Virus record (IMG/VR): IMGVR_UViG_3300020122_000155 | Coordinates: 1 to 64,000 of that record | Reading direction: 5' to 3' (one strand) | DNA length: 64,000 nucleotides | Source: a virus | The notes under the pieces: generated by a model | What the model was told of the DNA's origin: nothing | Database searches by the model: none | The model's input: the letters and a program-made list of their open reading frames with translations, nothing else | Position numbers and translations under genes: made by a program | Shown: positions 1-64,000 of the stretch, one piece after another | Position numbering within the stretch: the stretch's first letter is position 1 | Layout: each line of letters opens with the position of its first letter

Positions 1-52
1 AGCGTCGAACACTTGTTGTAGGGTGTTTACAGCCATTGCTTAGATCGTCCTT

Positions 53-745
53 TTAGCCAGCGACCGGCTGAGGCTTGTGCGGCTGTTGCGCCGCCGCGAG
101 CACCGCCGCTGGATTTACGCGGTTGCCCTGTCCGTCGATCAAGCGATTGCTGCACAGATGGCAGACAAAAGCGTCTTCGGGGACCGGCTGTTTGCACCAC
201 TGGCAATCGACCATGTTCGCGCTGACCTTGACATTGATCCAGTTGCGCGAGTAGTTCAGCCAAACTGCCGACTCGCGCATGGTGTCCGTGATGTGATGGA
301 ATGCCGACGCGCGCGCTAGCTTTTCGCCTTCATTGAACATGTGTTCCGCGAAGGCCGTCTGCACTTGCAGCATCTGCTGCTTTTCTTTTTCCTGCGGGAC
401 GGTACCGATGATGCGCATGATTCCAGGCGCGGCTCCGGCTGGCACTCCAATCATGTTCCCCGCCCAGTGGGAAATCAGGTTGTCAACGATCTGGTTCACA
501 TCCACCGGAGCCTGATCGTAGGCCAATTTGTTCCCTTCCGATTTGATCGGGTTGGGGACACTTTCAAAGGCGTCGCTCACCGTCAGGATGAACGGCTTTC
601 CGTTGCGCGGCACTGGCTCCAATTCGTAGAGCGTGCATCGCCCGTGCTTCGGGTTGATCGACGGCCCATGATACATCTTGACCGGTTCGACCTTGCCGTA
701 ATAAATGCTGGCGATTCGAACCTCTTCAGCTTGATACTTTCCCAT
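53..745 (-). CDS. Hypothetical phage protein with C-terminal zinc ribbon
   Basis: Start moved to ATG 745 (AAGGAG upstream); CQWC...CHLC motif near the C-terminus. Confidence 0.6.
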   Translation of the reverse strand: MGKYQAEEVRIASIYYGKVEPVKMYHGPSINPKHGRCTLYELEPVPRNGKPFILTVSDAFESVPNPIKSEGNKLAYDQAPVDVNQIVDNLISHWAGNMIGVPAGAAPGIMRIIGTVPQEKEKQQMLQVQTAFAEHMFNEGEKLARASAFHHITDTMRESAVWLNYSRNWINVKVSANMVDCQWCKQPVPEDAFVCHLCSNRLIDGQGNRVNPAAVLAAAQQPHKPQPVAG

Positions 746-924
746 TAGACTGACTCCTTGATTTCGTATTTGTTGCCGCAATTCCCGCACAAGCGAAATT
801 TGCCTTCGAGGACGCCATTGGACGCCCCGCATTTCGGACAGTAGCCGCTCCCAACTGCCGCAGCTACCTTCGCCGCGTGAGCCGCCCTTGCCTCTTCCTC
901 ACCGACTTGCTTTGAGCTTTCCAT
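745..924 (-). CDS. Small zinc-ribbon protein (59 aa, not in ORF track)
   Basis: MESSKQVGEEEARAAHAAKVAAAVGSGYCPKCGASNGVLEGKFRLCGNCGNKYEIKESV; GGAG SD; TAATG coupling to the next gene. Confidence 0.6.
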   Translation of the reverse strand: MESSKQVGEEEARAAHAAKVAAAVGSGYCPKCGASNGVLEGKFRLCGNCGNKYEIKESV

Positions 925-1528
925 GCGCCAACTCCCTCTTGGTTGCGGGAAGCGAGACGTATCCGCCGCGCTTTCCAGGTTGATAATTCGCGAAAGCTGG
1001 CATTAGGTCGCGCACTTCGTCTCGAATAACGCGATCCTTTTCCTTCTCGATGTAATCCGCTTCGCGCTGCATATCGATGATGCGATTCTCCAGCGACATC
1101 GAGCGCTGTTCGCGGATGCAGTGGATGAAATGCTCCGTGTCCGCCAGCGTCGGAACTTGGAACGGATCGAGCGAGGCGTTCGTGTGGATGCGGTAGCCGT
1201 TGGCCGGATAATCCGCCATCGGGAAATTATGCTGCCACATCGGTAGCTCCTCTGGAGGGAACCACTTCGTCACGACCCACTGGTTCTTCAGCTTATCGGA
1301 CAGCTTGACCCGAGCGTATTCGGGAACCACCATTTCGATCCACTCGGTTTCGCCCGAGTCCAGCAACTTCGCCGGGACGCGCTTTGTGACCATGCGCCCG
1401 GTGCGGAATTGAGGCCAAAATAGGTCTTCGGACCAAGCCCACTGAAAGATAGGCTCCGATTGAGGGTTGCGTCCCAGTTCTCGCCCAAGAAGTTCGTTAA
1501 ATTTCGCTACGTCTTTCGCGGTAGACAT
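899..1528 (-). CDS. Hypothetical phage protein
   Basis: 209-aa ORF abutting its neighbours in the minus-strand late operon. Confidence 0.65.
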   Translation of the reverse strand: MSTAKDVAKFNELLGRELGRNPQSEPIFQWAWSEDLFWPQFRTGRMVTKRVPAKLLDSGETEWIEMVVPEYARVKLSDKLKNQWVVTKWFPPEELPMWQHNFPMADYPANGYRIHTNASLDPFQVPTLADTEHFIHCIREQRSMSLENRIIDMQREADYIEKEKDRVIRDEVRDLMPAFANYQPGKRGGYVSLPATKRELAHGKLKASR

Positions 1529-2095
1529 TTATACTCCCGGCTTCGGCATGATGATCGCGGCGATATCTGGGTGTATCGGCTCAGTCACCCGCTGCGCGCC
1601 CACGGGCTGCGCCACGGGCGCAGAAAGCGTCGCCGTTGCGTCATGGGCAAGTTCCCCCATCGCCTTCGCGATTTCGGCTTTCAATTCGGCATTCTCCGCC
1701 AGCAGCTTATCCCGCTCGGCGACGACCTCCAGATACGCCTCTGACGACTTCTCCGCTGCGTCCGCCGCAATTGCCTCATGCTTCAGCGTGATATTCGTCA
1801 TCTCAGCCTTCAACGCATCGTGCGCCGCCGCCAGCTTCAGGTACTCATGCGTCGCCTCTGCCGCATTCGCGTTGATCGTCTTTTTCAAGCGATCATTTTC
1901 GGCCAGCAAGTCGCGATAGTACGTCCCACTGAGATCCATCGTCGCCCCGCTGACCGCCGCCGCTACTTGCGCGTGCGCCTCGGCTTCGGTGAACATCGGT
2001 GGGCCGACCTTCTCAGGCTCCGGCATTAACTTGCATCCGCAGGCTTGGCAGTACATGCCGCTCGCGGGCTTCTTACAGACTGGGCAGGGGTTCAT
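1529..2095 (-). CDS. Hypothetical protein with N-terminal Zn finger and coiled coil
   Basis: CPVC..CQAC followed by heptad-rich sequence; ATG 2095 preceded by GGAG. Confidence 0.55.
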   Translation of the reverse strand: MNPCPVCKKPASGMYCQACGCKLMPEPEKVGPPMFTEAEAHAQVAAAVSGATMDLSGTYYRDLLAENDRLKKTINANAAEATHEYLKLAAAHDALKAEMTNITLKHEAIAADAAEKSSEAYLEVVAERDKLLAENAELKAEIAKAMGELAHDATATLSAPVAQPVGAQRVTEPIHPDIAAIIMPKPGV

Positions 2096-2206
2096 GATTT
2101 CTCCATTGACATTACTGTCCATAAAATAGTAAGATAAAAGTCGAGCCACCGTATCGGTGAAAACGATGCGATGGCCCTAGCAAAACGATCCGAGGAGGGA
2201 TCGACA

Positions 2207-2641
2207 ATGCCTAAGCCCTATCTTGACATAACCGACCGCGACATGGCGGTAGCATGGTTCACTTGGGACACCGCGATGCTCACCGTGTCTGAAGCGATAT
2301 CCAAGTTCCCCGGAAACCAGATTCCTAAACGCGGATTCCGCACAACCATTTTCCGCAGTTACACGGACAAGGCCAAATTGCGGGTTCGCCGTCGTCTTTC
2401 GCTCGTTCAGAGTCACGGCAACATCCCACCCATTACCGATATGAGCTTTGTGGTCGCGTCGGTAGCCGACATCATGACGTTCCACCGCAACATGCCGGAA
2501 GGCGAGATAAGAGAAGGCTTGTTTTACGCGCTGCTTGTACTATATTCGCACGTCAAAAACATTCCTTCGGAGAGAGTCCCGAAGGTCCCCACCGAAGAAG
2601 TGTTCGCGTGGGTGAAAACGCTACTGGAGCCAGTTAACTAA
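2207..2641 (+). CDS. Hypothetical protein coupled to the HNH gene
   Basis: GAGGAGG SD before ATG 2207; TAATG overlap with the HNH ORF. Confidence 0.5.
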   Translation: MPKPYLDITDRDMAVAWFTWDTAMLTVSEAISKFPGNQIPKRGFRTTIFRSYTDKAKLRVRRRLSLVQSHGNIPPITDMSFVVASVADIMTFHRNMPEGEIREGLFYALLVLYSHVKNIPSERVPKVPTEEVFAWVKTLLEPVN

Positions 2642-3588
2642 TGCCGGTATTACTATGCAAACGACTGCCACTAGCCACCGACGAAAATGCCCGCCGTTTC
2701 TGGAGCTACGTCGATATTCGAGACGAAAACCAGTGCTGGCTGTGGACTGGCGCAAAGGCCGTAGGATATGGGGCGTGGGGACATCCATGTGGTCGAATGG
2801 TCAAGGCCCACCGATACGCCTTTTTCTTGTTTTACGGCGGCGATCCCTATCCGGCCACGGTTCTTCATGATTGCGACACACCGGCTTGCTGCAACCCTCA
2901 CCACATGTCTCTTGGGGACAATACGCAGAATGCCCTCGATGCCATCTCAAGAGGAAGACGCCCGAGCAAGCAGGAGCCAGTACCAGCAACTACAGCAAAG
3001 CGGCGGAGAACGCCAAAAGGTAGTTCATGCATTCCGCTTCCGCCAATTTACGCCTCGGATCGCGAACGCTTCGAAGCTAAATATATCAAAGGCCCGGTCG
3101 AACAATGCTGGGAATGGACTGCCGCCAAAACACCACGCGGGTATGGAGTCTTTGAATTTTGCTCTGGTGGAAAAGCTAGCTCGTCCAGGGCGAATAGGGT
3201 TGCTTACGCGATTCACCATGACGCCGATCCGTACCCGCATCTCGTGCGCCATATATGTGACAATCCGCCTTGCGTAAATCCTCATCATCTTGTTCTCGGG
3301 GATCACATCGAGAACGAACAAGATAAAATTGACAGGCAACGCTTGCCTTATGGCGACCGCAACGGAAGCCGACTCTATCCTGAGCGACTAAAACGTGGCG
3401 TCGAGCACGGCATGTCTAAGCAGACGCCAGCCATCGCGGAGGACATTCTTAGATTGGCTGCGATTGGCGAACTCAGCTATCAGAAAATCGCCGATTTTAT
3501 CTTTGAAAAATACGGCGTTAGGTTGTGCATGAACACTGTCAGGCTGACGGCTCAAGGGAAAAATTCCTTCGGGAAAAGGGCGGATTGA
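2641..3588 (+). CDS. HNH homing endonuclease with two tandem HNH domains
   Basis: Two CW.WT...GYG...AHR/ANR...H.CD.P.C.NP.H motifs. Confidence 0.9.
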   Translation: MPVLLCKRLPLATDENARRFWSYVDIRDENQCWLWTGAKAVGYGAWGHPCGRMVKAHRYAFFLFYGGDPYPATVLHDCDTPACCNPHHMSLGDNTQNALDAISRGRRPSKQEPVPATTAKRRRTPKGSSCIPLPPIYASDRERFEAKYIKGPVEQCWEWTAAKTPRGYGVFEFCSGGKASSSRANRVAYAIHHDADPYPHLVRHICDNPPCVNPHHLVLGDHIENEQDKIDRQRLPYGDRNGSRLYPERLKRGVEHGMSKQTPAIAEDILRLAAIGELSYQKIADFIFEKYGVRLCMNTVRLTAQGKNSFGKRAD

Positions 3589-3616
3589 AAATCCGCCCAA
3601 GTCCTTTTAAATCAAC

Positions 3617-4957
3617 TCATTGGCCGGAAGGGATGGCCAGCGCGTAAAATACCACGCTACAGCCGGGGTCAACGGAGTAGACGTTGTTAGTATTCACGAC
3701 GTAAAATTGGAAGCCCGCTTGGGGATTGCCCGTGGTCGCCGAGTGGCCGATGAAGATGCGCTGTCCTTCGGGGGTTTCCATGAACGTGATGTCCTGCAAG
3801 TTGACCACGCCGAAGTTGGTCGGATTGAACCAATCGACGCGGGACTTGTTGGCGTAGCGGGAGACGTAGTGCTCAACGTCGCCAGCGGTGAAGGTGTCGC
3901 CGTAGTTGGTGCCCTTCGGAACGATGTCGATCATCTTGTCGGAGGCTCCACGGAACCAGTTGGAGATGGTGACCCCTTCCAGATACCAGGAAGCGCGCTG
4001 CGCCATGTGGCAGACACCGATGGTTGCGGCGTAGGCTTCATCGTCACGGCGCTGAATCAGTTGCGATTTGCCGGACAGAAGCAGGGACGGCGTGAAGAAC
4101 CCGCCAGCGGCATTGACGGTCGGGCAGGCCAATTCGTAGGCGGACGAATAGGCGAGGCCGAGCAGCGAGCCGGTGGTATTGGTCGTGTTGAAGGTGTAGA
4201 TTCCGTAGCGCCATGAGCCCGAGGCGATGGTCGCAGAGACAGCGGCCATATTCGGGAAAACAAGCTGATCAGTGGAAGTCGGCGTGTAGTTGGCCGCTCC
4301 TACCGTGATGGTGACTTGGTTCGCGGCGAAGTTGATGCTCTTGATGCGCGCGCCAGCGGCCAGGATCACGTTGGAGCCGTTCGTCACGTCCACGAGGGCG
4401 CTCTTGCCGCGCAAGCGGATGTAGGTGAAGGCTGCGGTTTCCAACTGATAGACAACATCGGTGCCAGCGTTGCCGTTGCCGGAGACGATGGAAGTGGCCT
4501 GCGCCAGAATGCCGGTGCCGTCTTGGAAGAGGCCGATTTCGTTGTACAGCGCCATTTCCTTGATCGCATTGCCGATGGAAAACTGCAATGCGTTGGTGAT
4601 GGCCTGCTCTTTGGACTCGGTGCCCATCATGGCCAGCGAGGGAACGTTGAACGCGATGTTATTCGCGAAGTACCCGAGCGTCATGTAGGCCGAGTTCATC
4701 AGAGAACCGGTCCCGAGATCGCCGCCGTCCAAGTTGAATGCTTGGTAGTCGCCGCCGACCGAGAGCAATACGGGGATGCGCCAGCCTTGCACCGCGCCGG
4801 AACCTGCGTTCCAGTTCGAGATGCGGTGCTTTTCCGCGCGCTTCTTGAAGAGTTGGGCGAATTTGGATTCGCTGCGGGTGAGAAAATAGGAAAGTTTTGG
4901 CCGCACTTTTTCAAGCATGGTCGCAACTACCTGAGAACTGTACTGTCCGATAGCCAT
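3617..4957 (-). CDS. Major capsid protein (probable)
   Basis: 446 aa, strongly biased codon use, directly after portal and scaffold, AAGGAG SD. Confidence 0.7.
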   Translation of the reverse strand: MAIGQYSSQVVATMLEKVRPKLSYFLTRSESKFAQLFKKRAEKHRISNWNAGSGAVQGWRIPVLLSVGGDYQAFNLDGGDLGTGSLMNSAYMTLGYFANNIAFNVPSLAMMGTESKEQAITNALQFSIGNAIKEMALYNEIGLFQDGTGILAQATSIVSGNGNAGTDVVYQLETAAFTYIRLRGKSALVDVTNGSNVILAAGARIKSINFAANQVTITVGAANYTPTSTDQLVFPNMAAVSATIASGSWRYGIYTFNTTNTTGSLLGLAYSSAYELACPTVNAAGGFFTPSLLLSGKSQLIQRRDDEAYAATIGVCHMAQRASWYLEGVTISNWFRGASDKMIDIVPKGTNYGDTFTAGDVEHYVSRYANKSRVDWFNPTNFGVVNLQDITFMETPEGQRIFIGHSATTGNPQAGFQFYVVNTNNVYSVDPGCSVVFYALAIPSGQ

Positions 4958-4982
4958 TGTTGGCTCCTTTGAGAAATTGAGA

Positions 4983-6347
4983 TTACTTTACCGTGGTGTA
5001 CTGCTTGAACTCGGGATCTTCGAAAATGTTGTAATGTCCCGGCTTGTCCGGTGGCTGTTGCCCGTTCGGAGGAGCGGCGGTCCTAGGCTTCGGCGTAGGC
5101 TGAGCGGCTCTGGGCTTTGCCACGGCTGCTGCGGTGGCATTTTTGAGTAACGGGGCCGCGATGGAAGGGGTGTACTTCTTTACGCGGGCCAAAAAATCGT
5201 TGATGTATGTCTGGGCGCGAGGCTGAAGGGCTACGGGGTTTTCACGTCGATCCCAGGCATTTCGGAATTGCGATTCGATCATCGCGCGGTCGCTCGAATG
5301 GTTCCGGGCGAATAGCGCATCTTGCTTGATGGCATCGATTACCTTGTCGCGAGTCTGCCGACGAACCGCCGAGAAAATCTCTGGATCGTATTTGTCTTTC
5401 ACCGGAGCCAGAATCTTGTCGATTTCGGCGTCAAACTGCGCCCACTTTTGGCCATCGAGAACCTGCTTGTTCCATCCTTCGAAGTCGCGATCCTGCAAAT
5501 CCTTTGCCTGCTTCTGGATCTGCTGTTCGCGCTGCGAAAGCTGCTGCGCTTCCTGCTCGCGCTTATCGACCGGCTTGAGCCCCTGAACCCGATACTGCTG
5601 CTGGAGGGTCTGATCGTTCGTCCGAAACTTTCCGTTGACGCTCCAATCGAGATATTGCGCGACTTTCAGCAGTTCGTCGTCCGGGTTGTTCAGGTCGCCC
5701 TCGTTGATTGCTTTCTGATAGGCTTCCTCGATGCGGTCGTTCAGGATGCTCGACTCTATCTTGCTGTAAACGTCTTTACCGAAGGTTGGCCGGTTCGGAT
5801 CGCTCATCGCCTTGAGCGCCTGCGGAAGCTTTTCGGCCATGCGCGCGAACGAGTTCTGATATTGGAACTTCTCGTTCAAATCTTGGGCGTTGTTACCCGC
5901 GAAGAAGCCGAGAATCTGATCAATCTGCTGATCGCCGCCAGCAACGAAGTCAGAGCGCAGCAAACGCCAGTCCGATTGCTCATCCGCCGCGAATTTAGCG
6001 TCCTGCGCGGTCGGAAAGTAGTTCTGAACCTGCGTCGCATACTCCTTCATCCCGTTGAAGGTCGCAATTTCCGCTTTTGGGACGATGTAGCTGTTCCCAT
6101 CCTCAGAAAGCTGATACGGAGCGTCGGCGGTCGGCCCTTCTCCGCCAGGAGTCTGCGGCGCGGCTTCTCCCGGCGCGGGAGGCGTTGTCGGCGCTTCTCC
6201 GCCCGGTACTTCCTCTGCGCCAGCTTCGGCGGTTGCTGCTTCGTTTGTAGCTTCTGTGTAGGCGTCTCCTAGCGTCGAGCCAAGCTCGGAGAACACGTCT
6301 GTTTCAAGTTGCGCTTCGCCTGCGCTCGGCATCTCAGTTGCGGTCAT
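4983..6347 (-). CDS. Capsid scaffolding protein (probable)
   Basis: Acidic/Pro-rich N-terminus, helical core, between portal and capsid genes. Confidence 0.55.
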   Translation of the reverse strand: MTATEMPSAGEAQLETDVFSELGSTLGDAYTEATNEAATAEAGAEEVPGGEAPTTPPAPGEAAPQTPGGEGPTADAPYQLSEDGNSYIVPKAEIATFNGMKEYATQVQNYFPTAQDAKFAADEQSDWRLLRSDFVAGGDQQIDQILGFFAGNNAQDLNEKFQYQNSFARMAEKLPQALKAMSDPNRPTFGKDVYSKIESSILNDRIEEAYQKAINEGDLNNPDDELLKVAQYLDWSVNGKFRTNDQTLQQQYRVQGLKPVDKREQEAQQLSQREQQIQKQAKDLQDRDFEGWNKQVLDGQKWAQFDAEIDKILAPVKDKYDPEIFSAVRRQTRDKVIDAIKQDALFARNHSSDRAMIESQFRNAWDRRENPVALQPRAQTYINDFLARVKKYTPSIAAPLLKNATAAAVAKPRAAQPTPKPRTAAPPNGQQPPDKPGHYNIFEDPEFKQYTTVK

Positions 6348-6536
6348 ACTTCTCCTTGTTGTGCGGTAGCCAAAATTGGCAGCACTTAGCGATGCGTGGC
6401 CTTGGCGACGCTCGGTAAGCGGTGCTTTTTCTTGGGTCTACGGCTGGTTTTACTGAAAAATCGTGGTAAAATAGAAACGGCCCGCGAGAGCATTATCAGT
6501 GCTCGGCGAGCCTGACCAAGAGCAACTTTCTAGGAG

Positions 6537-7151
6537 ATGCAGATGGCTAAAACTAGTAAAGCACAGTTGAGAGGCGCAACGCTGAAGGAGCGCCTACTGC
6601 ATTATTCAATCCCCGAACCGAATAGCGGATGCTGGCTGTGGACCGGAGCCTTGGACAAAGACGGCTATGGACTCACTAACGAAGGCGGAAAGCAAAAACG
6701 CGCCCATCGTGCGGCATACGAAGTATTCATCGGCCCGGTGCCAGCCGAGTTAGTGATAGACCATCTCTGTCGCGTCCACTCCTGCATCAATCCTTGCCAT
6801 CTCGAAATCGTTACGACAAAGGAAAATATTCTGCGCGGGATAACCGGGCAACTAAAAAACCGCAGTCATTGTGATGCCGGTCATGAATTTACCGAGCAAA
6901 ACACCGCCTATGATCGCAAAGGGTATCGCTATTGCAGAAAGTGCAAACGTGCGAGAACGCGCGCAACTGAGACGCGCAATCCAGCGATGAAAAAGGCTCA
7001 ACAGAGACGAACGTACCTCCGTCGAAAAGAGCGTGGACTCACTGCACGGCCCCCTCGATTGGGGGCTGCGGCATCAATGGAGAAGGCGGAGCCATCGGGA
7101 CCTGCTGGCCAGTTGCCGGATTTATCTCCCCTGGCTTCAATGGAGGAGTGA
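6537..7151 (+). CDS. HNH homing endonuclease
   Basis: PNSGCWLWTG..DKDGYG..AHR..DHLCRVHSCINPCHLE; overlaps the portal 3' end on the opposite strand. Confidence 0.9.
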   Translation: MQMAKTSKAQLRGATLKERLLHYSIPEPNSGCWLWTGALDKDGYGLTNEGGKQKRAHRAAYEVFIGPVPAELVIDHLCRVHSCINPCHLEIVTTKENILRGITGQLKNRSHCDAGHEFTEQNTAYDRKGYRYCRKCKRARTRATETRNPAMKKAQQRRTYLRRKERGLTARPPRLGAAASMEKAEPSGPAGQLPDLSPLASMEE

Positions 7152-9474
7152 TCGGAGCCACCTTAACGCCATCTGGGATAATGCCGAGCTTATCCAGCGA
7201 TGCTTGGATCGCGTCACTTCCCAACTCGGAACCTTTGACGCTAAGGGCGACCGAGGTCTTGGGAGGCGGCGGAGGCGCAGGCGTATTGGCGGCAGCTTCG
7301 CAAGCCTGTCCATATAGGACGCAGTTTTGATATCCGTCCGGGTGCGATTGCTTTAGTGGAGAATTGACGATCAGAAACGCCTTCACGAGCCTCGCCATGA
7401 AATCTTTGTCGTCTTCCCAATCGGGTTGGATCGAAGCTTGCTGTTGTCCCGGAGAGCCATCTGGATTGGGCTGGCCGGGAACCGGCTTCTCAGAAAGAAG
7501 CTTGTCGATTACATCCATACCCTTGTCTCTATCATCGAGATGCGGGGTTCTCTCACCGGGCATCCCGAGCAGTTGCTTGAAAGTGAAGATGTTGAGAACA
7601 TCGTTGAATCCCCACAAATCTAGAAGCTCTTTCGGCTTGTCTAGCATCCACATAAGGAGATCACGCTGCTGGCCATATGTAAGTGGGATCGCCTCATCAA
7701 AATCGAAGTGATATTTCCCATGCTTTAGGTCATCCATTACGACGACCATATCGTCATATCGACCAAACTGATTCTTCTGGGTGAAATTGATCACCCCTTC
7801 CGCGTACTCTCCCAATAGGCGACATGCCTTTAGGTAAACCGCCTCCAAGCTCTTGCCCATCATCTTCCACGGCACGCCCAACTGCATCAATGCCGCGTTT
7901 TTCTTCAACTCTGCTTGACGCGCAGTGGGTTCTTCGGCGTCACCGCCGCCCCAGATTGCTTCTCCGAGTCCGCTTACGTTTTGCGCGCGCTGTTCAATCT
8001 CCATCGAGAAGGGCGCGATTTGATCGGAAAACTGCACGGTCGGCGGACGATAGATAATGTCGCTCAGGCTTCCCCCTGCGGGTTTCAGCGCCGGGAATAA
8101 ATCGGCTCCAATCGCTCTACGCCGCTGCCATGCGTCGAAGTCGATGCGCGTTGGATCGCCGAATCCTGGCTCATTTGAGCGCTCAATGATCTCGTTGCGC
8201 TGATTGAGCATGTTTGTGGTGAGATCCTGCGCCTCAATCCAGTCGTTGCCCAGCGGATCAGCCATAATGCGCTTGGCCGGTTCCGGCTTTACTTCCTGCC
8301 AGCGGTCGGTGAGCTTCTGCTCCTCCATGTCGATGATGTTTCCGCGAACCGCTGTGATTTTCACGCCGGTTGGGAAATTGTCCTTCATCATCTGCTTAGC
8401 TTCTTTGTCCTCGATGCCCTCATACATCGCCGGAGTCCACCAAGTAAACCGCTCCGTCCACCGGTTTGCTCGCTTACTGCGAACTAGTCCGATGGGGCTT
8501 GCCATCGCGGAACGGATATTCTCCGCATACTGCGTACAGACGTTTTCGCCTTCGCCGATACCCATATCGGTTCCGGCTGAGTCCTTGATCTTGTCGCCGT
8601 ATTTCTTCATCAGCACAAATTTGTGCTTTTCGCGCGACCAGACCAGCCACGGACAGTCGTTGATGCACGTTGCGTCGAGCGGTACGTCTACCTCGCTGGC
8701 ATCGTGAAGGGAAATTTCGAGCGCGCCGTTTGGCTGAGGCTCTCCCGGCTGTGAGGTCGGGATGTCCGCCATTGTCGGCGGCTGATAATGCGTCTCGTTA
8801 AGCGGTTGACCGCAAGATGCGCACCCATTCGAAGGCGGTGTTGGGTTATCCGCGTCCGCATCGTTCGCGTTGCCGCAATTCGGGCAGTTAAATGAAGCGT
8901 TTCCAAGCGGAGCTTGCCCGGTGCTGAGAATGTCCGGTGTCTTATAGCCGTATTTTTCGCCGTCAAAGACGTAATCGATGTGCCAGAAGTTCGTCCCGAA
9001 GTTGAACAGGCCAAAAGTCAGATAGAGGATCTGTAATTCGAGGTTGCAACTCTGCCGGAAGTACAAAGCGGCGTTGTTTGCCGACCGTGTAGCCTTCGCC
9101 GACTCCTGATCGGACTGATTGTCGGGGACCGCGATTGCGTTCGGCATCCGGTTGCCGAGGACCGCCTCAAACTTGCGCGAATACCCACGATAGATGTTCT
9201 GGTTGTAGTCGTAAGCTCCAAATCCGTCCTGATCCGGCACGTAGGACCCATTGACGCCGGTCGCATCCACGATGCCCTGATAGATCGACGGTGCGAAATA
9301 CTGCAACGCGCGGTAGTAGAGATAGTTTTTGTGAACTTGCCGCAGGATATAGATGCGATCCGGGTCAATTTCATCCGACATCTCGGAACGCATTACGTCC
9401 GTGATGAACTTGCCGCACTTGGCAATGATCTCTTCTGTTGTCGGCGCTGGCGCTGCTGGTGCTAAGGGTTCCAT
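7039..9474 (-). CDS. Portal protein (probable) with inserted Zn-finger segment
   Basis: 811 aa, between TerL and scaffold/capsid; SGL..A..G...PTA motif typical of P22-like portals; CPNC..CASC insert. Confidence 0.7.
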   Translation of the reverse strand: MEPLAPAAPAPTTEEIIAKCGKFITDVMRSEMSDEIDPDRIYILRQVHKNYLYYRALQYFAPSIYQGIVDATGVNGSYVPDQDGFGAYDYNQNIYRGYSRKFEAVLGNRMPNAIAVPDNQSDQESAKATRSANNAALYFRQSCNLELQILYLTFGLFNFGTNFWHIDYVFDGEKYGYKTPDILSTGQAPLGNASFNCPNCGNANDADADNPTPPSNGCASCGQPLNETHYQPPTMADIPTSQPGEPQPNGALEISLHDASEVDVPLDATCINDCPWLVWSREKHKFVLMKKYGDKIKDSAGTDMGIGEGENVCTQYAENIRSAMASPIGLVRSKRANRWTERFTWWTPAMYEGIEDKEAKQMMKDNFPTGVKITAVRGNIIDMEEQKLTDRWQEVKPEPAKRIMADPLGNDWIEAQDLTTNMLNQRNEIIERSNEPGFGDPTRIDFDAWQRRRAIGADLFPALKPAGGSLSDIIYRPPTVQFSDQIAPFSMEIEQRAQNVSGLGEAIWGGGDAEEPTARQAELKKNAALMQLGVPWKMMGKSLEAVYLKACRLLGEYAEGVINFTQKNQFGRYDDMVVVMDDLKHGKYHFDFDEAIPLTYGQQRDLLMWMLDKPKELLDLWGFNDVLNIFTFKQLLGMPGERTPHLDDRDKGMDVIDKLLSEKPVPGQPNPDGSPGQQQASIQPDWEDDKDFMARLVKAFLIVNSPLKQSHPDGYQNCVLYGQACEAAANTPAPPPPPKTSVALSVKGSELGSDAIQASLDKLGIIPDGVKVAPITPPLKPGEINPATGQQVPMAPPSPLMPQPPIEGAVQ

Positions 9475-9475
9475 T

Positions 9476-10033
9476 TTAGACGGCGGCTACGGTCGGTCCT
9501 GCATCTTCGATGACGCCATCTGTGGGCGTGATTTTCGGTTCAATCTTCTTGCTCTTGGCGATCATATCTGCGACGAATTTCAGGTCTGCTGCGCGCGATG
9601 CGCCGACTCCGTTCTTGCGATTCGGCAACTGCTGCATATTGGTCGAGAATTCTTTCAGATTTGTCGGCGGTTGCTCGGGAGCCATCATCCCAAGGAACTT
9701 GGTGTTCATCAGGTCGAGCGATGCCATCCTGCCCTTGACGGCCTCGTCGCGTGCGTTTTCCGCGCGTAGAGCGAACTCGTAAGCCTTGGTGACTTGAGCC
9801 AACCGTTCGGCGGCGATGGCTTCTGCTGAGATACGCAGCGTCCGCTCGGTTTTTAGCTCAAGCTGCGCTTGTTCGAGGTCCGTGGCGAGAGATTGCGCCG
9901 TTTCGTTGGCGTTAGCGAGTTCTTCGGAGTGCTGGCGCTTGGCGATCTCCAATTGCGCCGTCAGGCTTCCGGCAACATCGCGCACGTCCACAAGATCCGC
10001 TTCGAGAGCACGGATTTTCGAAAAAGGCCACAT
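9476..10033 (-). CDS. Coiled-coil hypothetical protein
   Basis: 185-aa ORF tightly packed in the operon. Confidence 0.55.
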   Translation of the reverse strand: MWPFSKIRALEADLVDVRDVAGSLTAQLEIAKRQHSEELANANETAQSLATDLEQAQLELKTERTLRISAEAIAAERLAQVTKAYEFALRAENARDEAVKGRMASLDLMNTKFLGMMAPEQPPTNLKEFSTNMQQLPNRKNGVGASRAADLKFVADMIAKSKKIEPKITPTDGVIEDAGPTVAAV

Positions 10034-10034
10034 G

Positions 10035-10613
10035 CTAAATCGTGATAACGTGGCCGCTCGGGAGAATTTGGACTTTCGGCTGCGGATCTTGTGCCAAAAG
10101 CTCCTCCAACTCCGCGATTGTTGGGCGCTGCCTTGCGGGAGTCACCACAATTGAGCAAGCACCCTCCATTTTTTTTTCGGAATCGTGTTCAGAGCAATAA
10201 CGCGGAAGCCCATCATGCGTTTCTAGCAAACCGGTCTGGATAACTGGCCCGCTCGCCGAGCATCCGCACGGATATAGCGCGACCATGTGCTCCGATGGGG
10301 ACCAATCAGCAATTAAACGCATCGCAGCCTCGAACTTTCTTCGAAGGTCCAGTACGTCCTGATAAGCGGGATGCCACGCCCATTGATCGCGGTGGCAGAT
10401 GGTGTCCTCTTTGGTTCCGCCCATCGCCGCGACAGAACAACCGGCAAGAGAAACCTCGCGGCGCTCCGCGTCTCCTTCGGCGCGTTGGAGGCGCTGGTAG
10501 AGCAATTTGAACCGCTCCGACGCGGGGAACTCCTCTTCTCGGACTGCTGGCTTTGCGGTGGCCGCAAGCCCTAGCCATCCGCCGACCATCGCAAATACAT
10601 TTCGTCTCTTCAT
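10035..10613 (-). CDS. Hypothetical protein
   Basis: GGAGG SD, 192 aa. Confidence 0.5.
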   Translation of the reverse strand: MKRRNVFAMVGGWLGLAATAKPAVREEEFPASERFKLLYQRLQRAEGDAERREVSLAGCSVAAMGGTKEDTICHRDQWAWHPAYQDVLDLRRKFEAAMRLIADWSPSEHMVALYPCGCSASGPVIQTGLLETHDGLPRYCSEHDSEKKMEGACSIVVTPARQRPTIAELEELLAQDPQPKVQILPSGHVITI

Positions 10614-10776
10614 TGGACCTCCAACGCCTTCAAATAATCGGTCGCCTTCATGTCGTCAGGATGATTCTTATTCACGCTGGTCATAGCGCGAATCACCGAC
10701 CAATAGATGATCGACTTTGGGAGCATCCAGACAACCGCGATAAGGATATTTTCCTTGAGCCTGCGCCATTTATATT

Positions 10777-11148
10777 TCACTGCGCCGCCCCCTGATCCTG
10801 CATCTCTTCGCTGCCCATCGGCTCGCCGCCTTCGCCTTCACCCTCTGCGGATTCATCCCCGGCGCTTTCAAAAAAAGCATAACAACCGTCATCCGGGCTG
10901 AACTGGCCGTCCACTTCCTCGCACGTCCCATCTTCGGCGTGGTAATTCTCGCAGTCCGAGCAATGCTCGTTCCCGCGAATAACGATGGCACGCTCCGGCG
11001 ACGCCTTCTCGCTCGCTTCGTCCTCTGGCGTGTCCGGCCCAGCGGCAGGTGGCTTCGGTGCTGGCTCTTTGCCGCCGCCCGGTGGCTTTGCCCCTACTGC
11101 GATCACGAGAGATGGTTTCGCGCCCGGCGGGGGCATCCTTGTTGCCAT
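10777..11148 (-). CDS. Protein with HiPIP-like four-Cys module
   Basis: CSDCENY...CEEVDG.FSP...CYAF; AAGGAG SD. Confidence 0.5.
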   Translation of the reverse strand: MATRMPPPGAKPSLVIAVGAKPPGGGKEPAPKPPAAGPDTPEDEASEKASPERAIVIRGNEHCSDCENYHAEDGTCEEVDGQFSPDDGCYAFFESAGDESAEGEGEGGEPMGSEEMQDQGAAQ

Positions 11149-11163
11149 AAAAAGTCTCCTTTT

Positions 11164-12348
11164 TCAAACTCCTGCCCAGATTCTAAAAAGCGTTCCGTCG
11201 TATACCAGCATGAGCGGCGTCCCTGCTGCAATCGCCGATGGATTCGTGGTTCCGTCTTTCAACTTGATCGACTTCGCCCCAAGCGTGTCGATATTAATTG
11301 TCGTCGCGCCGCCCGTGACGGCTGTAACCACGATCCAGTTGACCGTCATCCCGGCTGAGTAAGCCGTGAGCGTCGGGTTCATCGTCGCCGTATACGTTAC
11401 GCCGCTCGCCGATGTTTCCGTGAGGCAAATTGACCCACACGATTGCGCGTTGGCCCGAGATTGAATCCTAGCCGTGCTAACCGTGATAGATGGATTGCCA
11501 GCCTGTGCGTCGGGGTTCGTTATCAGGATCGATGAGTCGCCCGACGTAAGCACTGCCGTCGAACCACAACCACCCGCCGTTAAGATCTGGAATCCAGTCC
11601 CGGCGCATGTACCACCACCCCCGCCACCGCCGCCACTGGTTCCGGGAGCCCAAATCATTGCATACGCGGGAGCCACCGCATAGGTGATTGTCACGTCACC
11701 GGCCACCAGGGGGCTCGCCGCTGAATTGGCAGCACCGCACGATACCCAGTTGTGCGGCGTTGCGCCGTCCCAGCACGAGATAACCGCTCCCGGACCCTGC
11801 CCGTGAGTAGCTGCTGTGATCGTCGTCCCGCTGGCGGGAACTACCGCACCATGCGGCCCTGCACATGTCGAGCAAAGCGTATAGGGAACGATGGCAGTGC
11901 TACTCGCCGCCGCATTGTACCCTTCGAACAGGAAGATCTGAGAGAGAGAATTTGCGCCCGCTGTGGTCTGCGCGATACCTATGACCCATCCCGTCGTGGG
12001 AGCCGTCGCGCCAGCATCCATGCAGCGGCCCGCCGTCGCTGTCGAGTTGACGATAAAATGCCCGATGACTGCCCCGCCAGCATCCATCTGACAGGAAAAC
12101 TTACCACCAACCCCGAGAGACGCTAAGCCAGAAGTTCCGGCATTATAAATCACCAGGAAAACCGGTACCGCCGTATCGCCCGTTCCAGTCTTGATCGCAT
12201 GACCGGCACTGTTTATCTTCGCCAGTTGATTGAGCGTCGTGCCCCCGGCATCGTTCGTGATCTGGATTGAAAATCCGCGTACCTGAAGGGGATTAACCTG
12301 TTGCGCTATCGCGGCCACGGCGCAAAGCGAAAAGATGATCGCCTTCAT
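11164..12348 (-). CDS. Gly/Thr/Ala-rich fibre- or decoration-like structural protein
   Basis: Composition and a C-terminal YSAGM..N.GATTINIDTLGAKSIK..DG..LVYDGT.F segment typical of tail-fibre-like domains; signal-like N-terminus. Confidence 0.55.
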   Translation of the reverse strand: MKAIIFSLCAVAAIAQQVNPLQVRGFSIQITNDAGGTTLNQLAKINSAGHAIKTGTGDTAVPVFLVIYNAGTSGLASLGVGGKFSCQMDAGGAVIGHFIVNSTATAGRCMDAGATAPTTGWVIGIAQTTAGANSLSQIFLFEGYNAAASSTAIVPYTLCSTCAGPHGAVVPASGTTITAATHGQGPGAVISCWDGATPHNWVSCGAANSAASPLVAGDVTITYAVAPAYAMIWAPGTSGGGGGGGGTCAGTGFQILTAGGCGSTAVLTSGDSSILITNPDAQAGNPSITVSTARIQSRANAQSCGSICLTETSASGVTYTATMNPTLTAYSAGMTVNWIVVTAVTGGATTINIDTLGAKSIKLKDGTTNPSAIAAGTPLMLVYDGTLFRIWAGV

Positions 12349-12698
12349 TAGTCTACGAGCACCATAAGATCGTCGCCGACCTGGGGAATGTTGGCCGCGT
12401 TGAAGGTGATCGTGCTTCCGACAAGCGTATATGAAATCGCTGGGTCCTGAAGCAGCCCATTTCGGAAAACTGCAAGCCCGACCGTGGGTGCCGTGGGCGA
12501 TACGAATACAGCATTGACGCCATCGATTGTGCCGGTAGGCGTAACTGGGTTCGGGAAGCCGCCGCTGCTATTTGCAATGTCCCAAATGAAATTTATGTTG
12601 TCGTTGGGAGAGAAATATCCCGATGGAATGAGCCGCGCCTTGCGGCCAGCAGCCGTAAAATTTACAAGAACGTTGGCGGGCGGTGGGGTAAAGCTCAT
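12348..12698 (-). CDS. Small beta-rich structural protein
   Basis: PTGTIDGVNAVF..VFRNGLLQ..YTL.GSTITF..P..GD.L module common in phage structural proteins. Confidence 0.55.
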   Translation of the reverse strand: MSFTPPPANVLVNFTAAGRKARLIPSGYFSPNDNINFIWDIANSSGGFPNPVTPTGTIDGVNAVFVSPTAPTVGLAVFRNGLLQDPAISYTLVGSTITFNAANIPQVGDDLMVLVD

Positions 12699-15076
12699 TA
12701 TCGGCCTCCTCGCGCGAATCGGCGAGTAATTCTGCCAGCATCGGGCTTCATGCCCGGACTCAACTTTAAAGACTTCTGCGTCATGACGCTTGGCGGTGCC
12801 GAAATCCCGATGAGGAGCGCTCGAATGAACGGGTCCTCAACTTCCTGATTGCGCTTCACCGCGCCAAGCGCTGAAACCGTATTCCTGCAATCGGCGGAGA
12901 ATTTGATCTTTGGCCATTCACCGGCCACTCGCCCCTCGCACGCCGCCATGTACTGCGTGTATAGATTGATATCCTGCGCCGCCAACTTGAAAGCCGTCAC
13001 CTTGTCGTAGGTCAACTCTTCGTAATCCACCGGTTTGAATCGGAGAAGATCGCGGAGCCGGTCAAAGCTCGCATCCTCAAGTTCCGCCATCTGCGCGGAG
13101 AATTTCGCTGCCTTCAATTCTTGCTGGACGCTCACGCGATCTTCGAATTGCCCGATGTTTGGATCGTAAGAGAGCATCCCTTGCTCCATCAGTTCGGCGT
13201 AACTTCCGATAGGCTCGACCGGCGCAAACGCCGCCTTTTCCATCAGCACATCGATGTTCCACTTTTGAGTGAAGTGAATGCTTCGCAGAAAATCCTGCAG
13301 GTCTGGGATCGATGCCTCCGCGATCCGCCGACCGACTTCGTGCGCGTCCATACCCTCAAGGTGCAACTCGCGGTACACGCGGAGAGATTTCGTTGGCGTC
13401 TCGCAAATCCATAGCGCCGCTCCGGTTGAACCGGGAGCGATGGCGATCCAGCGCCGCCAGTGTGGTTGGAGCTTGAGATCTGGCTCTACGTGGCAGGCCG
13501 TTTCCGGTTCGCCGATGCGCGGCATAACGCGGAACTCTGGAACTCCAGTGTTCGACATCGAGTCGGCGAGCCTTCGAACTCCTTGACTACCGGCATCAAC
13601 GTCGTCGTCGTTCTTCCCGCGCGGGAAGTTGGCGTGCTCCTCGATGTAACCATCCACCCAGGAATAAATCTCCGGGTTTGGCAGGTAAACGTTCCCCGAT
13701 TCGACATAGGGCGCGATGGCGTTCGCGCGCGCAATCTTGCCTCCGTCAGGTTCAATTGCGATGATGCCGGGGATTTCATTCTTCAGCGTCGCGATTACGG
13801 CGGGACCGTTGGCCTTATCTTCTATCAACTTCTCCGGGCACGGATACTCTTCCGCCTGCTTTCGAAAGCGTTTGACGGTGGTCGGAAAATCCATCCGGTC
13901 GCGCTCACGGTCGATCAGATAGAAGTTAGCTCCCACCCGGCCCCACACATGACCGGCGACATAATCCGAATCGCTCTCACCTTTGAATGCGCAATCCCAG
14001 CTAAGCAGGCATTGCTCAAACGCAATCGGCAACGCCACTGGCTTTTTGTAAAGCAGGGGTTTGCCTGGATTCTTCACCGCAATCGGGCGGTACTCGCGCG
14101 TCGTCGGATCTATGTCCACGGTCGGAGGGTTCCAATAGTTGAACCACTCGCGCTTGAACATCGCACCTTCGCCCGGTGACGGACGCTGCTGCAATTGGCC
14201 AGCGGCTCCCATCTCGCCAAGATCCACTTTCAACGCCGCTATTTCTGGCTTCCCAAATTGCGCTGGCCACAACAGTTGACCCGGCTCTGTACGTGGATCG
14301 CTCCAGCCAATCGAAGTAGCTTTTTTTGAACCTTCATATTCGGCGGGAAGAACCAATAACTCCCATCCACCCTTTTCCGTCAAATGCCCTGTCATGTCCT
14401 GCTCGTGGCATCGCTGCTGAATGTTGATTCGCGCAACCGTCTTAGGATTGTTACCGCGAGTTGACATCGTTTGATCGTGAAACTCATGCGCCGTTTCGCG
14501 AATTGCGGGACTGGTTATCTTCTTAACGTTATCGATATCGTCATATATGATAAATGACCCGCCCTCTCCAGTATTTGACCCGTCGAGAGACGTTGCTAAC
14601 CGATAACCCATCTTGTCATTGTCGAATCTCCGCTTTTCGTTTTGATCCGAAACTATAGAGAACCGCGAGTTCCAAGCGTTTTGATACCACGGGGATTTAA
14701 TGAGCGACCTGCATTTGCGGGAATCGCGCAAGCTCAAAGATTCAGCGTAAGAGACAAATAGAAATTGCTCATGAGGCCTCGTGATCCAAAGCCACGCCGG
14801 AAACATCACGGCGATCAACGAGCTTTTCCCGTGTCTCGGAGGAACATTAATTATTAACTGTCGAATTTCTCCGTTTGCGACGGCCTCTAGGTGCTCCGCA
14901 ATCGCATCGATGTGAATGCCCGGAACAAATTCGGTGCCCGGTTGAATGATCGGCCACGCCAACTTGACGAACGCACTGAACGAGGTTTCGGCTTCGGCCA
15001 ATCTGCGACGGCGCAGGATCTCTCGCGCAATGAGAATCGTATTCTCCTTCGCGATCTGGATTTCTTTTTTCGTCAA
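12698..15076 (-). CDS. terL: Terminase large subunit
   Basis: INVPPRHGKS Walker A, IIYDD Walker B, SWDCAFK..SDY, IEDKANG and FPRGKNDDDVDA nuclease motifs. Confidence 0.95.
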   Translation of the reverse strand: MTKKEIQIAKENTILIAREILRRRRLAEAETSFSAFVKLAWPIIQPGTEFVPGIHIDAIAEHLEAVANGEIRQLIINVPPRHGKSSLIAVMFPAWLWITRPHEQFLFVSYAESLSLRDSRKCRSLIKSPWYQNAWNSRFSIVSDQNEKRRFDNDKMGYRLATSLDGSNTGEGGSFIIYDDIDNVKKITSPAIRETAHEFHDQTMSTRGNNPKTVARINIQQRCHEQDMTGHLTEKGGWELLVLPAEYEGSKKATSIGWSDPRTEPGQLLWPAQFGKPEIAALKVDLGEMGAAGQLQQRPSPGEGAMFKREWFNYWNPPTVDIDPTTREYRPIAVKNPGKPLLYKKPVALPIAFEQCLLSWDCAFKGESDSDYVAGHVWGRVGANFYLIDRERDRMDFPTTVKRFRKQAEEYPCPEKLIEDKANGPAVIATLKNEIPGIIAIEPDGGKIARANAIAPYVESGNVYLPNPEIYSWVDGYIEEHANFPRGKNDDDVDAGSQGVRRLADSMSNTGVPEFRVMPRIGEPETACHVEPDLKLQPHWRRWIAIAPGSTGAALWICETPTKSLRVYRELHLEGMDAHEVGRRIAEASIPDLQDFLRSIHFTQKWNIDVLMEKAAFAPVEPIGSYAELMEQGMLSYDPNIGQFEDRVSVQQELKAAKFSAQMAELEDASFDRLRDLLRFKPVDYEELTYDKVTAFKLAAQDINLYTQYMAACEGRVAGEWPKIKFSADCRNTVSALGAVKRNQEVEDPFIRALLIGISAPPSVMTQKSLKLSPGMKPDAGRITRRFARGGR

Positions 15077-15082
15077 CGGTAT

Positions 15083-15340
15083 TTATTCTGCTGATTTGCT
15101 GCGTTCAGCTACACACTGCGGGCAGGTATGCTCGTCGTAACGCGGAGTTCCGTTCGGCCAATTGTGCGAGTGCTCCGGCGTCAGCTTCACGTCGAGCGCT
15201 GGCAACTCCACCTTGTACATTTTCCCGTAGTCGTCGCAAATCTCGGAATCGCATTGCGCCGTGTGCCCGACCCACGTCATCGGTACGCCACACTTCGGAC
15301 AGCGAAGGATGACGCTCGATGGATGGATGGTCGCGCTCAT
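15083..15340 (-). CDS. Small Cys-rich protein
   Basis: CPKC..C...C..CPQC; ATGA overlap with the upstream gene. Confidence 0.5.
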   Translation of the reverse strand: MSATIHPSSVILRCPKCGVPMTWVGHTAQCDSEICDDYGKMYKVELPALDVKLTPEHSHNWPNGTPRYDEHTCPQCVAERSKSAE

Positions 15341-15681
15341 GCGTCTCCGCGAAAGATCGCCGCGACCTTCAGGAACCACTCCGGCCACGCAATGCCCTTG
15401 CCGAACATCTGAGTCCGCTGGAGTAGCGTTTGCGTCATACTAGCCCAGGCCATACGCTCGTTCTCGGGACAGCCGAACGCTTGGTGCGCCTGCATGACGC
15501 CAGCCAGCATCATCGCAAGGTCATCGCCTTCGGGGATCGCGGCCAGCATCGCAGCCGCCACGGTATCGAGATCGCGTTTCACGCTTCTCCTCACGGTATT
15601 CGGGAAGATTGGCACCGCGCGCTGCATGGTCTCTTCGGAGACTGCATCACCGGACATAATTCCATTCGTTTTTTCGCTCAT
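15337..15681 (-). CDS. Hypothetical protein
   Basis: 114-aa ORF in operon. Confidence 0.5.
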   Translation of the reverse strand: MSEKTNGIMSGDAVSEETMQRAVPIFPNTVRRSVKRDLDTVAAAMLAAIPEGDDLAMMLAGVMQAHQAFGCPENERMAWASMTQTLLQRTQMFGKGIAWPEWFLKVAAIFRGDA

Positions 15682-15698
15682 AAAATACCCTTATTGAG

Positions 15699-15963
15699 GA
15701 CTTCTATACATGAACACAGCAGCGTCGAAAATTCAGTGCTTCGTTCTGTTACTTCGCCTGCGCCGCCCTGAGCGCACACATAGCATTAGCCGAATTGCAG
15801 GCGGCTTGAGAGAAACGCATTGCGTCCTCTGATTTGTCAGCACCCGCCGCTTTTTTGATCAGTATCTCAACTGCTTCTTTGCTCTTATCGTCAGTATTCA
15901 TTGGGTTCTACCTCCAAATGTTAATTCTAAAGTTAAAAGCTGCTGTGTTCATGTATAGAAGTC
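15699..15963. repeat. Perfect 25-bp inverted repeat pair enclosing a small ORF
   Basis: GACTTCTATACATGAACACAGCAGC (15699-15723) is the exact reverse complement of 15939-15963. Confidence 0.95.
15749..15901 (-). CDS. 50-aa protein inside the inverted repeats (not in ORF track)
   Basis: GGAGGT SD; MNTDDKSKEAVEILIKKAAGADKSEDAMRFSQAACNSANAMCALRAAQAK. Confidence 0.7.
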   Translation of the reverse strand: MNTDDKSKEAVEILIKKAAGADKSEDAMRFSQAACNSANAMCALRAAQAK

Positions 15964-15966
15964 GCT

Positions 15967-16374
15967 TTATTTCACGTTAGCCGAGACAATAACTACATCC
16001 CCGGAGTTGCTCCCGTCAACCCAAACCGTTTGGAGATTGATCGAGCCGCCAGAATTGGACACTCCATCCGACCAACTCCCGCCCGGAGCCGTCGCTGATG
16101 CTGGTGCTAATTGCCCGGAAAGCTGCCCTGCCGTCGCGCAAGAAGCTGCTGGAGTTGTCGCTACCGGCACGATGCAAATCAGGCCAGATCCAGTACCGCC
16201 GATGGCCATTTGGATGATGTAGCGATCAACGACAAGCGGCGTCGCAGAAACTCTCTGAGGGGTTCCGGCGGTTATGGTTATTTTAAAATTCTTACGACCG
16301 GGAGGGACGAACTGCCCCGGCAGGAGCGCGGCGAACACCGACGCGGCGAGCAGAAGTTTGCAGATTGTTTTCAT
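15967..16374 (-). CDS. Secreted-type beta-rich protein
   Basis: Start at MKTICKLLLAASVFAALL (ATGA overlap, AAAGGA SD); signal-peptide-like N-terminus. Confidence 0.6.
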   Translation of the reverse strand: MKTICKLLLAASVFAALLPGQFVPPGRKNFKITITAGTPQRVSATPLVVDRYIIQMAIGGTGSGLICIVPVATTPAASCATAGQLSGQLAPASATAPGGSWSDGVSNSGGSINLQTVWVDGSNSGDVVIVSANVK

Positions 16375-16886
16375 GTGCTTTCCTTTACTGGACGGTATCG
16401 AGTGATTCCCCGCTCCGCTGCGGCGATATATTCCAGAACCTTTTGCGTCGGCATCTCTCCACGCACTTTGTCCGCGTCCTGAAAATCGCAACAGGCATTA
16501 GGATGAATCTCGCCAGGGGTATCCCCTTCTGAGTTCTCATCGACTCGCGAGCAAATATGCTGAGTCACTCCGTAATACTCGCACCGTTTGCAACTAAACC
16601 CGTTGTCGCTTTTGCGTTCAGTATAGCCAAGCTCTACCGGAGTGAATAGTGCGAGCCACGGAATAATCGGTCGATCCGGCCCATCGTGAGCGAAGTAAAT
16701 GCAGCTACCTCGCATCGGACTGATCTTGTGATTCGGCCCGAACCATGCGCAGCCTGCGGGATAATCCGTGCCCTGTTCTGGCTTATCGCCCGACTTCAGC
16801 GGTTTCACCATCAGGCATTCCTGACAGCGATATTGCGTCTCTGGCCGATAAACGTAGCCAGCTTCCGCCTTGGGAACCTTGCTCAA
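16371..16886 (-). CDS. Protein with two HiPIP-like four-Cys modules
   Basis: CQEC...CAWF...ISP..SCIYF and CKRCEYY...CSRV...GEIHPNACCDF. Confidence 0.55.
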   Translation of the reverse strand: MSKVPKAEAGYVYRPETQYRCQECLMVKPLKSGDKPEQGTDYPAGCAWFGPNHKISPMRGSCIYFAHDGPDRPIIPWLALFTPVELGYTERKSDNGFSCKRCEYYGVTQHICSRVDENSEGDTPGEIHPNACCDFQDADKVRGEMPTQKVLEYIAAAERGITRYRPVKEST

Positions 16887-16888
16887 TT

Positions 16889-17062
16889 TTAGTTATCTTC
16901 CTTCGGGGGACGGTAGCGATTGGTAGGCTTCGGAGATTCTTTGTGTTTGATCAAGCTTGGGTCGCGGTGAAGTTCCTGCTTCATGTTCTTCTTTTGCGCT
17001 TCCGTTAGCGGAGATCCCGACGAGAGCAAATAGCGAACCTGCTTGTCGCTAGACCATGGCAT
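16889..17062 (-). CDS. Small basic protein (57 aa)
   Basis: MPWSSDKQVRYLLSSGSPL..., fills the gap with TAATG coupling. Confidence 0.5.
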   Translation of the reverse strand: MPWSSDKQVRYLLSSGSPLTEAQKKNMKQELHRDPSLIKHKESPKPTNRYRPPKEDN

Positions 17063-17375
17063 TATTCAAGCCATCCGCCTTGCTGCAAATCGAAAGAGCG
17101 CCCTTGTAGCTTCAACTTCTGTGCCAGATGGCGATTCATATACTGCCCGTGTTGCTCAAGCAGCTTCGCGCTCCAGTACGAGTCGTCCAGGGTCACGTTA
17201 CACATGTCATGCCACGCGCCTTGCGCTGAGTGTGACATGACGGCGAAGGTTAGCCCAAGATGCTCGACAAAGAATAGTCGCTCGACGGGATGCGAGACCT
17301 CGTGCGATGCGGTTCCGATGAGAACTTCAGGATACATTCGCCCGATTCTACGCCAACGGGACGCTCGGCGCAAGG

Positions 17376-17534
17376 CTAGTTGAAGCCGCCGCGCACCAAA
17401 TACCAGATCAGCAGAATAACCAAGATCGTTCCGAGCCCGATCCCGCCGCCGCCAAGCGGCCCGTAGTTGACGTGTCCCCAGTAGCCCCCGCCCCCAGCCA
17501 GCAGCAAAATCATAATGATCAGGATGATGAGCAT
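17376..17534 (-). CDS. DUF3309-like small membrane protein
   Basis: MLIILIIMILLLAGGGGYWGH..YGP.GGGGIGLGTILVILLIWYL. Confidence 0.65.
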   Translation of the reverse strand: MLIILIIMILLLAGGGGYWGHVNYGPLGGGGIGLGTILVILLIWYLVRGGFN

Positions 17535-17544
17535 TGGCCTGTCC

Positions 17545-17718
17545 TCAAACCAGACTTTTCACAATTGGCCAAGTAATTACGACCGCCAAGCAAAACACTC
17601 CCCAGAAGAACAGGGCGTTACCATACCAGGGATTCGGAGCGGCCACCCGCCACCACCAGCTTTGGCCTAATGCGGCCAAGAATAAAAGCAACAGACAGAG
17701 AACGCAAATGAATGGCAT
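17545..17718 (-). CDS. Small two-TM membrane protein (holin-like candidate)
   Basis: MPFICVLCLLLLFLAALG...LFFWGVFCLAVVITWPIV; AAGGAG SD. Confidence 0.5.
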   Translation of the reverse strand: MPFICVLCLLLLFLAALGQSWWWRVAAPNPWYGNALFFWGVFCLAVVITWPIVKSLV

Positions 17719-17790
17719 GGACAAAACTCCTTTCGGGAGTTACGCGGGCCGGTGCTGTCGAGTGCAACCGGCCCACTGGGTTACAGACGG

Positions 17791-18036
17791 TTATTTACGG
17801 GCGGCGGGCGGAGGAACAACTACCGGAGGTTCAGTGTTCTGAATGTCGAACGCCTGAACAGCCGCATTGAGATTGGTGATGTTGGAGCCGAGCGCGTCAA
17901 GCTGCGCCTGCGTTACCGGCGAACCGGCAGCAAGCTGGGCCTTGAGGTCATTGATATACGTGCTGGAATCCGTCGCGGCCTTTGCGAACGCAGTCTGAAG
18001 CGCCGTGAACTGGTCATCTACTTCTTGAATAGTCAT
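17791..18036 (-). CDS. Small coiled-coil protein
   Basis: AAGGGAG SD; amphipathic helices. Confidence 0.55.
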   Translation of the reverse strand: MTIQEVDDQFTALQTAFAKAATDSSTYINDLKAQLAAGSPVTQAQLDALGSNITNLNAAVQAFDIQNTEPPVVVPPPAARK

Positions 18037-18100
18037 TTAATTTCTCCCTTTTTTATTTGCTTTCCTAAAATCGACTGGAGTGGCGTTGTGCCATCCAAAA

Positions 18101-18589
18101 TCATCCAAGCGGTGCGCTGTGAGGCGGACTGTTATAGTTTGCGAACTCGCCAAACAGCTCCAATGCTTTAAGGTTGTATGCTTGGGCGGCATCGCATTCC
18201 TCGCGGAACACTCCGATGTAGGTTGACTTCCCTGCCTTCCTGATTTCGGCCTTCCACTTTTGGGTATTTTTGGACCAACTAACGCCCTTGAATTGCGAAG
18301 ATTTTCCACAGAACTTTGGCCGATTTGCTCCATTCTCGGAGCGGGTTGCTGGACGGAGATTATACCGTTGATTATTCAGACCATTGCCGTCCGCGTGATC
18401 AACGCTTCCCGAGCACCCAAGAATAAAGCGGTGCATAAGGATGTTTTTTTCTGTTCCAGCCTTACCTTGGGCATACATCGAATTTTGAGCCTTAGAACTC
18501 CACGCGCACCATTTGTGCTGAGCGACGCGATCATAATCCGCGTCGTCTACAAGCGCCACATACCCGCGTGTTAATGGAATCGTCTTCAT
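18101..18589 (-). CDS. HNH-AP2 homing endonuclease
   Basis: IPLTRGYVALVDD..MHRFIL..VDH.DGNGLNNQRYNLR..AAQAYNLKALELFGEFA. Confidence 0.9.
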   Translation of the reverse strand: MKTIPLTRGYVALVDDADYDRVAQHKWCAWSSKAQNSMYAQGKAGTEKNILMHRFILGCSGSVDHADGNGLNNQRYNLRPATRSENGANRPKFCGKSSQFKGVSWSKNTQKWKAEIRKAGKSTYIGVFREECDAAQAYNLKALELFGEFANYNSPPHSAPLG

Positions 18590-18592
18590 GCC

Positions 18593-18889
18593 TTATCCTT
18601 GCGGAGGAATCCCTTGATCGAACTGCTGAATCGCCGCCGTCTCGTCCTGGACCCTCTTGCCCAGCGCGTCTACTTCCTCCTGGGTAGCTCCGGTGGCATC
18701 CGTGATACCTAGGAACACCTTGATAGAGACGATATCCGCCTGTATTGTTTCCACGGTTGTTTTGAGCGCGCCTAGAGTGGACTGCGCCAACGCCTGATTT
18801 TCGATAACCTGCTTGAGCAGCCCGTCATCGATGTGGTTCTTCAAGAGTTGCTCCAACAAATCTTCGAGCGACTTGAACGGATTCGGCAT
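18593..18889 (-). CDS. Coiled-coil hypothetical protein
   Basis: AAGGA SD before MPNPF. Confidence 0.5.
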   Translation of the reverse strand: MPNPFKSLEDLLEQLLKNHIDDGLLKQVIENQALAQSTLGALKTTVETIQADIVSIKVFLGITDATGATQEEVDALGKRVQDETAAIQQFDQGIPPQG

Positions 18890-18891
18890 AA

Positions 18892-19671
18892 TTATTCCTT
18901 CTGCGCCGCAATCGCTATCGTTCCCGGAGCATACGTTGACCTGACCCACTGATGTCTCGGGAGAGCGCGGCGCGACCTCCGCGAACCGACATGGGGACGC
19001 GCCTTAACTTGTTCGGCTGGCGTCGCCGTCTTAGCTGATGCTTGCTGCCAACCGTTTTGCAGGTTGTTCAAGTCCAAGAAGGATATGTAGCCGCCAGGGG
19101 CCAGTTCCAATGCCTTTGTTAAATGACCACGGAAATCATATGGAGGCGGCGCATTGCGATCCCACCACGCTTTTGTCACAAAGTCGCTCACTAGCACCTT
19201 TGTTCCGGAACCGAGCCACCCGGAAGGGATTGTGATCTCGTATCCGAGATTATCTGCTTCAACCGCGTCGCAGTTTTCAAAACTCCAAAATATGTTGCCG
19301 TCCTGCGAAGCAAGGGATACGTTCGGGTCCCCGAGGCACTCCAGAAGCTCGTGACTGACCGTTACTGAAATTTGAGATCCGTCCGCTTGGGTGGTCCTTA
19401 CGAACGCTTTGCCAAGCGGCTCGCTGTTAGGCCCAACATCGTGATAGCCCAGAGCACCGGCCTGATCAGCGTCATCCAGCAGCGCAATAATCCAATGATT
19501 CGGAGTGGGGTGTTGCCCGGTCGGTGTATAAAAAACTTGTGCGTTTATTCCCCAAAGAGGATAGAAATCCCGACTAATTTGTATCTGCAAGGCATTTGCT
19601 AGGGCCGGTAGATCCCTGTCGGCGAATAGGGTGCTTTGATTCGTTATGGAAATTTGAATTGGGCTATTCAC
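18892..19671 (-). CDS. Zincin-like putative metallopeptidase
   Basis: ALGYHD, SHELLECLGDP, ENCDAVE and VSDFVT motifs. Confidence 0.55.
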   Translation of the reverse strand: MNSPIQISITNQSTLFADRDLPALANALQIQISRDFYPLWGINAQVFYTPTGQHPTPNHWIIALLDDADQAGALGYHDVGPNSEPLGKAFVRTTQADGSQISVTVSHELLECLGDPNVSLASQDGNIFWSFENCDAVEADNLGYEITIPSGWLGSGTKVLVSDFVTKAWWDRNAPPPYDFRGHLTKALELAPGGYISFLDLNNLQNGWQQASAKTATPAEQVKARPHVGSRRSRRALPRHQWVRSTYAPGTIAIAAQKE

Positions 19672-20168
19672 GCAGCCTCCCGCAGCGGCTCGTTTAACTT
19701 TGCGAACTCACCGAATAACTCCAGCGCTGCGAAGTTATACGCCTGCGCAGCGTCAAACTCATCCGCAAAATGACCCAAGTGGCGTCGCTGTTTATTGAAA
19801 TAGATGTAGGCGTTCCACTTTTGGAGATCCTTGCGCCAACATACACCTTTCCACCTGGACGAACATTCCGCCGTGCTTTTCTTTCGATTCGCTCCGTTTT
19901 GCATTCTAGTGGCTGGGCGTAAATTGCCGCGCTGATTATTCAGGCCGTCACCGTCTTTGTGATCGACGTGTCCAGAACATCCCAGAATGAACCTGTGCAT
20001 TCGAATCGTGGTGTATTTGCCAAGCACTTTCTCCTTGCGCTTGGCGTAAATCTTTACGCGGTAAGTGCACTTAGTTACCGCGACGTTCCACTTAAACTTG
20101 CTCAGGCGCTCAAAGTCCTCGTCATCAACGAGCGCAACGTAACCCTGCGTGAGTGGAATCGTTTTCAT
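19668..20168 (-). CDS. HNH-AP2 homing endonuclease (paralogue of 18101-18589)
   Basis: MKTIPLTQGYVALVDD..VDHKDGDGLNNQRGNLR..AAQAYNFAALELFGEFA. Confidence 0.9.
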   Translation of the reverse strand: MKTIPLTQGYVALVDDEDFERLSKFKWNVAVTKCTYRVKIYAKRKEKVLGKYTTIRMHRFILGCSGHVDHKDGDGLNNQRGNLRPATRMQNGANRKKSTAECSSRWKGVCWRKDLQKWNAYIYFNKQRRHLGHFADEFDAAQAYNFAALELFGEFAKLNEPLREAA

Positions 20169-20218
20169 TGCCGTGCCGATTATACACTAACTTGCCGATT
20201 TTACTAGAACCTTGTTAC

Positions 20219-20848
20219 TCATGGATGAATCCCGTGAACCCCCGCATAAATTGCGAACGCCACGGAAATCAGCGTGACAAAAAAACCGGCTGCGGCGAGC
20301 AGATACATTCCGTTGCTCTGCTGGGCAACTCGAAACCCGACCGCTCCCTCCCGCGCTGCTTCCATGCGCGTCATTCGTCCTTCCAAAATGCCGATTTTAT
20401 CGTTCAGCGCATTGGTCGATGTTTGGATCACCTGACCTTGCTGATCAATCTGCTTGGACGCGCTCGCCTCCGACTTTGCCATCGACACGGTGAAAGTCTC
20501 GGTCTGCTGTCTGGAGGCTTCTTTGGCGCTCGCTAAAGCCGCCTCAATCGCCTGCCGCGCCGCGTTAAAAGCTTCCTTGACTCGCTCGTCGCGGTCCATA
20601 AACCGACCGTCAATCGCATGGAACTTCTCCATGACAAGCTCTTTTAATCGAGCTACTTCCCGATCCACTTCGGTGGGGACCCGGCGAAGGTTCGCCTCAA
20701 ACAACTCCTGCGCCTTCTCCATCGCATTGATGCGAGAAAGCAAAAGCTGTTTGAGTTGCTCCAGCCCTTTGTCCAAGGCTAGCGTTGTCAGTAAGGTGGG
20801 ATCGGGAATAGGGCGAATGTCTCCCGCCATTGACAATTTATCTTCCAT
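20219..20848 (-). CDS. Coiled-coil protein with C-terminal TM anchor
   Basis: Heptad repeats followed by a hydrophobic C-terminal helix. Confidence 0.6.
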   Translation of the reverse strand: MEDKLSMAGDIRPIPDPTLLTTLALDKGLEQLKQLLLSRINAMEKAQELFEANLRRVPTEVDREVARLKELVMEKFHAIDGRFMDRDERVKEAFNAARQAIEAALASAKEASRQQTETFTVSMAKSEASASKQIDQQGQVIQTSTNALNDKIGILEGRMTRMEAAREGAVGFRVAQQSNGMYLLAAAGFFVTLISVAFAIYAGVHGIHP

Positions 20849-21379
20849 TAGTCCCTAGGAGATTTCGACCTGATCGCGACATGCCCCGATACCGCTTTGC
20901 GCAATTCCTTCAAATCGTTAGGGCTCATTTTCGCCCACGCCTCATCGAGCAACGAAACGATAGCTTCGCGGATGCGAACGCCTTCGCTCGGTGATTTTAG
21001 CGGTGGATCGATTGGCATAAAAATGAGAATGGATCGGCGGACGGCTTTGGCCTCGTTCGCCAGAGCGTGAACGAAACTAGCGCAACGAACAACCCGACGA
21101 GGATTGCGGCCCAGGCGAGGACGATGAGCGCTCGGCTTCTCATGAAGGTTCCACGATTCACGTTAGCGCTATCTATTCTGCGCTGGCAACCGGCTCGTCA
21201 CTGGATCGAGGACACTTCATACCGCTTATCGCCGATCTCGATATAGGCGCATTTAGCGATGAGCTTCGGTAGTTCAGCTTCGAAATACTCCCGCGTTTCG
21301 TTTCTGCTAGTTAGGGTAACTATTTACTTCCCTAACCAAGATTTGATAGACTGATTGCGCCACCAAGAGGGGTGGCCGC

Positions 21380-21841
21380 ATGGCAATCTACACGACTGGC
21401 TTCTTGTGCGAGAAGGTTATCACAGAAAAAAGCGATTACGGCGACGTTTTCACCGCGATAAGGATCATCGACCGCTTTGTTCTCAAGATCCCAGCAACGC
21501 AGCCCGGCATTGCCGTAACTCTTCCCCCGATACACTTCAGCGCGGTCCTAATCTTTAAGTCGGACGGCCCAGAGACTTTCATGATCGCGATGGAGGCTGT
21601 CAACGTCAAAGGCGTTAGGGGCCAAAGGGACACGTACCAAGTATCGACGGAAGGCGGTGTGAAGGGGCACAAATTCCACGTCAACATGGTGGGCAATCCA
21701 GTAGAACCTGGACTTGCATGGTTCGATATTTTCGTTAACGATTCACTGGCGCTTCGATTGCCGTTTATTGTAGAGCATGAGATAAGTTCTGACTTTCGGA
21801 ACTATATCCCACATCCAGCACCGCAAAATCCATCCGACTAG
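21380..21841 (+). CDS. IS passenger protein, beta-sandwich (DUF6941-like)
   Basis: FLCEKVITE..FTAIRIID...PGLAWFDIFVND..LRLPF.V. Confidence 0.5.
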   Translation: MAIYTTGFLCEKVITEKSDYGDVFTAIRIIDRFVLKIPATQPGIAVTLPPIHFSAVLIFKSDGPETFMIAMEAVNVKGVRGQRDTYQVSTEGGVKGHKFHVNMVGNPVEPGLAWFDIFVNDSLALRLPFIVEHEISSDFRNYIPHPAPQNPSD

Positions 21842-22133
21842 TGCCGCCGAAAGTAAAGGTGACTTGCTCTGGCACACTCATATTCTTTTTCGGCGTCACG
21901 AAAGGGCGGGCGATCCTCGTCAACTCCTTCCACAGTTCATCGCGAGTCAAAACTCCGTCCGAAAACTCAGCCAGATTCATCTCGATATCGTCAACCAGGG
22001 ATTCAGCCTCAGGGTTTTTCTCTGAGCGGATGTCCCAGGTTGTCGGGACAAACCACTCTTCGAATTGGCGGAGGGACATTTCCTTGTCGAGCACTTTTCG
22101 CAATTGCTCTCGTATTTGAGGGGCATCCGGCAT
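21765..22133 (-). CDS. IS passenger hypothetical protein
   Basis: Start at MPDAPQIRE (GGAG SD); LRQFEEWF..WD..L...IE..LAEFS.G. Confidence 0.45.
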   Translation of the reverse strand: MPDAPQIREQLRKVLDKEMSLRQFEEWFVPTTWDIRSEKNPEAESLVDDIEMNLAEFSDGVLTRDELWKELTRIARPFVTPKKNMSVPEQVTFTFGGTSRMDFAVLDVGYSSESQNLSHALQ

Positions 22134-22470
22134 GAGCGCGTCTCCATATAAGAGTAGTACATCCGTCGATGTTTGGAAACTCCGACAGCTTTTCAACGAA
22201 GGGCGATTTGTTGAGCGCGGTGAATCAGGAGAACTGCGAGTAGAAATTTCGCGATCCAAAGAAGTCACCGAAAACAAGGTTCGAAACTGGGTTCCCGGTA
22301 CGCTTTCTCAGGAGCTAAAGTTTTTTGATCCGACAACCGGTCTATTGGTCGCGAAGGCTCACCGCTACATACGGCCCGATGGACTACTTGCGGCAAGTGG
22401 AATGGTAGATCCGAAGCGGATCGCGATCGACGGCGTTCTGTATCACATCCAAACACCAATCGAAGACTGA
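22132..22470 (+). CDS. IS passenger hypothetical protein
   Basis: 112-aa ORF with a protein-like AHRYIRPDG.LAASG..DPKRI C-terminus. Confidence 0.5.
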   Translation: MSASPYKSSTSVDVWKLRQLFNEGRFVERGESGELRVEISRSKEVTENKVRNWVPGTLSQELKFFDPTTGLLVAKAHRYIRPDGLLAASGMVDPKRIAIDGVLYHIQTPIED

Positions 22471-22484
22471 GGTAACATTGGGTC

Positions 22485-22736
22485 ATGAAATCTCACACGC
22501 CAGAGATGATCGAAGGACCAGAAGCGTTCGAACGGTTCCGTAATGCCGTAAAAAAGGTGCTCACGGTCCCAAAGAGCGCGGTTCCAAACCCGTTTGGAAA
22601 ACGCTCTAAGCAGAAGGATTTCGGAAAGGCCACGGAGCCGCCCGATTTTGGCCATTCGTCGAAGGGTAAATTGCAGAAGGATACTCCGCGAGGAAGGATG
22701 GCGAAGGGTACTGGCTCGATGCGCGGAAACGCATAG
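22485..22736 (+). CDS. Small IS1595-associated ORF
   Basis: GAGGT SD; [18 protein letters not shown]. Confidence 0.45.
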
Positions 22737-22780
22737 TGGTTCACCTTCTCTTCCCGCGTCTCTGTCGCTTCGCCTCCTTC

Positions 22781-23734
22781 TCAGTTAGGGTACGTTTGCG
22801 CTTCGTGGTTCTTTCCGGTCGCTTCGTTCCAAGTCAACCGCTTGCCGACGATCTGCGATGCGGCCATCTTGAAGCGGTCAAAATCAGTCATCTCTTTGCG
22901 ATTGTTGTAGCGGTAGGCCTGTTCATCCAAGTAGCGGAACAGGTGGAAGGGCTCAACTGAAACGTAGGTGCCGCTGATGCCGCGCTTCAGGAGCGCCCAA
23001 AAGTTCTCGATGGTGTTGGTGTGTACGTTACCTTCCACGTAGCTTACGGCGTGATCGATGACCTTGTGTGCGTAGTCGCCTTCCAATCCCTCGTACGACA
23101 AAAGGAAATCGGTATAGAGCGCGGAACCAGCCTCGACGTGCTTCTTAACCTCTGCCTGCAAGGTCTTCTTGCGGCGATTCGGGACTACCACGGTGCGGAC
23201 CTTGCCGCCCCGTTCCACTATGCCGAGTACCGGAGTCTTGTCTTTTCCGCCAGTGCCAGTGATCCGGCGACGGCGCTGGGCAATGTGCATGTTCCGCGCT
23301 TTGCCGCCGATGAAAGTTTCGTCTGCCTCGACGTGGCCGCTTGCCTTCTCGACAGAGCCATCATGCAGAGCCATGCGAATACGATGGTTCATAAACCAAG
23401 CCGACTTCTGAGTTACTCCTAAGTCGCGAGCCATCTCGCACGATGAAATACCGTTCTTGCAGTTCACTACCAGCCACATGGCGCAGAGCCATTTGTCGAG
23501 AGAGATTGGGGAGCTTTCGAAGATAGTTCCAACCTTCAAGGAGAACTGGGCCTTCTCATGTTTGCCATAGCATTTGTAACGGTTCTGGCTTGCGAGATAG
23601 GCGACGTTCTTGGAGCCACAGTACGGACACTCGACCTTACCATCAGCCCAGCGAAGCGAAGCTAAGAACTCATTGCAGTTGGTCGGATCGGCGAAGTATA
23701 CGATTGCTTCTTGGAGGGTGGAAGGTAGCGCCAT
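22781..23734 (-). CDS. tnp: IS1595-family (ISXO2-like) DDE transposase
   Basis: N-terminal CPYCGS Zn ribbon, VEADETFIGG, LYTD, HTNTIENFW, YLDE..YRYN. Confidence 0.95.
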   Translation of the reverse strand: MALPSTLQEAIVYFADPTNCNEFLASLRWADGKVECPYCGSKNVAYLASQNRYKCYGKHEKAQFSLKVGTIFESSPISLDKWLCAMWLVVNCKNGISSCEMARDLGVTQKSAWFMNHRIRMALHDGSVEKASGHVEADETFIGGKARNMHIAQRRRRITGTGGKDKTPVLGIVERGGKVRTVVVPNRRKKTLQAEVKKHVEAGSALYTDFLLSYEGLEGDYAHKVIDHAVSYVEGNVHTNTIENFWALLKRGISGTYVSVEPFHLFRYLDEQAYRYNNRKEMTDFDRFKMAASQIVGKRLTWNEATGKNHEAQTYPN

Positions 23735-23903
23735 GAGTTAAGTATGGGTCAAAAATCTTGGTTAGTCAAGTAAATAGTTACCCTAGTTAGCTCACCGAGA
23801 GGATGCTCCTCGCGATAGACAAAAATTACGCGCTCCTTAGTCGCCAAGCAAAGCTCTAATAGATCAACTGGTGACATACAAACCTTTCATTGCTTTACGA
23901 ACT

Positions 23904-24623
23904 TCATGCAGTTGCTTTTATCGCTGGATCAACCCGATTATCCTGCGCGCTTTGCCCAGCTATTTTCGGAACCGGATTCGCCAACTTCAAGAAAGCCCGC
24001 GCGATTTCTTTCTGACCACACTTGCTGCCGTGCGCCTTAAGGTTCGCCCACACAACAGTTTGAGAGTCAAAGCCAAGGGCTATCTGCTCCGCCACCTGCT
24101 TTTCGGCAAGTACATCTCGCCGACACACCGGGCATAGCTTTAAAGCATTAGGACGATGGTACTTATTGCAGCGCAAGCATTGAATGTCATCCGCCTTTGG
24201 CCGCGCTCCAGCCTGCGGGATGTCGCACATCGGAACCGGCCTGATCGCCCCGGCAAATCTCCCTTTCGAAATCCGCTCCCGGACGATGAACCCATGCGCA
24301 GCCAACTCGATCAACGATTGCCGCGCCGTCCTAAGCGACGTATTGGACGAACCAGCCAGAACTTCCTCCGGCTCCTCGCACAAATCCTTGCCCGACCGCC
24401 AAGCGTAAAAACAGATCGCATCGTACACCGACTTAGCCGCGTGCGAAACCAGAGTTGAGGCCGTAATCGAGATCGGCTTTGCGCTCCACCCTTTGCGCAT
24501 TTCATCCGCCGTCAACCCGGCAGATTTTGCCGCGTTCAACCCGGCAAAATTTTCCGCGCATCTATTCTTTATTAGAGAAGAGGAAAATTTGGCAGCGGAC
24601 TTTTTCAAAGTGCTACCTTCCAC
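23904..24623 (-). CDS. HTH plus Zn-finger DNA-binding protein
   Basis: Winged-HTH-like SLRTARQSLIELAAHGFI; CLRC..CPVC. Confidence 0.45.
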   Translation of the reverse strand: MEGSTLKKSAAKFSSSLIKNRCAENFAGLNAAKSAGLTADEMRKGWSAKPISITASTLVSHAAKSVYDAICFYAWRSGKDLCEEPEEVLAGSSNTSLRTARQSLIELAAHGFIVRERISKGRFAGAIRPVPMCDIPQAGARPKADDIQCLRCNKYHRPNALKLCPVCRRDVLAEKQVAEQIALGFDSQTVVWANLKAHGSKCGQKEIARAFLKLANPVPKIAGQSAQDNRVDPAIKATA

Positions 24624-24801
24624 TTTTGCGGACCCTGCGTTTCTTCGATGTATGTCCGAAGCCGCCGCGCGAAAATTCTCCCCGGCGTTTCCTTCGTCCG
24701 GCGCACCGGTCGCTTCACATTCGCACAGCTTCCGCCGTGCGCCACCTTACACGCTATGCAAATAGCTTTCGCCATGCGTTTAGATGTGGTAACATTCATA
24801 T

Positions 24802-25392
24802 ATGCCAAAGCATACCATAGTTATGTTGAAATGCGATTTCTGCGGTAAGGAGTTTTTGGCAAAAAGCAATAGGAGATTCTGTTCTCTAAAATGCTCATCC
24901 AAATCCCGCGTTGAGCCGGTTGAAACTAGATTTTGGAGAAAGGTTGCAAAGACGGATAACCCTGACGATTGTTGGGATTGGACGGGTATATTTTGTAAGG
25001 GCACTGGGTACGGCACGATTTGCTTCGATGGCAAGCCCATAAACGCTCATAGGCTAGCGTGGATCTTACACAACGGTTCAATCGAGGGCCGCATGGACGT
25101 TTGCCACAAATGCGACCGGCGATCCTGCGTCAATATCAACCATCTCTTCCTCGGAACACGCCGCGAGAACATTCACGATGCAATGCGCAAGGGTCGCCTT
25201 ATTCGAAAGACTGGCGATCAAAACTCGTGCACGGCTATATCAGACTCGCAGGTTGAAGAAATTAAATCACTTGCCGGAAAAGTATTACAGCGAGTAATAG
25301 CCGAAAGGTTCAATACCTCGGGAGCGCAAATTTCACGCATAATAAATGGCAAAAGACGAGCAAAGCCTTACGTTTACCAACTACAAAAATAG
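24802..25392 (+). CDS. HNH homing endonuclease
   Basis: CWDWTG..GYG..AHRLAW..CHKCDRRSCVNINHLFLGT..EN..D; C-terminal HTH. Confidence 0.9.
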   Translation: MPKHTIVMLKCDFCGKEFLAKSNRRFCSLKCSSKSRVEPVETRFWRKVAKTDNPDDCWDWTGIFCKGTGYGTICFDGKPINAHRLAWILHNGSIEGRMDVCHKCDRRSCVNINHLFLGTRRENIHDAMRKGRLIRKTGDQNSCTAISDSQVEEIKSLAGKVLQRVIAERFNTSGAQISRIINGKRRAKPYVYQLQK

Positions 25393-25890
25393 GTCCCATT
25401 TCAAACCCAAATCGTAATCTCGAAAGTGCGCACTTCTGCACTTTCCGCCAGTTTTCAATTTGGCTCCCGCCGTCTCGATAAGGCCACCCGCACTGAGCCC
25501 TCGACACTTACGGTCCCACCGCGAGCAAGAGCCAAATCCGCCCCAGCGCCGCAAGCCAGAAGCCAGAAGCCCTCCACGCCGGTATACCAAGGTTTTCTCG
25601 TGACGCAATCCGGGATTTTGCGCGACTGAGGCTTTCCAGAAGAGGGGCATACGGCACCTGGAGGCCCCCGTCAACCCCTGGCGTGGCCCGTCCCCTGCCC
25701 TAGCGCGTCGCTGGCTGCGTCGCTGGGCTCCGTCTGGCAGTCAGCAGCCTCCAGCCGTCTAGCGGCGCGTCTGGCTGCGTCTAATGCGCGGGAAGGCGCG
25801 GAGGATAACTAAAACTCATGTTAAAGAATTAAGCCATTACGTTACATATGAACTATTCTCGGCACAAGAGGTAAACAAAGGACTTACAGG

Positions 25891-26451
25891 CTACGTTTCG
25901 CGTTCCACAGCTAAATCGCTCTGGTTGATGGCGGTTGACTCACATTCCAGCGCTTCAACGTCGATTACTTCACCGATGGCTGGCTCTTCCCCGGCGATCT
26001 GCTTACGATCAGCGATTGGAAGCGATCCGAGCGACTGACGCAACGCCAGATTCATCTCAGCCGGTGTCATGCCGGTGATGTTCACCGTGTTGCTGACGCG
26101 CGTTCCTGTGCCATCGCCGAGGAGTCCGCCAATCTGCGCTAAAGTGCGTTGACATTGCAATGCAATCGCGTATTCTTTTGAAGCCTTTGCGAGTCGATGG
26201 ATCGAGACTATGTTGGTGACTACGGACAACTTAGACGTGTGAACGGAAGCCGGATCAGACGCAGCCGGTTCCGTAGAACCTTGTCGAAGTTCCTGGACGC
26301 GCGCGGCAACCTGAGGCTCGCGGGAGAGTCTCATGCCAGTGTTGCCGGGGTTTCCTGTGGCGTAATCTGCTAAGCGAGCGGCTTCAGACTGAGACTTTCC
26401 GATTGCGCGGTGTTGTGCGAACGCTTCGCGCTTTGGGTCAGAAAGCCGCAT
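25891..26451 (-). CDS. terS: Terminase small subunit (probable)
   Basis: LSDPKREAFAQ..AIGKSQSEAARLA.Y...RL...PQVAARVQEL N-terminal HTH. Confidence 0.75.
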   Translation of the reverse strand: MRLSDPKREAFAQHRAIGKSQSEAARLADYATGNPGNTGMRLSREPQVAARVQELRQGSTEPAASDPASVHTSKLSVVTNIVSIHRLAKASKEYAIALQCQRTLAQIGGLLGDGTGTRVSNTVNITGMTPAEMNLALRQSLGSLPIADRKQIAGEEPAIGEVIDVEALECESTAINQSDLAVERET

Positions 26452-26926
26452 GCTTTAACTCTCGTCTGTTGCGCAGCCAAGTGTAAGACTTCGGATTTAG
26501 CGAACTTCGCTTGCTGCGATCCGCGTTACCGATACGGACAGAAACGCCGGACGGGGTGACGCTGGATTGAGTCGGACCAACAGCAACAACGTAGCGCCCC
26601 TCGGCGCGGACCCAAATTTCAGTGTTCCCGACGAAGCTTCGATTGAGCGAAGCAAGGTACTCACGAACTGACCTTGAGGCTGAGGCGGCGCGCTGATTCT
26701 TGCTAAGTCTATAGACCCTTGCTTTCATATACTTACGTTCTTACTGCTGCAATGTGTTGATACTAAAGGCGTTAAGCTGTTTCTCTAGTTTTTCGCCTTT
26801 ATTCTGCAAACGGTGCATATTTATTTTCGCTTTGTTTTCAGAGCGGTAGAGGCAGTTTAAAAACTCCATGTAGATTATCGTGTAAGCTGGTTTCACCGGA
26901 ACAACCACCGGCAAGGAGAAAACCAA

Positions 26927-28000
26927 ATGTCACACGGACTAACGACCTCGAACAGCTACTACACCGGACGCCTTGCAGCATGGCACAAGCTTGGGAAGGT
27001 GCGCGGCGAGCACGCGACAAGCGATTCGCTGCTGGCGGAAACGCCCTTTCAGTATACTGTGTTCAAGTCTCAGCTTCAGGACGGACTAGGACGCCCGGTT
27101 AAGGCGTGGGGGACGTTCCGCTGGAACTACTCGGATAAGCTGGCTGGTAACAAGACCGCCGCTGAGTTCTTAGGGCCAGTCGGGGAAGATTACACCTGCG
27201 TTCAGCACGCGGAAGGCTTCAAGACCATCGACGCGATTATGCAGAGCGTCAACGGCGCTCACTACGAGACAGCCGGAGTTCTTGGGAATGGCGAGCGCGT
27301 TTGGGCGCTTGCGGACCTCGGTTTAGGCTTCAACATCGGCGATGACGTTCACAAGAATTTCGTGCTATTTGTCACCGGCCACGATGGCAGCATGGCTCAC
27401 ACTTACAAGCTTGTTGACGAGCGCGTTGTTTGCGCGAACACTCTCGCGATGGCCCTCAGCGAGAAGGGCTTCAAATCGTCTTTCCGCCACACGAAGAACG
27501 CGCAAGGCCGCATCCTGGATGCACGCGAAGCAATGGCCGCGCTCATGGGCGAAGGCAACACCCTCAAGAATCGCTTTGAGCTACTAGCCAGCCGCAAGAT
27601 GACCCGCGAGGCCGTAACGTCGATCTTTGACCGCTTGTTCCCCAAGCAGAAGACCGAAGCCGGGGAAGATCGCAACACCACGCGCCGCGAGAACATTATC
27701 GCCGATATCCTCCGCGTTTACGAAGCCAACGACGGAAACGCCTTCCCAGAACAGCGCGGAACCGCTTACAACTTGCTCCAAGGCGTTACCGGTTACGTTG
27801 ACCACGTGCGCGGACAACGCGACGGACGCGCCGAGTCTGCCATGTTCGGATCAGGCGACGCGCTCAAGTCCAAGGCGTTTGAAGTCATCATGCAGGCTGC
27901 GCCAGGACTGCCGGAGATCGCCCGCAAGATGACGTTCGTATCCGGCGAGGGTTCCACCGGTTCAAGCCTGCTCGATTCGCTCGTCGAAGCCTCTGTCTAG
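26927..28000 (+). CDS. DUF932/DUF945 phage-plasmid protein
   Basis: AWHKLG, YETAGVLGNGERVW, HDGS, RVVCANTL, RHT, GTAYNL..VT.YVDH. Confidence 0.85.
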   Translation: MSHGLTTSNSYYTGRLAAWHKLGKVRGEHATSDSLLAETPFQYTVFKSQLQDGLGRPVKAWGTFRWNYSDKLAGNKTAAEFLGPVGEDYTCVQHAEGFKTIDAIMQSVNGAHYETAGVLGNGERVWALADLGLGFNIGDDVHKNFVLFVTGHDGSMAHTYKLVDERVVCANTLAMALSEKGFKSSFRHTKNAQGRILDAREAMAALMGEGNTLKNRFELLASRKMTREAVTSIFDRLFPKQKTEAGEDRNTTRRENIIADILRVYEANDGNAFPEQRGTAYNLLQGVTGYVDHVRGQRDGRAESAMFGSGDALKSKAFEVIMQAAPGLPEIARKMTFVSGEGSTGSSLLDSLVEASV

Positions 28001-29316
28001 GGGATTCTGTAAGGCCGCGTGATGAGCGCGGCTTTGCGGGGTTAACCTACCCACACAGGAGAAATTAATGCCCAACTATCAACCGTTGAATCTAAAGCCG
28101 TCAGACCGCGACGCGCTAGGACCGTATCAGCGCGCGAACAAACTCGCCGCGAAGTACTGCAAGTGCCCAGCTTGCGAACGTGGCCGCGCCGGGAAGGGGA
28201 TCAATTAGCCATGACGACATCGCCCGCCCTCGATTCCATCCTCGCGAAGCACGCCGAGGAACCGCCCGAACTGCCACGGCTCACAGTATCTCAGGCATTC
28301 ATCACCTACGAACGCGCCGGAATCCAGCTAGAAGCCGCTTGCGCGCTCTATAAGCAACTGCCAAAGGTTTCGAGCGTACAGGCAGGCAACGAAGTGCTGA
28401 AGGACTTCATCAAAGCCGCCGAGGCCGCAATCAAGCACGCCGCGCGCCTATTGGAGGCGAACGCATGACCAAGGCACAAACAGCGATGCTCGCCGCGATC
28501 AAAGAAGCTGGCGTTATCGAGTGGGACGATATCCTCAGCCTGCCCAATGACCGAAAACAGCTTTACAGCAAGCGCAACCTAAACGCCCTGATCGCTAATG
28601 GACTCATCGCCGAAAAGCTGATCCAGTGCGCTTCCGAATCCGAAAAGGACGCTTACCGAGCCGCCCATCAAAAACACACTGACGCGATGGCCGCTCAACT
28701 CAAAGAGCACGCCGACCGCAAAGAATGGTCTAAGGTCAGTTTACTAGCCGACTCGCTCTACTATCGGCAGACTGAAATAGACACCTGGATCGAGGACGGA
28801 TTGAAGCTTTACACCGTGAAAGGAGGTGAGAAACACGATAGGAATAGCCAGGAACCAGCCCGAGATACGGGAGTACTTGAACAAGTGCCCAGCAGTCGAA
28901 AGCTTTACCGAGACAGACGACCGCATGATTACTTTCAAGTTTGACCCAAACAAGAAACCAGACGACGCGCCCGAAGGGGTGTTTTTCGACCTTAGCGCTG
29001 CGCCGTTCTGAAAACCGGATCGTCAGGAGATCCTATCGCGCCGCGCCACCTGCGCGGCTCGGTGGGGTTATAACCTAACCCAGACTGAGGAGAAAACAAT
29101 GCAGACTGAAACGAATCGCAAAGGCCCACTGACAGCCACGGAGCAGTACATCATCGGAAATGCTCTGCGTGTTGCAGCCGATCAGTACGACAACGACGCG
29201 GCGCAAGGTGCCGAGTTTGGCATGAGTGACCGAACCGTCAAAGCATTTCACGATCAAGCCGAGTCCGCCCGCAAATGGGCTGACCTGATCGAGAACGCCA
29301 ACGAGGTAACCATCAA

Positions 29317-30132
29317 GTGACACGCGCCGGAGTATTCATCCTCGACAAGAACGGACGCGCGCTAGCTTGGGACCTCGCCGAAGACGTTGTACTTCGATCT
29401 GGCAAGCTTGACCGTGACGCCAGCTTAAAGCAAGCTATCACACGCCTAACCGGCAAACCGATCAGAGAAGCCGTGCCGCTCGAACGAAAGCTCTATGCCG
29501 CGACCAACAAAGTACTCGACCTGCTAGGAGGAAAATGGAACCGCTCAGCAAAGGGACATATCTTTGATGGCGACGCAGCCGACCGCATCGAGAATGCTGT
29601 GCTCACTGGAGATGTGCTCGACACGCGCAAGCTATTCCAGTTCTTTGAGACGCCACCCGACTTATGCAAGCGCATGGTAAGAATCGCCGACATCGAGAAA
29701 AATGGTCGCGTGTTAGAACCCAGCGCCGGAAGTGGAAACATCCTACGCGCGCTCAGCACAGACATTGATAAAGTCGCCATCGAGCTAAACCCGGCAATGC
29801 TGCCGAAACTCGCTTGCGCCGGATCAGGCTTACAGGTTCACGAAGGAAACTTTCTCTCATTCGACGCGCCGCAGTTTGAGAAGTTCGACGCCGTTATCAT
29901 GAACCCGCCGTTCAGCAATGGCCAGGACATCGCCCACATTCAGCACGCGCTAACGTTTCTAAAACCCGGTGGCCGATTAGTCGCCATCTGCGCCAACGGC
30001 CCGCGCCAAGCGGAGAAGCTCAAGCCAATCGTTGAGCAGCACGGCGGAACATGGGAACCGCTGCCCGCCGACACGTTCAAGCAGTCAGGAACCGGAGTCA
30101 ATACGGTCCTGTTATCGCTGACCGTAAAATAA
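29317..30132 (+). CDS. Class I SAM-dependent DNA (N6-adenine) methyltransferase
   Basis: QFFETP, VLEPSAGSG, IMNPPF, LKPGGRLVAI, F..SGTGV.T. Confidence 0.85.
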   Translation: MTRAGVFILDKNGRALAWDLAEDVVLRSGKLDRDASLKQAITRLTGKPIREAVPLERKLYAATNKVLDLLGGKWNRSAKGHIFDGDAADRIENAVLTGDVLDTRKLFQFFETPPDLCKRMVRIADIEKNGRVLEPSAGSGNILRALSTDIDKVAIELNPAMLPKLACAGSGLQVHEGNFLSFDAPQFEKFDAVIMNPPFSNGQDIAHIQHALTFLKPGGRLVAICANGPRQAEKLKPIVEQHGGTWEPLPADTFKQSGTGVNTVLLSLTVK

Positions 30133-30430
30133 CCTTTATGCCTAAACCAACTTGCCCGAAGTGCCACGCGCCATTGACGCAAGATCAAGTACGAAACCTT
30201 GCCGCGTTACTCGACAAGGAGAACATGAAAAGCCTGATCGGAGCCTACACCAGCAGCCTAAAGAAACGCTTCAAGGGATGGCCGAAAGGAAAGAAATGGA
30301 CCGAGGAACGAAAGGCCGCTCACCGGGAAGCGATCAGGAAACGTTTAGCAGCGAAAAACACTTGACGGATTAAACGTCATGGTGTTATTATTGACTAGCC
30401 ACTAACCACGGCATAAAAGGAGAAAAACAA

Positions 30431-30826
30431 ATGAAAAAGTTAGACAAAGAAACCATTGCAGAGCGCGATTCAATTTGTAGTCGCCTGCGCGATGCGTTTG
30501 ACAAAGCCAATGCCGCAATCGAGGAACTAAATGCGGCAATCATAGAAAAATGGGACGAAGTAGAGGAGGCAGTGTCCTCCTACAACGAAGCTGTCTCCGA
30601 AGCTGATTCATGGAAAGAATCGGTCGCGTCTGATATCCAATCCTACATGGATGACCGCTCCGAGAAGTGGCAAGAGGGAGACAAGGCCCAAGCCTACACT
30701 TCCTGGAAGGAGGCGTTTGAGGATACCTTTGATGCCTTCGAAATTGAGCAGCCAAATGGCCTCGATCCCATCGACGAAGGCTTAGCCGAACTGCTAGAGC
30801 AATTACCTGAAGAGGTAGAGGCATGA
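30431..30826 (+). CDS. Acidic coiled-coil protein
   Basis: AAGGAG SD; very acidic helical protein; RSEKWQEGDK motif. Confidence 0.6.
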   Translation: MKKLDKETIAERDSICSRLRDAFDKANAAIEELNAAIIEKWDEVEEAVSSYNEAVSEADSWKESVASDIQSYMDDRSEKWQEGDKAQAYTSWKEAFEDTFDAFEIEQPNGLDPIDEGLAELLEQLPEEVEA

Positions 30827-31241
30827 CCCGCCGCGCCTCAGCCGATCAAGGCTCTCTGCTGGATTACATGAAGCCGGACGGTTCGCCCGCGCTTCATCCG
30901 CCTCTCTGCGCTTGCGGATGCTCGCCCGTCATGATCCTCAGCCCTCAGCCTGCCGCCGTGCTCGCCGAGCAGATTGCGGAACCTTGGGAGGTCGCGCAAT
31001 GCCATCGGGAAGAACGTCAGCCAAAACAAGGCGCTCTATCGGCCATTCGACATCGAGGACTTTTCCAAGGCATTCTCAGCTAGAATGCAAAAACTGAGAG
31101 AGTCCGCTCAATGAAATTCGCTGCGCTTGTTTCCCGGCTTCGCTGGGTTTCTCCAGCGCGGCTAATCGTGACCCGCTTGGTTAGCGACGCCGCCTCAGTA
31201 CGTTAATCTGAGGCACAAACCAAAATCAAGGAGAAAATCAG

Positions 31242-31604
31242 ATGCTCTCAAAGATAGTCGAGATCCGGGACAAAAACACTTTTATACCGGCCCTCTGCGT
31301 ACAACTTGGATCGGAACACGACCAGGAACGCTGGCTGATGTCCTCAGCCGGTTATGGCCGCGAGATCGAAGACCAGAAAGCCTATGTCGTATTGGTTAAG
31401 ATTGCCGGAGGCGAACCGTGCCACGCGCATATCGACCCGTTCGCATGGGGACAAAATCCGCGTACATACCACGTCGCGCACAACTGGATTCGCGATCACT
31501 TCGATGAGATCGAACCCGGCCAAGTCATCGACGTTCAGGTAACCCTAGGCGAGACAGATACGCCAAAGACCAGCGACCGCCACTATCACGGAGCCGCCAT
31601 ATGA
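31242..31604 (+). CDS. Hypothetical early protein
   Basis: AAGGAG SD; EIRD..TFIP, DPFAW..RT..AH.WI..HFD. Confidence 0.6.
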   Translation: MLSKIVEIRDKNTFIPALCVQLGSEHDQERWLMSSAGYGREIEDQKAYVVLVKIAGGEPCHAHIDPFAWGQNPRTYHVAHNWIRDHFDEIEPGQVIDVQVTLGETDTPKTSDRHYHGAAI

Positions 31605-31692
31605 CGCTCGCCTACATCCTGACCGCCGCGCAATGGGGCTGCTTCGTGCTCGGCGTTTACTTCGCGCTGTATGCCGTCTGGAGGGTTACCAA

Positions 31693-32175
31693 ATGAGCGA
31701 ACGACTCGACGCCATCAAAGCAAGATTGCAACGCGCTCAGCCGAGCGTTACTCAGCTTGAAGTGCTTCGCAATGCGATCTCGACGCGCGGAACATATTCC
31801 GGCGACGTTAAGCCTGCCGGACGACTGCGCCGCCTACCGATGAGCACCACATTGAACATCCTCAAGGCAAACGGATGGATCGAGGAGGGCCTATTCATCC
31901 GAGACGAAGCGCAGAGGTCACATCTCGCGCTCAGTCTTGAGCAACACGTGACAGCGGCAAAAGACGGATTGGCCACTGGCCTATCGTGGAAGATGGCGCT
32001 CACAGACCTGAAGCACGCCGCCGCACTCGACGCAACGCTGACGAAAACCGCCTACTGGATCACCGACGTTGGCAGGAAATTGGTGCCGACGCAGGCAATT
32101 TCACACATCAATGGCAACATCTACGACAACCGCCCTGAGAACTTGCGTATCGTGACGCTGAAGGAAAATCTATGA
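31693..32175 (+). CDS. Hypothetical protein with C-terminal HNH fragment
   Basis: GGAGG SD; ends ..SHINGNIYDNRPENLRIVT. Confidence 0.5.
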   Translation: MSERLDAIKARLQRAQPSVTQLEVLRNAISTRGTYSGDVKPAGRLRRLPMSTTLNILKANGWIEEGLFIRDEAQRSHLALSLEQHVTAAKDGLATGLSWKMALTDLKHAAALDATLTKTAYWITDVGRKLVPTQAISHINGNIYDNRPENLRIVTLKENL

Positions 32176-32529
32176 GCTACGACATTTATCTGAACGATGC
32201 GGACGGAGAAACTCTTAATCTCCCGTCTCGCCACGTCCTAAAAGGCGGAACCTATGCACTTGGAGGAACATCCCAAGCATGGCTGAATATCACTTACAAC
32301 TACGCGCCATTTTTTTTACAAGCTGATCGACGCGGAGAAGGGAATCCGCGCGATCTACGGAAAAACCGGGCGCGAGTGTATTCCCATTCTCGAATCCGCC
32401 ATCAAGGAACTCGGCACGGAACGCGATACAGAGTACTGGAAAGCGACGCCGGGGAATGCCGGTGCGGCACTAGCCGATCTGCTAACGCTTGCAGTCGCTT
32501 TACCTGACGGCATTTTCGATGGCGACTAG
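32172..32529 (+). pseudogene. Phage protein frameshifted at a T8 run
   Basis: T8 at 32310-32317; T7 gives a continuous ..NITYNYAPFFYKLIDAEKGIRAIYGKTG..YWKATPGNAGAAL..PDGIFDGD*. Confidence 0.65.
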
Positions 32530-33850
32530 CTTTCTCGCCGGGTGAACTTCCCGCCGCTTCCTCGAACGACCCCTGAGCAACGCGGGCATACGGAAACCGC
32601 CGACGATTTGACTTTACGGCCAATCGCAAGCTGGTATCCCAGTGCGAACGCGACCGCCGCCGTCAGAAGTTCTAGACCAAATATTCCAAAACCCATTTGT
32701 CCGCTCGCTCCCGCGCAATTTCCTCAGTTAATCCACTGGCAATGCAGCTGATCATCCGTCCTGAAAGCATAGAAAAACCATGCTAGCTTGACGATGACGT
32801 AGCTGACTTCGCCTTGGGCTTCAGGATGCTCCTCAGCCATTCGTTCACCAACCTGAGACTCTGTAGTTCCCGCTCGCGATATGGCTCCGTGGCTTGCGCG
32901 AGAACGCTTTGGCGATATAGTAGCCGCGCCGTTTCGTTCTTGTCGCGCTTTGCTCCGTCGCTCCAGAAGGTTGCCATTCACGCTGATGCCGCCGAAGTCT
33001 TGCCAGGGGCACGTTTCAATAGCCCACCCGATGGAGGCCGAAACCGGCGCGCAAAGAAGTCTGGAGGCTTGATGCCGATGGATCGCAGGAAATCGCACAG
33101 CCGCGAAACTTCAGACGGTTCATGGCTCAGTAGAAATTCGATTTTCTCACGGTCGCTTTCGATCTGAGCGCGCCAACGTCCCCATCCCGTATTCACTTAT
33201 GGCCCGCTTCCCGCCTGCGCTGTAGCTCAGCTAGCCATGCCACACGCGCGGGGTCATCTTCGTCCGAACGGGCTACAGAATATCTCTTGCCGTCACGCCG
33301 CGCATCGACTGCCGTCTTACGCACGGCTGGTGCGTCGTAGTCAGGTCCTCGCCCGTAGTCGTCAGGAGACAACCGCAACGTGTTCATAACTCAACCGATG
33401 GACCTCGTTGACTGACAGCCAGGGGTACCCTTCAAAGCAAAGACGAAGCCGACATTGAGCGCCTGCTTGAACCCTTCCCCGTCATGACTGAAGGCCGCTA
33501 AGCTTGTCCGTGGCTTCTCAAATGCCCTCCGCAAGTTCCCTCGTTTGTTGAACTTGAGAGTGAAGTGCCCGCGATTTAGCCAGAGGAAAACGTAATCGAC
33601 GTACTCCACCTTGCCGGAGCACCACTGAAGAGGTATCAGGCCGTCTGATTGTTTAGACACGAGGGGTATTGGAGGCTCAGTCGGGATCAACTACGGCGCG
33701 ATCCGGCGCTTTACTTCTGGCGGTTGATGAGCGTTGCCCGCATGGAAACACACTCCGGCCCGCAAGCATCTACCGGGGATCGGTGAAGGGAATCCACGTC
33801 GTGAGCATAATCCGCCAACTCAGTAATGTCAAGTTTTTGTTTTGAGAAAG

Positions 33851-34114
33851 TTACGAGGAGGGAGCTAAAAGGACGTGGATTGTTCGGCCAATTGTACGAG
33901 TCGATATTCGCCAATCCCCGCTATGGTATCGCTTGCCAATCATGAGAATTGTTGAGCGGAATTGGGGGACTTTCATTTCAGGAGGGCAGGATATTTGCAG
34001 GGTTTCCCCTGGCTCAAGTGATTCTATTTTACTTGCTAAAAAAGACCAGTCGGCCCGTTGACCTTGCTTTGCAAGATCGCTGAGCCGACCTTTTTGTATC
34101 GTGATCTTCGCCAC
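33851..34114 (-). CDS. Small hypothetical protein
   Basis: Last gene of the TROVE operon, tightly spaced. Confidence 0.5.
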   Translation of the reverse strand: MAKITIQKGRLSDLAKQGQRADWSFLASKIESLEPGETLQISCPPEMKVPQFRSTILMIGKRYHSGDWRISTRTIGRTIHVLLAPSS

Positions 34115-34117
34115 GCC

Positions 34118-34444
34118 TTATCGTGCGGCCTTCGCTTTTCCGAGGCCGAGCTTGTTTTGCAAATCGGCCAACCGGCGCTGCGCTTCCGTGCGCTTCTCGC
34201 TGACCGTCTTGTAGCCTTCCAGTTCGGCTTCGAGTTCGCGCATCCGCGCCAGATCCGAAGCATGGGTACGCCGCTCAATCTCCGTGCGGAGCGTACTCTG
34301 CGCCGTCTGGAGCCACTGAGGGACCGGCAACTCCAATTCGGTGAACTCACTGTCCAGCGTGCGAGCCTCAGCCGACAACGCCACGGCATCCTCCAAATCC
34401 AGGAGCCGATCAACGTTCAACTGCTTTAGTGTTTGGATCGACAT
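34118..34444 (-). CDS. Coiled-coil hypothetical protein
   Basis: GAGGAG SD; helical. Confidence 0.6.
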   Translation of the reverse strand: MSIQTLKQLNVDRLLDLEDAVALSAEARTLDSEFTELELPVPQWLQTAQSTLRTEIERRTHASDLARMRELEAELEGYKTVSEKRTEAQRRLADLQNKLGLGKAKAAR

Positions 34445-34457
34445 TTTTCTCCTCTCC

Positions 34458-35045
34458 TCACCGCGACCTTGGCTTTGCGGTGATCGCTCTCAATTTGTCC
34501 AATTGCCTCACCAAGTCTTCGTTTGCATTCTGCGCCGCTGGCGAAAGATTCCCGACGCGCTTCATGTACTCGCCGGAATCAATCCAAGCTTCGTATTCCA
34601 TATTCCCGCGCGTTTTATTGCACTTCTTGCACGCCGAAACCAAATTGTCCTCGACCGTCGCGCCGCCATTTTCCCACAGAATCACATGGTCAACAGTTAG
34701 CGGAGCCTTAGCGCCGCAGTACCGGCAACGGTACCCGTCCCGCTCGAAGACGCGCCACGCCATCCACTGATCGATTTGTCGCTGGCTCTTACGGAGCACG
34801 GCTTTCCCCGGTCCCTGAACTTCGAGCACATCGCTCTGATTTAGGAATCGCTCCCACTCCGCGCCGTCCAGATTCAGAACTTCCCAAATATCGGTTAGCT
34901 CCTCATCCGGCAGCGGGACTACGAACGTCCGCCCCTCGCCGGTCCACACAGCACCGGCAAGCTGAATCGTATTCCCAATCGCCAGCAGGTCCAGTTGATC
35001 GAACGTCACCGGCTCCGAACTGATCGAGCACATTCTGGCGATCAT
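34458..35045 (-). CDS. HNH nuclease with uncharacterised N-terminal domain
   Basis: VFERDGYRCRYCG..LTVDHV..GG....NLVSACKKCNKTRG; ATGA overlap with the TROVE stop. Confidence 0.85.
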   Translation of the reverse strand: MIARMCSISSEPVTFDQLDLLAIGNTIQLAGAVWTGEGRTFVVPLPDEELTDIWEVLNLDGAEWERFLNQSDVLEVQGPGKAVLRKSQRQIDQWMAWRVFERDGYRCRYCGAKAPLTVDHVILWENGGATVEDNLVSACKKCNKTRGNMEYEAWIDSGEYMKRVGNLSPAAQNANEDLVRQLDKLRAITAKPRSR

Positions 35046-36574
35046 GCGTGCTGCACCAGCGCCGGTAAGACCTGATCCAACGTCACCAACGGGCACGCCA
35101 TGATCTTTTCGACCACGCCAAATCGCGAAGCATTCATCGATTGCACGATATTCGGGATGCTGTAATAATCCACAGCACCACTCGTCAAATCGAACTCCGT
35201 GAACTGTCGCCCGACGCTGCCCATAATCTGCCCGAACATCCGAGGGTCAGGCTGACCAGGAGGACAGAAAGTCCGGTAAAGATACGTTGGAAGTACCTTG
35301 CCGAACCGCTTCTCATAGGCTATGTGCGCCTGAGCGTAGTGCTGCGTATTTTCCCCTCCGTCGCCGACAATCGCCACGCCGTCAAGCTGCAACCCTTTTT
35401 CGATTGCCCATGCGAGCCCGACGCCGTAGGACGTATTACCAGCCGCGATCACTAGCTTAGTCCGCGCCTGTAACTCCTCCAGCGTCTTTCCGGTCGCCTC
35501 CATCGGCGTCACGTCCGAGTTACAGAACACCAGCCACACTTGCCCGGTAACGAACTTTGCGATAGCCGCTGCGATGTGCGTACCAAGCGCAATCGCCGTT
35601 TGCTGGCTTGCGCTACGGTCACAAATCACCAGCCAGTTGCCGTCGATCCCTCGCCCCGATTCCTTCTGAGCCTGAATCTGCCGCTCCTGAAGTTCCCGCA
35701 GCATCGTCTTCATGCTCTCGTCTTCGACTTCATCCGCCGCGACCGAGGTCTTAAGCGTAGCCTTTTTGCTCTTGGTCGCCTTCGATACTTTCTTTCGAAA
35801 GGCGTCTTTCAGCACGGCATCCTTGCCGACGCCGCGCTTCTCCAGACTTTTCGCGCGGCTGACGACTTCCGTATCGCTCATCTGATCCATCGTGGCCTGA
35901 ACGACCTTCGCATCGTCCTGCTTCGCCTTCGCGCCAGCAAGCGCCCCGCTGACCACCAGCGGAGAAAGATGCCACTTCTGAATCGCCGCCGCGACCTGCG
36001 CGGAATCCATCAGCTTCAAATTGGCGATGTCTGCAAAAATCGATCCGGGGAGATACTGAGCGCTGATCGGCTTCCGATTTTCCTTGTCCTGATTCTTGAA
36101 CAGCAACGCCGATGCCCACGGTGCCATTGGCGCATGGGTCCGCGCATACAGATCACGCAAGCTGCGCCGATGCCGCACCGCCAAGCGGTTCCACTTACCC
36201 GGCTCCGATTCCTTGACTGCCAGATAGCGCCGGATCGTTTTCTCCAGCAACTTCTGACGCCGCGCCGGAGCGCCGCTGTCAATCGAGAACTTCAGCGCCT
36301 TTACCAGTTCGCGCGGCGGCTGCATCGCAAGATGCGCCACGGAGTTCTCGACCAATTCATCCGGGAACTCTTTTGACGCCAGCGTGATCACTGGCAGCGC
36401 AATCTTCGTGTCCTTGATTTGCCCATTAACGAAATCGTAGGCAATCAAGTGCGCCATGAACTCGGCGTCCTCTTTGCACGCCTGCCCAATCACCGCGTTG
36501 TATTCTGTGAGTTTTCCGTGAACTGAGAGGTTAAGCTTGTTCAGGATTTCAGAGCGAACCAGACCTTTTTCCAT
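35042..36574 (-). CDS. TROVE/Ro60-like protein with C-terminal vWA domain
   Basis: EDAEFMAHLIAY and RRSLRDLYARTH.P resemble TROVE helices; MIDAS D.S.S (ICDRSAS) and GDGGEN; about 510 aa; adjacent Y-RNA-like genes. Confidence 0.75.
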   Translation of the reverse strand: MEKGLVRSEILNKLNLSVHGKLTEYNAVIGQACKEDAEFMAHLIAYDFVNGQIKDTKIALPVITLASKEFPDELVENSVAHLAMQPPRELVKALKFSIDSGAPARRQKLLEKTIRRYLAVKESEPGKWNRLAVRHRRSLRDLYARTHAPMAPWASALLFKNQDKENRKPISAQYLPGSIFADIANLKLMDSAQVAAAIQKWHLSPLVVSGALAGAKAKQDDAKVVQATMDQMSDTEVVSRAKSLEKRGVGKDAVLKDAFRKKVSKATKSKKATLKTSVAADEVEDESMKTMLRELQERQIQAQKESGRGIDGNWLVICDRSASQQTAIALGTHIAAAIAKFVTGQVWLVFCNSDVTPMEATGKTLEELQARTKLVIAAGNTSYGVGLAWAIEKGLQLDGVAIVGDGGENTQHYAQAHIAYEKRFGKVLPTYLYRTFCPPGQPDPRMFGQIMGSVGRQFTEFDLTSGAVDYYSIPNIVQSMNASRFGVVEKIMACPLVTLDQVLPALVQHA

Positions 36575-36582
36575 AAAAGTAA

Positions 36583-36704
36583 TGGCGGCATATCGGTCGA
36601 GCAATATCCCTTGCGGGACGGTTGGAGTCGAACCAACTACCTATTGATTTCAAGTCAATTGCTCTAGCCAAATGAGCTACGTGTACGTCGGCCAGTCGCC
36701 GCCA
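36583..36704 (-). ncRNA. Y-RNA-like tRNA mimic 1 (terminal stem replaces acceptor stem; anticodon loop UGA)
   Basis: UGGCGGC/GCCGCCA closing stem; D arm GCUC/GAGC; AUUGA-CUUGAAA-UCAAU; T arm GUUGG-UUCGACU-CCAAC. Confidence 0.8.
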
Positions 36705-36711
36705 AATTCGA

Positions 36712-36856
36712 AGGAAGTTATATCGGTGGACTTTAGTGCTTTTGGAACTGACGCTCTACCGTTGAGCTACTCCCCCATAAGTGTTTTGGGGGAAGAAGGG
36801 AATCGAACCCTCAACATTCAGTGTAATGGCGTGTATGTCCGCACAGTCAACTTCCT
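36712..36856 (-). ncRNA. Y-RNA-like tRNA mimic 2 (YrlA-type, opened at the anticodon loop)
   Basis: AGGAAGUU/AACUUCCU closing stem; order ACUGA, T arm (GAGGG-UUCGAUU-CCCUU), loop-closed acceptor, D arm, UCAGU-UCCAAA. Confidence 0.85.
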
Positions 36857-36894
36857 AACTCACTGCCCGCTAAACAACAACCGGGCGAACTTTA

Positions 36895-37053
36895 CGAGGC
36901 ATATCGATGGACCGTGTTTGCTGAATGCAACCTTAGAAGGGTTGTGCCTTAACCGTTAGGCTACTCCCGCGCTCATGGCTCAAAAAAGAGCAATCAGAGC
37001 GGGAGGCTGGAATCGAACCAACATATTTGCGTGTATGTCCGTCACTCGCCTCG
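36895..37053 (-). ncRNA. Y-RNA-like tRNA mimic 3 (opened at the variable loop; intact UCU anticodon arm)
   Basis: CGAGGC/GCCUCG closing stem; T arm, acceptor CUCCCGC/GCGGGAG joined by a hairpin, D arm, CAACC-CUUCUAA-GGUUG. Confidence 0.85.
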
Positions 37054-37060
37054 AAGAAAT

Positions 37061-37090
37061 AGATTACCTTGTTACCTCGTTACCTGTCAA
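37061..37090 (-). promoter_or_regulatory. Sigma70 promoter of the Y-RNA/TROVE operon with three AGGTAA direct repeats
   Basis: TTGACA-18nt-TAATCT; predicted start coincides with the 5' end of RNA 3; AGGTAA repeated with an 8-bp period. Confidence 0.7.
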
Positions 37091-37395
37091 GAACTATTTT
37101 TAGGAATCTTTCACGCCGCCATCAGCGCCATCTTGTGCTCCGCGCATGGACCGTTGGGTTGAGTAGTAGCGGGGGAACCAGCCTCTTGTTCTCTTGGGTC
37201 GTTGAGTTGCTCTCGAACGTATTCCAATCGGCCATTGCAACTACCGGCCTTTTGTTCACCGCCGCAATCACTCACAACCATCGGCGGCTACTCGTCATGC
37301 CCGTCTTCCCAAGGTCCCATACTGCGAGGACTTCCGGCTCCCCCTATCGTGGTGGGATGTCGAAATAAAATGCTATCACTAAAACGCTGATCCGG

Positions 37396-37806
37396 TCAAC
37401 GGATTTCTTTGGAAGGTATGATGCTCACACGCAGCCCAGGATGCAGGGCTTTTAGCAACCGAAGTTTGAGAGAAAAAACCGCAGTGACCATGCCTTTCAC
37501 GTCGATTAGCTCCTTGGTCTGGTCGTGGTGTAATAGCTCGAAATCAAAGATCATCTTGCAGACCGTTACGCCGTTCACCTTCAGCGGGACGGGTACCTGA
37601 CAGTAATATTCCTCGATGTCTCCTACTCGCTTGCGTTGTTCCAGCATGGCGCAATAACGACACTCCGCTTGGCTGTCAAACGTTCGTCCGTTGAACGTCC
37701 GCGCCTGCTTGCCGGCGTCTGATACATCCACGCCGTATTTGCTCTTAAGTTTTCCGCCACCCAGCCCCATCCGGCGCGCTGCCGATTCTGAGATACGGAG
37801 CGTCAC
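37396..37806 (-). CDS. DUF1064-like PD-(D/E)xK nuclease
   Basis: SKYG..TFDSQAE.RY..L...G.I...Q..DF..DVKG..T.VF.LK. Confidence 0.8.
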   Translation of the reverse strand: MTLRISESAARRMGLGGGKLKSKYGVDVSDAGKQARTFNGRTFDSQAECRYCAMLEQRKRVGDIEEYYCQVPVPLKVNGVTVCKMIFDFELLHHDQTKELIDVKGMVTAVFSLKLRLLKALHPGLRVSIIPSKEIR

Positions 37807-38345
37807 GGCTTCGCCCGCAATTCCGCGATGGCTGCATCGATGTCGTCAAGCCGCTGCTTTACCGCCCAGTCGGGAATCTGCACCGCCGCGAAGCTATTGA
37901 CAACGTACCCTCGCTCGTCTTTCGTCTGAACCGACACCACGTAATTCGCTAGATAATGGCGCAGAAATGCGGCATCGGCACACAACGTATTCAGTGGATC
38001 TGTCTCTGATTCGTTCACCTGCACAACTCCCTGCTTTTTTCGAGACAAGCCCATACCGCCGCTGGATTATCGTGATCGGCGGTAAGAATCTCGAACAGAT
38101 CGGTGCAAAGAGACAGTAGATACTTCGCGCGCGCCTCATCGCCTCGTTCCGCCGCTTCGAGGCAGGCATCCCTTAAAATCAGTCGCACTCTTATAAGCTC
38201 CTCACGAGATACCATCATCGCTTGGCGTGCTTTGCCTTCGCGCACTCCACGCAGTACTTGCGAGTGCGGCTATTCGTCACCACTGATTTGAGGCAACGCC
38301 TGCACTTGATGCGCTGCCGCCGATTTTCGAGACAGAGGGACATGG

Positions 38346-38696
38346 CTACTCTTCGGAGAATAGCGGCCCCGGTCGATCCGCTTCCGTCATCGGAACCGTC
38401 TTGATGACAGCGAGCGTGCGCTGGCAAATATACTGTTTCATGCCTTTCGTCGGCTGATCGAAAACAACGTCGCAGGGAGTCGGCGTGATCTCATAACCAC
38501 GCGTGATTTTTGTTGAAAGATCGCTGATGGCGGTCTCGCACTGGTTGATCTCATCCTTGAAGTGATCTGCCGCCTGCTTTTTCTGTTCTTCGAGCGAACG
38601 GATTTGTTCGTGCATCTGCGCCGCGAGCTTGCCCATTTCGAGAATCTCCGCGTCCGAGAATTGACGCTGGACGTGCTCGATGTATTGATTGTTCAT
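38346..38696 (-). CDS. Hypothetical phage protein
   Basis: AAGGAG SD; coiled coil. Confidence 0.55.
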   Translation of the reverse strand: MNNQYIEHVQRQFSDAEILEMGKLAAQMHEQIRSLEEQKKQAADHFKDEINQCETAISDLSTKITRGYEITPTPCDVVFDQPTKGMKQYICQRTLAVIKTVPMTEADRPGPLFSEE

Positions 38697-39104
38697 TTTT
38701 CTCCTTAAAGTCTTAGCAGGGCACCGTCTTGTATTGCCCGTTGAGCGAAACCTTGACGCCGCGAGCCACCTGCTTACCCAAGTCCGTTAGGACGTAGCCC
38801 CTTTCTTTGTTGCGCTCTAGCCGCGAGAACTCATCGAGCTTGTTTAAATGCTTTTGGATCGCGGACTGATCGTGCTTGGCTGCTGCTATCTTGATGGCGT
38901 TCCAGCATTCTTTCTTATCGGCATCACGATTAGGCGGCTCGACTGCTACTAGACGCATTATGCCGAGGTCAACCAATCCGCAGCACCGATAATCCGAGAT
39001 CGTTTTGGGAGCGTTCGTAGCGGCCTTCATGATCGCCCGCGTCTCATCGGCAGTCAGCCGAATAGTGGCCGTATCGATTACCTTGGTGGAAGTCTCTGAC
39101 TGTT

Positions 39105-39521
39105 TCATTTTCCCTCGCAATTCGTTTGTTCCGCGATTCGAATCCCCGCATCCAACCCAGTCCCGGCGAGCACCAGCGCCGTATATTTTTCATTCGGCAA
39201 GTTGTAGCGCTTTACAATCTCGCCTATGGTCCACTCCGCCCGCTTCTCGACGTGCCGCTTGAGCGCTTCGAAGCTCTCCGCGTCCGACCTCCAGCGAGCG
39301 TACCCTAGCGGCCCAGGACGTGCCCCGGCTTGATTAGCAAAGAGTAAGCAGCCCACGTTTCTAGGGCAATTTTCGTGCGCGGCAATCGCCTTTGCGACGG
39401 CCTCCACGTAGTAGCTGCGCTCATCGATGCAAACCGCGTGAAACGTTGGCGCGATCAGGTTAGACTTGGGCGCTAACAGAGTCAGCAGCGATGGCAAAAC
39501 GATGCGAAAGAAATACTTCAC
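39105..39521 (-). CDS. Putative lysozyme-like/muramidase protein
   Basis: AIA.HE..N.G.L...GYA.W....F.AL...TI.EIVKRY pattern; hydrophobic N-terminus. Confidence 0.4.
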   Translation of the reverse strand: MKYFFRIVLPSLLTLLAPKSNLIAPTFHAVCIDERSYYVEAVAKAIAAHENCPRNVGCLLFANQAGARPGPLGYARWRSDAESFEALKRHVEKRAEWTIGEIVKRYNLPNEKYTALVLAGTGLDAGIRIAEQTNCEGK

Positions 39522-39652
39522 TTACCCTGCTTTCGCTTTCGCGCCAGTGCCGCCGCTTTGCTAGCTTTCGTAGCCCGCGCGATTCGTTCGGCTTGCGTCA
39601 TCGTCTCAAGGCTCCGCTTACCGCCCTTGCGGCCCATTTCCGCAGCGGTCAT
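39518..39652 (-). CDS. Small basic KGG-motif protein (44 aa)
   Basis: MTAAEMGRKGGKRSLETMTQAERIARATKASKAAALARKRKQGK; TTGACA-17-TAGCAT promoter upstream. Confidence 0.5.
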   Translation of the reverse strand: MTAAEMGRKGGKRSLETMTQAERIARATKASKAAALARKRKQGK

Positions 39653-39754
39653 GATTTTTCTACTTGACATGCTATACCTTAGCGATTAGGCTGTCAATAG
39701 CGTGATCGAAAGATAACGCCGGTCGCCCGATTCCCAGTTCTATAAGGCGGGGAG

Positions 39755-40020
39755 ATGTTCTCTGCCGACGAGTGTACGCGCCATGCAGTTCAGCGGGTGT
39801 TCCGCTTGAATGGTGTGATCCGCAAGAGCGTACAGAGGGACCCTCTAGGTCGTTAGGGGCAGTAGCCGTGAGGTACTGATAGCAGAATGAGGGAAAGAAA
39901 ACAGGATCGCGTCTCCGAGAGCAAGCACGCGGTGACAATCGACGGTTGGCTCCGTTGGCATGTCGCATTTGAGAATTGGAGCGGTGCGCCGCCCTCTTCT
40001 CAGTGTGCCTGCTCTCTGAT
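39755..40020 (+). ncRNA. Putative structured RNA upstream of a small HNH gene
   Basis: Pairings 39773-79/39828-34, 39841-45/39889-93 and 39917-28/40005-16; GNRA-capped hairpin 39860-78. Confidence 0.5.
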
Positions 40021-40037
40021 TCCACCATCAGCATAAC

Positions 40038-40391
40038 ATGCAAAACGAACAAGATGCATACGACAACATGAACGCAAACAAGTTCCTTGTAGGCGTTCAG
40101 AAGCGAGAAATAAAGGAACGAAAACTGAGGAAGAAACTCCTCAAGTTCCTGCGCCAGGATAGCATTCCGTGGCGACATCGTTACCGCGAGTACATCAATT
40201 CCATGCGTTGGAAAAATCTCCGCAAAAGAATAATTGCGGAGCGCGGTAGGATCTGCGAAAGATGCGGTAGCGCCGAGATTTCCGTCGATATTCATCACCT
40301 AACCTATGTTCGCCTTGGAAGCGAACTCCCTTCGGATTTGAAGCTGCTTTGCCGTCCATGCCACAAGCTTATGCACCCCGGATGGAAGTGA
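40038..40391 (+). CDS. Small HNH endonuclease
   Basis: Y.EY.NS..W...R....CERCG..DIHHLTY.RLG.E...DL..LC..CH. Confidence 0.85.
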   Translation: MQNEQDAYDNMNANKFLVGVQKREIKERKLRKKLLKFLRQDSIPWRHRYREYINSMRWKNLRKRIIAERGRICERCGSAEISVDIHHLTYVRLGSELPSDLKLLCRPCHKLMHPGWK

Positions 40392-40595
40392 TCAGAGACT
40401 TTTCCGTCCGCTCAGTTCGCGCGTGCTTCTCACGGTACTGCCTGTGCGCTTCCCGATACGCTTCGCGGCCTGCCTGATGCGAGAACAACCAGACGCTAAA
40501 CGCTTTCGCCGCCTTGGGACTCTCGCGCAGCACCAGCAAGCCGCAGCCACAGCCGACCACGATCAGCAGCAGAAACGGATTTACGGTGTCCATGC

Positions 40596-50359: not shown

Positions 50360-50443
50360 GCTTCGGTAGCTTAAATGCTAGAGCGACCGGCGATCCTCAC
50401 GGGTTGTCGGTAGATGGTGGTGAAAGGCCATCCCGGAGCACCA
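50360..50443 (+). ncRNA. tRNA-like RNA with extended 11-bp arm and 4-nt loop, with CCA end
   Basis: GCUUCGG/CCGGAGC-A-CCA; ACCGGCGAUCC-UCAC-GGGUUGUCGGU; T arm GGUGG-UGAAAGG-CCAUC. Confidence 0.8.
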
Positions 50444-50565
50444 TCATTTTTTTCTTGCAAATATTCTGGATCTGGTTATACTTTTTACTATCCCGCAAGG
50501 ATAATTTTAGCGATAGCCGCCAGCCTTGATCTGGCGGCATATCGCCAGCCTATCAAGGAGGCTTT

Positions 50566-50835
50566 TTGAACCAGCCGCTAAGAGCGCCTTTAGCATCTCC
50601 ACCGCAGGCGCAACAAAAACCACCTGTCCCAATAAAGCCAAAGCCCAACGATCCCTTTCGAGAGCAGCTATCTCGTTTCAAGAAAAAGTTTGTTAGGGTC
50701 GTTACCACAGAGGGCAAATTTGAGGGTAAATTGATCTGCTTTGATTACGGATCTAAGGCCCTCGTGATCGAATCCGGCGACAGCCCGATACTGCTTTCCC
50801 ACTACCATTCCATCGTGATAATCGATGGCCAATAA
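50566..50835 (+). CDS. Sm/LSm (Hfq-like) fold protein (probable)
   Basis: AAGGAGG SD; helix then V.V.T..G.FEGKL..FD...LVI....L.....I pattern of Sm1/Sm2. Confidence 0.55.
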   Translation: MNQPLRAPLASPPQAQQKPPVPIKPKPNDPFREQLSRFKKKFVRVVTTEGKFEGKLICFDYGSKALVIESGDSPILLSHYHSIVIIDGQ

Positions 50836-51653
50836 TGAAGCGGCCCTGGATGCAATTGTACACTAGGGACTGGCTCGACAGCACGGAATTGAGGCGCTGT
50901 TCACCATTGGCTCGCTCCGTTTTAACGGACCTAATGTGCATCGCCCATGAGGGCGTCCCTTATGGGCATTTGACCGACAAAATCGGTCCATTAACGGACG
51001 AGTTTATGTCTTCGCGGTGCGTCGTACCGCTTCCGACATTCAGAAAAGCAATTCTGGAACTGCAACAAGCAGAAAGACTTCACAAAGACGATAGCGGCGT
51101 CATGTTCATCAAGAGGATGGTCTTGGACGAGGACGTAAGGGTACGTAGGGCGGCTGGCGGCAAAGAAAGCATAGGCCACCCAAATACACACCCTCCAAAG
51201 ACAAAAGAAGGGTACCCTTCTTTTGGAAATGACTCACGCGGGCGCGCGCCCGCTGACTCTGAATCTGTAAGTGAAGGTTTTATAAAATCAGAAAATCAGG
51301 AAGCGAAAACGGAACTCGTTTTGGCGAACGAGATCGATATGGTTTTGTTCGAGGAGTTGCTCGGTCTTTTTGTGGCGCTCGGTCGCGGGTTGACCATCGG
51401 CGACAAGATGCGATGCCAGAACGAGTGGTTCGCGCTGCAATCCGCCGAGCGGAAATTGGCACACAAATTCGCGATGCAGAACCTCGCCGACTGGCAAAGC
51501 CGGGAAACCAGCAAAATTGCCCAACCGTGGAACTATTTGCGCGAGCGCCATTGGGAGCGGGCGGCTCCGAGGATACTTGAGCGCACCCGACCGCCGACAA
51601 AAGCGCAGGAAGCGCACGAGCGGGCAGCTAGGGCATTCAGGGAGGGCACGTGA
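50835..51653 (+). CDS. Phage replication initiator-like protein
   Basis: RPW.QLY..DWL....L..CS..AR....DLMC.AH...YG.L N-terminus. Confidence 0.7.
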   Translation: MKRPWMQLYTRDWLDSTELRRCSPLARSVLTDLMCIAHEGVPYGHLTDKIGPLTDEFMSSRCVVPLPTFRKAILELQQAERLHKDDSGVMFIKRMVLDEDVRVRRAAGGKESIGHPNTHPPKTKEGYPSFGNDSRGRAPADSESVSEGFIKSENQEAKTELVLANEIDMVLFEELLGLFVALGRGLTIGDKMRCQNEWFALQSAERKLAHKFAMQNLADWQSRETSKIAQPWNYLRERHWERAAPRILERTRPPTKAQEAHERAARAFREGT

Positions 51654-52168
51654 GAGACAAAATTATCGATGGCGTCCGGGCGATGAGTTGTATCCCGTAC
51701 TTCCCGCGCGATGAACATGCGCAGAGATCGATCATGGAGCAAGTTGCCCGGTTCGTGGATCGTCCAGAACGGATGGAATGGCTGACGGCGGCGGCGATTA
51801 GCGCTATGCGCGAGTGGAGCGGGGTCGCGGATTTGCGCGGCCTGTACTGTACGCGGTTCAAGCCAGCGGACGGGCATGAGGCTGACTGCCGATTGCCGGG
51901 ATTCACCGCCGACGACAACGAAGCTGCGTACATCGAAGCGAAAAGCCGAGAAACCGAGCGGAAGATGGTCGAATTTGGCGGCTTCGCGCACAGGCAAATC
52001 GAGGGGACCGTGATCGACGTTAGCGTGGCGATCAAGCCGATTGACCCTCCGCCGCGACCACGGAAAACCGTGAACCCGGTTACGATTCCGGCAACGCCAA
52101 AGCGCACGCCGGAGGAACATGAGGCCGAAGTGAAGCGGCTGGCGCAGGCGATAGGGATGGCGCTGTGA
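51650..52168 (+). CDS. Replication-module hypothetical protein
   Basis: GTGA overlap after the initiator. Confidence 0.55.
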   Translation: MRDKIIDGVRAMSCIPYFPRDEHAQRSIMEQVARFVDRPERMEWLTAAAISAMREWSGVADLRGLYCTRFKPADGHEADCRLPGFTADDNEAAYIEAKSRETERKMVEFGGFAHRQIEGTVIDVSVAIKPIDPPPRPRKTVNPVTIPATPKRTPEEHEAEVKRLAQAIGMAL

Positions 52169-52859
52169 AAAAGCTGGCGTGTTTGCTCGGATTCCACGAC
52201 CACGAGATAACCAGAAAGTTCTTTTGGGGCAACGTTCATCGTGCGGAATTGCATTGCAAAAACTGTGGGAAACGGTTCGAGGGTATGGCCTGCGACGGGA
52301 TCAACGTTGGCTATGTCGTTGCGGCTCCTTGCCCGTCCGATATTTGGCTGGCGTATGATCAGGGGCATTTTCGGGACGGTGGCGCATGACGTTCACTGAA
52401 ACCGCAGCCGCCATGCGCCGATTGGCAGACGGCATCGACAAAATCGTGAAGCAACAAGGACACGACGCGGAAACAGGCAAGCCGAAGCCGATGCTCGACG
52501 GTGAAGCTGGAGTTGGCGGAGCGGCGCTGCTTTGCTACCTGCGGGATTGTGTGACGACGGCGGGACGTGATTCGTGGGACCGGCCAACGTTGCTGGTTTT
52601 GCTGGAGACGATCAGCCGGGATGCGGAGATTTTTCCTTGTGGCGTTGGTGCAACGATGTGGGCGGCGGAGGACGAAGATGCCGAAGTTTAAGACTTGCAA
52701 AAACTGTGGATCGGCTGAGGATGTCGGAATCTTCGTTCGCAACTGTCCAGGATGCGGCGCGAAGTATGAGCCGGATGAATGCACCTGTGGCCTTCACCTT
52801 GGAGAAAAACTAAAGCCGTATGTGGTGCCGACGATGGAAGAGATTCTGCGGGAGAAAAA

Positions 52860-53837
52860 GTGAACGAAGAACAAGAACTAGCCGGACTACTTGAGCAGCA
52901 CAATAATCAGCCGCCGCGACCGAGCAACGTCGAGCTAGCGTCATCGCCGCCGATGCGAACCGGAACCGATGTCGATTTCGCCCAGTGGCAGATTCTTTCG
53001 AACGGGAAGTATCGGCCAGGAGCAAAGACGCGAGAGAAGCTGCCTGCCGCCGTCTACCGCGCCGGTCAGGACGATTTCGGCCCGTTCCTGGAGCTAATCA
53101 GCCTTGTCTCTGACGACTTCGTAGAGCTTCCAGAACCGGCGCATATTCGCGTACTCGACGGCATTCGAAAGTTCTGGCGGTCGCGTGAGCGTTACGAAAA
53201 ACATGGCCTGTTGTATAAGCGCGGCGTGCTTTTGTGGGGACCTCCAGGAGCCGGGAAAACGGTGTGCATTCACCTGCTGATGGCGGAGATCGTCAACAAG
53301 CATGACGGCATTGTTCTGCTGGCTGACAATCCCGATTTGACGGTGGCCGTCCTGCGATTCTTCCGCCGCATCGAGCCGACGCGCCCGTTGATTGTTGTGT
53401 TCGAGGACGTGGACGAAACCGTGAACCGATTCGGCGAACACTCCCTGCTTGCGGTACTCGATGGAGAACACCAAACGTCGAACATCGTCTATCTGGCGTC
53501 AACCAATTACCCGGAGCGCCTTGGTGCGCGGATCGTCAACCGTCCTTCGCGCTTCGATGAACGAATCAAGATCGGTATGCCGTCGAGCGCAGCGCGGATG
53601 GGGTATCTCAAAAAAGCGATAGGGACCGGCGATGTGAATGTCGAAAAATGGTGCTTAGAGACGGACGGAATGAGTATCGCGCATCTTCGCGAGCTTGTGG
53701 TTGCGGTGCTCTGCTTGGAGCAGGATTATGAGACTGTTCTTGCTCGGCTGAAGGCGATGGAAATCATGCCAAAACCGGAGGATGGATTCAAACACGCGAA
53801 GTTTGGACTCGAAAACGCAATGCGTGGTTTACGATGA
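52860..53837 (+). CDS. AAA+ ATPase
   Basis: RGVLLWGPPGAGKT, VVFEDVD, STNYPE.L...RPSRFD. Confidence 0.9.
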   Translation: MNEEQELAGLLEQHNNQPPRPSNVELASSPPMRTGTDVDFAQWQILSNGKYRPGAKTREKLPAAVYRAGQDDFGPFLELISLVSDDFVELPEPAHIRVLDGIRKFWRSRERYEKHGLLYKRGVLLWGPPGAGKTVCIHLLMAEIVNKHDGIVLLADNPDLTVAVLRFFRRIEPTRPLIVVFEDVDETVNRFGEHSLLAVLDGEHQTSNIVYLASTNYPERLGARIVNRPSRFDERIKIGMPSSAARMGYLKKAIGTGDVNVEKWCLETDGMSIAHLRELVVAVLCLEQDYETVLARLKAMEIMPKPEDGFKHAKFGLENAMRGLR

Positions 53838-55000
53838 ACGAAGCCGACTTGAAGATAATCGCCGAGCGCGAGGAGCGCGAAAAGACGCCGTGGATGTGGT
53901 GGCACTGGCAGAACCTCAACGACAAAAAGGGCGGCGGTCAAGGCTCTGGTTTGCGCCACGGTCGATGCTGGTGGCACTTCCGCACGAAGAGTCGCAGGCC
54001 AGGGCCAACAATCCAGTTCTCTTGGAATCTGTGGTCGCATTTTTGCGGCATCGGAGTTGACTGGGACGACGAGGATTTGACGTTCAGCGCCGCGTTCCCG
54101 CCGTTCGCGTTCTGGCTGTCGCTAAGCACAAATTTCGCGTGGATAGACAAGATCCTGCCGCACAAGGTTCTGTCGCCAAACTACCCGGACACCATCGTTG
54201 TCGATAAGCGCGAGATCGCGATAAAGATCCACAACGGCTGCGTCTGGATTCATCCATATTCGAAGTCGATGGAGTGGGTGAAGGCCGATCCGTGGTGGGT
54301 GCGTGGGGTCAGCTTCAGCATCAATCCGTTCGAAGCAAAACATCAGCGCCATGAAGTCCGGCGCGCCGATGGTTCTTGGGTGCCTTACGTCGGATCGTGG
54401 GAAGTTGGGCCGAGTCGCGGAGAGGGAATCGGCGGGCAGTTAGGTGGGAAGGAACCGGACGGACGCGAAGAGTTCAAGTATCCGTACACCTACGTTCGCA
54501 AAAACGGGGAGGTTCAGCAGCGAACGGCTACGGTGTTTGTTGACCGGCGTGCATGGCGTCCACGGTGCCTTCAGTGGACTTCGCTATTCGAGGATCAGCG
54601 CCAGTGCATCGACGTTTCCTTTGACGACGAAGTGGGCGAGCGCAGCGGATCGTGGAAGGGTGGCGCGGTCGGGTGCGGCTACGAGATGCTTCGCGGCGAG
54701 ACGGCGGAAGAGTGCTTACGGCGCATGGAGCGCGAGAGGAAATTCTTGATGCGGTACATCGTAATCTTTCAGCAGGTAGTCGGGAATTGGGAAATCTGCT
54801 ACTCGTGGGACGGCGAGAAGTTCACGAACTACATCGATGCGAGGAGCCACGGATTTGAAACGCGCGGTTCGGATGATTTCAATATCGGAGTTTTGAAAAA
54901 CGGACGCCTGATTTCATTTCGGTGGATGGATGAGGTTCTCGACTTTCCACTTTGCGAGATCGCGTTGCACATCGGACTGAAAGCGAACAAGGCAGCGTGA
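53834..55000 (+). CDS. Trp-rich hypothetical protein (possibly two fused genes)
   Basis: 388-aa ORF; junction ..MERERKF-LMRY.. Confidence 0.55.
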   Translation: MNEADLKIIAEREEREKTPWMWWHWQNLNDKKGGGQGSGLRHGRCWWHFRTKSRRPGPTIQFSWNLWSHFCGIGVDWDDEDLTFSAAFPPFAFWLSLSTNFAWIDKILPHKVLSPNYPDTIVVDKREIAIKIHNGCVWIHPYSKSMEWVKADPWWVRGVSFSINPFEAKHQRHEVRRADGSWVPYVGSWEVGPSRGEGIGGQLGGKEPDGREEFKYPYTYVRKNGEVQQRTATVFVDRRAWRPRCLQWTSLFEDQRQCIDVSFDDEVGERSGSWKGGAVGCGYEMLRGETAEECLRRMERERKFLMRYIVIFQQVVGNWEICYSWDGEKFTNYIDARSHGFETRGSDDFNIGVLKNGRLISFRWMDEVLDFPLCEIALHIGLKANKAA

Positions 55001-55875
55001 GATTCTTCGCCGACAACGCGGACTACAGGAGGGCCTTAGCTATGGTCGATAGATCGCACTCATTCCCGCCAAAAGACGCTCCGACCTGCATTTTGTGCGG
55101 AGACATTGGGCTCAACGACCACGCGGGAACATGGAAGTTTTGTCTCTGTGAAGCCGGTCAGGAACTACTCAAGGGCGATCCTGAAGCGGCGGCGCGCGCA
55201 CAAGAGAAGTTAGACAGACTGGAGGGTTTGGTGAGATGACACAAGAAGCAGAAGTGGTTTTGATGATTCGTGGATCGATTTCGACGCTCGACCCGGAGAT
55301 GCAATCGCGCGTTCAGGACGCCTACAGCGCGATCATGCAATTGTCCGTGACGTATGGGCCTGAAGCGGCTGGCTTCGCAATCGCGCTGCGTGGCGCAGAA
55401 ATGGCGGCAGCGGAATGAAGTGTCAGGTTGCTTGGAAGTTCACGCGAGATGCCAATTGGGACGCAAAAATTCCCGTTGAGGGATGCGGACAAACCGCCAC
55501 GCATCGGGCAATTTCAACGAACGGATCGGTGTTGAATATCGTGCAAGTCTGCGAGGAATGCGCGATGCTGGCTGCGCCACTGAAGTATAAAACTGACCAT
55601 TTTCAAGGCATGAAGGCCGGAGATCCGCTGTGGGCGATATTCCCGCCAATCCCTGATCCGACACGATATAGCTGGCGACCAATCGCCGAAATGCATGAAG
55701 ACTACGGGCCGTGCGTGGTGATCGACATTCGAGATCCCGGACGCCTAGCCATAGGCCACGTCTGCGACGTAGAGCGCGACTGGGAGGAGTGGGCGACCCA
55801 TTTCACGCGAATAACGCCGCTCAGCAATGAAGAGGGCGAAGCGATGCTGGCCGAGCTAGAGAAGGAAACTCCGGC

Positions 55876-56241
55876 ATGAACGCCTTGCACGAATACACCA
55901 CCACCGAAGTCTCCGCCGCGATTGGCCTTACTCCGCGCCAACTCCAATGGCTCGACGAAAGATCCATCATCCAGCCGCGCCACATCGGGCACAAGCGCTA
56001 CTACTCGACGCAGGAGGTCCGCGAAGCACGGTTAGTCGCAGAGCTTCGGAAGAAGGGCCTTTCGCTGCAAAAGTGTCGTGGCATCGTCAAACAGGTGCGG
56101 AATCGGTTGACGCACCCGGACATGTACGTCGTGACGGACGGCAAAAACGCCTTCGTTGACACGGATTCAAAGCGCATTGTGAACATTTTCAAGGGCTCGA
56201 AGATCCCAATGCTGCTGGTTTTCTTGCCGGGGACCAAATGA
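55876..56241 (+). CDS. MerR-type HTH regulator
   Basis: YTTTEVS..GLTPRQLQWLDE..I.P....R.YS...L..LRKKGLSLQ. Confidence 0.8.
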   Translation: MNALHEYTTTEVSAAIGLTPRQLQWLDERSIIQPRHIGHKRYYSTQEVREARLVAELRKKGLSLQKCRGIVKQVRNRLTHPDMYVVTDGKNAFVDTDSKRIVNIFKGSKIPMLLVFLPGTK

Positions 56242-56602
56242 CGCCAGAACAGAAGGAAATTCAACGGCTGAGGAAGGGATGCCTAGCGGCCTATGTGCGC
56301 TCCGGGCATTTGGTGGGCACCGATGCAGAGTGGATGCTGGACAACTGGCTGGCGCTCGCGGAAGGGCGTATGCCGCCGCGTCCAGGTTGGCCCTTGGTAA
56401 GCCCCAAGGGTAGCATCCAGGCGCAAAATAACCTTTTGGACCGTCCGCGCCGAATCCCGAGCCGGGATGCTCGCGCGCGCCGCCGCCGCGAAATGCTGGA
56501 GAATAGCAGGTCAATCGTAAACAGAGACAATATGCGATCTTTTTGGGCGAGCTTATCGCCAGAGGATCGGGCGAGGGAAGTAAATCGGAGAGTGGGCAGG
56601 GC

Positions 56603-57316
56603 ATGAGCGAACCGCGCGAAAGGCCGATCCTTTTTTCTTCGCCGATGGTCCGCGCTATTCTATCCGGCGCTAAAGTTCAGACACGCCGGATCGTCAAGCC
56701 GCAGCCGGTGCGAGACCACGAATACCTTGGTGGGTGGGCGATCAAGACGAAGCGCAATGACGTGTCAGTCGCTAGTATCAACCAGGGCATCTATCCCGAA
56801 GCGTGCCCATACGGAAAAGTGGGAGATAAACTTTGGGTCCGAGAGGGGCTTCACCGGCCAGATGGAGATCCTTGGCTGTATCGCGCCGACGACTTGCCCG
56901 TGATGGTTGACAAGGCGGAAGAAACCGCGATGCTCGTTTGGGCGCACCACAAAGAGCAAGACTATTGTCCCGGTATTCACGCGCCGCGTTGGGCCTCGCG
57001 CATCACGCTTGAAATAAGCGGCGTCCGCATCGAGCAATTGAATTGCATCACCGAAGCTGACGCACTCGCCGAAGGCATCCATCGATTCAAATTGCCGAAC
57101 GGAAATGTGTATGGATACGATCCGAATGGGACGCCAGGAAAGATGGTCATGGATTCGGCTACCGACGCCTACGCCGCGCTCTGGGAGAAGATCAACGGAG
57201 CCGGTTCATGGAAGAACAACCCCTTTGTCTGGGTGGTTTCATTCAAACGAATTAAATGCTACGTCGAACCCGCGTTAAGCGCAAACGCACAAAGCCGCGC
57301 CGAGGGAGAATCGTAG
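56603..57316 (+). CDS. ASCH-like phage protein
   Basis: ERPILFS.PMVRAIL.G.K.QTRR, CPYG..GD.LWVRE, ASRITLEI..VR.E.L..I...DA.AEG, NP.VWV. Confidence 0.85.
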   Translation: MSEPRERPILFSSPMVRAILSGAKVQTRRIVKPQPVRDHEYLGGWAIKTKRNDVSVASINQGIYPEACPYGKVGDKLWVREGLHRPDGDPWLYRADDLPVMVDKAEETAMLVWAHHKEQDYCPGIHAPRWASRITLEISGVRIEQLNCITEADALAEGIHRFKLPNGNVYGYDPNGTPGKMVMDSATDAYAALWEKINGAGSWKNNPFVWVVSFKRIKCYVEPALSANAQSRAEGES

Positions 57317-57591
57317 ACCGCGAACGCTTGGCGTGGACGGCGCTTCAGCCATGCTGGATAACCGGCGAGATTCCGGCGACTGTGCATCATGTACGTTTCT
57401 TCGGATCACCCAAAGACGATACGCGCACCATCCCCCTAGTCGCGCGGCTGCACATGCTCACGCATGAAATCTCCGGTCAGTTTTGCATTGAACGAGGGAA
57501 ACGAGTGTTCGAGGAATTTTGGGGCGTAAACATCGAGGACGGCGTTGCTAAGTATCAGCGGCTCTACGCGGAGTTTTGCGGCAAAAATTAA
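57256..57591 (+). CDS. DUF968/HNH-like protein
   Basis: LAW....PC.ITG....HH.R....DD..TIPL...H. Confidence 0.6.
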   Translation: MLRRTRVKRKRTKPRRGRIVDRERLAWTALQPCWITGEIPATVHHVRFFGSPKDDTRTIPLVARLHMLTHEISGQFCIERGKRVFEEFWGVNIEDGVAKYQRLYAEFCGKN

Positions 57592-58117
57592 ATTATTGAC
57601 GAAGTGCAAAAATGGTGCATAATGAGTGCATGGCAAAGCGCATCCCGGTATGGAGGAAAGATCAAAAGCTAGAGCGCTTGCATCCAAAGCCATTACGATC
57701 CCGCCTCAATCTTCACATTCCAGAATCGTTAAAAGATCGCCTGAGAATGCGAGCAGAGCGCGAAGGGGAGACCTTAACGGCGTGTGCTATTCGCCTACTC
57801 AAGGATGGCGTGCAAAGATGAGGAGATTTTATGAGCGAACAATGCGGGTGCCGGATCGAGACGAACGGGGACAAAGAACGTGTATTCGGCAAGGAGTTAA
57901 AGATCGCCTACTGCCCCCTTCACCGAGCGGCAGATAAGCTGCTGGAAGCGTTGCGGAATTGTTTATGCCAAACATGCGGTCATCGCTTTGGCTGGACGGA
58001 GCCGCATGGTCCAAGAGACTCGCAAAATATGAGAAGTGACTGGGCTAAGTGCTCGACTTGTAAATTGCCACGCGCCGCCATCGCGCTTGCTGAAGGTGAG
58101 TCAGTGAAGGCGGGGAA

Positions 58118-58720
58118 ATGAAATGGCGCATCGCAGGAATTGTGCTGGCGTGGCCTATTTCTACCGTCATTGTGTGGGGATTGCTTGCGATCACGGCACA
58201 TTGTCAGGTCATGGCTACGATGGAGTTCATGTCGAGCGCGGGGACTGCGCCATTGATCGGGAGAGGTGTAGCGGCTGCGACGGTTAACATTCATGTCTGC
58301 CCCGTAGGGCCGCTTCCAGTGTCTTTCGACTGGCTGCGCTTCGAGTTCCCTGAGATTCGCTTGTACAGCTTGGAGCAGCAATCAGCAATTCTTTCGCAGC
58401 GTGTGGCGGAATCTCTGCCTGCTAGAATCGCGAAGTGGGGCGGGCGCGCGGTCGAAGTAGGCGGCGTGGCGGTGCAAGCTGAGTCGGCACTGAAGAAATC
58501 TCCCTCGCAGGTGGGAACGGTGGCGACGGTTAGCGGGCTGGCGATCCAGCTTGCAGTGGCATGGGCGTCGAAGGATGTGCCGAAGTATGTGATTTCTAAC
58601 CCAGTTCCGCAAACCCTGACGCTCAAGGATTGCGCGGATTACACCGCCTTAGCAGTTTATGGGAAAGCGCCTGCGGTGGTCGGCCCTAGGCGCGTGGACC
58701 CGATAGGAGTGAAGCCGTGA
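58118..58720 (+). CDS. Membrane/secreted hypothetical protein
   Basis: Hydrophobic N-terminus. Confidence 0.5.
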   Translation: MKWRIAGIVLAWPISTVIVWGLLAITAHCQVMATMEFMSSAGTAPLIGRGVAAATVNIHVCPVGPLPVSFDWLRFEFPEIRLYSLEQQSAILSQRVAESLPARIAKWGGRAVEVGGVAVQAESALKKSPSQVGTVATVSGLAIQLAVAWASKDVPKYVISNPVPQTLTLKDCADYTALAVYGKAPAVVGPRRVDPIGVKP

Positions 58721-59253
58721 AATTCGCTTACGCAGACCCACCATATATCGGGCAGGCCAAACAGCATTACTCACACGACCCGCTCTGTGCGGAAGTGGAT
58801 CACCGTTTGTTGATAGACCGCTTGATGACGGACTTCCCTGATGGGTGGGCGCTGTCGGCCAGCACGCCTTCTCTGTCTGTGATCCTGCCGATGTGTCCTC
58901 CAGGTTGGAGAATGGGCGCTTGGTGCAAATCGTTCTGCGCTTTCAAGCGCAACGTGCGGCCTGCCTATGCTTGGGAGCCTGTAATCTTCTACGGAGGCCG
59001 CAACCCGATGAATGGCCATCGGGCGGCTATTCCAGAGAAGAATGGCAAGCAGACGACCCCGAAAGACTTCATTGTTGCGCCCATCACGCTTCAGAAGGGG
59101 TTAGTGGGAGCGAAGCCGATAACGGTTTGTCACTGGATTTTGGATCTCCTTAATTTCCAACAAGGCGACACGATGGAGGATCTTTATCCAGGAACGGGAG
59201 TGATGAGCATGGCTCTCGCCCAAAGAACAATAGTGGCCCTAGGATTAGCATGA
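58717..59253 (+). CDS. Small DNA methyltransferase
   Basis: YADPPY, W.K, WEP, GAKP, DLYPGTG. Confidence 0.75.
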   Translation: MKFAYADPPYIGQAKQHYSHDPLCAEVDHRLLIDRLMTDFPDGWALSASTPSLSVILPMCPPGWRMGAWCKSFCAFKRNVRPAYAWEPVIFYGGRNPMNGHRAAIPEKNGKQTTPKDFIVAPITLQKGLVGAKPITVCHWILDLLNFQQGDTMEDLYPGTGVMSMALAQRTIVALGLA

Positions 59254-61618
59254 CAGCCAAGCGAATTGCGGAGAGGGCGCTGGAACAAGGGCAAACGCAA
59301 GCCCTGCTTGGTAGAGAGGTGGGTAGCCTTTGTGTTCTGTTGGAGGCTTTTAATTTGATTGCGAAATACGGAAATAATATTCCGCAGCGTTCATCCACCG
59401 AGCCCGCGAAGCCCGAAGCCACAAGGAACGAGGCCGGGAAATGAGCTGGAGCGCAGAATGCCTGCATAGAATGTGTTCTGCCTGCAATTTTGAGGATTGT
59501 GAATGCAGGCATCATTTATTAGAGGCGATGGATGATGATGTGTCCACTGCGGATTATGTTGTAACGGAGGTAAGTCAGGAAAGGGTTGTCTATGGCTACT
59601 GCATCTTGTGTGAAGCATTTGATGGATATAAGGCAGGCGTGATGCTGTGCGATGAATGTCAATCCGGCACATCCAGCGGCAAAGGGGAGTGAGATGGCGG
59701 AAAATAGCAAGGTGCTGACGCGGGCGCAGTTGGATGTGATTAAGGACGAAGTTTGCTGCAACGATGTTGTCATGTTACTTGCCTTCATCGAGGACCATCT
59801 CCTGCCAATATGCAAATTAGCAGGAAGCGATACAACGCATTATGCAGAAGGGGCTGGAGGGCTTGAGGATTTGCGTCGTAAAGCCAATCGCATTGTTCGC
59901 GAAGGGGGCTACTGAGATGGCGGAACAAGCGGGAATGACGGAAGGGATGTCGGAGCGCGAGAAGTTTATTCGAGGGGCACAGTTCTGCATTCACGACGAA
60001 GATGCGGGAAATTATCTCATTGGTGTCATAGACGTAATCCGCGAGGATAGAAATCGCCTACGCTCCGAGAACGCGGCAAAGGACGAAGAGATTGCGCGGC
60101 TAGGATTCGCAGTACGGAACGTGATGGAAGCGACTGGCATCACATTGGATAATCCATCTGGAGATCTGGCTGACGAACTAGCTAATGTCATGCAGGCGTT
60201 CATCATGGACAAATCGAACGACGTGAAAGCAGTCCAGGCGCAACTGGCCCAGGCCCGTAGGATTCCAGGATGCCCTGAAGGGATGCGGGTGGTAAAAATT
60301 GGTCCCTTGGTATTTTCAGATCGTGGGGATATTAGGCAGGCATGGCTGGAGCCCTCCGAAGAGGGCGCGGCCTCGCAATTTCACTACGACGTTTCGCGTG
60401 ATGCGAGCGGCTCGATAAAGTTCCAAATCAACGAGTCGGATATTCCGCGAGCGTTTCATCCGCTGAATGCCGCTGAGAACAAGGGCTCCACTTCGCCCGT
60501 ATCTGCTGAGGCCCCGGCCTGTACGGAATCCGAATCGGCCATCAAGTACAAACATCCCGGACCAGTGGGAACGAACTTCCTAGATGCAGAGCAAGCAGAG
60601 GCGATGGTTCGGCACATGATAGAAGGCCTACCATCCGTGCCAGCGGAGACGCCAAAGGTGAGCATTGAATATCTCGGAGAAGTGTTCATGGAGACAGGGG
60701 GGTCTATTTATGGGAGCGATCAAGATCTTGATAATGGCATCCGTGCCGTAGCCCGCGCCTTGGGGTGCGAGGATCGAATCGAGGAGGAGAAATAAGATGC
60801 TCGGATTTCCGAACGCAGAACAGTTGAAGGCCATGGAGGTCGAAGGGATTCAGCAATTCCTAGACGGCATCAGGGCGCAGATACCGCAGTTAGTCGCAGC
60901 GCTTGCGAAGCTGGGGGAGACGCATCGAGCACGGATTACCATGCCAGCGGACGGCAAGGGCGGGGTGATCGTGGAATAGGAGGAGAAGGCATGAAATTCT
61001 TCGAGAACACTCAGAGGTTCGATCTAGCTGGCCGCTTTTCTGTGGAACAACGTCGCTTTGGATGGATGCTAAGAAAGCACCCGAAGGCGAAGGGTATTTG
61101 TAGTAAGCGCGGGGCGCATTGGCAACTAATAGTTCATCATGACGGGTTATCTGATTTATCCGATGCTGACTTGGATGCCGTTCACGACGATGCCCTAGCG
61201 CGAGTGTGGTCGGTGATGCGGGCCATCGGAGAAGAGAAAAAGAGACGAGCAGAGCCCGTCCAAGACGCAACGCTGACGGAGGCCGAAACGAAATGAACAA
61301 CGCCGATAAATTGGCCTCAGGCAGCATCCCGGCTTCGCTCGAATCGGAGCAAGTTCGACAGCCGACCAAGGTTGGCATCGCGGTTGAATGCGTGGTGTGC
61401 GGCCTTCGCAAGGTTCCGCGTGGAAGGTCAGCCCCGCTGGAAATGGCGAACTCGATGTGCGACTACGAATGCCACGGCTATTATCAGAAGCCTTTCGTGG
61501 GCTGCTTATGGCCGGGAGAAACCGACGCGGATTTTGGTTATCCGTGCGGTGATGACGGAATAGTAGCTTTTGTGCCCTCCTCCTCAGTCAGCACCGAAGC
61601 GCAGAACGAGGCCATCAA

Positions 61619-61873
61619 ATGAGCGAATCGGCGTTAGGCGGTTGGGCAAATCATGGAGGCAAGGTAGCCGGATTATCGCAAGCCCTGGCGTGTCCGTTCT
61701 GCGGCGAACAGCCACTCATCGTTCCGTGGCATGGCGGCGGTCCGCGAAAGCGAAATGTGTTTTGCGCAAACGACACCTGCTTAGTGCAGCCGGGGGTTTG
61801 TGGGACTACTGAGAATCGTGCCCTTGAGAATTGGAACTATCGACCACCTAGGAAAAGGAGCGTAGCGGCATGA
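61619..61873 (+). CDS. Lar-like restriction-alleviation protein
   Basis: CPFCG...V.C....C.......A...WN.R. Confidence 0.6.
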   Translation: MSESALGGWANHGGKVAGLSQALACPFCGEQPLIVPWHGGGPRKRNVFCANDTCLVQPGVCGTTENRALENWNYRPPRKRSVAA

Positions 61874-62069
61874 ATGACGAACAGCAATACGACTATGCCT
61901 TCTCCGTACCAATGGGAGAACCATCCGCAACACCCGGCGAAGAACGCATCGATGTAGATTACCGCACTGCAGCATACGCAGAAGCGGGGCAGATAAACCC
62001 TGATCCAGAGGAGTGGTCTCTAGCCACTTCGGAACAGATCGCAGCCGTAAAAAAGGAGCATACTGAAGC

Positions 62070-62417
62070 ATGACAACATTCGCAGAGGCCGCAAAAGTGG
62101 CAAAGGAATGCGATGGCACGGCCAGTCCGCTGCCAGAGTATAGAAGCCACAAGCACGTTTACGCACTTAAGATCAAGGAAGTTATTTCAGCGCCTAAGCC
62201 CACCATCGAAGAACTCGATGCAATTTTGAATGGCAACGGCCGCGAGGACATCGGGGGATTCATAGTCCCAGAAGATCGCTTTGCACCGATTGCAGTCAGT
62301 CGCGATTGGTTGTCGAAACATGAACCACAAGTTGGAGGCTATCTCGTATTTTACAAGGACGGCTACCGCTCTTTTTCACCTGCTCAAGCATTCGAGGAAG
62401 GATACACACGAGTATGA
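62070..62417 (+). CDS. Phage hypothetical protein
   Basis: Y.SHK.V.ALKI ... P..GGY.V.Y.DGY.SFSP..AFEEGY. Confidence 0.65.
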   Translation: MTTFAEAAKVAKECDGTASPLPEYRSHKHVYALKIKEVISAPKPTIEELDAILNGNGREDIGGFIVPEDRFAPIAVSRDWLSKHEPQVGGYLVFYKDGYRSFSPAQAFEEGYTRV

Positions 62418-63220
62418 GCACCATCCCCGGCACTTTTGCCCAACGACCGCCGACGCCCGCGACCTCGCCCTACGGCATGAGCGAGCTTTACCTATACGGC
62501 ATCTTCACCCGAGCATCGGCCAAGGCTGCGGGACTGCCAGAGAGTTGCACGCCGCCGTTCAACCCGGCACTGCCCGTCAAGAACTGGGTGGCCCTCGATG
62601 TGGACGACACGGATGTGAACTCGTTCCTGACGCTCAAGACGGTCAAGATGGGCGATGTCAGCCAAGTTGTGCTCCCGGCCAAGTTCGTCCCGTTCCTGAC
62701 GCAGGCGGGGCAGGCGAGCACGCTGAACCTGCCTGATGAAGCGGCGAGTTACCCGCCGTATGTGGTTGAGCCCACCGGAGCTTATGTGAACAACGGAGGG
62801 CCTATTAATCCTGAGTATTTGGCGACTCTGGAGCAGGCGCAGGAAATGCGTAAAGCGCTTGGCGCGGAGGGTGCGGCGATTGTGGCATGGCAACCGACCG
62901 GAGGGCCGGGAGGATTCCAGATCATCTATCCAGCAGATGAGCATCGCCGCTGGCTGCAATTCACGGACGGATTCGGCCAAGTCCAGACGGTGGGCGTGAT
63001 GCTCCGCGCCATGAACCAGAACGGCGTAGGCGCTCCCGGTCAGTGGGTGAACGATGGCAAGACGTGGCAGTGGCTCCCGACGCACTCAGCGCCGTCTGAC
63101 CCGCCGCACGGCCCGATCTTCCCGATGCCGATGGGCAGACTGCTGCCGGAAGAGAGCATTATCACGGAGTTCTCAATCGGCCCGATGATTTCAAACTCGA
63201 AGTTGCCGCAAGGCGTGTAA
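62414..63220 (+). CDS. Pro-rich hypothetical protein
   Basis: 268-aa ORF with ATGA overlap and biased codons. Confidence 0.6.
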   Translation: MSTIPGTFAQRPPTPATSPYGMSELYLYGIFTRASAKAAGLPESCTPPFNPALPVKNWVALDVDDTDVNSFLTLKTVKMGDVSQVVLPAKFVPFLTQAGQASTLNLPDEAASYPPYVVEPTGAYVNNGGPINPEYLATLEQAQEMRKALGAEGAAIVAWQPTGGPGGFQIIYPADEHRRWLQFTDGFGQVQTVGVMLRAMNQNGVGAPGQWVNDGKTWQWLPTHSAPSDPPHGPIFPMPMGRLLPEESIITEFSIGPMISNSKLPQGV

Positions 63221-63231
63221 GAATATTTTAT

Positions 63232-63384
63232 GCTGGCGTCAATCTTGATGATGAAGGATACGGGGCGTAGCGGTGAGGTTCCTTCGAAGTCCGACGCACG
63301 CCACAGGTAAGCAGCGTCAAAGAGACTGCAAGCACCTGATGGTGGAAACCTCAGCCGGGTTAGAACCGGCACGCCAGCCAACCA
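63232..63384 (+). ncRNA. Putative structured ncRNA with a tRNA-like closing domain
   Basis: GCUGGCGU/ACGCCAGC closing stem adjacent to a GCCGG-7nt-CCGGC hairpin; nested internal stems. Confidence 0.5.
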
Positions 63385-63645
63385 ATTTTAGTAAAGAGGA
63401 GACCAAATGTTAAAAACTGACCTGATCAAAGCAAAGCAGGACGTGGAGGCGGGGAATAGCGCCATCCAAAACGCGATCAACCGCTACGGATCACTTCTCG
63501 CGGAAGATAAGCGGCAGCAGTTCTTTGATTTCCTGCGGCTATTACAGCCGGAGTCAATGGGTGGAACGCACGGAAACGGTGTGCTAAACGAGTTCACGGC
63601 GGCGTTGCAGACGCTGATCGACTCGACGCCGGATGGGGAGTAGCC

Positions 63646-64000
63646 ATGCGAGAACTTACAGACCATATCGTGAGCGGCGATCAAGCTGTGCAGTTGAAGA
63701 TCGAAGTTACTGACGAGCCGGGGGCTGGGGGCGCAAACCATCGATACGAAATAACGGGCTTCGACACCAAGCCTAATCCCTCCGCGAAGGATCGCGCTGG
63801 CTATATGTCCAGCTATTCGCGGGAGTTGGTGCTGTTTCAGAATGGCCCAATCAAAGAGGCTGGCGTAAACGGCATAACGCAAGAAGCGCTACTGGCTATT
63901 GTGATTGACCGCCTGCGGAGTTTCCAGGCTGGCCCGTTCGCTTGCCGCGAGAATGCAATCTCGTTGACCCATTGCGAGGAAGCGCTGATGTGGCTCCAGC
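63646..64000 (+). CDS. tad1: Tad1-family anti-defence sponge protein (3' end beyond window)
   Basis: MRELTDH...PGAGGANHRY...FQNGPIKEAGVNGITQEALLAIVIDRLRSFQAGPFACRENAISLTHCEEALMWLQ. Confidence 0.8.
   Translation, partial: MRELTDHIVSGDQAVQLKIEVTDEPGAGGANHRYEITGFDTKPNPSAKDRAGYMSSYSRELVLFQNGPIKEAGVNGITQEALLAIVIDRLRSFQAGPFACRENAISLTHCEEALMWLQ

What the first reader, a model, noticed from the sequence alone, without database searches (positions are those of the whole stretch)
36583..37053. Three Y-RNA-like tRNA mimics, each a different circular permutation on one shared terminal stem
Seen (minus strand): all three share 5' stem-GA(C/G)UG..(C/G)GAC(G/A)UACACG and 3' ..A(C/U)CGAUAU-stem. The closing stems differ in sequence but pair fully, and there is a compensatory GGAC/GUCC versus CGA/UCG change. 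The tRNA domain is attached at the variable loop in RNA 3 (intact Arg-UCU anticodon arm), at the anticodon loop in RNA 2 (Trp-like UCCAAA remnant) and at the acceptor stem in RNA 1 (loop with UGA). Known: bacterial and phage YrlA RNAs lie next to Ro60/Rsr genes and have the RNA-2 topology. Inference: the other two topologies extend the class, apparently by independent capture of different tRNAs. Displaying intact anticodon loops on a Ro scaffold could decoy or repair against host anticodon nucleases.
Basis: partly seen in the sequence, partly recalled or inferred. Interest (0 to 1): 0.88.

Follow-up and report, generated by a model that had tools for sequence, protein, structure and literature searches.

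The report
Phage Ro60-partner RNAs displaying rearranged tRNAs
A complete 105-kb phage genome carries three small RNA genes in a row that share one conserved "handle" but each hold a tRNA look-alike wired in a different way, directly in front of a hidden relative of the RNA-binding ring protein Ro60; this is an unpublished, widespread phage variant of the known Ro60/Y-RNA particle, and its function is unknown.

Summary
There are three tandem RNAs of 159, 145 and 122 nt. Each closes with the same handle: stem P1, a 3x4-nt internal loop, an 8-bp helix and UACACG. The tRNA-derived body joins the handle at the variable loop (RNA 3), the anticodon stem (RNA 2, YrlA-like) or the acceptor stem (RNA 1).

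The 510-aa protein that starts 8 nt downstream has no Pfam TROVE hit, but its predicted fold is Ro60 (Z 15-19 over about 430 residues).

The RNA-protein pairing recurs in 62 non-redundant viral loci and in a 25%-identity outgroup. Covariation supports the handle and every tRNA stem. All three wirings recur. Some relatives even hold complete CCA-ended tRNAs inside the handle. Units in one locus share a locus-specific loop variant, which points to one locus-encoded reader.

No locus reaches the Rfam YrlA threshold, and I found no paper describing these wirings.

This scan has already met the same family on sister phages (e1-5883318, e1-5972937, e1-5993917). My results agree with those notes and add to them.

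Expression, Ro60 binding and function remain untested. The decoy idea is possible but unsupported, and the phage encodes no RNA ligase.

The parts
37061..37090 (-). Promoter-like site: TTGACA (37090-37085), 18-nt spacer, TAATCT (37066-37061). It would start transcription at about the first base of RNA 3.
   Evidence: Read directly. The same TTGAC(A/G)-N18-TA..(C/A)T arrangement precedes the arrays in L003 and L001. The generic consensus scan does not call it, so it is inferred.
36895..37053 (-). RNA 3 (type C). The handle is joined at the variable-loop position. Order: T-arm, 7-bp closed acceptor stem (its loop holds a small hairpin), D-arm, intact anticodon arm with loop CUUCUAA (anticodon UCU).
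   Evidence: MFE fold z -4.25 reproduces every helix. The permuted-core model R2 scores 74.4 bits at 37022-36928.
36857..36894 (-). 38-nt spacer between RNA 3 and RNA 2 with a small hairpin (CGCCCG...CGGGC); possibly a processing site.
   Evidence: Read directly; not analysed further.
36712..36856 (-). RNA 2 (type B, YrlA-like). T-arm, closed acceptor stem and D-arm; the anticodon stem UCAGU/ACUGA is formed by the strands that lead to the handle; there is no anticodon loop.
   Evidence: Rfam YrlA scores 32.5 bits on model positions 23-85, below the gathering score of 69. MFE fold z -2.44 gives this topology. R2 scores 44.5 bits.
36583..36704 (-). RNA 1 (type A). Normal-order tRNA body: D-arm, anticodon arm with loop CUUGAAA (anticodon UGA), T-arm. 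It has a 3-bp acceptor remnant (ACG/CGU) and a GNRA-capped hairpin CCCGCAAGGG in place of the acceptor end.
   Evidence: Rfam tRNA scores 52.1 bits on model positions 5-66. ARAGORN calls no tRNA here. Model R1 scores 105.1 bits, E 4e-26, and this is the only match in the whole 105-kb genome.
35042..36574 (-). Ro60-like protein of 510 aa: a HEAT-repeat ring plus a C-terminal vWFA domain with DxSxS (D319, S321, S323). The start codon lies 8 nt after RNA 1.
   Evidence: No Pfam, PHROG or PDB sequence hit. AlphaFold2 model pLDDT 85. The top 12 Foldseek hits are all Ro60/Rsr. VIA-align Z 15.3-19.1 over 412-440 residues.
34458..35096 (-). HNH endonuclease lying between the Ro60-like gene and the small conserved ORF. 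It is probably a mobile insertion, not a core part.
   Evidence: Pfam HNH E 1e-12. It lies between the two genes only in the window, L002, L003, L007 and L017. In most loci the small ORF follows the Ro60-like gene directly.
34118..34444 (-). Small helical protein (108 aa), the third conserved member of the operon. It has conserved P(E/D)W(L/V) and (T/P)xxE(K/R)R motifs and belongs to no known family.
   Evidence: tblastn finds it in 39 of 71 loci, and in at least 34 non-redundant loci it sits right after the Ro60-like gene. Alignment A5. No Pfam or PHROG hit. The protein atlas was uninformative.

Best explanation
The three RNAs are modular partner RNAs (Y-RNA-like) of the phage's own divergent Ro60.

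Inferred: one promoter drives an RNA array - Ro60 - (HNH) - small-protein transcript, and the RNAs are cut out as species of about 120-160 nt, as happens for M. smegmatis YrlA/YrlB.

Shown by covariation, binding inferred: each RNA has a handle, made of closing stem P1, a 3x4-nt internal loop (GAC or GAG / AUAU here), an 8-bp helix that begins U.G, G-C, and then UACACG. This handle is the docking site for the Ro60-like ring.

Shown: each RNA also has a tRNA-derived head, joined to the handle at three different places. RNA 1 shows the elbow and anticodon arm with a capped acceptor. RNA 2 shows the elbow and closed acceptor. RNA 3 shows the whole L-shape, including the anticodon loop.

Inferred by analogy with RYPER and the phiLo Ro60-Yrl-PNPase complex: the RNP uses these heads to engage host proteins that recognise tRNA shape or anticodon loops, and so ties them to, or keeps them away from, the Ro60 ring during infection.
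For: (1) Linkage. 184 of 189 detected units lie upstream of the Ro60-like gene on its strand, in a region that is about 40% of the sequence searched. Strand and shuffle controls give 156 against 8 and 9. An outgroup locus in a 595-kb phage, at 25% protein identity and not used for any model, has an R1 hit of 72.8 bits upstream.
(2) The protein has the Ro60 fold.
(3) Handle covariation on a structure-blind MAFFT alignment of 40 units: 89% of cells paired, against 64% shuffled and 33-44% slid. All 7 P1 pairs and 7 of 8 inner-helix pairs show double changes. An independent test of the inner helix gives 2.93 of 4 paired, against 1.95 +- 0.07.
(4) Locus-specific reader. The last 2 nt of the 3' loop strand are identical in 88% of within-locus unit pairs and in 34% of between-locus pairs. 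For the adjacent P1 the figures are 47% and 40%.
(5) All three wirings recur. R1 gives 61 hits at 64 bits or more. R2 gives 23 hits at 60 bits or more in 20 loci. At least 7 units are type B. The permuted core is 96.9% paired, and 18 of 21 pairs covary.
(6) The displayed anticodon loops keep U33 and R37 (35 of 41 type A, 14 of 19 type C) while the anticodons vary (19 and 11 kinds). [quoted passage not shown]
(7) Published precedents: Y RNAs upstream of rsr that are processed from one precursor, and tRNA-like heads (PMC4201824); a phage Ro60 that binds upstream Yrl RNAs and host PNPase (PMC12135203).
Against: There are no expression, processing or binding data. No cultured phage carries this family; tblastn finds 1 distant hit in 50,697 records.

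The canonical Ro-binding signature GNCGAAN0-1G on the 5' strand is absent from the family consensus and only approximated in the window (1-2 mismatches). The CGA core lies on the 3' strand instead.

Pfam TROVE does not recognise the protein, so RNA binding rests on fold similarity alone.

The generic promoter scan does not call the proposed promoter.

The host partner of the tRNA-shaped heads is unknown.
Confidence: 0.75

Rival explanations
1. Decoy or sponge for host tRNA-directed nucleases. The Ro60-bound RNAs display authentic anticodon stem-loops (RNA 1, RNA 3) or acceptor/elbow surfaces (RNA 2). These soak up, or report on, host anticodon nucleases and other tRNA-cleaving defence effectors. 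This is a specific version of the main explanation.
For: Anticodon loops keep the U33/R37 geometry while the anticodons diversify on conserved D/T scaffolds. The anticodons include forms that are odd for decoding (AAU x3, ACU, AAA). Arrays hold up to 8 different heads. The window also encodes another anti-defence gene, an Acb3-like CBASS inhibitor.
Against: Nothing links these RNAs to any nuclease. I see no enrichment of the classic nuclease targets. UGA (Ser) is the commonest displayed anticodon (7 of 35). The phage has no RtcB or Rnl ligase for a repair branch. About half of all units have no recognisable anticodon arm.
Confidence: 0.2
2. Caged or permuted pre-tRNAs. The handle is a leader-trailer clamp, and Ro60 binding gates the maturation of tRNAs embedded in it. 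RNase P would open the 7-bp acceptor of types B and C, or release complete type A tRNAs, giving working tRNAs (possibly two-piece ones), including suppressors.
For: In relatives, 26 units hold ARAGORN-callable tRNAs and several have an encoded CCA, for example L022 (UCA), L043 (UUA), L061 and L071 (CAU), L041 (GAA). The predicted RNase P site falls inside UACAYG. Type C units have perfect 7-bp acceptor stems, and some acceptor loops begin ACCA. M. smegmatis YrlA is cut by RNase P and receives CCA in vivo (PMC4201824).
Against: None of the three window RNAs is a complete tRNA. RNA 1 has a 3-bp acceptor remnant capped by a hairpin, as do 19 of 40 type A units, which have no acceptor insert. ARAGORN finds only one tRNA in the whole genome. 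The standard genetic code fits the genome. Unusual A34 anticodons argue against decoding.
Confidence: 0.12
3. The handle is only a processing or stability element of phage tRNA operons (like the leader-trailer stems of rRNA operons), and its closeness to the Ro60-like gene reflects a shared location in tRNA islands.
For: In many loci the gene lies among ordinary tRNA genes (191 free-standing tRNAs in 62 loci). The handle is a leader-trailer duplex. Some units contain real tRNAs.
Against: The 191 free-standing tRNAs in the same loci lack the handle; R1 matches only their core, model positions 24-95. In this phage there is no tRNA island at the locus, yet the array and the gene stay together. 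39 units have no tRNA features at all. The loop variants are locus-specific. The linkage survives to 25% protein identity.
Confidence: 0.06

Closest known systems
YrlA-type bacterial and phage Y RNAs (Rfam RF02553; Chen et al. 2014 PMC4201824; Wang et al. 2018 10.1101/312249)
   Same: They are encoded just upstream of a Ro60/Rsr gene. The 5' and 3' ends pair into a stem with an internal loop. The effector domain is a tRNA mimic with a T-arm, D-arm and closed acceptor stem. RNA 2 has exactly this wiring, and its core gives a sub-threshold YrlA match (32.5 bits).
   Different: The handle has a different sequence signature: NAC/AYNN loop, U.G-G-C helix and UACAYG, with the CGA core on the 3' strand rather than GNCGAAN0-1G on the 5' strand. 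No unit in the window or in 20 related loci reaches the Rfam threshold. Types A and C carry an intact anticodon stem-loop, which YrlA lacks. The RNAs come in arrays of 3-8. Some units hold complete CCA-ended tRNAs.
D. radiodurans Yrn1 (Chen et al. 2014, PMC4201824)
   Same: According to the paper, it has the same order as RNA 1: D-like arm, then an 'anticodon arm', then the T-arm, with the Ro-binding stem at the acceptor side.
   Different: Per the paper, Yrn1 is only weakly tRNA-like: the D arm is partial, the loop has 6 nt and there is no variable arm. RNA 1 scores 52 bits with the Rfam tRNA model, and type A relatives score up to full length.
Thermus phage phiLo Ro60 with Yrl1/Yrl2 (PMC12135203; PDB 9KOP, 9L5Y)
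   Same: A phage-encoded Ro60 of low sequence identity with tandem partner RNAs directly upstream. It forms a complex with host PNPase. It is among the structural matches of the window protein.
   Different: phiLo Yrls are described as stem-bulge-stem RNAs with a CGAA motif. That paper does not describe tRNA-like heads or permuted wirings.
Circularly permuted tRNA genes of algae and archaea (PMC3978253)
   Same: The 3' half (T-arm, acceptor 3' strand) precedes the 5' half (acceptor 5' strand, D-arm, anticodon arm), and the acceptor is closed by a loop. RNA 3 has this gene order.
   Different: Those genes are processed through a circular intermediate into ordinary tRNAs. Here the ends are held by a conserved protein-type handle next to a Ro60-like gene, and bacteria have no known splicing endonuclease for that route.
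Felix O1-type 'stem + UACAGCAA' RNAs beside an annotated RNA-binding protein (earlier notes of this scan, unpublished), and dictyostelid Class I RNAs (PMC7919456)
   Same: A terminal stem is followed on the 5' side by a conserved single-stranded motif that begins (A/U)UACA, and the rest of the RNA is variable. I read two such RNAs in Felix O1 at 24480-24720, one of them with a permuted T/D core. Class I RNAs have the same plan: a short stem plus an 11-nt motif (PMC7919456). That this motif contains UACAGCAA is my recollection; I did not verify it in the text.
   Different: The Felix O1 handle is a single stem without the internal loop and second helix. R1 matches only ordinary tRNAs there. hhalign links Felix O1 ORF42 to this protein family only weakly, through the vWA region (probability 29%). 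Class I RNAs are eukaryotic, 42-65 nt long and bind an RRM protein.

Membership tests
YrlA (Rfam RF02553) | Scores at or above the curated gathering score (69 bits) with the family covariance model | tested here: not met
   RNA 2 core scores 32.5 bits. RNA 1 gives only a spurious 15.7-bit match. RNA 3 gives nothing. There are no YrlA hits at the gathering score in 20 related loci.
YrlA (Rfam RF02553) | Encoded next to a Ro60/Rsr gene | tested here: met
   RNA 1 ends 8 nt before the start codon of a protein with the Ro60 fold. The linkage holds in 62 non-redundant loci and an outgroup.
YrlA (Rfam RF02553) | tRNA-like domain with T-arm, closed acceptor stem and D-arm, joined to the Ro-binding stem through the anticodon stem, with no anticodon loop | tested here: inconclusive
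   Met by RNA 2. Not met by RNA 1 (normal order, acceptor-joined) or RNA 3 (variable-loop-joined, intact anticodon arm).
YrlA (Rfam RF02553) | GNCGAAN0-1G motif on the 5' strand of the terminal stem (Chen 2014) | tested here: not met
   The 5' strands read GGCGAGUG (RNA 3), GUUGACUG (RNA 2) and GGCGACUG (RNA 1), with 1, 2 and 1 mismatches. The family consensus is stem-NAC-UGA. The conserved CGA lies on the 3' strand.
YrlA (Rfam RF02553) | Bound by Ro60 in vivo and modified by tRNA enzymes | not testable with these tools
   Needs co-purification and modification mapping.
Ro60 / Rsr (TROVE + vWFA proteins) | Pfam TROVE domain (PF05731) detectable by sequence | tested here: not met
   0 of 43 family members hit it at E <= 0.01. 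19 hit VWA_CoxE and 12 hit VWA_2. The family profile's best PDB hit is a TROVE protein, but only at E 0.058.
Ro60 / Rsr (TROVE + vWFA proteins) | HEAT-repeat ring followed by a vWFA domain (whole-protein fold) | tested here: met
   The model has pLDDT 85. The top 12 Foldseek hits are Ro60/Rsr at E 5e-8 to 2.5e-6 over 471-535 columns. VIA-align gives Z 15.3-19.1, rmsd 4.7-5.6 A and 412-440 residues for ten Ro60 entries. vWA-only proteins score Z <= 14 over about 160 residues.
Ro60 / Rsr (TROVE + vWFA proteins) | MIDAS-type DxSxS motif in the vWFA domain | tested here: met
   D319, S321 and S323 are invariant in 43 sequences, as are T381 and D405. Assigning the latter two to MIDAS is an inference.
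tRNA (Rfam RF00005) | Complete cloverleaf with a 7-bp acceptor stem and a free 3' end | tested here: not met
   RNA 1 matches only model positions 5-66, and ARAGORN calls nothing at this locus. The second Rfam tRNA hit (36788-36970) is a chimera of RNA 3's 5' half and RNA 2's 3' half. Some relatives do meet this feature.

The most novel reading that the evidence does not exclude
The handle is a universal adaptor that lets a phage Ro60 ring carry a changeable set of tRNA-shaped heads. Some of these (type C, and the complete type A units of relatives, including ones with UCA, CUA and UUA anticodons) would be latent tRNAs. RNase P would open them and Ro60 would gate their release, so the phage would control tRNA supply, or even stop-codon read-through, through a Ro60 RNP. 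The non-maturable heads, like the three here, would act as baits for host tRNA-targeting defence enzymes.
Probability: 0.12. Interest if true: 0.9.

Novelty: new variant of a known kind. Interest (0 to 1): 0.7.

Why it matters
Why bacterial Y RNAs mimic tRNA has been an open question since 2014. This family offers a natural experiment: one handle and one protein, with the tRNA body attached in three ways. Intact anticodon loops diversify while the elbow stays fixed, and the series grades into complete, CCA-ended tRNAs. That makes 'which face of the tRNA shape matters, and to whom' directly testable.

The work also uncovers a Ro60 clade that is invisible to Pfam, and RNAs that current pipelines either miss or mis-call as chimeric tRNAs. 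These are common in uncultured phages of 50-600 kb. If the heads engage host tRNA-directed defence or maturation enzymes, this would be a new layer of phage-host conflict over tRNAs.

Tried and rejected
- Sequence-level searches of the 510-aa protein found nothing: Pfam at E 10, PHROGs, and PDB phmmer. Only the fold comparison worked.
- blastn of the locus against deposited phages found only tRNA-like stretches. One of these is informative: RNA 2's T-arm-to-D-arm stretch aligns at 79.7% identity across the junction of two neighbouring tRNA genes of an Aeromonas phage. That fits an origin from tandem tRNAs.
- The MAFFT alignment of whole type C units was poor at the ends, so I modelled the permuted core alone.
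- R1 in local mode did not recover the handles of RNA 2 and RNA 3, so I have no single model for the handle.
- R2 below about 55 bits also matches junctions between ordinary tRNAs, so I counted only hits at 60 bits or more.
- Complex prediction for the Ro60-like protein with the small helical ORF returned no verdict. That is no evidence either way.
- The protein atlas gave only generic helical look-alikes for the small ORF.
Gene neighbourhoods therefore come from my own tblastn on the fetched loci.
- No RtcB and no RNA_ligase family member is present in the complete genome.
- The stop-codon recoding check gave no sign of an alternative code.
- Three review or survey papers could not be read: PMC10870794, PMC6047535 and Burroughs & Aravind 2016 (PMC5062991). 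Prior mention of tandem or alternative Y-RNA wirings there cannot be excluded.
- I mis-noted two type C anticodons as UUA in the notebook. They are UAA (Leu); corrected.
Full report
WHAT IS THERE

On the minus strand of the window, three units lie head to tail: RNA 3 (37053-36895, 159 nt), RNA 2 (36856-36712, 145 nt) and RNA 1 (36704-36583, 122 nt). They are separated by 38 and 7 nt. A TTGACA-N18-TAATCT site (37090-37061) precedes them, and 8 nt after RNA 1 comes the ATG of a 510-aa ORF (36574-35042).

Each unit closes with a perfectly paired stem of different sequence (P1). Each carries, on the 5' side, GA(G/C)-UG(N)...(G/C)GAC-(A/G)UACACG and, on the 3' side, GUCC or UCG, then A(U/C)CGAUAU.

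THE THREE BODIES

The bodies are tRNA-derived but wired differently.

- RNA 3 runs T-arm, 7-bp acceptor stem closed by a loop, D-arm, then a complete anticodon arm (CAACC-CUUCUAA-GGUUG, anticodon UCU). The handle leaves from the variable-loop position.
- RNA 2 has a T-arm, closed acceptor and D-arm, with the anticodon stem (UCAGU/ACUGA) made by the two strands that run to the handle. This is the published YrlA wiring.
- RNA 1 has the normal order of D-arm, anticodon arm (loop CUUGAAA) and T-arm. Only 3 bp of acceptor stem remain (ACG/CGU), followed by a GNRA-capped hairpin where the acceptor end would be.

Rfam's tRNA model sees RNA 1 over positions 5-66 (52.1 bits). It also produces a chimeric hit that spans the 5' half of RNA 3's body and the 3' half of RNA 2's body. 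ARAGORN calls nothing here.

The MFE folds of RNA 3 (z -4.25) and RNA 2 (z -2.44) reproduce these architectures without constraints. RNA 1 (z -2.03) keeps P1, the anticodon arm and the capped hairpin.

THE NEIGHBOURING PROTEIN

Pfam (even at E 10), PHROGs and a PDB sequence search find nothing for the 510-aa protein. It has more than 180 metagenomic homologues. None of the 43 I sampled hits Pfam TROVE, and some hit vWA families weakly. A profile of the family finds a 'TROVE domain-containing protein' as the best PDB hit, but only at E 0.058.

The AlphaFold2 model (pLDDT 85) matches Ro60 structures over its whole length. The top 12 Foldseek hits are Ro60, Rsr or phage phiLo Ro60. VIA-align gives Z 15.3-19.1 over 412-440 residues for ten Ro60 entries, clearly above vWA-only proteins. 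DxSxS is invariant.

So this is a very divergent Ro60-like ring protein. It shares the family's fold, but I do not call it a sequence-level TROVE member.

THE GENOME

The window is part of a complete 105,065-bp virus genome with direct terminal repeats. It encodes a large terminase, an Acb3-like CBASS inhibitor and a DUF932 protein. It has only one ARAGORN-callable tRNA (CUA, 50210-50283) and no RtcB or Rnl-type ligase.

RECURRENCE AND STATISTICS

I fetched 71 viral loci that encode homologues of the protein; 62 are non-redundant.

A motif-plus-pairing detector finds 189 units, and 184 of them lie upstream of the gene on its strand. The controls give 156 units on the gene strand, 8 on the reverse strand and 9 in shuffled sequence. 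Arrays hold up to 8 units.

On a MAFFT alignment of 40 normal-order units, made without any structure information, the proposed structure has 89% of cells paired, against 64% in shuffles and 33-44% with partners slid. None of 500 shuffles reaches the observed values. All 7 P1 pairs and 7 of 8 pairs of the inner helix show compensatory changes.

It starts with a conserved U.G and G-C, often has a mismatch in the middle, and ends in G-C/C-G just below UACAYG.

The covariance model R1 built from this alignment scores window RNA 1 at 105 bits, the only hit in the genome. It finds 61 units at 64 bits or more across the loci. Ordinary tRNAs in the same loci match only the tRNA core.

Model R2 covers the permuted core (T-arm, closed acceptor, D-arm, anticodon arm). 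Its 17 seeds are 96.9% paired, and 18 of 21 pairs covary. It gives 23 hits at 60 bits or more in 20 loci, with window RNA 3 at 74.4 bits.

Of 154 distinct units, my segmenters class 41 as type A, about 14-19 as type C and 7 as type B. A further 48 have only a T-arm and 39 have no tRNA feature; the last group tends to lie nearest the gene.

An outgroup tests the linkage independently. It is the only tblastn hit among 50,697 deposited phage genomes, a 595-kb uncultured phage at 25% protein identity, and it has an R1 hit of 72.8 bits about 1.1 kb upstream of its gene.

(a) Type A grades into real tRNAs. In 12 of 40 aligned units, 4-6 extra bases after UACAYG complete a 7-bp acceptor stem. Rfam matches these over positions 1-71 and ARAGORN names them. 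Several have an encoded CCA, including Met(CAU), Phe(GAA), Glu(UUC), Thr(UGU) and suppressor-type UCA and UUA. In these units the predicted RNase P site lies inside UACAYG, and the handle is the leader-trailer duplex of a pre-tRNA. The window's RNA 1 is of the other kind: no insert (19 of 40) and a GNRA-capped hairpin (23 of 40).

(b) The displayed anticodon loops keep the U33/R37 signature in 35 of 41 type A and 14 of 19 type C units, but show 19 and 11 different anticodons. [quoted passage not shown] Some anticodons (AAU, ACU, AAA) are unusual for decoding.

(c) Units of one locus share the same variant of the 3' strand of the internal loop: AUAU here; ACUU, ACUA, ACAC, AUUU, AUCC or ACCU elsewhere. 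The last 2 nt are identical in 88% of within-locus pairs and 34% of between-locus pairs. The adjoining P1 is hardly more alike within a locus (47% against 40%). Units that differ in stem sequence and even in wiring thus keep a locus-specific loop. That is what a common, locus-encoded reader would produce. The detector rewarded only the general CGAYUU pattern, so this result is not built in.

(d) The core operon is RNA array - Ro60-like gene - small helical protein. The small ORF (108 aa here, 34444-34118) follows the ring gene directly in at least 34 non-redundant loci. The HNH gene lies between them in only a few loci, and elsewhere lies upstream or is absent, so it behaves like a mobile insertion.

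(e) Array order is not fixed. The window has C-B-A, while its closest relatives L003 and L002 have A-B-C.

HOW IT MOST LIKELY WORKS

Shown: there is a conserved, covarying handle. There are three recurrent wirings of a tRNA body. The RNAs are tightly and directionally linked to a protein with the Ro60 fold. Loop variants are locus-specific.

Inferred: there is one transcript from the TTGACA-N18-TAATCT promoter. The same arrangement occurs in L001 and L003, but the generic scan does not call it. The transcript is processed into separate RNAs, as for M. smegmatis YrlA/YrlB (PMC4201824), and the ring protein binds the handle.

By analogy with RYPER and the phiLo Ro60-Yrl-PNPase complex (PMC4201824, PMC12135203), I take the tRNA-shaped heads to be the effector-recruiting ends. 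The three wirings expose different faces: elbow plus anticodon arm, elbow plus acceptor, or the whole L.

I put 0.75 on 'Ro60-partner RNAs with a shared handle'. The onward function is much less certain: about 0.2 for a decoy of tRNA-directed nucleases, about 0.12 for gated maturation of embedded tRNAs, and about 0.06 for a mere tRNA-operon processing element.

COMPARISON WITH WHAT IS KNOWN

YrlA is the closest published family. RNA 2 works like it and looks like it. But the family test fails on the Rfam score (32.5 against 69 bits; no hit in 20 loci) and on the GNCGAAN0-1G motif. RNA 1 and RNA 3 also fail on wiring. Yrn1 of D. radiodurans is a weak precedent for RNA 1's orientation (PMC4201824). 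According to Wang et al. (10.1101/312249), YrlA lacks an anticodon loop. I found no paper describing Y RNAs joined at the variable loop, Y RNAs with intact anticodon arms, or complete tRNAs inside a Y-type handle. Three relevant reviews could not be read.

A Listeria phage study reports three very abundant non-coding transcripts upstream of an HHpred-only Rsr-like gene (PMC12282133). This shows that such arrays can be highly expressed in phages, though that phage is not a detectable relative.

EARLIER NOTES OF THIS SCAN

The same family was met today on sister phages. Follow-up agents reached the same basic reading, including the trio with the small helical partner (e1-5883318, e1-5972937, e1-5993911, e1-5993917). 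Notes on other phage groups describe different handles (UACAGCAA, ACAAU) beside Ro60-like genes.

I checked Felix O1 myself. Two 'stem + UACAGCAA' RNAs, one with a permuted T/D core, lie in a gap of its tRNA array. But R1 does not match them, and the neighbouring protein relates to this family only weakly, through the vWA region (hhalign probability 29%). The shared feature is a helix followed by (A/U)UACA. I treat the two as related designs, not one family.

VERDICT

This is a new variant of a known kind (the Ro60/Y-RNA particle). It is well supported as a structure and a linkage, but untested for expression, binding and function.

Noticed in passing
window 50210-50283 (+) and 50286-50470 (+): The only ARAGORN tRNA in the complete genome has anticodon CUA (called tRNA-Pyl), so it is amber-suppressor-like. 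Just after it, R1 (17 bits, 50343-50470) and R2 (22.8 bits, 50328-50411) give weak hits. Unchecked first-reader notes describe two CCA-ended tRNA-like RNAs without an anticodon loop at this place.
   Followed up: partly
L022 1380-1509, L043 819-945, L061 1934-2069, L071 2556-2680, L041 1122-1252, L001 1835-1960: Complete tRNAs with a 7-bp acceptor stem, mostly with an encoded CCA, sit inside the Y-type handle. They include UCA (opal-reading) and UUA (ochre-reading) anticodons. The predicted RNase P site lies within the conserved UACAYG.
   Followed up: partly
window 34458-35096 (-); L027 2557-2949, L055 1953-2498, L021 2496-2945: Homologous HNH endonuclease genes appear at different positions around the Ro60-like gene: between it and the small ORF, or between the RNA array and the gene. 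They are absent from many loci. This pattern fits a homing-type mobile insertion rather than a fixed partner.
   Followed up: partly
window 22781-23734 (-): An IS1595-family DDE transposase (Pfam E 9e-44) lies inside a complete phage genome.
   Followed up: no
window 53834-55000 (+): A protein with a strong Acb3 (CBASS inhibitor) Pfam match (E 1e-36), next to an AAA ATPase at 52779-53837.
   Followed up: no
L073 (LR756511.1 282262-290713), unit at 2275-2397: A 595-kb uncultured 'huge phage' encodes a 25%-identity relative of the Ro60-like protein and, about 1.1 kb upstream, a handle-borne tRNA(UGU) unit (R1 72.8 bits). This is the only relative among 50,697 deposited phage genomes.
   Followed up: partly
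L074 (Felix O1, NC_005282) 24480-24720: Two unannotated RNAs in a gap of the tRNA array, each a 7-bp stem followed by (A/U)UACAGCAA. The second encloses a permuted T-arm/D-arm core. They lie about 1 kb downstream of ORF42, which is annotated 'RNA-binding protein'. Felix O1 is a cultured system for a related design.
   Followed up: partly
window 36811-36742 (-) versus OP380604.1 167798-167868: RNA 2's T-arm-to-D-arm stretch aligns at 79.7% identity across the junction of adjacent tRNA-Gly and tRNA-Ala genes of an Aeromonas phage. This fits the published idea that permuted Y-RNA heads arose from tandem tRNA genes.
   Followed up: no
window 37053-36583 versus L003 2446-2983 and L002 2560-3000: The order of the three unit types in the array is reversed between the window (C-B-A towards the gene) and its closest relatives (A-B-C). 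So the units are shuffled as cassettes.
   Followed up: no
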